Origin: Craspedostauros australis
Lineage: Eukaryota
Direction of reading: 5' to 3'
NCBI GenBank assembly: GCA_030167865.1
Contig: JALAGF010000584.1
Location: 1 to 34,806, forward strand
DNA: 34,806 nt
Under the pieces are notes generated by a model that worked only from the letters and a program-made list of their open reading frames with translations, was not told the DNA's origin and searched no databases. This document shows positions 1 through 34,806 of the stretch, piece after piece. The position numbers were made by a program, and so were the translations under genes. How positions within the stretch are numbered: position 1 is the stretch's first letter; each line of letters opens with the position of its first letter.

Positions 1-515
1 GACTCCGATCGTTTCTGATTGTTTCTTCGCCGATCACTTCACCGGCTTCCTGGATGTTCCTCATACCAGGTTCGTTCACAGGCCATCTCATACTTCGTGA
101 TGTTGGCCTTCCTCCAGTACTCTTATCTCATTGGTTGCGACGTGGGGGCCGTAGTCGCTCGTATCGTGACGTTGGTCACGATTCCAACATCCCCGCCCCC
201 TGCGACATACACGTGTGATTCGCATTCCTGCATTGGAGTCATGAACGTCAGGCATGGTTCGCATTCGGCACGTGGCATTCTCCACCGCGGGTTACGTGCA
301 GCTCACATTTTTCTGTGTCACAATGATCAAACGTGGGAGTTGCGGTAATGTAGAATATCCCCACGTTCGGCTCCTTACTCTTGGGAGGTGCGGCAATATG
401 GTGTTTCAGAACACCCGATTCCTGACAACTACCATCATGTTCGTACTCTAGTATCACCTCAAACTAGTATTCTCATTAGTCGTGTCTTGGTAGAGCTAAA
501 CTAGCATCGGTAGTA

Positions 516-732
516 GTATGGGGGAGACTTTCCTGGCACTCAGGATCCAAATGTCGGAGGGGCCCACATCCGCTCCCGTGGTTTGGCCCGCACAGGTGCG
601 TTGCAGCGAACGGGGAGTGCGGGGAGAGGAGGGGCCCATGCCTCAGAACGCACAGAGCCACTGTTCCCCCGTACCCACTGCGCAGGCCATCCCATGAGGG
701 ATATTCCAATTGAGTGTCTCTCTCCCCCGTAC
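516..732. mobile_element. Possible short MITE-like element (Tc1/mariner style, TA-flanked)
   Basis: Inverted ends GTATGGGGGAGA (516-527) and TCTCCCCCGTAC (721-732) match at 11/12, and the mismatch is a CpG>TpG change. A second TCCCCCGTAC occurs at ~665-674. Confidence 0.3.
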
Positions 733-768
733 CATACGTATCCAGAGTCGTTTCATCGCAAGACTTTA

Positions 769-3700
769 CTATTGCTTTATTTCCATGCCGTTGCCATCGC
801 CATCGCCGTTGCCATTGCTGGTGCCGCTGCCGTTGGAGCCTTCGACCAACCAGGGTCGTTCCTCCACGTATTTGGCAAGCAATGGTTTGGCGAATTGGTA
901 GCTCGTCTCTACGATCTCTTCGAATTTGTCGTATTCCAACGTCCCTATGTGCCCCACAGGAGGCATGAGATCGAGATCGGAAAACGATTTCACGCGTTGC
1001 ATGTGATGATCTGACGATGCCCACACTAGGAGGCCGTTCAGGTCCATCATGGACGGCACGACGACCGTCTTGGCGAATGGATTGAGGCTGTTCCACAGCA
1101 ACCACCAACCACTCAGACTGGTGCCGTAGTCATGGTATTCTCTTTCGCTCTCTGGGCTGACGTCGATCGAAATGACTGTCTTGGCGCCCATGGTGTTGCG
1201 CATCACGTCGGCTGGCAGGGCGTTCATGTAGCCCCCGTCGACGAGGTACTTGCCGTCTTCGGCGACGGGCGGGAGGTAGCCTGACAGCGACATGCTAGCC
1301 TGGACGTATTTCCACAGGCACCCCTTGCGGTGGACCAGTTGCTCGGGCTTGAGCAGATCGACAGAAACGCAGAAGAATTCGAGGGCCAGATCCTGGACTC
1401 GCTTCGTGGGTCCCAGGAGCTTCCGGATCGTTCTGCTGAACATGAAGCCGCTGAAGGTGCTGACCATCGGCAAAGTGAGGTCGAACAGCTTCTCTTGCAC
1501 GCTCGACATCTTCTCCGACATGTCACGGCACGCCGCGTACATGAAATCGTAATTGTCAGGATGCTGCGCCAGCAGCGCACCAACGAATGCGCCCTGCGAC
1601 GTCCCACCGACGATGTCGACCGTCACGCCAAGTTCGAGCAGTGCTCGGTACACGCCGAGATGGGCTAGGCCTCTGGCACCTCCGCCACCCAACACCAATC
1701 CCAACGAATTGCCGCACACCCGTCGGCTCATCCGAGCAAAGTCCAGCTGATGCTTGGAGAATGGTTTTCGGATCAGATGATGACCGGCGATCCATTTCCT
1801 CTTCTCGCTCCAGGTGTTGAGATCCTCGGCAACGTCCTCGTTCCGTTTCTTCATCAATCGGATTCTGGATCGTCGTCGACGTTGCTGCTGCTTCTTCTGC
1901 TCTTCGTCATCTTGCCCCACGACCACAAGATCGATGCGAACATGCATGCTCTCGAAGGCCCATACCAGGGACTGCTTGAGCCGTCCAAGATCTGGTGCCT
2001 TGTTGGCATCTACGAGCACCAGGATGCTGTCAGCCTGCTGGATACACACCTTCGTCCACCACGTGTATCGGGCGTCAGCCTTGTACAGAACGAGACGATT
2101 GTTTTCTTCCATGTCGGCCAGGAATCGCGTCATGCGGACATCGTACAGCGCATTCTGTCCTTTCTTCGGCGGCGCACCGATGGCGCTTTTCACTATTTGC
2201 TTCGTGAGCAGTCGGCACGGAGCGTTCTTGCCAAAGGCTGCGACCATGTGGCGCAGCAAGGTCCCGCAGTCCTTCGTGTCTTCCATCAGCGGGATGACGG
2301 CGACTGTCGCAACCTTCAGGCCGTAGCTTGGGAGGGGACCCAGCGCCGCGTCCATCTTGGGCTTGCCAGCCTTGTTGGTTTGCTGGATCTGCGATGCGAT
2401 TGCGCGTGCAAAGTACAGCCCGGCCGATGGATGCTCATTGATGATGACGAGCATGGTGCGGAGCGGGACGCTGACGAATTCACTCTTGCGGATGGCGTAC
2501 AGGTCGAACGGCCAATGGCCGGAAGTGAGACATTCCACCTTCCCTACCATCTTGCCACGTCCGAACTCTTTGTCCTTGACTCCGTCGTGGACCATCTTCC
2601 GGTCCCCGCTATGGCTGGCGCGCAAGCGTCCGTTCAACACGACGTACATGGAATCGCACGACATGCCCTCCGTGACGATGGTATCGGCCGACTCCGCATA
2701 ATGCCAATTGCAAGACCACAGCAGCAAATGGACGGCGGAAGGGATGCGCTGCAGGATGGATTCCAGAGACAAAACCATGACGTGCGATGGGTTTTGCATG
2801 AGGAGGCTGTGGAAGACGCGGCGTGGAATTCGCAACAACGATGCAGCGGCGGTGGTTTTGGTGTTACGAACGGTGAACATGCTCAGATCGTGCGTGAAGC
2901 AGACGTACTCCCCAAGGATGTCACCGGGATTCAGCGTCTCGTGATGAGTGAAGGTCCATATCAAGGCGGACTCCATCTCGCCCGTTTCCGTCATCGTTGG
3001 TTGCCCGTAATGCGGCACCAAAATCCCTGACTCCACCGACCCACGCAATAGGAGGTAGCAGTACTCGTGATTGTCTCCAGCCTGGATGAGGGTTTCGTTC
3101 GGCTCGGACAGCGTGACGATGTCAGCAGTCGCCTTGACGAGAGCCGAAGCGTTGGCCGAAGATGCGATACCGAAGTGTGTCAGGAACTCATCGCACGCCT
3201 CGTGGAATATTTGTTTGTTCGCCTTTGCGTCATGGATCGTGTGCTTCTTCCATCCCGCGATTCTGCGCAAAGTTCGGTCGGAATGTACCTTGGCGGTTGG
3301 CGTTTGCAAGAGCTCCTTCCTCATGCCCAGCGTGTTGATCAAGCACTGCGTCGTCAAGCGCTGGGCCTGCAGCAGGATGGTTTGCGCGATGCGGTGCACG
3401 TTGGTGGGGAACATCTGGCAGATTTGGGAGAAGCAGGATGGTGGGACACGAATGAGCTGGACGGGCTCATCCGACGCCGCCACGCTGATTTGATGCGCGA
3501 AGTCGAGAACGTCGCTTTGGGGGTCATCGTGCTGCATCTTTTCATGCTGCACCATGCCAGCCAGCATGGTGACAAGGGAGGTCACCATCTGCCCGGCTTC
3601 GCGCGTGACGCCGTACACGCCGGGATACTCAGGCAGATCCTCCGGCGACGTCGGTTCGTCGTGTGGCAACTTCATGGAATGGAATCGGCAACGGACCTTG

Positions 3701-5256
3701 CCGCTCATGACGGCGTACAGCGATCCATCCAACGGTTTGTCGCCAGTGTTGTCGAATAGCACTTCGTGCGGTTCGAGCTGCACCATCTGGACCTGCTGGA
3801 TGCAGATCTTCATGGCATCGGCGTTGAGGTACGCAAAGATCTTGAACTTCTTCATGAGCTTGTAAAGCTCGAGCTGCTTTCTGCTCGTCGATGCGAATGA
3901 TGACGACGCTTCTGCCGACTCTGGCGCCCGTGCATGATGGTTGTCATCGCTGTTCCAATCATCGTCGGAAAAGTCATCCTGCCCGAAATCCGAAAATTGC
4001 AGCAGCACGTCATGTTCCGAGGCGGCATCCATTTCGGTCGTGATCGTCACATCCTCGTCCGATTCCTGATCGGTGATATGCGATCGCAACAGCGTCTGGT
4101 AGCTCTGTCGTCGCGATCGGCGTCTGGACTGCCGTATGATGGATTTGCGACGATCCTGGGAGGTTGATCCGCGTCTGTCCTGCATCGCGCTCATATCAAG
4201 GCGAACGTGCGGGCTTTCCGCCAGCGATCTTTCATTGCGCGCAACATCGCCGGCTCCAGAATCCGCGCTGCTCGTCGAACTGTCGTCAGCGTGATTTTCT
4301 GGGTCCATGGCGCTGTCATGATCGCTGTCCAGACCGTCGTCGTCGTCGTCGTCGTCATCATCAGTGGCGCCATTGCTGGTGCTGTACTCGTTGGCGCAGC
4401 TATCATCCGCATCGTAATCGGAATGCTGTTCGGAGTGAGGCGAGGACAGATCGGTGATGGCATTGTTGAGCTGCCTCTTCTGCCGATTGCGTCGACGTCG
4501 CAATCGACGTTGCTTGCGCCGTTTGTAATTGATGCGCGATCCTTTGGTGGGACGGATGTGGGTCTGCCGATTGAGAATCCAAAATATGAGGCTGACGGAG
4601 AAGATCACGACTGGCAGCAAGGTGATCTCCACGAGGAAGAGGGAACGAAAATGCCAGCCCGTGGTGGAGGTGACGGTGGTGGTTTGTGTCGAGGCGATTC
4701 CATTTGATGTGGATTCGTGCAGCGTGTTTGCGTGGGCATCGGCGTCGTTAGTGGCGCCAGCGATGATTGTGGCATCCCTTGCACCTTCCATCTCCACGCC
4801 TGCGTCCAATATGGGCAGTCCAGTCATGTTGCGAGGTGAAGCGTCCGTTCCATCTGGGTGAACGCCAAGTTCTGTGTTGGATTCCTGGGTCGAGACCGCA
4901 TCTGGCGGTGCCATCATGGTCGTCGTCGTGGTGGTGGTAGTGGTGGTCATGTTCTTGATGATGTACGTGTTAATGGCTTTGCGCAATTGCTGCACAGCGA
5001 CGTCCTTGGCCTTTCCTGCAGCTGCTTTGGCCTTGTCTTTGGCATCATCAGGGAATAGCCCTTTGCCGTTCATGTTGCGCTTGCCATTCGTGTTGGTGTT
5101 AGTGTTAGTCTTCGTGTCGGTGTTCGTGTCAGGCATTCCTGTGGAAGTGGAAGTCGACGTGGAAGTCGAAGCGACGGTGCCATCCATAGCAACGTCTGCG
5201 GTCGCTTCTTCCATTGTCGCGTCACCATTCGATTGCTTTGCGAGATCGGGAGTCAT
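769..5256 (-). CDS. NTE1: Patatin-like phospholipase of the neuropathy target esterase (NTE1/PNPLA6-7/SWS) type, with cyclic-nucleotide-binding-like domains
   Basis: Uninterrupted ~1495-codon ORF, first ATG at 5256 (track starts at GTG 5265). One hydrophobic segment (SLFLVEITLLPVVIFSVSLIFWIL) is followed by a basic then an acidic tract. Three cNMP-like segments (SLYAVMSGKV, YCYLLLRGSV...PGDILGE, SMYVVLNGRL...GRGKMVG). Patatin motifs GLVLGGGGARG, GTSQG and LVDGGY, plus NTE-typical WTKVCIQQAD and DFARMSR. Confidence 0.93.
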   Translation of the reverse strand: MTPDLAKQSNGDATMEEATADVAMDGTVASTSTSTSTSTGMPDTNTDTKTNTNTNTNGKRNMNGKGLFPDDAKDKAKAAAGKAKDVAVQQLRKAINTYIIKNMTTTTTTTTTTMMAPPDAVSTQESNTELGVHPDGTDASPRNMTGLPILDAGVEMEGARDATIIAGATNDADAHANTLHESTSNGIASTQTTTVTSTTGWHFRSLFLVEITLLPVVIFSVSLIFWILNRQTHIRPTKGSRINYKRRKQRRLRRRRNRQKRQLNNAITDLSSPHSEQHSDYDADDSCANEYSTSNGATDDDDDDDDDGLDSDHDSAMDPENHADDSSTSSADSGAGDVARNERSLAESPHVRLDMSAMQDRRGSTSQDRRKSIIRQSRRRSRRQSYQTLLRSHITDQESDEDVTITTEMDAASEHDVLLQFSDFGQDDFSDDDWNSDDNHHARAPESAEASSSFASTSRKQLELYKLMKKFKIFAYLNADAMKICIQQVQMVQLEPHEVLFDNTGDKPLDGSLYAVMSGKVRCRFHSMKLPHDEPTSPEDLPEYPGVYGVTREAGQMVTSLVTMLAGMVQHEKMQHDDPQSDVLDFAHQISVAASDEPVQLIRVPPSCFSQICQMFPTNVHRIAQTILLQAQRLTTQCLINTLGMRKELLQTPTAKVHSDRTLRRIAGWKKHTIHDAKANKQIFHEACDEFLTHFGIASSANASALVKATADIVTLSEPNETLIQAGDNHEYCYLLLRGSVESGILVPHYGQPTMTETGEMESALIWTFTHHETLNPGDILGEYVCFTHDLSMFTVRNTKTTAAASLLRIPRRVFHSLLMQNPSHVMVLSLESILQRIPSAVHLLLWSCNWHYAESADTIVTEGMSCDSMYVVLNGRLRASHSGDRKMVHDGVKDKEFGRGKMVGKVECLTSGHWPFDLYAIRKSEFVSVPLRTMLVIINEHPSAGLYFARAIASQIQQTNKAGKPKMDAALGPLPSYGLKVATVAVIPLMEDTKDCGTLLRHMVAAFGKNAPCRLLTKQIVKSAIGAPPKKGQNALYDVRMTRFLADMEENNRLVLYKADARYTWWTKVCIQQADSILVLVDANKAPDLGRLKQSLVWAFESMHVRIDLVVVGQDDEEQKKQQQRRRRSRIRLMKKRNEDVAEDLNTWSEKRKWIAGHHLIRKPFSKHQLDFARMSRRVCGNSLGLVLGGGGARGLAHLGVYRALLELGVTVDIVGGTSQGAFVGALLAQHPDNYDFMYAACRDMSEKMSSVQEKLFDLTLPMVSTFSGFMFSRTIRKLLGPTKRVQDLALEFFCVSVDLLKPEQLVHRKGCLWKYVQASMSLSGYLPPVAEDGKYLVDGGYMNALPADVMRNTMGAKTVISIDVSPESEREYHDYGTSLSGWWLLWNSLNPFAKTVVVPSMMDLNGLLVWASSDHHMQRVKSFSDLDLMPPVGHIGTLEYDKFEEIVETSYQFAKPLLAKYVEERPWLVEGSNGSGTSNGNGDGDGNGMEIKQ

Positions 5257-6313
5257 GATCGACACGTGGCAATACGAGTACTCGTATGATGTAATATGTT
5301 ACGATAGTGTGCACAGTAAGATGCTCTGAGTATGCTCTGGCTACACTCGTATTGTTGTTGTTGTGCGCAATGTGCTGAGAGGTTGATGATACTCGTATTC
5401 TGAGATTATGATGACTGCCGGCCTCTCCAGAATCCCGACCAAGCGAGCGAGTGCGTGCCTTCTCCGATGCCTGCCTTTGATACTCGTAATACTCGTCCTG
5501 TGATACTGAGGCCGAGGCTGACACCAAAAGAGTGCAGATGTCGCAGATGCATCGATGCTTCGCCAGCCACCGCGCACCCTGCGAGGTCTCAACAGGGAGG
5601 CTGTCGAATTGGTGTCAACCGGTGATGTGACTTGCGTGATTGCGGCACTTTTCGGCAATAGCGGAATACGTGAACTTGTGTGTGCAACGCGATTGAATCG
5701 TATCCTTGCTGTGATTCCGATTGCTCGTATTGGTACTGTACGAGTATCACCGGTGAGAGAAGGATCCCATTCCGATGCGCCAACATCATACATCGTTGGA
5801 AACACCTTCCTTCCTTCTTTCTCCCTTTGACATCGCACTTGACGCCGTCAGTGGTTGACATCAACAAAAAAGGAGAAGAAAAGAACAATCCAAGAACATG
5901 ACCCCTTTCGACAAGGTTGTTCGCGCGCAATTCTTCGCCATAGTCTGTCCGTCGTCGGTGCATCGCGTGGTTTGAAGTTGTATCATTTTGCCCCTCTGTC
6001 TTCGTTGTTGTAGACTAATGCATACCCACACACAGTCTGTTCGATCGGAGTCGACGACGGGCGAGACGTCGTGTCGACCAGCGAGTGCATCATGAATAGT
6101 AGTCGAGCAGAGGAGAGCACTTTGTGGGCATTGTATCTCTAACTTGACGATACACGTAGGTGTACAATTCAAATCAGAATGCAAAACAGCGCGACACTCG
6201 CACTGTCGTAGGCGTATGGTATGCATCATTGTAACAGTACTGCACTATACTACTAATCGCAGTGTAGCTCGGTCTGCAGCAAAGCATATGTCCTACACTG
6301 CATTCCTATCCAC

Positions 6314-7672
6314 CTATTCCTCCGGATACTTGCACCCGCATCGCTTGAAATAGTTCTTGTACTGCCGCGATACGGTCTTGAACGCGGTACCGTGCGATGC
6401 CGGTGAAGTCTGTGGCAGCTGCACCAGCGTCACATTCTCGTGCGTGAGCCTGCCTTGCGTGGCGAGGATCATGTTGCCTTGGCTCACGTCCTCATCGGGA
6501 TAGAACAGGGATTTGCGATTCTGCAACGACGTGCCGTCGAGGTAGGCGTACCGCGCCGTGGCCTGCGACATGAAGTAGCAGCCGCCCAAAGCGTAGGCCG
6601 GCGTTTTGAACAGCGGATTGTCGCAGACCTTCTTCCAGTACGATTTGCGGCAGACCGTGCGCGTGATGAACCAACCCAAGTAGACGTAAGTTTGGCTCAG
6701 CTGCGTCTCGATTGACCGAAGGTATCCCCAGAACCGATCGACGAACATGATGGCGTCGCTGTCGAGCTTGCCGACGTACTGGATGTTGAGATCCTGGCGT
6801 TCCAATGCGACCAACGCGGCGGCGTACGTGAACCACGCCTCGCTCTTGCCGTCGTTGGCATTCTCGCGCACGCTGAGGAAGGTGATGTCATTGTGCGTCG
6901 CGATTTCTGTGGGATCGGAGTAGTTGTACTGCGGAGATGCGACGATGTAGCCATCGGCCTTGTCGCCGCATTCGGGGTAGTAGCAGACGGGTGGTTGCGT
7001 CTTGGGATCGCCGCCGCCCATGACGAACGTATACACGAAGAGACAGGCTCTGGGATCCGCCTGTAACGTCGTGTTGGCAAGCAGCTGATTCAAGCTGCAT
7101 ATCGTCTTCTTTTCCTCCTCATGGATGACCGGCTCGATGGATTTGGTGTAGTAGGAGAGGTACGTCTGCCGTATGTTGTCGCGCTGTACTTTGGCCTCAT
7201 CATTGTCGTAGGTGAAGATCCCAAAGAGATACCGTCGACTCGACAATGGCGGTCGCAGTCCATCTTCGCCCTTCTCCTGCAAGACGGGCTGTTCGGGCGT
7301 CGGTTGCACAATGTTTAACGTCGGCACTCCTCGTCGCTCGGGCATTGGTGGTTCTTGCGTCGTCTTCGTCTTCGTAGTCATAGCAGAGGAAGTTGTGGTC
7401 GTCGCCTTCGTGGCAGCTGTGGTCGCAACAGTTGTGGTGGTGGTCTCTTGTACAATCTTTGGCTGTTTCATTTCTTCCGATGGGGGCATTTCTGGCCGCA
7501 GTTTCGAGACTGCCATGGCCTCGTGCTGCGCAATTATCTGATGGACGTCTCCCATCCTGCTGTGCAAGAGGTAGCCGCTGATGCAAGCAAAGGTCACCAA
7601 CATGGCGACCATGATGGGGAAGGCCATCTGCCTGCTGTTGGCCTTGCTTCGTTTCGTTGTGCGGCGCGCCAT
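6314..7672 (-). CDS. Type II membrane glycosyltransferase, GT31 (beta-1,3-galactosyltransferase)-like; paralog A
   Basis: Probable ATG at 7672 (MARRTTKRSK, matching the paralog's MAQRTRHK). Basic cytoplasmic tail, one TM helix and a Thr-rich stem. Catalytic region has R..IR.TY, EN.NDGK, YVGKLDSD (DxD), YALGGCYFMS and EDV, all GT31-style motifs. Confidence 0.78.
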   Translation of the reverse strand: MARRTTKRSKANSRQMAFPIMVAMLVTFACISGYLLHSRMGDVHQIIAQHEAMAVSKLRPEMPPSEEMKQPKIVQETTTTTVATTAATKATTTTSSAMTTKTKTTQEPPMPERRGVPTLNIVQPTPEQPVLQEKGEDGLRPPLSSRRYLFGIFTYDNDEAKVQRDNIRQTYLSYYTKSIEPVIHEEEKKTICSLNQLLANTTLQADPRACLFVYTFVMGGGDPKTQPPVCYYPECGDKADGYIVASPQYNYSDPTEIATHNDITFLSVRENANDGKSEAWFTYAAALVALERQDLNIQYVGKLDSDAIMFVDRFWGYLRSIETQLSQTYVYLGWFITRTVCRKSYWKKVCDNPLFKTPAYALGGCYFMSQATARYAYLDGTSLQNRKSLFYPDEDVSQGNMILATQGRLTHENVTLVQLPQTSPASHGTAFKTVSRQYKNYFKRCGCKYPEE

Positions 7673-8239
7673 TGTACGCTGTGTGTTGTTGGCGTTTCTG
7701 TCGGCGTTGCTGCTCTGTAACTGGCCAAGATGAAGATGTTGTTGATGTTGTTGATGTCGCTTTCTTACTTGCGTTGATGAGAAGAACGATGGTGATGATG
7801 AACGAGTGTGGTTGTGTGATGTGTGTCGGTCATTGTTTCTGTTCCCTGTTTGTGGAAATCTCAACGGTCGCCACTTCCTGGTTGTCCAATCACATGCAGA
7901 GAATGGAGAACTGCAAGATGTGCGTGCAGATTGTGGGTCGTCAGCGATAGGAACTTACCAACCAATGCCACTCCACTCTCCTCCACTCCACTCCACTCCA
8001 TTCTCATGTACAGACACGACGATCTACGTAATCGTGCCATACTCTATCTGTCACAAATACAAATGGTGTGTCATAACTGTCAATATGCATAGTGGTCATC
8101 TATGCATATTGACAATAACTGCGTGAACTACGAGAATAACAGTCTATTATATGAACATTGTACCGTACTCCATTGTTTGGAAACAGGCCGAATTTGAAGC
8201 AACCTCCTTTTGCCATGACAAGCACCAATACATACATCA

Positions 8240-9679
8240 TCACTTCGTCGGCCAATCCTCGGCCGTCGCCATCATCTCCTTCGTGTTGTTGTACAAACAC
8301 CCACACCGCTGGAAGTAGTTCTTGTACATTCGGCGCGGCGTCTTTTGACCAGCATGCGACGCCGGCGACTGCGGTGGCAGCTGCATCAACGTGATGTCGT
8401 CCACCGTCACGTTGCTATCGTTGCCCAGCATCATGTTGCCCTGACTCATGTCTTCATGATGCGGAAAATGCAACGACCGACGATGGTCGGACGACGATCC
8501 GTCGAGGTAAGCGTTGCGCAGCAGGGCCTTGGAGATGATGTAGGTACCGCCCAAAGCGAATTTGGGGGCCTTGAACAGCGGGTCCTTGCAGAGGTTGTCC
8601 CAGCGCCCCGTCGAACATTGCTTCTTGGTGACGAACCATCCCAGCAGCACGTACTTGTCGCGCAGCTGCCGTTCGTTGTTGTGCGTGTAGTTCCACAGTC
8701 GATTGACGAACATGATGGCGTCGCTATCGATCTTGGCCGCGTACTGGATGTTGAGATCTTCGCGGTCCAGCGCGATCAGGGCGGCGGCGTACGTGAACCA
8801 CGTTTCCGATTTGCCGTCGTCGGCATTCTCCTTGACGGTGAGGAAGGTGAGATCATTGTGCGTTGCGATCTCGTTGGGATCGGAGTAGTTGTTGTTGGGG
8901 AACGCGACGATGTAGTCATCAGCCTTGTCGCCGCATTCGGGGTAATAGCAGACGGGCGGTTGCGTCTTGGGATCCCCGCCGCCCATGACGAAGGTGTAGA
9001 CGAAGAGACAGGCTCTGGGATCCGCCTGTAACGTCGCGTTGGCAAGCAGCTGGTTCAAGCTGCATATCGTGTTGCGTTCGGATGGGTGGATGGTGGGCTG
9101 GATCGACTTGGTGTAGTACGAGAGGTATGATTTGCGAATGCCCTCTCGGTGCAGTCTCGCGTTGGGGTTGTCATACGAGAAGATTCCGAAGAGATATCTG
9201 CGGGGAGACAACAGCGGTGGCAACGTGTTGTTGCCCATCATGCTAGTCGTGCTGTTGGTCTCTCCTCCTGCTCCTTCTCCTATTCTCTGTTCTTCTCCGA
9301 TAGCTTCCACCGCCGACGCTGTTGTCGCAGCTGTTGTCGTTTCAGCTTTTGTGGTGGTTGTTTCTGCCGTCGTTGAGGCTGGCGTAGTAGTTGTAGTTGT
9401 TGTTTCTATCGCCACCGTCGACGGAACTGAATCTGCGATCGAGGATGGCTCATGCTGCACCTGCGGTTCCAGCGGCAATCCTTCGCCCAAATTCATCTCC
9501 GCCTCGGCTGCCTTGAGAGATAATTCAGAAGCATTGATTTGTCGGTACGAGAGGAACGCGTGGATCATCACGAAGAGTGTCAAGACGGCCATCAGCACCA
9601 GCAGCCTTGCGTTGGTGCCATCGGTCTTGCGCTTCCTCGAGCCTGATTTGCGGTTCTTGTGTCTTGTGCGTTGCGCCAT
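8240..9679 (-). CDS. Type II membrane glycosyltransferase, GT31-like; paralog B (tandem duplicate)
   Basis: 479-aa ORF with the same architecture as paralog A. Motifs YAAKIDSD, FALGGTYIIS and HEDMSQGNM. Aligns by eye with paralog A across the whole catalytic domain, ending NYF.RCGC.Y. Confidence 0.8.
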   Translation of the reverse strand: MAQRTRHKNRKSGSRKRKTDGTNARLLVLMAVLTLFVMIHAFLSYRQINASELSLKAAEAEMNLGEGLPLEPQVQHEPSSIADSVPSTVAIETTTTTTTPASTTAETTTTKAETTTAATTASAVEAIGEEQRIGEGAGGETNSTTSMMGNNTLPPLLSPRRYLFGIFSYDNPNARLHREGIRKSYLSYYTKSIQPTIHPSERNTICSLNQLLANATLQADPRACLFVYTFVMGGGDPKTQPPVCYYPECGDKADDYIVAFPNNNYSDPNEIATHNDLTFLTVKENADDGKSETWFTYAAALIALDREDLNIQYAAKIDSDAIMFVNRLWNYTHNNERQLRDKYVLLGWFVTKKQCSTGRWDNLCKDPLFKAPKFALGGTYIISKALLRNAYLDGSSSDHRRSLHFPHHEDMSQGNMMLGNDSNVTVDDITLMQLPPQSPASHAGQKTPRRMYKNYFQRCGCLYNNTKEMMATAEDWPTK

Positions 9680-12600
9680 TGTTGATTTAGAGTCGGGTAG
9701 AGTCGATTAGAGTACTCTCTCTCCAGAGAGATACAGAGATACAGAAAGCACAGTGATTCTTTCTCGCTTTGCTGGCGATGCACCAGTGTCCGTCCTGGTG
9801 ATTCCCTTTTGCGTTGATGGCACAGGACTCTACTGTTCTTGACAATGCAATGTGTCTGGTGGAGCACTTGTACTGGTATGTATTGCAGTGATCTTCGATT
9901 GCAGCAACGGCCCTGGTTTGCTCCGCTGTCCTTCAGACCTTGTTTACGCAATGCTCAGCCATACTGTTTGTGTTGCGTCTGTGTTGTGTCTTCACTGCTT
10001 TGTGCGTTGGGTGGGAAAATAGACGTTGAGAAGCAACATGGGAGGTGCGGCGATTCTATAATAATGATTTCTATTTGAAGCGAATGTCATTGTCGCCGTT
10101 GATTGGCGCCGCGAAGTTGGGTGAATCCGAGATCGACATCAACTCCAGCAAAAGATACAGCCACACAGTGGCAGGAAGAACGCGACAGTACATGATGAGA
10201 TGACGACTCGGCAGGCATTCCTCCGACTGCGTATGATACGTATGGCGAAGGCGAAAGAGCGTTGGTTGGATGGTATTGCAGAGTTACGAGTATTGTATGG
10301 TGCAGCTGAGCCCAACAGATAAGCGCGCTGTACTGTGGTGGACTGAACTGCACTGTTTTAGTGCTATGTTCGATTGTTCTTCTTCCCAGACGACATCGTG
10401 TTTTCGTAATCAGTCCACTCGGTACATGGGTGCGCCAGGAAACAAGGATTTGCGCAGGCGTCTCAACTGGCGCCACTCGTGTGAGATCGCCGCACCCGTC
10501 TGTTCTCTCCCCCATCTTCAACCTTGGTCATGCTCTGGAAGGTCCCTGCGTTTCCCATCGATGTCGCCATCGTTCGTTCTTTGGATGATGCAACGGAGAA
10601 GATGTGCTCAGCTTGCACTGAAGGGAGAGAGAGATAGGAAATGAATGCGGGCAAAATGTGTAAAACAAAGTTGGATGTTGATGAGTGGGGAATGCGGCTT
10701 CAATGCGCAAGGAATGCACAGAGTGGCGACCTGAAGGATCGAATCGTTCCGTTGCCACAATGGATGGCGTGGAGGAGATGGAGGAAGACTCGGGGTATAC
10801 TAATGTTGATAAAGGTAATCCGCATCGCAATGAATTGCATTGGATGCCAGTAGTCATAGGCGTGAAGTTTTCGTCACTGTCTTTCCATCTCCCTCCGCCC
10901 TTTTGCGTCCTTGCGTGTGCCTTGCGAAGCTGGCATGCTTTGCTGGTCGACGGGATGGTCACCGAGACGACAGAATACTCGTATCCATCTGACAGTACGA
11001 ATAACAAATTGGAAGTGTTCTCATTAACATCATCAGTGATGATGGTTCTGAAGGTGTCCTAAGATTGGTCTTCATTTGGATATTGGTTCTGTCGTCTCGT
11101 TTTTCCCATTCCGGCTGCTCGACCAACTGGGCGAGCCGAGCCATGCTGCGGTTGGCGAGGGCCACTCCGGGGTGTGGCTTTGCAATCGGAGTCAAACACG
11201 AATGGGGCATGCACGTCACGTCACATCGTAGCACAGCGAGACCATTCACCATTAAGCTTGTCCACATTGTTGTTCAGGCTCATTATATTCAGTTTTTCGC
11301 GATCATCATGGACGCTGTGCTGTGTTGTGCCGTGTGCACGGTCTGCTCGTGCATTGGAGCTCTTGCAGTGATTGTCAGGCATTGAGGCGGGGATCCTGAG
11401 TGGCATTTCCTTGCATGGACATGTTGGATCCACTCTCGATCCATGCCACACACTCAAACGCGACAAGCACCTGCGCGCAGTCTTACCTGATCTTGCATGG
11501 CCACGACGAACAATGCGTATCCTGGGGCGGCATCGTGATTATTCGCGCTGCGCGCAGCATCGCAGATGTTGTGGCCAATCTCCTCGGAGGCCGTTTGGCA
11601 CGACGCATCATGCAGACATGCAAGGGAGTGGCGATTCCGTTACAGTCGCTCCATGGATGGGTTGTCACATGACGCTGCTGACCTTTGGGATGTCATTGTG
11701 AGTTGGAATCATGCGCCGTCGTCATCTTGCTCATCTTGTTCATGTGATTGATGTCGTCATCGTCAAGGCACCAGTCGTTCACCTGGTCCAGACGGGGTTG
11801 GTTTTGGATTTGTGACACTCAAAGATGAGGAGGAGGAAATCAAAGGCAACACAGGATCCATGCATCACAAAGACTCATACCACCGCACAATGCAATCTGG
11901 TGGACTTTTGTTCGCGATTCCATAACGTGTGGCTGTCGCTCACACAACAAAATTCACATGTTCCGTCTGTCCGCACGCGGCAGTCGCAAACGGTTCATCT
12001 CAGAACGTCCATCGTCCGTCTCAGAAGGTACTGTGCAATGCTATTTGTTGTTTCGGAACGATACGTTATTCCGCTTTCTCCCGGTCATTGGCGAACCCAC
12101 AGAATCTGCCAAGGCGAGTCAAAGGTTCCAATGTGTTCCTCTCGTCACATTTTGTGTCTGGTTCATTATCTGTCCATTTTCTTTTCCATGGCTCCACACG
12201 CAGCGGCGATCCAGAGAACGTCACATCGATTTACGCCCAGAACACATGGATCAGAGCTTCTTGGCTGCGTCGCTTGCGAGCGGAGCCCCATCATTCTTCG
12301 CACGGCGCTCCAAGAGCAACGGCATCGCACGGCATTGCGTCACAACTCCAAACGATCGTCATCGAGTTTGCCACGGGCATGGGAGGGCTCGAAGAGCGCT
12401 TTCAGAAATTGATGGATAAATCTCAGCAAATAGGGCGTCGCTGCTTGGTGATCGTGCTACCTATTATTGGCTTTGCCCTTCTTTGTTGTGTGGGCGAAGC
12501 CTCTCTTGGTCTGCAAAAGAGCGGTAGAAACAGAAAGAAACAGAGATCGCGGCCGACATCGACAGGCCAGAACATCACTACGAGCGGCTGCCCACTCACT

Positions 12601-12859
12601 CCACGGTGCCGAATGGTGTCCTCGATCACCGCACAGTGAGGTTGTCACAAATTGGCAACAAGCGATCCGTACTCGTGGATACTCGTAGTTTAACGTCGAA
12701 GCATCCATCGATGCAGCATTGGCAAGGGTAGCAATTTCGAATGCTGGCGCACATCGTGGTAAGCATCTGCACTGATACACAGGAACGAGTGCTGTACAGC
12801 AGAAGCCAAGATCGTCAAGTTCTGCAAAGACACTGCAGACACAGCCGCCGACAACACCA

Positions 12860-14896
12860 ATGAAAGCATCCAGGAACGAAGCATCACCTTCATCAGTCAC
12901 AACTGATACCGCAGCAGAAGTCGATTCACATCCTCTCATGTATCCAACAGCGACGCCTTCGATCGCCACCTGCGCCGAATCCAACAACATAAAACAACAC
13001 AACCTCCGATCTTGTCCACAGGTGTGCCCAATCGGCGTCGACAAACATAACGAACACAGCGTGAGAGCTGCTACCTTGGATCCATCTACGCTTGAAGCCC
13101 AAGAGAACATGCTGTCATCGATCTATGATAGTAACGAAAGTGTCCGCATCAACCATCTTGGGCCAAATCACGCCTATCACAGCTCTGCCGATCTATCCGA
13201 TGGCGATGACGAATACACGTCGCAGCAGCAATATCGTGAGCAAAACGACGAGGAAGACAACGACTCCATTGCTCATGGTGGTGACTTCCTCCACACGTAC
13301 GATCAGCCACTGCCACTCGACCTAGCAGACTTCGATTTGGATGACTTCGAATCCAAGCTCGATCATGTCTGTGAAGTCGAGCGATGGAAGCCAGACCCCC
13401 CTGGCCCATCCAACGTCATGAACGACGACGGGATTGGCACGCTGCCGAATCTCCATGGAGTTCTCAAGCTCACCGATGATGAGCACGACCCCATCTTCAC
13501 CCATTTCAGAGATGTATCATCGATGGACGTCCACATGCTCCACATTGATGACGAGCGCGATAGTAACAACCGTGCCGACGATGAACCGGGACCAATCCTG
13601 AGCGAATCAGATCTACATGCACTTCACAACAGCTACATGGTCGATACTAGCACCAACGATTCTGACATGGAGAGCACCGTCGCGCCAGACGATTGCAGCC
13701 AAGACAGCGCCACGTCCGCCGCAGCGAAGGAGGCCATCGATGAGGGGATGCTGAAGCTGCAACAATGTATGGCCCGTTCCGCTTTGACCAGAAGGATGGT
13801 AGGGACCATTTGCCAACACAGCATGGAAACGGTGAGCGCGCCTATGACAACAAAGGATCCTGACGTGCCGAACGAGATCAGCCTTGACGTGTGCGATGGT
13901 ACCACACCGACACAAGACAACCACGACGCAACAAGTGGCGATGATAGCCTCGTGGACATGTTGGAGGCATGCTTGTCCGGGAGCGGAGGCGATGTGTCAC
14001 ACGTCTTGTACCCAGAACCTCAATGCGCCAATTCCGGCTCAAGCGATCTTGCAACAATCAATACCCGCAATTGCAGCGATGGTCAGGGTCGAAGCTACCA
14101 CCGCAGGAGCAGCATGATTGGCATCATGGGCAACGGTGGTCCGATCCACGATCCTCACACAAACCGCCAGTTACGCTCTCGTTCCATGGACAAAATCAAC
14201 CGCCCGGGCAAGTCAAGAGCGAGATCGAGGGACAAGCTTCCGGCCAGGGGCACCATCACCAGCCGACGATCAGCATCCTCCAGACTGACACGATCTTTGT
14301 CAAGAGAGCGTTTGATCCGGGCACCAACTCGAGGTGCTGGAGGCAGCCACATGGTCGTGGGTGGAAGCATTCGCCGATCCAGATCCTCGGAAAGACTTTT
14401 TCGCAGCACAAGCAAATCTTCCCCACTCTCTATCCAAGATTCAACGGCGATGCTGCTGGGTAAATCTGCCGAATACGAAGACCAAAATGAAGAATCGGCA
14501 TTGATTCCTGGACACGAAGGCGACGACTCGTTTGCACCAGGTCAAGCTGGCGATGACTATCAGACCCCTATCAGCGACTTCCTCAAGACCGGCGGGCCTC
14601 TTCTGCACAGGCACTCGGTGGTGTCCTCCACATCAACGGCGGTGTGCTCCTCGTCTGTGCCACCGTCTCCATCAGTGTTGAGATCGAGCTCTGAACGGAA
14701 CGTGTTTGAAGCCCATGGTGGTGATCATGGCGAAGTTTGCCATCGTGCTGATACTACTTGCGGTACCCGTAGTCATGATCAACATCAAGATCATCACTGT
14801 GAGGAAAGCGAGAACACTGACGAAAGCGTTGATGGCGTCACCATGATGCTCATGGCTCCGGCGCAAGTCGATGAGTGTCCGGGGGTGACAATCTAA
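12860..14896 (+). CDS. Hypothetical intrinsically disordered protein (acidic N-half, Ser/Arg-rich C-half)
   Basis: 678-codon ORF with coding-like codon use. One short predicted helix (GMLKLQQCMARSALTRRMV) and repeated RSxSxE/D motifs. The true start may be a downstream ATG. Confidence 0.7.
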   Translation: MKASRNEASPSSVTTDTAAEVDSHPLMYPTATPSIATCAESNNIKQHNLRSCPQVCPIGVDKHNEHSVRAATLDPSTLEAQENMLSSIYDSNESVRINHLGPNHAYHSSADLSDGDDEYTSQQQYREQNDEEDNDSIAHGGDFLHTYDQPLPLDLADFDLDDFESKLDHVCEVERWKPDPPGPSNVMNDDGIGTLPNLHGVLKLTDDEHDPIFTHFRDVSSMDVHMLHIDDERDSNNRADDEPGPILSESDLHALHNSYMVDTSTNDSDMESTVAPDDCSQDSATSAAAKEAIDEGMLKLQQCMARSALTRRMVGTICQHSMETVSAPMTTKDPDVPNEISLDVCDGTTPTQDNHDATSGDDSLVDMLEACLSGSGGDVSHVLYPEPQCANSGSSDLATINTRNCSDGQGRSYHRRSSMIGIMGNGGPIHDPHTNRQLRSRSMDKINRPGKSRARSRDKLPARGTITSRRSASSRLTRSLSRERLIRAPTRGAGGSHMVVGGSIRRSRSSERLFRSTSKSSPLSIQDSTAMLLGKSAEYEDQNEESALIPGHEGDDSFAPGQAGDDYQTPISDFLKTGGPLLHRHSVVSSTSTAVCSSSVPPSPSVLRSSSERNVFEAHGGDHGEVCHRADTTCGTRSHDQHQDHHCEESENTDESVDGVTMMLMAPAQVDECPGVTI

Positions 14897-16266
14897 CCGC
14901 ATTCTTCAACAAGGAAATCCTTCAACAAGGAAGATCGATAGACATAGGAATGGGCCGGTGAACACTCTACGAATATTCAACTAATAGAGAAAGAGAGGCT
15001 CACATTTGAAACAGACTACTCGAGAGTGCATACTCGATGCTACGACGAGCTATGGGAATGATGCAATGTCTTGCGTACCTCCTCCCTCTCAACCAATGTT
15101 CTGTGCTTGGTGGCGAAGGAGGCTGTACACAGGCCCAGCGTTGCCACCTCACATTCCCTCCATTGTGCGTCTGTCTCCTTGTCGTTCCATACCATGCTGG
15201 CTGATGCGACTCATGACGTGTCTGATGTTGTGTCCGCCCGCGGCTGCGGCTTTCACCACTCACATATTATATGTATTGATATGCCACCGGCAGACCAAGT
15301 GCCGCTACAGGCAGGCAGAATGCCGATGCCTTGTATTCCGCTATTACGCAACAGCGAGGCCGAGGTTGATCGTCACCGTGGTTAGGACGAGAGTGATTGA
15401 AGGCACCTTGGGCGAGGCCGATGTACGCATTGTAGGCATCTGTGGCGGTAAATCATGCATTGCACACCAACGTCAGTCACACCACTTGCGGCTACAAGGG
15501 CATTCTTCGCATCGGTGTCAGTGTTGTTTCTTGTGGCGATCCCGTCGAAGCACTATGAGGAACATCGTGGATGTTTCCGGCGAATTCAAAAATGAACCCG
15601 GCCCAATGAAATGACGCGATGGAAATCACGGGGGAACTGTTTGGCTTTCTCTGAGCCGATGAGAATGACTCTTGGAAGACGCACCAAAAGGCGATTCCAA
15701 AGTTGGAGAAAAACAGATGCCTCGGAACACGGAGGACCGCTTCATGGGGCAACGACGGCAAAGCTACACGAGAGGTGTCGCGATCTCTCCTGCTCCAGAT
15801 GCCACACCCACCAACCCTGGGCCAGCCACGTCGGGCATCAGTCATCACAACGAAATGAAACGCTATCCAGAACCGCCGCTCTCCGTCACTTTGCGACGCG
15901 CCACCTCACACCGAGAATCTCCGATCATGTGACGCATTCTGACACGGCACTCTGTAGTCGCTGGCCGTCCACCTTGTCAATACTTCTACAACAGCGACGG
16001 TCCACCTGGTGGGTCCCATCACAAGCACACAACACCTACACAAGGACACCCCCATACCGTACTTGATTGGAGTCAAGTCGAGTCCACTATTTCCCGGGTT
16101 GAGGTTCACCTCACAAAACGCAACTGCCTCCAACGGTCACAATATTAACATAACCCAACCCAACCCAACCAAACGCAAGTGTGCCCAACAGACTCGAAAA
16201 CAGTCTTGCGAAGAGCAAAGGAATCGCGCCATCATCATCATCATCATCAACAACAACAACAACATC

Positions 16267-17949
16267 ATGGAGCAAGGCGACTTGCTACTCACCCAGCTCA
16301 TGGACGATGCTATGGAATCGTCCATCGGCACCATTGATTCCACCGACCTTGGTTCGGAGGATGGTGCTGTCGAGAATGGAGATCTGGACCCTTTTGGTCC
16401 GATCTCTTCAGATGAATTCATCCGTCCGTTGGCAGTGGTGAAGAGCCTTGGGTCGCTGCGCGATCATCACACCATCAACACCTGCCTCGGGCAAGGGCGC
16501 GGGCCGATCATGGAGGCGCAGATGTCCAGCGAGATCTGGGTCAAGGCACCGCAGCATCAGGAACCCATCGCATGCACGCAGAATGGTATGAGAGAAGCAC
16601 CCAAGAGATCGATTGAGATGGATTGCTCCAGCCATGACAATGACTCCGACGTCGAAAGTTTCTACGACAACAACGCAAGCGACGTCCCTGTCACGGTCGA
16701 CAACATCCCAGCCGCCATCGAGATTTCGGAGGCGATGGAGATGTTGTCCATGAACATGCAAGGCAACGCCCAGCTCCACGACAACACGTGCGACAACCTC
16801 TCCCCACAGTTGTTCCACACTTCGCAAGCGCAAGTGAAAGGGGAAGTGCATCAACAGCACCAACACCATCACCAGCATATGCAACTTGGGACACCCGAGC
16901 TTGGGAATATCCATGCCACGGACGGGGGATACGATGTGCTGGCATCGTTCCAAAACACCTCCCATCACACCTCAGAATATGCGACTGGCACGAGCGGCGG
17001 TATGCCTCACGGCGCTGCCCCGGCCATGTTCCACGACCCCCAACCGCATGGAATCAAGGCCGAATCAAAGTCCAAGCAGCAAGGCTTCAGCTCCAGCCAC
17101 CCTGTCCACCAGTCCAAGACCGACAAATTCCGCGCTTTCCACAGGACTGGCCGGCATCACCCCCCTCGACGCGGTGTGCGACGAAGCCAGTCGAGCGAGA
17201 TGCTCAAGTCGTTGAAGGCCAACAGCTCCAACCAGGCAAAGCCAACTGCGTCGTCACATTCAAGATCCGCATCCAAGGCAAGGCAACGCTCGCATTCCCT
17301 CGACGGTATGCGTGGCCTCCGCGCGCCAAGCGCCAACCCTTTCTCTCAGATGCAGTGGCCACCACCCGAAGACATCATGGTAGAGCTGGAGGACGCCGCG
17401 CCAATTCGATCCAACAACCTCAACGAGGAGCAAGCCATGGCATTTCGATTGCTCCACGCAAAACCTCGACGATCAAGATCGACCGAGGGTCTTCGCATCC
17501 GTGCGTCATCCAGCCGTTCGCGCAATGCGACTCTTTCGACCTTGATACCATCGTCTGCCGAATCGATGAGCCAGTCGAGCCATGGCGAGAGAGATCATCC
17601 CCGCCGGCTTCTTACGCGGACGCGTTCACTCGAGGGAATCCGTCGCCTGCGCCAGGTCGCATCGAATCTGTCATCGCAAAGCAACCACGATTCCACCACT
17701 TCCGCTGGAAGAGCCATGCTGCTCGGAACCCTATCGGCGCAGTCATCCGCTGCCAGGGTTTCAGGCTCGGTGTCGCCTCTGCAACGTATGAGCGCAGCGG
17801 CCGATCAAGGCCCCGCTGATGGACGCCTCGAGACCAGTGGGGTCAACCTTAGCAAGGTTTCCGCCAGCAAGCTCGCGCTGCTTGCGAACAGCAAGCCTCT
17901 GCCGGCAACGCAGAAGCCGACATCAATCCGTCGCCAGTTCGGTCCATGA
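16267..17949 (+). CDS. Hypothetical intrinsically disordered protein, Ser/Arg/His-rich
   Basis: Long ORF (track 16009-17949). The first ATG is at 16267, just after an (ATC)n(AAC)n microsatellite that is probably 5' UTR. Repeated RSxSxE/D motifs in the C-half. Confidence 0.72.
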   Translation: MEQGDLLLTQLMDDAMESSIGTIDSTDLGSEDGAVENGDLDPFGPISSDEFIRPLAVVKSLGSLRDHHTINTCLGQGRGPIMEAQMSSEIWVKAPQHQEPIACTQNGMREAPKRSIEMDCSSHDNDSDVESFYDNNASDVPVTVDNIPAAIEISEAMEMLSMNMQGNAQLHDNTCDNLSPQLFHTSQAQVKGEVHQQHQHHHQHMQLGTPELGNIHATDGGYDVLASFQNTSHHTSEYATGTSGGMPHGAAPAMFHDPQPHGIKAESKSKQQGFSSSHPVHQSKTDKFRAFHRTGRHHPPRRGVRRSQSSEMLKSLKANSSNQAKPTASSHSRSASKARQRSHSLDGMRGLRAPSANPFSQMQWPPPEDIMVELEDAAPIRSNNLNEEQAMAFRLLHAKPRRSRSTEGLRIRASSSRSRNATLSTLIPSSAESMSQSSHGERDHPRRLLTRTRSLEGIRRLRQVASNLSSQSNHDSTTSAGRAMLLGTLSAQSSAARVSGSVSPLQRMSAAADQGPADGRLETSGVNLSKVSASKLALLANSKPLPATQKPTSIRRQFGP

Positions 17950-18290
17950 GTTCTGCAGCATGAAGCTGCCGCTGTTGCGGTTATGCTGCTGGGGCTGCAG
18001 CAAGAAGATTAGATTAGAGCAGTAGCGATCACCACGACCGCATCTGCACATTTACGTCGTGTCCGTGCCGCACCGTGATCGTTGTCGGCGGAGACCGTGG
18101 CAGAGTAGGCGATAAATCATAGTGTACTCTACACTGTTAGGTATAACACCATGTGGGATACTATCCAGAGCCCAGCGCAGATGCATCAGCACGATCGTAG
18201 CATGTTGGTGCTGTGCTCGTTTGCGACAAGAGATTGGCTGTCGGCCGCTAGTGTCGTCATGAACCAAAGTATCATGCGTCCGACGCGGTT

Positions 18291-18854
18291 TCATATGCAG
18301 CAGGGACATGAGGGCGGTCGCAGAGCCGGTCGATTGGCGAACGTCATCGACGACATGAACTCGAACTCTGCTTGGATTTCCTTTGCCTGATCCACGATGC
18401 TCTTGTCCACAGTGTCTGCCGGTTGCGACAGCGTCGGCATATGCGCCCGCCCAGAGATGCCAGCAGGTCCGGTAGCTATCTGCTTCTGTTCCTGGCGTTG
18501 CCGGAACGTGTACGAATAGTCGGACATGGCGGACTGGTGGGTTGCGATGGGTTCCCAGGGATATCTCTGCTCGTGCGATTCGCCATTGTGCCGCCGACGT
18601 TGCTCACGAGGATCGTTCTCCCAATCGAAGGAGTCATCATCGTTGTCATCGCTGTTGTCATCGCTGTTGTCATGATTGCTGTGGGGATAGCCGCGTCCAC
18701 TCCCATTCCCGTTGGTTTTGCCGCTTCTGTCACTGCCACTCCCAACCGAAGGGTTCGACCCGTTTCTCCAACGCATCGAGGCGTATAGGAGCACGATCGT
18801 TCCCAACCCCGAAGCCACAGCAACTCCAGCCGCAGATGGTATGGATTTGCCCAT
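18291..18854 (-). CDS. Small N-terminally anchored hypothetical protein with C-terminal CPCCI
   Basis: 187-aa ATG-started ORF. N-terminal hydrophobic anchor (GVAVASGLGTIVLLYA), low-complexity G/N/D linker, internal YPWEP, and an ordered-looking end (FEFMSSMTFAN...PSCPCCI). Confidence 0.65.
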   Translation of the reverse strand: MGKSIPSAAGVAVASGLGTIVLLYASMRWRNGSNPSVGSGSDRSGKTNGNGSGRGYPHSNHDNSDDNSDDNDDDSFDWENDPREQRRRHNGESHEQRYPWEPIATHQSAMSDYSYTFRQRQEQKQIATGPAGISGRAHMPTLSQPADTVDKSIVDQAKEIQAEFEFMSSMTFANRPALRPPSCPCCI

Positions 18855-19359
18855 CTTCCCTCGATTTTTGTTTCTGTGCTGCTCTCTATCCTTCTTACTG
18901 CAACGTTGTGTTCAATCTGATCGTCACCACCGCCTGCAGTTACTGCAATCGCACGAGCGGAGCCGAGCTTGTGGCGGTCTCCGATTGTGGGTGGTTGTTG
19001 TGCGAACAAAGACACCTTCCATCAGCTTCGCAGAACCACGAGACGACGGCCAAATCCTTGGCGCCAAGAATGGTTCCCGTGACATCAATTCGTGATCAAA
19101 ACGACTGACATGATCGCTATTCAAGCGAATGTAAATGTGGGTTATTCTCATTGACCGCAGCACCGTCATTTTTTAACAGAACAAAACAAACACCAAAAAA
19201 TGCAGACGCAACCTCTTCTCCGTCACACAATATCACAATTACAACACAATAGATACTCCTCCTTCTGCCCTTCCTCTTCCTCTTGTTCCCACACACACTT
19301 CCATACTTACATTCGCCGACTCGGATCCATACAGAGATCCTACTGGTTTGCGACAAGGC

Positions 19360-20616
19360 ATGATGGGTGAATCAAACCCAACAGACGCGGATGAAGGAAG
19401 GACACGGCGAGCATCCCGAAAGACGAAGAGCAACTCATGGCTGCAGCCATTATCCTTTGCCATGCTCATCGTCATCGTCATCATCAACTTGGTGCTTGGG
19501 AACGCGCGCACCGGGATGATCTTCTCCACCACGACCATGCAGCAGTACGTTGGTCCAGAGTGTGCCATGAACTCGACGGCCGATCAAGCGGAAGCCGTCG
19601 AAGCATCCGAGCACACACCCAGGATGCTGATGGAACCGGGTCGGGTCTACATGACCGGGTCCTGGAGCAAGGCCATCACGAAGTGCCTGTTCTCCGACTT
19701 TGAGTACAGTGGCGATTGGAAGGAGGAGACGCCGCTGACTCCCAACGACATTGTGGTGTACGGTATGCACGTCCCACCGCCGGGAAGAGGCAACATGCTG
19801 TGGGGTGAGGGAGCCAAGCAGAAGCCTGACAGCCAGCGTCCCGGCAAGATCCTGTTCTACAACGGCGAGTCGCACGGCGATATTTGGGAAATGTTCTCAC
19901 CGCAGGACATCGGCGACCGCCTCTATCAAATCGGTCCCGTCTCGCATCTGCACCGAGACAACTCGTACCAGATGTATTTCATGACGGGAGTAGCGCAGGC
20001 CAAATCCTCGCCCGACGTGGATCCGATCTTGCACCCGGAGATTGGCGTGCGCCGAAACTCCACGCGTCAAATCAATGGCGTGCTGTACAAGAACAGCAAC
20101 TGCGTCGCCTTTCGCGACGAGGCCGCACGACGGTTGTCGGAATTCCTCGATGTCTATCACGGCCAGTGCAAGCCCAGCGTGCCAATGCGCAACAACAGTC
20201 TATTTCCCGACACCGCGCTGGGAGGTAGGCGGAGCTTCAGCAAAAACATCCAGACGATGGGTCAATACAAATACTGCTTGGTCATGGAGAATGTGGTTGG
20301 CCAGGCGGGATACATCACCGAGAAGTTGATGAACGGCTTCCTCGGTGGATGCCTGCCGATCTACACAGGTTCCCGCATCGTTCACGACATCTTCAATCCA
20401 AAGTCGTTCGTCTACTACGACGTCACCAGACCAGACGAAGCGCTCGATCTGATCCGGCGTATGGAGGCCAATGAGTCGCTGTACAATGAGTACAACAACG
20501 CCCCGCTCTTCCTTGATCCCGAACGCATCGTGAACCAATACTTCTCCGCTTGCGACGGCGTGGGAGATGGATCTCTGAAGCGCAAGATCCGTCAAATGAT
20601 GAAGATCGAAGAGTAG
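19360..20616 (+). CDS. Alpha-1,3/4-fucosyltransferase-like protein, glycosyltransferase family GT10
   Basis: First ATG at 19360. Type II TM helix (FAMLIVIVIINLVL). GT10 motifs FYNGES, SNC..FR and YKYCLVMEN....GYITEKLMNGFLGGCLPIY.G. Confidence 0.88.
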   Translation: MMGESNPTDADEGRTRRASRKTKSNSWLQPLSFAMLIVIVIINLVLGNARTGMIFSTTTMQQYVGPECAMNSTADQAEAVEASEHTPRMLMEPGRVYMTGSWSKAITKCLFSDFEYSGDWKEETPLTPNDIVVYGMHVPPPGRGNMLWGEGAKQKPDSQRPGKILFYNGESHGDIWEMFSPQDIGDRLYQIGPVSHLHRDNSYQMYFMTGVAQAKSSPDVDPILHPEIGVRRNSTRQINGVLYKNSNCVAFRDEAARRLSEFLDVYHGQCKPSVPMRNNSLFPDTALGGRRSFSKNIQTMGQYKYCLVMENVVGQAGYITEKLMNGFLGGCLPIYTGSRIVHDIFNPKSFVYYDVTRPDEALDLIRRMEANESLYNEYNNAPLFLDPERIVNQYFSACDGVGDGSLKRKIRQMMKIEE

Positions 20617-21065
20617 GAAGTACGAGCGACGAATAAAGGTCGATTGCGGTGGGTCCGTACTCTAGTGTGGCAAACGCGTCCCAGGGCGAGAGTTTAGCAT
20701 CGTCCATGTTACAGTGCCTCCATAGATCGTATAGTACACTTTGAGACAGTTATTGTGCGGTAGACATAAAGGTATTTCGAAAGACGTATTGTGTCAGAGT
20801 CAAACATTATGCCAAGGTGGTGTGGAAAACGACGACTATTTGACTTAATCAGAGCACAACAGGACGAGGAGACCGGAGAGGCCCAGCTCGCTTTCGCCAT
20901 ACCGCCTCCGCGAGATGCACACTGGTACCGGCATCATGCATCGCTCACATGTGCTCGTTCGACAGCACTTTCTCTGACCGAATATACCTCTCACAGACCC
21001 TTGCTTCCGCAGACCCCTCCTCGACGATCCGAGGCACGTTCCTCGCCGTCGCCGGCCTTGCCACC

Positions 21066-22832
21066 CTATGACCGGTCCACTTGCATCTGGAGTTTCGCGA
21101 TTTCGAGCGTCCTCATCTTGGCCGGGAGCGTCTTGCGACGAGGCGGCTGCCCGTCGCAGCGGGCTGCTACTGGCCGCGACGGCGGAATTTGGATCGTGTT
21201 GCCTTCCGGAGCCAAGAGAGCGAGGTTCAGTTTGGGGCGCGATGGCGCTGCGCCCCACGTCGCGTTGGTGGTTCCCACATTTGCGGGATTGTCGCCAGCC
21301 GTGGTGCTCGTGCTCACCGTGCCGTTGGAGGAGAGACGTCCTTTGGAGCTGAACATGCGGGAGAGCCGGTTGGAGCTGCGGTTCAGCGAGGATGTCGAAA
21401 CGGAGTTGGCCGACCACAGCGACGACGTTGACGACTTCTTTCCTCCGATGGATTTGTAGAGTCCATTCGGCTTTTTCTTGGCGCAGATAGTGGGCAGCAA
21501 CGGCTCTTTGTCCAGATCGACGGTTGGCAACCAATTCTTGCACTCCTTGATTTCTTGCATGTAGGTGCGCCGCAATTCTTCGCAATTAAGAATGCTACTG
21601 GACGCCTCCGAATCTTGTGATGGCGCCTGCAAGGCGAGAAGTTCCTCGACGGACCTGCAAACGTGCTTGGGAGGCATCTCGCCATCCATCAGCATGGTGT
21701 CCAATTGCTGCACGGCATGCTGCTGTCTCGTGGTGTGGATGTACTGGCGCTGAATGGATTTCACATTTCTTAGCGTCACACAAGCACCTGCGCAAAAGAG
21801 AGAGAGAGAGAGTGTGTGTGTGTGTGTGTGAGAGATGTATGTAGTTGTATGCTATTGCACAATGGAATATAATATTATAGTGCAATAGAATGGGCGCAGG
21901 GGCATCGTTGAAACCTGCATTGCGATTGATGCACTCGTCGTCGAGCACTCGCATCAGATGAGAGATACAAACAAGTTCGCTGTGCATAGTCATTGCTCCC
22001 ACCGACACCAGGATCGACGCCAACACCAGCTTGAACACCAGCTCGAACAGTATTTGTCACTACCATTCATCAACAATAGCAAACGCAACAGCACATGCAC
22101 ACACGTACCTGTCTTATTTCCCATCTCGTATCTGGCCACGCAAAGTTCGCCGAAGTACTTCAGCTTTCCGGTGTAGGACTGCAGGCGAGATTGTATCCCT
22201 TCCTTGGCCTCACTGATCTGCTGCTCGGCCTCAAGCCGTTGCTGCTGCTGCCGCTGTTCGAACCACGACATGGAGAATGGGATCGCATTCTTCCCATGAT
22301 TCGAGGACGTCGTGAGCTCGTCGCTGTCGCCACTCTTGACGTTGCTATCGCTCGTCCTCCTGGACATGCTGAAGCCGCTATGTTGCTTCATCATCGTCTC
22401 GCGGCCATCCTCGTCGCTGGCTTGACGATTGAAGAGCTCCATCTGCTGCGTCGTGATGCCCTCCTCGCTGGCGTTTGCCGAGCCGGCTGCAGCTCCCGAC
22501 ATGGCTATGCCTGCGCCGACGCTGCTGCCGTTGGAGAACGTCGAGGCCGTGGAGGTAGTCGACAAGTTGCGCCGGAGCTCTTTACCAGCTGTCGGAGGTC
22601 TTCGTGCAGGCCGCTGCCTTGGCGTGTGATGGGACCTTGACAGTCCCCAGTCGCCCTTCCTGCTGCTCCTCGTTCCCAGCGGATCGAGGTCGTTGGACTT
22701 GCTGCGCAGCGGAAGCTTGAACGACCGCGGTTTGCGAGGGATGATGGCGCTGTCGTCGTACGCGCCGGAGAGTGCTTCCACGGAGTCCTCATAGTCCTTG
22801 TAGCCCTGGTGGGAGAGCGATACTGACGGCAT
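21066..22832 (-). CDS. Two-exon hypothetical protein (~481 aa) with a central helical/coiled-coil domain; exons 22832-22109 and 21787-21066
   Basis: Donor ACAG|GTACGT (intron starts 22108) and acceptor CTCTTTTGCGCAG| (ends 21788) join track ORFs 21990..22832 and 21066..21779 in frame (phase 1). The junction reads ARYEMGNKT-G-ACVTLRNVK. The 321-nt intron contains a (CA)n(CT)n pyrimidine tract. Confidence 0.72.
21797..21834. repeat. Compound microsatellite (AG)n(TG)n
   Basis: Read directly; lies at the 3' end of the intron of the 21066-22832 gene. Confidence 0.9.
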
Positions 22833-25105
22833 GATGATGGGATGTTGTTGTGTGCTTCCTTGCTAGAATGTGTGCACGAGGAGTCGTACGAGTATGCTGG
22901 TCTTTGTCGACGCGTATGATCTAGTCTTGCTGGTTGCTGTTTGTACTTTCGTGCGTCTGGATGAGGGCGAAAACAATGTGATCGAAGATAATGCGACGAG
23001 ACGGGGCGGGGCGGAAGATGTCGCTGATGGATGCAACCGGAAGTGAAGACATGTGGAGCATCGCGCACCCAAATCCAATGGGAGGAGACGGGGGGGACTG
23101 TTGGAGTCAGTTCAAGCCACTTCTGGCCACTTCTCGATGTTGTCAATGGTGGATCGGTTGACGAATAGAACATGGAACACGGTGCAATCGATCGTGCTGC
23201 GGAGGATCGTACCGCCTGACCATTTGATGAGGTGCTGTTTACGACTACAGGGTCTCGTAGTGAAGGCGAGTGCCTTGAAGGACGACGTTCGACGTTGGGC
23301 CGCGAGAAGTTGTGTTCCTATCATCTCCGTCGCTCGTGATGATCCATTGCCTGGCTGCAGTGGTCGTGGGCGTGGCAGCGCACCCATTGGCTTGGAGATG
23401 TCCGAGCAACGCGTGCCGCCTCTTGGACTGATTGTTCGGGTTGATCTCGTTGTGATCTCCCACGGTTCTGAAGGGGGCATCAACAACATCCATCCGGGCC
23501 TTTTTATCGTCCATTGTCCAAAGAGGAGACGAGGCGGAGCTCGGGCGATGCGCTCCGTGTCGTTTCGGGCAACGCCACAGTGTCTCTCTCTCTCTCTCGC
23601 ACGCACGCACGCACCCACACCCTTCTCCACTCTCCCCCCTTTTTTGCGTGTTTCCTCACCGCAACTTCCACAGTCGTACATTTCATCACGACGCGACTGC
23701 TCTGCAAAATGTGACGTGATCGGATCCTGCGAATACCCAAGCCCAACACCAATGATGCGGAAATGACCGATTAATGGAAATGATTAAGTGATTCTGGAAT
23801 GCACAGTCCCAAGGGCAATTCTACCTTTCAATCTCGCGAGAAGCGAAGAGCGAGGCGCTAACCGGCCGATTTCTTCGTGTCTGCTATTTGTATCTGGCTT
23901 GCTGTTGGCGCATCAGCATAAACAGTTTGTGGCAGCACGTCGCCAGCTATTTTATCAGTAGCACCGACGGAAACCACGCGACAAGATCCGTTGATCCAAC
24001 TCTGGCGGATTCTGTCCTGTTGACAGACTAAAGCACAGAAGGGGGGCGGCGGGAATATCAGTCGAAATGTCATCCAAGACAGCGCAAGCATGGCGAGAAG
24101 CCACAGGACAAGAAATGCATTTGTCATTCCTGGGGTTGGTCATCGTCAACGCGGTCTTGGGTGGCGATGTGGGCGCGGCGGTACTCTACTCGTGTTGTTG
24201 TGACCACAGCGTATCCAAGGATATTTTCGTTCGTGTCGGAAGGAGGAACGGTTCTGGTCAGGGCGACAGCGGGGTTTCGCATCCACGGGTTGGTCTTGTC
24301 GGACGGTGCTTTGGTCGGACAAGTCAGAGAGGTGGCGCGGGTCTGTGCCGACATTGTGTTGGTACGGACGAATGAGGAATCCGTGGATGATGGATCGGAT
24401 AAATCGAAAATCGCGAACCATCCTCCACAAGCTACGAACACGATGAGTGCTCGTGCCGCGCATGCGAGAGGACAGCGGCCATCACTCTGTACCGAAGATC
24501 GTACCACACACTTCGACCAGTCCACTCCGTTGGAGGACCCTGCCCGGATCGGGTTCGCAGTCGTATGATCGGATCGTGTTGGGTTGGATGCAGATCCAGC
24601 ACGCGCCACCGACGTCCACCGCGTTCCGATGCCAATCGTGCCGAACATTCAAGAGCAGTCGTAAGTCCCAACGCCCCTCTCCGTCTCTCTCGATTGCGGT
24701 GACGATGCAAAAGATGGCCACCGCGACAGTGGGAACGGTAGCATCATCATCAACAGCACGATCCCACCAAGACCTCGATGGTTGTGCACGACGCAGAGCA
24801 CACAGAATGGAGGCAACAAGCAATGTGTAACATGTACTTATGTTTGCCGTGTTGTTGTTGTCGTTGTTTCTCACTTCTACTGCTAGAGACCTCCCCATTG
24901 CGACTTTGCATCTACATGAGTGCGTCCCGGATCACGTTTGGATCCGATCTTTCGGCCAAGATTCAGACAACACAGTGACAAGAAAGGGGAGGAAATGGTT
25001 GGACAATTCGAGATCGATCACAAGCTTGATCGGAACTCTGTTTGGCAGTGGCAACTCTGCGCTGCGCACAAACATCCAGAGTCGGCGCCTGGAATGCTTT
25101 AATCA

Positions 25106-26019
25106 CTAAAGCGCACGCTGACGCTTGCTGCCCTTGCCTTTTCCATCGCTGGACGATTTGGAGCCTTTGCCGCTGCTGGAGCTGCTCGTGGGGCTTGAAT
25201 GGCTACTGCTGCTGCTGCTTCCACCTTTGCCCTTGCCTTTGCCGTCGTGGGAAGAGGATGACTTGGAGCCCTTGCCCTTGCCCTCGCCGCTGGCGGAGCT
25301 TACATGAGCGACAGGCGCGGGCGTTGGCTTTGGCGCAGCTTGCGAGCTGGAGCCCTTCCCGCCTTTTCCTTTGCCAGCTTTGGAGCCCTTGCCCTTGCCT
25401 CCTTTTCTGTTGCCGTCCAAAGGTGTGCAGAGAGGGCGATGAGCGATGTCGAGAGCGCAATCCAAGACGTGAACAGGAGAGTGTTGCATGGTGTCGTGAT
25501 CGATTGGTGGAGTGGTTGATTCATGTACGGCGAAGCAAAGACAGAGAGAGGCAGGATGAGATCGATGGTTGGATCGAATCGGATGGGATGGACAGGGTGA
25601 ATGCAAGGAAGTTGCCATCGAATATGGTACATCTCACCACCACGCGAGCACCTCGATTGCGTCAACAACCAAATTCTCATCGCACCAAATACACAAACAG
25701 ATGCTGTCGTCGGTGATGGTTGCATCGCAGAGTTTCAAACTTACCCCGCCTTAGTGAGTTTCTGCGAACTGGATGAAGTGTGGCTGATGCTCATCTGAGC
25801 ACCATGGAGGATGCGGTCCAGATGGCGCATCTCCTCTTCCTTCATCCGGAGGAACTCGTTGCCCTCGCCTGCTCGCTGGACCTTGGGGGGTGCATCGTCC
25901 TTCGGTGTGGCATCGAAGATCAACCTGCGCCGGAGCTTCTGAACCATGGACGCCTCGGCCTGTTGATTCGGGATGATGTACAAGTGTAGCAGGCAAACTG
26001 CGATGAGGAATGTCTTCAT
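25106..26019 (-). CDS. Secreted silaffin-like Lys/Gly/Ser-rich protein (~191 aa), candidate diatom cell-wall protein; exons 26019-25745 and 25406-25106
   Basis: Signal-peptide-like start MKTFLIAVCLLHLYIIPNQQAEA (alternative ATG at 26046). Donor GG|GTAAGT at 25744 and acceptor CAACAG| at 25407 join in frame (phase 2). RXL motifs RRL, RHL, RIL and terminal RAL. Repeated KGSK/KGGK/KAGK with poly-Ser. Confidence 0.8.
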
Positions 26020-27550
26020 GGTGAATGTTGGTGTGGATGCTGTCATCTTTCGTTGCAGTTGATTGAAATTGTGCGAGGGCTGTGGATTGTCGATGTGGGA
26101 ATTATGGTGTCGATCGCGGTGTTGGTGTCGATCTTGACGTTAGTGTCGATGCTGATGCTGGAAGAAGACGGAAACCCAAACCGCCGTTTGTGGATTTGTG
26201 AGAATCATAGTGTGATTCGTCCTTCAGCTGTTCTTGGCGGCTTCGCTTGGTGGGATTTCTCTCTTTGTGTGTTGTGTGCCTTGCTCTGTGGCGCCTCGCT
26301 GCGCCAGTATCGTATCTCGAAGCGGAATGATATGGCCGTTGTTGCAGTTGCGGCTGATAAGGATGTTACTGTTGCTACTGTTGATCTCGTTTGGGTTGAT
26401 GTCATCACGGCTCTTGTTTGCTGTTGTCGGTGGCGGGTCGATGGTCGGAGGTACAGCCATCGACTGCAGTTGTGGGGTGTTGGGTTGGCCTGAGCGCTTC
26501 TCGCAGCACCAGTGCCGTTCTTTCAAAAAGGCAACAAGGGAAAAAGTGACGGTCATGTTGCAACTCGTCACATCGGCACGCATGACTCAGCTCATTCCTA
26601 AATTGATTATTGGGTCATGGATATTGATTATAAATGTCGCATCTCCTAAGTAAACAGAATGGAACGAACACGACGAAGGGAGCTGAACCACAGCGCAACC
26701 ACAAAACAGGCAACGCTCACACATTGGCAAAATCCCAAAACACATGATTGCGGAGATGGATCTGTATCGTGCCTCGAAAGTGAGGAGGTCTTTGGTCGTC
26801 GTTTCGTCACCAAGCATGTTCGTTCTGTTGAGTTGCCCCGATTCCCATTGCGTTGCTTTGCGTTGTTGTGCACAATGTCGGTGGATCGCATTCCCCGTCG
26901 GCGGAGTCGTTCGTCTCTGTGTGCGATGGATACAACCATCATATGCATCGTTCATTCTGGAACAATGCGATTGTCCGCCTGCGGGGCACGCCATTCTCGC
27001 GTCGCAACGTTTCTCCAATTTCGAAATGCTTTCTCCTGTTACTGGCAATAGCAGCGACTCGTATTGTTTTCGCTTGCCTTCATTGCTTTGGTCTTGGTCT
27101 CCTCAATTCGTAGGAGTACCTCGATGCATGTTGTTCGCTGCTCGTGTGATGCCAAACGCCAAACAATACGCATGTCTACTGGCTTCGATCCACTCGTGCC
27201 TCCGTTCACTCGGTGCTTGCTGCAATTTCCCATGTGGTGATGTGCATCACACATGATCGGTATCATTATCATTTCATTAGATGGAGTGCTTAACTCTGCT
27301 GGTGCCTCTCACACTCCTTGTGCGCATCATTCCGTACAGCCATGCGTCGGTGTCGGTGACACTCACAACATACAAGCACCTGCTCCAACAAGCACGTGCC
27401 GCCCGAAGTATCTGCATGCGCGCTCCTGATGGCACCAAACATGGACTTCGCGTGTGGATCGTCGTGGAATGGGCATAATGCACGTCCCAACGAAGCGAAC
27501 GACATGATGCTGGGTGAGACTGGGCATGTGATGCTGGGGGACCATGGCGG

Positions 27551-28230
27551 CTACTCCACGCGAGTCGACACACTGGAGGTTGTCGAGGCAGTTGTCGACC
27601 ACCTGGAGCAAATCGACGAACCTTCATCGGCAACGGTGTCCCCCTTCGTTTCAACATCCGAGCGGTGGTCCTCGAATACGGAGGTTACCCTTTCTTGAAT
27701 GTGTGCGGCCTTGGCAATGATCACAGTTGCAAATGCCGTCGATACAAGCTCATCCCCATCACTCCCTCTGGTTTGTGGTTGGAATGAAAGGGAGCGTTTC
27801 TCCTTCTCCTTCTCGTTCTGCTTTTGCCGCTGCAGCAACTGAGCAGCGGCCACAGCATTGGCATCTTCCTGCCCACGCAGCTGCTCGACGAAGAAATTGG
27901 GTTCGGTTTGTAGCGCACTGAGCTGATTCCTCATGCCGCACAACGCCCTCGTGCTCTTGACTCTGCGCTCGTTCCTCCGCATCTGCAATAATTGGATATT
28001 CTTGCGCAGCGACGTAACTTCTCGCGGCGTTCCTCCGCGACTGGGTCTGCACAATGGTCGTGCGGTGCTTGTCCATCGCAGCCACGAAGCCTGGGCTGCA
28101 TGATACGTACGGTTCGGCTCACCACCACCATCATTCTGATGTGCGCCTGACGCTCCTCGAGCAGGGCGATATTCTGCTTTTCGACTTCTTGGACTCTCCG
28201 CGTGTTTGCGCTGTCATCCTGGACACTCAT
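27551..28230 (-). pseudogene. Possible frameshifted or spliced coiled-coil gene fragment
   Basis: Coiled-coil-like peptide appears in successive different minus frames (VQEVEKQNIALLEERQ; AAMDKHRTTIVQ; EVTSLRKNIQLLQMRRNERR...NQLSALQ). No family recognised. Confidence 0.25.
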
Positions 28231-28512
28231 CGTGGTGCACTACGGTCGTATCGCTGAGGCGTATGATGGGAACCACGGTGGGCGTGAATGGAGAGTGATG
28301 ATTGCATGGTGCAAAACACAGCTCTATTCAATGAAGAACCGTTGAGTTGAGTTGAGGCACCCTGCTCCATGCTGTGATGATGATGACTGAGGACGACGTG
28401 ATGTTTTGGAACTCGTTCTCGTCATCGTTTTGCTGGTGCTGTTCCACTTGATGTTCACCATGATGTTCATCTGTCACATGACGTTGTTGATGGTGCAGTT
28501 GTTGTCGGAGGT

Positions 28513-28516
<4 letters not shown>

Positions 28517-28550
<34 letters not shown>
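28517..28550. repeat. (CT)n microsatellite
   Basis: About 17 CT units, read directly. Confidence 0.92.
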
Positions 28551-28551
<1 letters not shown>

Positions 28552-28945
28552 ACGGACCAAACTCCGCAAAGTTGACTCGCCAACAATCGTGGCAGACATC
28601 AGTTTGCGTTGAGATGGCTACCAATCACATGATTCAAACATGGACGATTCAACCCACGACACATTTCGAAGTAATCTACGGCATCATGTACAATTAGTAT
28701 TCGTTGAGTAATGGATGATGTCGCAACGCATGGTCAGGTCGGCGACGAGACTGAAGGTGGATCTTTCCATCACGGCAGCAAGGCACGGGAATTTCGTTGA
28801 AACTGGTACTCAGAGACAAACCAGCAGTCCCGGATGCAATCGTGCGTCACCGGACACATGCTCGTGCCCATTCGGCCACACGAACAACAGTGAAGGTGTC
28901 ATACAAACGTTAAACATACGTTATGACGGTTATTCAGCGACCAAC

Positions 28946-29135
28946 TAGTTTCAACGATTCTCTATTAGTTTCAACAAGTCGGGGTTAGTTTCAACGGTTC
29001 TTGATTAGTTTCAACAAGTCGGCGTTAGTTTCAACGGTTCTTGATTAGTTTCAACAAGTTGGTGTTAGTTTCAACGGTTCTTGATTAGTTTCAACAAGTT
29101 GGTGTTAGTTTCAACAAGTCAGCGATAGTTTCAAC
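28946..29135. repeat. Tandem array of 10 x TAGTTTCAAC at an exact 20-bp period, with alternating 10-bp linkers (40-bp higher-order unit)
   Basis: Copies start at 28946, 28966, 28986, 29006, 29026, 29046, 29066, 29086, 29106 and 29126. Linkers mostly alternate between GGTTCTTGAT-like and AAGTCGGCGT-like. Confidence 0.97.
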
Positions 29136-30695
29136 AGTTGCACAGTAGTGATTGACTCGTGTTTGGATGATCCTGAGAGCATCAGTTGGTTGCGGGGCCA
29201 ATCCGTGGCAAGTGACATCACTGGTTTCGGCTGTCGTCCGCATCCTGACGCCAAGAAAAGACTGTCACCAAGACACCCAACACAACAACACGACAATGGG
29301 GAAACAAAACAAAACTCTGCAAGGATCGTCAAATGCCATGTACGGCATTGCAACAACCATCAACCCAATTCCAGATCCAAGCATGTCAACGAAACCGCCA
29401 TGGAAAGCTTGGTGGATGGGCAAGGGGGCGCTGTCAGAGCGGCTCATTTGCGACAGCGGGAGCGAAAACAGCGAATGGCACAAAAAGGTGGCAAATTTCC
29501 ACGTTGGGTTCAGGCTATTTGTGGGAGATACAAGCCATTCCAACAACCATGGATAAGCAAATCGCATTGAGGAGATCAAGAAGAAGCCTCCTACGAAGTT
29601 CGAGTTGGAAAGACTGCCTGGAACGTTCGGACGGACAGGATCAAGTGGAGGGCAATCGGTGTTCGAGAGGTGGCATTGCATGCATCACCTGGCTTTGCTG
29701 GTGTGGTGGCACATGTGAACATCCATCACATTGCCAAACGACCCATATAAGATGTCTTCATCATCAAGTCGGGAATGGGGTGGAGAAGTGGGGATTGGTT
29801 CGATTGAGTGGGAGAGGTGGAAATCAAGAAAATGTGGCAGTCGCATTTCCGAGACAAAGAAAGCTGGCCATGGTACCAGCATCGGGATGAATTGAAATGC
29901 AGAGATACATCCTGAGGCATTGGAGGATGCATCAACATGCCCTCAATGAATCAGGGATCGAGGTATGATGCTTGGGGGAGGAGGAACATAGATGGTTGTG
30001 AACAGGAGGTATGGTCGGATGAAGCGGCTGTGTGAAGATCGACCCTCATTGTCAAGGTGTTGGTTTTCAGCAGTGAGCTGACAATGCGGATTGAAGGGAG
30101 ATACACTGGTGCATGCTTGCCAGGGATGGATACAAATGGGGTATATGGAGACAATGAGGTGTGCAAGTGAACGAAATGAGACATTCATGGGCATCGTCTT
30201 GGATGGCAAAGCAACGGCAGCATGGTCCCATCCAGAATTTTGCGCCACACACAATCGCACGTTGGCAACAAAATGATGTTAAATTTGAAGTCAATTTCAA
30301 TTTAAGTCCAATATTCTTATTCGCAACCAACGAGTTGTTCACATGGTACACTTAGTTTTAATTGTAGATGATGTGGTGTTGCGATATAGCATCATAAGCG
30401 TTTTTGGGATGGATTGCAATTTTGCTCCAGACTGGGCTACGCAACACGACTAATCCCACGCTGGAGATCTAAAAACTGTACAACTCGTGCTATCGGTTTG
30501 CCAAGTGAGTGTGGTGCATCGCGCGCCCAGATCTGCACAGAGACGGACACCACAGCACACACACAACAAGAACCAGCAATCATATCTGAAACCAAATACA
30601 TTGAAGATGATTGATAGTTAATTACATGCAGAGTGTTGAGTTCCTACTATTGTTAATTTTCTCCGGGTGTGGTAGTGATCGTGAGCGCAATGGCC

Positions 30696-31172
30696 TCACT
30701 TCTTGGACGTCTTCCTGTTGTTCTTTCGCTGCTGCCAGTAGAGTGATTCATACTTCGATCTCTTTGCTGCGTGAAAGTGCTTTCGAAACTGATCGATCGG
30801 AAAGACCTGATTGCAATTTCGCAGGTTGTGGACCTGCTTTGATGAGAGGCATTTCACAGCATCATCTTGCATGTCTTGCTTCAGCATTCGCTGTGCTTCC
30901 GATCCATCCCATCGCAGCTTTGATGCACGAGGTGTTGAGATGTGCATCCGTTCAAATGCTGCAAGTGCTTCATCAGCTTTGTTTGCTTCTTCTTCGTACT
31001 TCCTCCATTTCTTTCTTAGTCGATTGAGATTGTTCCGAAAGTTGGTGTACTTGATGCTGCCAAACTCAACCCTCCCTTCGTATATCTGCTTGGGAGTCAT
31101 CTCTGGTGTGATGGCTCCCATCTTCAGGTCCTTCTCCAGCACTGCTTTTGCGTCGGCCCATTTCATGGGCAT
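30696..31172 (-). CDS. Small basic helical protein with two internal repeats; putative transposon DNA-binding accessory protein
   Basis: 158-aa ATG ORF. Repeat 1: KWADAKAVLEKDL...TPKQIYEGRVEF....YTNFRNNL. Repeat 2: RWDGSEAQRMLKQDM...SSKQVHNLRNCN..FPIDQFRKHF. Basic NLS-like tail RKNNRKTSKK. Confidence 0.7.
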   Translation of the reverse strand: MPMKWADAKAVLEKDLKMGAITPEMTPKQIYEGRVEFGSIKYTNFRNNLNRLRKKWRKYEEEANKADEALAAFERMHISTPRASKLRWDGSEAQRMLKQDMQDDAVKCLSSKQVHNLRNCNQVFPIDQFRKHFHAAKRSKYESLYWQQRKNNRKTSKK

Positions 31173-31882
31173 CCTGTCTTGCGATGATGATCACCAGGCT
31201 TTCACGATGAGGGTTGCGATGGTGGCTGTGCCAAGAAGAGACGATGTATGTGATGATGGTCTTGCTGCGGTGTCAATGGACTTGCATTGAAAACACTCGA
31301 TGTCACCAATTTGGATACCATGGATGCGCACCATGCCATTCGATGTAGTTTGCTGGCGTTGTTGCAATGGTGCCCTGGGTGCACCTTCTGCTGTTGCTGC
31401 CAAGGTACTGGTATCAAGATTGTTGCTTCATCTGGTACCTTTCCGTGCAACATACCGTTTATCCTGTACCCGCATTTGCACATGACCATGGTGCTGTTTC
31501 CGTGTGTGTCCGTTGCTGACCATGTCCTTGCACATGGTGCTGTTGCATTTCAATCTCCTGGCTTGTGTTGCTCATCCGGTTGTTCGAATTACAGTTGGCC
31601 TTGCTTTCTCCAAGTTGGTGGGACCACATTCGTATTATACTTGGCACTGTCATTGTTTGTGTAGGTATGGTCTTGTGTGAAGTGATCATCATCAGCACAC
31701 AGAGAAATCTCTTCCTCTCTTCCTCGTGTCATTGCGTGCTCTTCTGTGGGTGGTGTCGGTGTTTGAATGGCAGCCAAAATTGGACTCTGCCGAACCATCA
31801 CAAAACCCACCAGCAGAGAAATTCAGGAGCCAATCAAGAGAACGCATTCGGCACCACACTCTGCGCCACACTCCAGCACACG

Positions 31883-33771
31883 ATGGAACAGATTACTTCT
31901 CCCGCGCCGCGGTCCGCCCGCCAAAAAACTCCCAGCCGTTCAAATAAGAAGTCGGTGACTCGTGAAGTCGATCTCTCTGTGTTGGATTTTTTGCTCGGAG
32001 CAAGTCGCTTGGACACATTCAAAGCTCACTGTGACGACAATCAGCACATCCATGGCAAGCGCAATTCTGATCTGCGCGAAGCCAGCCGCCAACGAATGTA
32101 CTACCTCAGAAGACGGCTGGACCGAGCTGGCCTTTTGGCACTACAGCAAACACACAGAGAGGCCCTTGAGCTGGAGAATGACAGAGGAGATCACAAACCA
32201 GCCAAGGAGACGATCGACACGCCAACAGTCGCATCAACACCTCCCACTTCCGTGCCAACCGCACCAATATCAACAGTATCGACAACAACCTCACCACCAC
32301 AAAGACGAAGGATCAACTTCAGCTCATACAAGAACAAGATGGCGAAGAACAGCGATGACACCAGCAACTTCACCAACGAAGATCATGCTGGGATGGAGTA
32401 CAAGATAGACCTCGACCGCCCTTTCCAGAATGCCGACAACACGATCATCTATCGTGTCAATGACGTGCTGCTGGATGGCCGCTCCCTGGACTGCCTTGTC
32501 ATCCGCAAGTTCATTCTGGACAAGGATGATGTCACGAAGGTGAAGGCATCCCTGTGCGATGATGGGATCTCTATCAAGATTGAGGAGCCAAGCGTCCCAG
32601 CCGTGATGCTCGAGAGATCCACACAAACAATGTTTCTCACAAAGAAGGGGAACCATGATCCCAACATTGGGAGGGAAAAGAATGCCTTCAACAAGCTCGT
32701 CAACAGAGAGCTCAACAGAGGTGCAGAGACCAAGTACACCTACTTCATCTGCCCTGATGGCATGGTGCTCTCCACCAACTACTTTGGAAACGAGCCAGAG
32801 CGCCTCGCGAAAACGTACCGACCGATCGCAAAGCATCACATCCACCACAAGAGCCACATGGAATATCAAATTCCAATGAATGTGGTGTACTGGAAAGTTG
32901 CGATCAAGGGATTCGATGGAAAGGTGGACATCGAGGAAGACCACAGCGAGGGTGAAGACGATTTCTTCGCAATGATGGGCAAAGCCGGTGCGTAAAACGA
33001 GCATTTGATTCGACCTGATTGACCTGTGCTTTGCTCTACCATTGTAGTAACATCAAATTAGACTGATTACTCACAAACAAACACCAACTGCTCTTTCTTC
33101 ATTGACGTGCACGCACCCAAACTGTCATGATTCGCACAGCATCGCTTACCGTCGCCGGTAGTGGCAGGCATGATGCAAATGACAACATGAGCATGAGCGA
33201 CGTCTCAAGCTACGCAGAGAGCCCAGAAGACCCTACGCCAAACCAAACCTTCAGCCATGGCGGTGTCATCCATCCAGGTCGTCCGGACCCAGTCCATAGC
33301 AATGATGATGGCATCTATCCAATTTGTCCGGACCCAGTCTATAGCAATGACAATGGCATCCATCCAGCTCCTGCGAATCCGGCTGAAACTGTGGAAGGCA
33401 TCGATGCATTGGACTTGCAATTGCCATTTGCGCCAGCAGATGCTCTGAAGCCCGCTGCGGAAGAACCAGCAGCAGTTAAAATTGCGACAGTGGCGCCTGC
33501 TACTGTTGCTTGCTGTGCCCCTGCAGCTTCGAGCAACCCAACAGACACAATCATGGGCGACGAAGGGCAGCACCTCAAGCGCTCTCATCCCGTGCTGCGC
33601 CACAACAATCTCCCGAAGAAGATGAAGGCTGACAAGCATGAAGAAGACAGCAAGCTTGCATCAATTGATCTTGCATCGATTGATCTTGCAGTCAACACAC
33701 GTGTTCCAAGCAGTGACACTGATTCTGAGAGTGTTGACGAGGCACTCGAACTCTTCTATTCCCAGGCATGA
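31883..33771 (+). CDS. Transposon-associated hypothetical protein: 370 aa if unspliced (31883-32995), or ~578 aa if intron 32988-33139 is removed
   Basis: Likely ATG at 31883 (MEQITSP). N-terminal helical domain (CDDNQHIHGKRNSDLR...RMYYLRR), Thr/Pro linker and a beta-rich domain. Donor G|GTGCGT at 32988 and acceptor CGCACAG| at 33139 would fuse the 33127..33771 ORF in frame. Confidence 0.68.
33266..33368 (+). repeat. In-frame 45-bp tandem duplication (PDPVHSNDDGIYPIC / PDPVYSNDNGIHPA)
   Basis: GTCCGGACCCAGTC(C/T)ATAGCAATGA occurs twice, 45 bp apart. A separate 15-bp repeat (LASID x2) lies at ~33655-33690. Confidence 0.85.
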
Positions 33772-33843
33772 AGCAATCTGTTGCAAACATTGAAGTATTC
33801 TATAAGTAATCAACTAGTTCCTACTACTCGACTCCCATGTTGT

Positions 33844-34806
33844 TTAGATGTCAAATATTGGATGGCCATGGTCGAGTTCGTACTGAATCAAAACACAGCA
33901 GGCCTCAAATAGGCACTGATGCTTGCTCAGTTGATTGCGGTACCCATTCGCAAGTGCTTGGAAGTTCTTGATTCTTCCGTTAAAGCTCTCATGCCGTGCT
34001 CTTGCTCGATTCTTGAACTTCCTCACAGCAGCAGAATCACACGGATTTGGGGCACTGATTGTAGGCTCATTGTTGTACCCCCCATCAGCAATTACCAGGG
34101 CATTCGGTGGGATCTTGGATTTGAGACCATCTGGCTTGCGATACATCACCAGATCTGAAGTGGAAGCTGGAAATGGCCCATTGATCCACACCAGCTTGCT
34201 CTCTGCCAGGGATATCCCGAGCTCATACGTCAAACCAGCTGAGTGAGACTTGTGAGAGTACCACTTGGTTCCTGGGTCCATCCGTGGTTCTTGGATCCTG
34301 ATGTGAACACCATCAACAGTGATGATGAAGTGTTTATCGTCTCCTGCAAGTTCTGTTGTGTTTGGCGGCCAGATGACCTATTGATGGTGTACCAGAATGA
34401 AAAGAAAGAAGAGAAACATGTGAGAGAGTTCGTTCGAGAGAAGGAAATGAAAGAAGCATTCCAGCACAAGATTCCCTTTGTCACACTTGCCTTTTGTGGC
34501 AGCAGGGCTTGAATAGCTGGCAAGTACGACCAGATGAGACCACGGATAGTCTTCTCATCCAAATTCCATCGGCCAGCCATCACATGCTCTGTGCAGTATG
34601 TTTTCAGCCAGTTCAAGACAACAAAGAGATCGCGCGGACGCGGACGTTTGAATTGTGCCGTTTGGCTGTTGAAGAGATCCACGAAGAGGGAAGCAAAGCT
34701 TTCAGGGCACAGTCCGTACGTTGCAGCAAAGCGAGTCTGCATCGTGCGATCTGCCATCTTTTCCTGACGGAAACCGGCATACTTGAGGCCAAGTGTGAGC
34801 ACTTCA
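33844..34806 (-). CDS. DDE transposase, PIF/Harbinger-like (DDE_Tnp_4); exons >34806-34491 and 34377-33844; 5' end outside the window
   Basis: Exon 1 has an HTH-like region (LNWLKTYCTEHVMAGRWNLDEKTIRGLIW). Splicing 34490-34378 gives ...LPQK|VIWP...FIITVDGVHIRIQEP...WYSHK...WINGPFPASTSD...VIADGGY...RARHESFNGRIKNF, which contains the catalytic acidic residues with no stops. Confidence 0.92.

Follow-up and report, generated by a model that had tools for sequence, protein, structure and literature searches.

The textbook example of a DNA transposon that depends on a second, DNA-binding protein is Harbinger, which has also been a source of domesticated pairs such as HARBI1/NAIF1. For Harbinger3_DR of zebrafish and Ping/Pong of rice, the cited passages describe a second element protein that is needed for transposition, that binds a subterminal motif and that is found together with the transposase in the nucleus (PMC9710019; PMC2836001); in Harbinger3_DR it is a Myb-like protein that binds a 9-bp subterminal motif and is required for this nuclear co-localisation (PMC9710019). 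NuwaI, a PHIS group described in Han et al. 2015 (PMC4482050), is reported there from animals only, and has two ORFs, a Myb/SANT partner and terminal inverted repeats (TIRs) starting GGG. Pangu and Repbase Harbinger2 are given as two-ORF PHIS elements of a heterokont, algae and others in which the second ORF has 'no known motifs' (PMC4482050; PMC12730594). For Pangu, the target duplication is given as ANT and the TIR start as AG or GG, and the group is described as adjacent to IS5 (PMC4482050). In PHISTA elements of rust fungi, the transposase is accompanied by a TET/JBP dioxygenase and by a third protein that lacks Myb/SANT (Kojima 2025, PMC12730594). Having more than two genes and a non-Myb partner, PHISTA as described there provides a precedent for multi-gene, non-Myb PHIS elements. 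Repbase also holds Harbinger4_TP, where TP presumably stands for Thalassiosira pseudonana, following Repbase naming. This element is placed near Nuwa and has 3-bp duplications in the text cited (PMC12730594), and Harbinger-like elements of T. pseudonana are noted in another source (PMC2806351).

The window analysed here (the whole stretch of DNA, 34,806 nt) contains ~29 kb of host DNA and, at its right end (28.9-34.8 kb), what is very probably a cut-and-paste PIF/Harbinger (PHIS) transposon of the TIR type, from a multi-gene lineage, with one of its ends and most of its body inside the window. The original prediction of a Harbinger-like multi-gene transposon held in outline, with all of its listed parts present and three corrections made; it had claimed at least three genes, and four are counted here, so that the region in all likelihood encodes four proteins, T (the transposase), Y, X and W. 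The features are as follows.

28946-29136, plus strand: phased array in which an exact TAGTTTCAAC core recurs ten times at 20-bp steps, the spacers alternating to give a 40-bp super-unit
29137-30695, no strand assigned: array-to-Y stretch, 1.56 kb, separating the array from the stop codon of Y
30696-31172, minus strand: Y, 158 aa, pI 10.0, 35 K+R of 158, two-repeat protein with a basic tail
31173-31882, no strand assigned: X-Y intergenic region, divergent, presumed bidirectional promoter
31883-32995, plus strand: X, 370 aa, stop codon TAA at 32993-32995, divergent from Y
33127-33771, plus strand: W (ORF214), acidic, low-complexity, pI 4.6, stop 72 bp from the T stop
33844-34377, minus strand: T exon 2, 177 codons plus stop (coding 33847-34377, stop 33844-33846), DDE_Tnp_4 catalytic core
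34378-34490, minus strand: T intron, 113 nt, phase 0, GC..AG, with GCAAGT donor and TAG acceptor
34491-34806, minus strand: T exon 1, frame open up to the window end

The lineage shares with canonical PIF/Harbinger elements (Harbinger3_DR, Ping/Pong) a DDE_Tnp_4-type transposase, TIRs (here in relatives) and short subterminal repeats, but differs from them in having three helpers (Y, X and W), none with a Myb/SANT/MADF signature in Pfam, in its short T (~300 aa), and in the ends of relatives, which start CWG, with no TWA duplication seen in those relatives. NuwaI, as the cited account describes it, is alike in its 5'-CWG-3' junction triplet and in its average length of ~4.5 kb, near that of the smaller relatives here, whereas its partner set differs, and CWG is directly repeated in just two of six relatives here and is followed by variable bases. 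Of the features given for Pangu in the same source, neither ANT duplications nor AG/GG TIR starts were seen in the relatives, and a tblastn comparison of full-length T with bacterial plasmid-borne IS elements gave no match at E 1e-3. PHISTA, on the published description cited, differs in its fungal hosts, its TA target duplications and its cargo of a known enzymatic family, and the Repbase diatom Harbinger entries, as cited, are alike in being Harbinger-superfamily elements of a diatom, a comparison by superfamily and not by gene content.

The transposase and the accessory genes

T exon 2 matched the Pfam family DDE_Tnp_4 (PF13359, E 7.1e-12) and contains the catalytic residues D (TVDGV), D (IADGGY) and E (RHESFNG), whose columns are invariant in two alignments (A4 and A6); the same Pfam family was matched by 35 of 36 aligned family members. 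The exon junction (IQALLPQK/VIW) aligns without gaps to intronless relatives, and of the 15 related loci with a split T, 11 have a clean GT..AG intron of 61-87 nt at this codon boundary. Relatives of ~295 aa begin 8-16 residues earlier than the window T, confirming both the junction and the missing N-terminus. T is a PIF/Harbinger-type transposase of ~300 aa, the first 8-16 codons of which, along with the T-side end of the element, are placed past the window end. The transposase had been called intact-looking, and it is, but its N-terminus is cut off by the window edge. A total of 292 T relatives were found, the closest just 54-59% identical in T, and the one pointer to diatoms is a single named relative, a Pseudo-nitzschia arenysensis transcript (49% identity). 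The lineage is probably widespread in aquatic metagenomes, on contigs with introns (eukaryotic and probably diatom-like).

Y consists of two copies of a three-helix module with the consensus W..S.AK..L..DI..G..P....VY...P.F....Y..F..RL..LR, modelled by AlphaFold with a pLDDT of 93.2, and its in-frame codon signal is +0.21. Relatives of Y were found at 14 loci by phmmer (E<1e-4) and at 30 of 80 with an iterated profile. Fold comparison gave weak matches to FF, homeodomain and Myb-like DNA-binding domains (Z 4.5-6.2, which the tool regards as the range of common arrangements), and Pfam searches returned no Myb/SANT/MADF match for 18 Y members at E<=1 or for the window Y at E<=0.1. Y is a candidate DNA-binding and nuclear-import helper.

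X has two domains in its model, one helical at the N-terminus (residues 23-106) and the other a beta-sandwich towards the C-terminus (~168-350); a disordered linker joins them, and the chain ends in an acidic helix. The pLDDT of the model is 75.9 overall and >90 in both domains. A search of 1.84 billion representatives found 31 distant relatives (best E 6.9e-14), and X is, with these relatives, a real protein family; its in-frame codon signal is +0.25. An extra in-frame ATG lies upstream at 31667 (442-aa ORF), and the alignments of X relatives begin at query residues 57-132 of this longer ORF, near the Met at 31883. Fold matches did not exceed Z 8.0, in the range that the tool calls common arrangements; in the predicted model, the N-domain may be winged-helix-like and the C-domain a CS/HSP20-like beta-sandwich. 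No Myb/SANT/MADF match was obtained in Pfam for the window X at E<=0.1 or for 27 X members at E<=0.01.

A single plus-strand gene had been described as both converging on T and diverging from Y; there are two genes at this position, of which X is divergent from Y and W converges on T, and the 72-bp tail-to-tail gap that had been reported is exact (ORF214 stop at 33771, T stop codon from 33844). W is a separate fourth gene with a weak codon signal (+0.08), and it carries three in-frame 45-bp repeats (33253-33387). Searches with the whole ORF returned no relatives; the motif IMGDEGQHLKR (33550-33582), with a basic patch behind it and the general form IMGDE.xH.KR, recurs in seven loci (L026, L002, L060, L051, L053, L007 and L038), where it follows X closely in the same direction or, if the contig is without X, is convergent on T. 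The 11-aa peptide is identical in the window and L026, with 7 of 11 codons differing synonymously. W is most likely acidic and disordered apart from this single conserved motif, and Y, X and W together probably form a module in which Y is divergent from X and W lies downstream of X, the orientation of the module relative to T differing among relatives. Pfam contained no family match for X, Y or W, and no Myb/SANT/MADF match for W at E<=0.1, in agreement with the earlier statement that the accessory proteins are not recognisable as canonical Myb/SANT proteins.

Ends of the element and the phased array

Terminal inverted repeats were found in six related elements.

L033: TIR 33 nt (97%), element 7,661 bp, T, X and Y enclosed
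L054: TIR 30 nt, element 7,750 bp, T, X and Y enclosed
L009: TIR 74 nt (93%), element 8,845 bp, T, X and Y enclosed
L074: TIR 21-24 nt, element 5,076 bp, T, X and Y enclosed
L037: TIR 13 nt only (E 0.01), element 7,393 bp, T, X and Y enclosed
L048: TIR 34 nt, 2,184 bp, T-only derivative

Because the TIRs enclose T, X and Y in five relatives, X and Y belong to the element and not to the host, and a boundary between T and the other genes, which the original prediction had considered, is absent from these relatives. Homology between L033 and L054 (73% identity) starts at position 2976 of L033 and 4893 of L054, no more than 3 bp from the left TIRs; its right limit is 7 bp beyond the L033 TIR and 4 bases short of the L054 contig end, and therefore does not fix the right edge. 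All 12 ends of the six TIR-bounded elements start with CWG, which is inseparable from possible first TIR bases. The junction triplets are CAG or CTG, not TWA (direct repeat in two of six), the bases that follow vary (GGCG, GACC, CAA), with GG after CWG only in L033 and L054, and no ANT duplication was evident at the ends of L033, L054, L048, L037, L009 and L074. Repeated 9-mers were confined to the end zones in L033 (9/9), L054 (8/8), L048 (8/8), L037 (6/6), L059 (8/8) and L006 (14/14).

The 20-bp array reported at the left of the region is present as ten exact cores at 20-bp spacing; TRF gave a period of 40 with 95% matches, and the TAGTTTCAAC core with one mismatch had 12 matches in the window against 1.17 expected, a count reached in 0 of 100 shuffles. 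The array is a putative subterminal repeat array of the Y-side end, with its cores as putative binding sites for an accessory protein or the transposase, and the Y-side terminus is probably slightly to its left. An alternative that we regard as improbable is that the array is an unrelated minisatellite and that the real Y-side end falls within 29137-30695, the left boundary then being ~1-1.7 kb too far left. This would accommodate the distance of ~300-650 bp from Y to the terminus in TIR-bounded relatives, compared with 1.56 kb from Y to the array in the window, and the lack of anything conserved in the intervening stretch, which had no match (E<=0.01) to six-frame ORFs of the 80 related loci and none to T, X, Y or Z profiles even unfiltered, its own ORFs being without a Pfam match. 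The same searches leave no homology behind the 'decayed ORF-like segment' formerly assigned to 29137-30695. Short-period arrays are, on the other hand, a hallmark of the ends of the family: in relatives, the 450 bp upstream of T are enriched ~7-fold in them (1.29 vs 0.18 per kb; 27 of 66 loci). They are rare in the host DNA of the window (one in 28.5 kb, 0.04 per kb); GC falls right of ~29 kb and is low from there rightwards, which also argues against a boundary inside the stretch, as does a comparison of 28000-31000 with the termini of relatives, in which no TIR-like match beyond chance 9-10-mers was found. The array core of L002, GCTGAAACTA, matches the window core, when that is reverse-complemented, at 9 of 10 positions. 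The likeness is modest, as 0.5-5% of randomised controls reach the shared 8-mer count (10 of 2000 for plain shuffles, 100 of 2000 for shuffled-unit arrays) and equally long words are shared by upstream regions of several other loci.

Linkage of the genes and alternative origins

The counts of X and Y beside T cover 80 metagenomic loci fetched via T relatives alone. Of these, 28 have X beside T and 30 have Y; at least one of the two is present in 40, and the pair in 18. Of the 16 loci that reach 6 kb or more, 14 have X, 14 have Y and 13 have both. The concern that the accessory ORFs might be host genes unlinked to the transposase elsewhere is answered by these counts, and elsewhere in the window, in ~29 kb of host DNA, the same searches gave no X or Y match. 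Fourteen of the 18 loci with both genes have them head-to-head with 275-629 bp in between, and the window order of T, X (opposite strand) and Y (same strand) is the commonest (7 of 18 loci). Some relatives are without X (L019) or without Y (L045, L012) despite enough flank, and others are T-only elements (L048, L006), and the accessory genes are thus not needed in cis.

The frames of all four window genes are open, and the window copy may therefore be active. Host selection would explain the open frames equally well if the region were a domesticated, immobile remnant, in which the host had retained the genes of a one-time transposon of this lineage (compare HARBI1/NAIF1) and the array survived as a relic. 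We consider this unlikely. It would be in keeping with the single end region visible in the window, with the 1.56-kb spacer between Y and the array, which is without explanation, and with the known co-domestication of a Harbinger transposase and its partner in the source cited (PMC9710019). However, the ten-copy phased array is retained intact, relatives that share the gene order form a diverse set bounded by TIRs, and the distance to the closest T relatives (54-59% identity) fits a diversifying transposon family and not one conserved host gene. Codon composition points the same way, with GC3 of T, X and Y (0.53-0.63) below that of five of the six window host genes (0.66-0.73; the sixth 0.57), although the ranges of the two groups (0.53-0.63 vs 0.57-0.73) touch. 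That only T is transposon-borne, with X, Y and W being host genes beside it by chance, is very improbable, since the conserved linkage (40 of 80 independent loci, and almost every long one), the enclosure of X and Y within TIRs in five elements and the fixed position of W beside X in seven loci outweigh the lack of a known transposon-related domain in X, Y and W and a codon signal that fits the host model equally.

Proposed mechanism and significance

A mobile multi-gene Harbinger relative, the preferred reading, would work by analogy with Harbinger3_DR and Ping/Pong. The phased subterminal repeats would be bound by at least one accessory protein, most likely Y and possibly the N-domain of X, and the bound protein would then carry T into the nucleus and to the element ends, where T would cut at the TIRs and reinsert the element. 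X and W may add steps absent from canonical Harbingers, for example assembly, chaperoning or host interaction. Taken further, and offered tentatively at less than even confidence, the locus may belong to an undescribed Harbinger-superfamily lineage of diatom-like eukaryotes in which a conserved module of three proteins, all from new families, has taken the place of the Myb/SANT helper, with Y reading the phased subterminal array, X possibly coupling the transpososome to chaperone or chromatin, W disordered, and all three required for or regulating transposition.

If this is true, a widespread lineage that has kept the transposase and uses three other conserved proteins as helpers would show that a helper function can be rebuilt from unrelated parts, and X, Y and W, three new families with no entry in Pfam, would gain a genomic context and a testable role; for Y there is a confident predicted structure together with a candidate 10-bp target at a 20-bp phase. 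For diatom and algal genomics, the profiles let X, Y and W be recognised as transposon-borne and not as lineage-specific host genes, and a possibly active element might serve as a genetic tool.

Gene content of the element

The original prediction of a multi-gene Harbinger-like element lacking a recognisable Myb/SANT partner at the right end of the window was supported, and the observation as a whole was borne out, with corrected gene boundaries and a gene number that now stands at four, comprising the transposase T and the accessory genes X, Y and W. A single plus-strand gene had been proposed that converged on T across a 72-bp gap and was divergent from a small basic protein. The plus strand instead carries two genes; the 72-bp gap to the T stop codon holds for W (ORF214), whereas the divergent arrangement holds for X, a separate ORF ending at 32995, and not for ORF214.

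Features assigned to the element in the window
28946-29136, plus strand: array of ten exact TAGTTTCAAC cores, 20 bp apart (core type GTTGAAACTA)
30696-31172, minus strand: Y (ORF158), small basic protein, pI 10.0, head-to-head with X
31883-32995, plus strand: X, 370-aa protein within ORF442
33127-33771, plus strand: W (ORF214)
33847-34377 (stop codon 33844-33846), minus strand: T exon 2, Pfam DDE_Tnp_4, E 7.1e-12
34378-34490, minus strand: T intron, 113 nt, GCAAGT donor and AG acceptor, joining two overlapping frames

The exon 2 part of T had 292 relatives at 45-59% identity, and a transcript of the diatom Pseudo-nitzschia arenysensis was a T relative at 49% identity. The spliced reading of T (IQALLPQK|VIWPP) gave a gap-free alignment to intronless relatives (~295 aa). 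In the same alignment, the first codons of T in the window match a conserved N-terminal block starting 8-16 residues past the start codon of the relatives, and T is therefore truncated by the window end. A clean phase-0 GT..AG intron of 61-87 nt was present at the same codon boundary in 11 of 15 related loci with a split T; of the remaining four, two were ambiguous and two were missed by the pattern used. The intron donor in the window is GC (34489-34490, minus strand), whereas GT is found at the equivalent site in the 11 related loci. No match was obtained for a full-length T against plasmids by tblastn, or for T against PDB sequence profiles.

Word-indexed protein searches detected no relatives of ORF158 or ORF442, and the ESM Atlas gave no usable match for Y or X. 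When 1.84 billion representatives were scanned exhaustively with HMMER, X had 31 distant relatives (best E 6.9e-14, 26% identity), with alignments that start near the Met at 31883 and span both halves of the protein; no Pfam family was found in any X relative. The predicted structure of X (pLDDT 75.9) contains two well-predicted domains and had no match in the PDB by Foldseek (E<=0.001). Residues 23-106 resemble PadR/MarR-type winged helices (Z scores of 5.6-6.9, values typical of common arrangements) and residues ~168-350 resemble HSP20/CS (p23, Sgt1, Shq1) beta-sandwiches (Z scores of at most 8.0, in the range of common arrangements; best compact match rmsd 2.5 Å over 80 residues), and the C-terminal end carries a conserved acidic stretch and a helix. 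In P0122, an X relative of 800 aa, the N-terminal helical region of X was matched five times, together with DUF7083 and an RNase H1 N-terminal (Cauli_VI) domain; the X N-domain is therefore used as a repeat in other architectures.

The model of Y (pLDDT 93.2) consists of two three-helix modules, each opening with a conserved W..S.AK..L..DI motif, and a basic tail. Foldseek returned no match of Y in the PDB (E<=0.001), PDB sequence profiles gave nothing meaningful (best E 0.053), and an exhaustive structure aligner gave Z scores in an uninformative range (4.5-6.2) to FF domains, a P-element transposase segment, homeodomains and Myb-like plant DNA-binding domains. Profile-profile comparison of X and Y gave a probability of 1%, so that no relationship between the X N-domain and the Y repeats is detectable.

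Whole-ORF searches found no relatives of W. Its motif IMGDEGQHLKR recurs in seven related loci (L026, L002, L060, L051, L053, L007 and L038), in all of which it lies directly 3′ of X on the same strand or, if the contig is without X, is convergent on T; the L026 peptide is identical to that of the window, with 7 of the 11 codons differing synonymously. As the motif is conserved at a fixed site and the rest of the ORF is unmatched, W is a fast-evolving, disordered fourth gene in which a single short motif is constrained; a basic patch follows this motif. W also holds three in-frame 45-bp (15-codon) tandem repeats (33253-33387; peptide HPGRPDPVHSNDDGI and variants).

Linkage of accessory genes and cargo to the transposase

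Six-frame ORFs of 80 metagenomic loci, selected by likeness to T alone, were searched with X and Y profiles. X relatives were found beside T in 28 loci and Y relatives in 30, with both present in 18 and either in 40; the loci without them were mostly contigs shorter than 3 kb. Among the 16 loci of at least 6 kb, X was present in 14, Y in 14 and both in 13. The 80 loci include near-duplicates (L017/L023, L073/L077/L074, L059/L069, L034/L037 and L063/L080); the 18 loci that carry X and Y together are distinct from one another. The same profile searches gave no X or Y match in the other ~29 kb of the window. Of the 18 loci carrying both genes, 14 had X and Y head-to-head with a spacing of 275-629 bp, and the gene order of the window was the commonest arrangement (7/18).

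Larger relatives carry variable cargo. A family of large ORFs (730-1,185 aa) is present in L037 (1717-3906), L054 (9027-11525), L079 (326-3880) and L033 (7090-9590, where it is frameshifted or broken). Its only Pfam matches are to a SCAND3-like zinc finger and a zinc ribbon, both in L079. L009 and L023 carry other, unrelated large ORFs. The close relative L003 has, between T and Y, an ORF (2876-3469) encoding a SET domain of the histone methyltransferase type (Pfam E 5.9e-7); this ORF may be a captured chromatin gene. The window copy contains neither of these types of large ORF nor the SET ORF.

Termini, repeat arrays and the left boundary

The related units of T, X and Y are transposons, with inverted repeats flanking the whole gene set.

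Terminal inverted repeats (TIRs) flanking the whole gene set in related loci
L033: inverted repeat of 33 nt, 97%; element of 7,661 bp
L054: inverted repeat of 30 nt; element of 7,750 bp
L009: inverted repeat of 74 nt, 93%; element of 8,845 bp
L074: inverted repeat of 21-24 nt; element of 5,076 bp
L037: inverted repeat of 13 nt; element of 7,393 bp

L033 and L054 share 73% identity, and their homology starts at most 3 bp from the left TIRs; on the right it reaches the end of the L054 contig, 7 bp past the L033 TIR, so that the left edge alone is resolved. L048 (10-2193) is a T-only mini-element of 2,184 bp whose 34-nt TIR resembles those of the four-gene L037 and L053. All 12 ends of six elements (L033, L054, L009, L074, L048 and L037) start with 5′-CAG or 5′-CTG. 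These CWG triplets are directly repeated in just two of the six (L009 and L074), and can therefore be assigned either to a target duplication, as in NuwaI, or to the first bases of the TIR. In the L033/L054 pair the middle base of the triplet differs between the elements and is identical at both ends within each, read inwards, a pattern that does not easily arise from simple target duplication or from independent TIR mutation.

The array core of the window, allowing at most one mismatch, matched 12 times in the window compared with 1.17 expected, and 12 matches were reached by none of 100 shuffles. Among the relatives, each element has its own short motif, with repeats restricted to the end zones (9/9 occurrences in L033, 8/8 in L054, 8/8 in L048, 6/6 in L037, 8/8 in L059 and 14/14 in L006, the last at a 10/20-bp phase). 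L006 (4100-5460) is a T-only mini-element with palindromic 20-bp units (TTGCGGCAGGCTGCCGCAAT) on both sides of T, approximately five on the left and three on the right. In 27 of 66 loci, the 450-bp stretch upstream of T contained tandem arrays (period 9-31), at a density of 1.29/kb relative to 0.18/kb elsewhere in the loci and 0.04/kb in the host DNA of the window. L002, among the closest T relatives, has approximately eleven TTTTGCTGAAACT(A/G) units upstream of T. The L002 core, GCTGAAACTA, matches the reverse-complemented window core at 9 of 10 positions, a likeness of only modest significance by shuffling (0.5-5%), with equally long shared words in some other loci.

The window derives from a eukaryotic nuclear genome. 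Ordinary host genes occupy its left 28 kb, including an NTE-type patatin phospholipase and glycosyltransferases, with a total GC of 0.51-0.60 and a GC3 of 0.66-0.73 in five of six host genes (0.57 in the sixth), and GC is lower, at 0.46-0.51, from ~29 kb rightwards. A tandem pair of paralogous minus-strand ORFs (6314-7954, with a weak galactosyltransferase match, and 8240-9706), marked by repeat families 1,965 bp apart with 72-87% identity, has the appearance of a host gene duplication. The interval separating the last host-like ORFs from the element contains a perfect (CT)16.5 microsatellite (28518-28550), ~400 bp to the left of the array.

The window does not reach the T-side end of its copy and contains no inverted partner of the array. 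Within 28000-31000, similarity to the termini of relatives was limited to chance-level 9-10-mers, and no remnant of T, of X or of the large cargo ORF family was detected. No relative or domain was detected in the 1.56 kb between the array and Y using Pfam, the ORFs of the 80 loci and the family profiles. With this spacer unmatched, and with Y separated from the terminus by 300-650 bp in bounded relatives against 1.56 kb from the array in the window, a left boundary near 28.9 kb is likely rather than proven. The shorter distance in the bounded relatives speaks for a boundary inside 29137-30695, which we consider improbable.

Comparison with known PHIS elements and a proposed mechanism

The survey of the PHIS superfamily describes Harbinger, Nuwa and Pangu as two-ORF groups with a Myb/SANT partner, its results text giving 'no known motifs' for the Pangu partner, and describes ISL2EU as having two ORFs with a YqaJ partner and Spy as single-ORF (PMC4482050). 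A precedent for a multi-gene PHIS element, in fungal hosts, is provided by PHISTA elements, which are described as encoding three proteins, the third without Myb/SANT (Kojima 2025, PMC12730594). The Repbase family Harbinger4_TP is placed near Nuwa (PMC12730594), and Harbinger-like elements were noted long ago in Thalassiosira pseudonana (PMC2806351). It is thus no surprise to find a Harbinger-superfamily transposon in a diatom-like genome, and a multi-gene precedent exists. In the literature searched, no description was found of the Y/X/W accessory set and its conserved module, or of accessory proteins of diatom Harbinger elements; the set could conceivably already be catalogued in Repbase or in the supplements of the PHIS survey.

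In Harbinger3_DR, a Myb-like partner is reported to bind a 9-bp subterminal motif and to be required for nuclear co-localisation with the transposase (PMC9710019). By analogy with this partner, Y, and perhaps also the X N-domain, would read the phased array, and the array-reading protein would bring T to the element ends, with X and W as putative additional factors. The element is of relevance to transposon biology and to the annotation of algal genomes.
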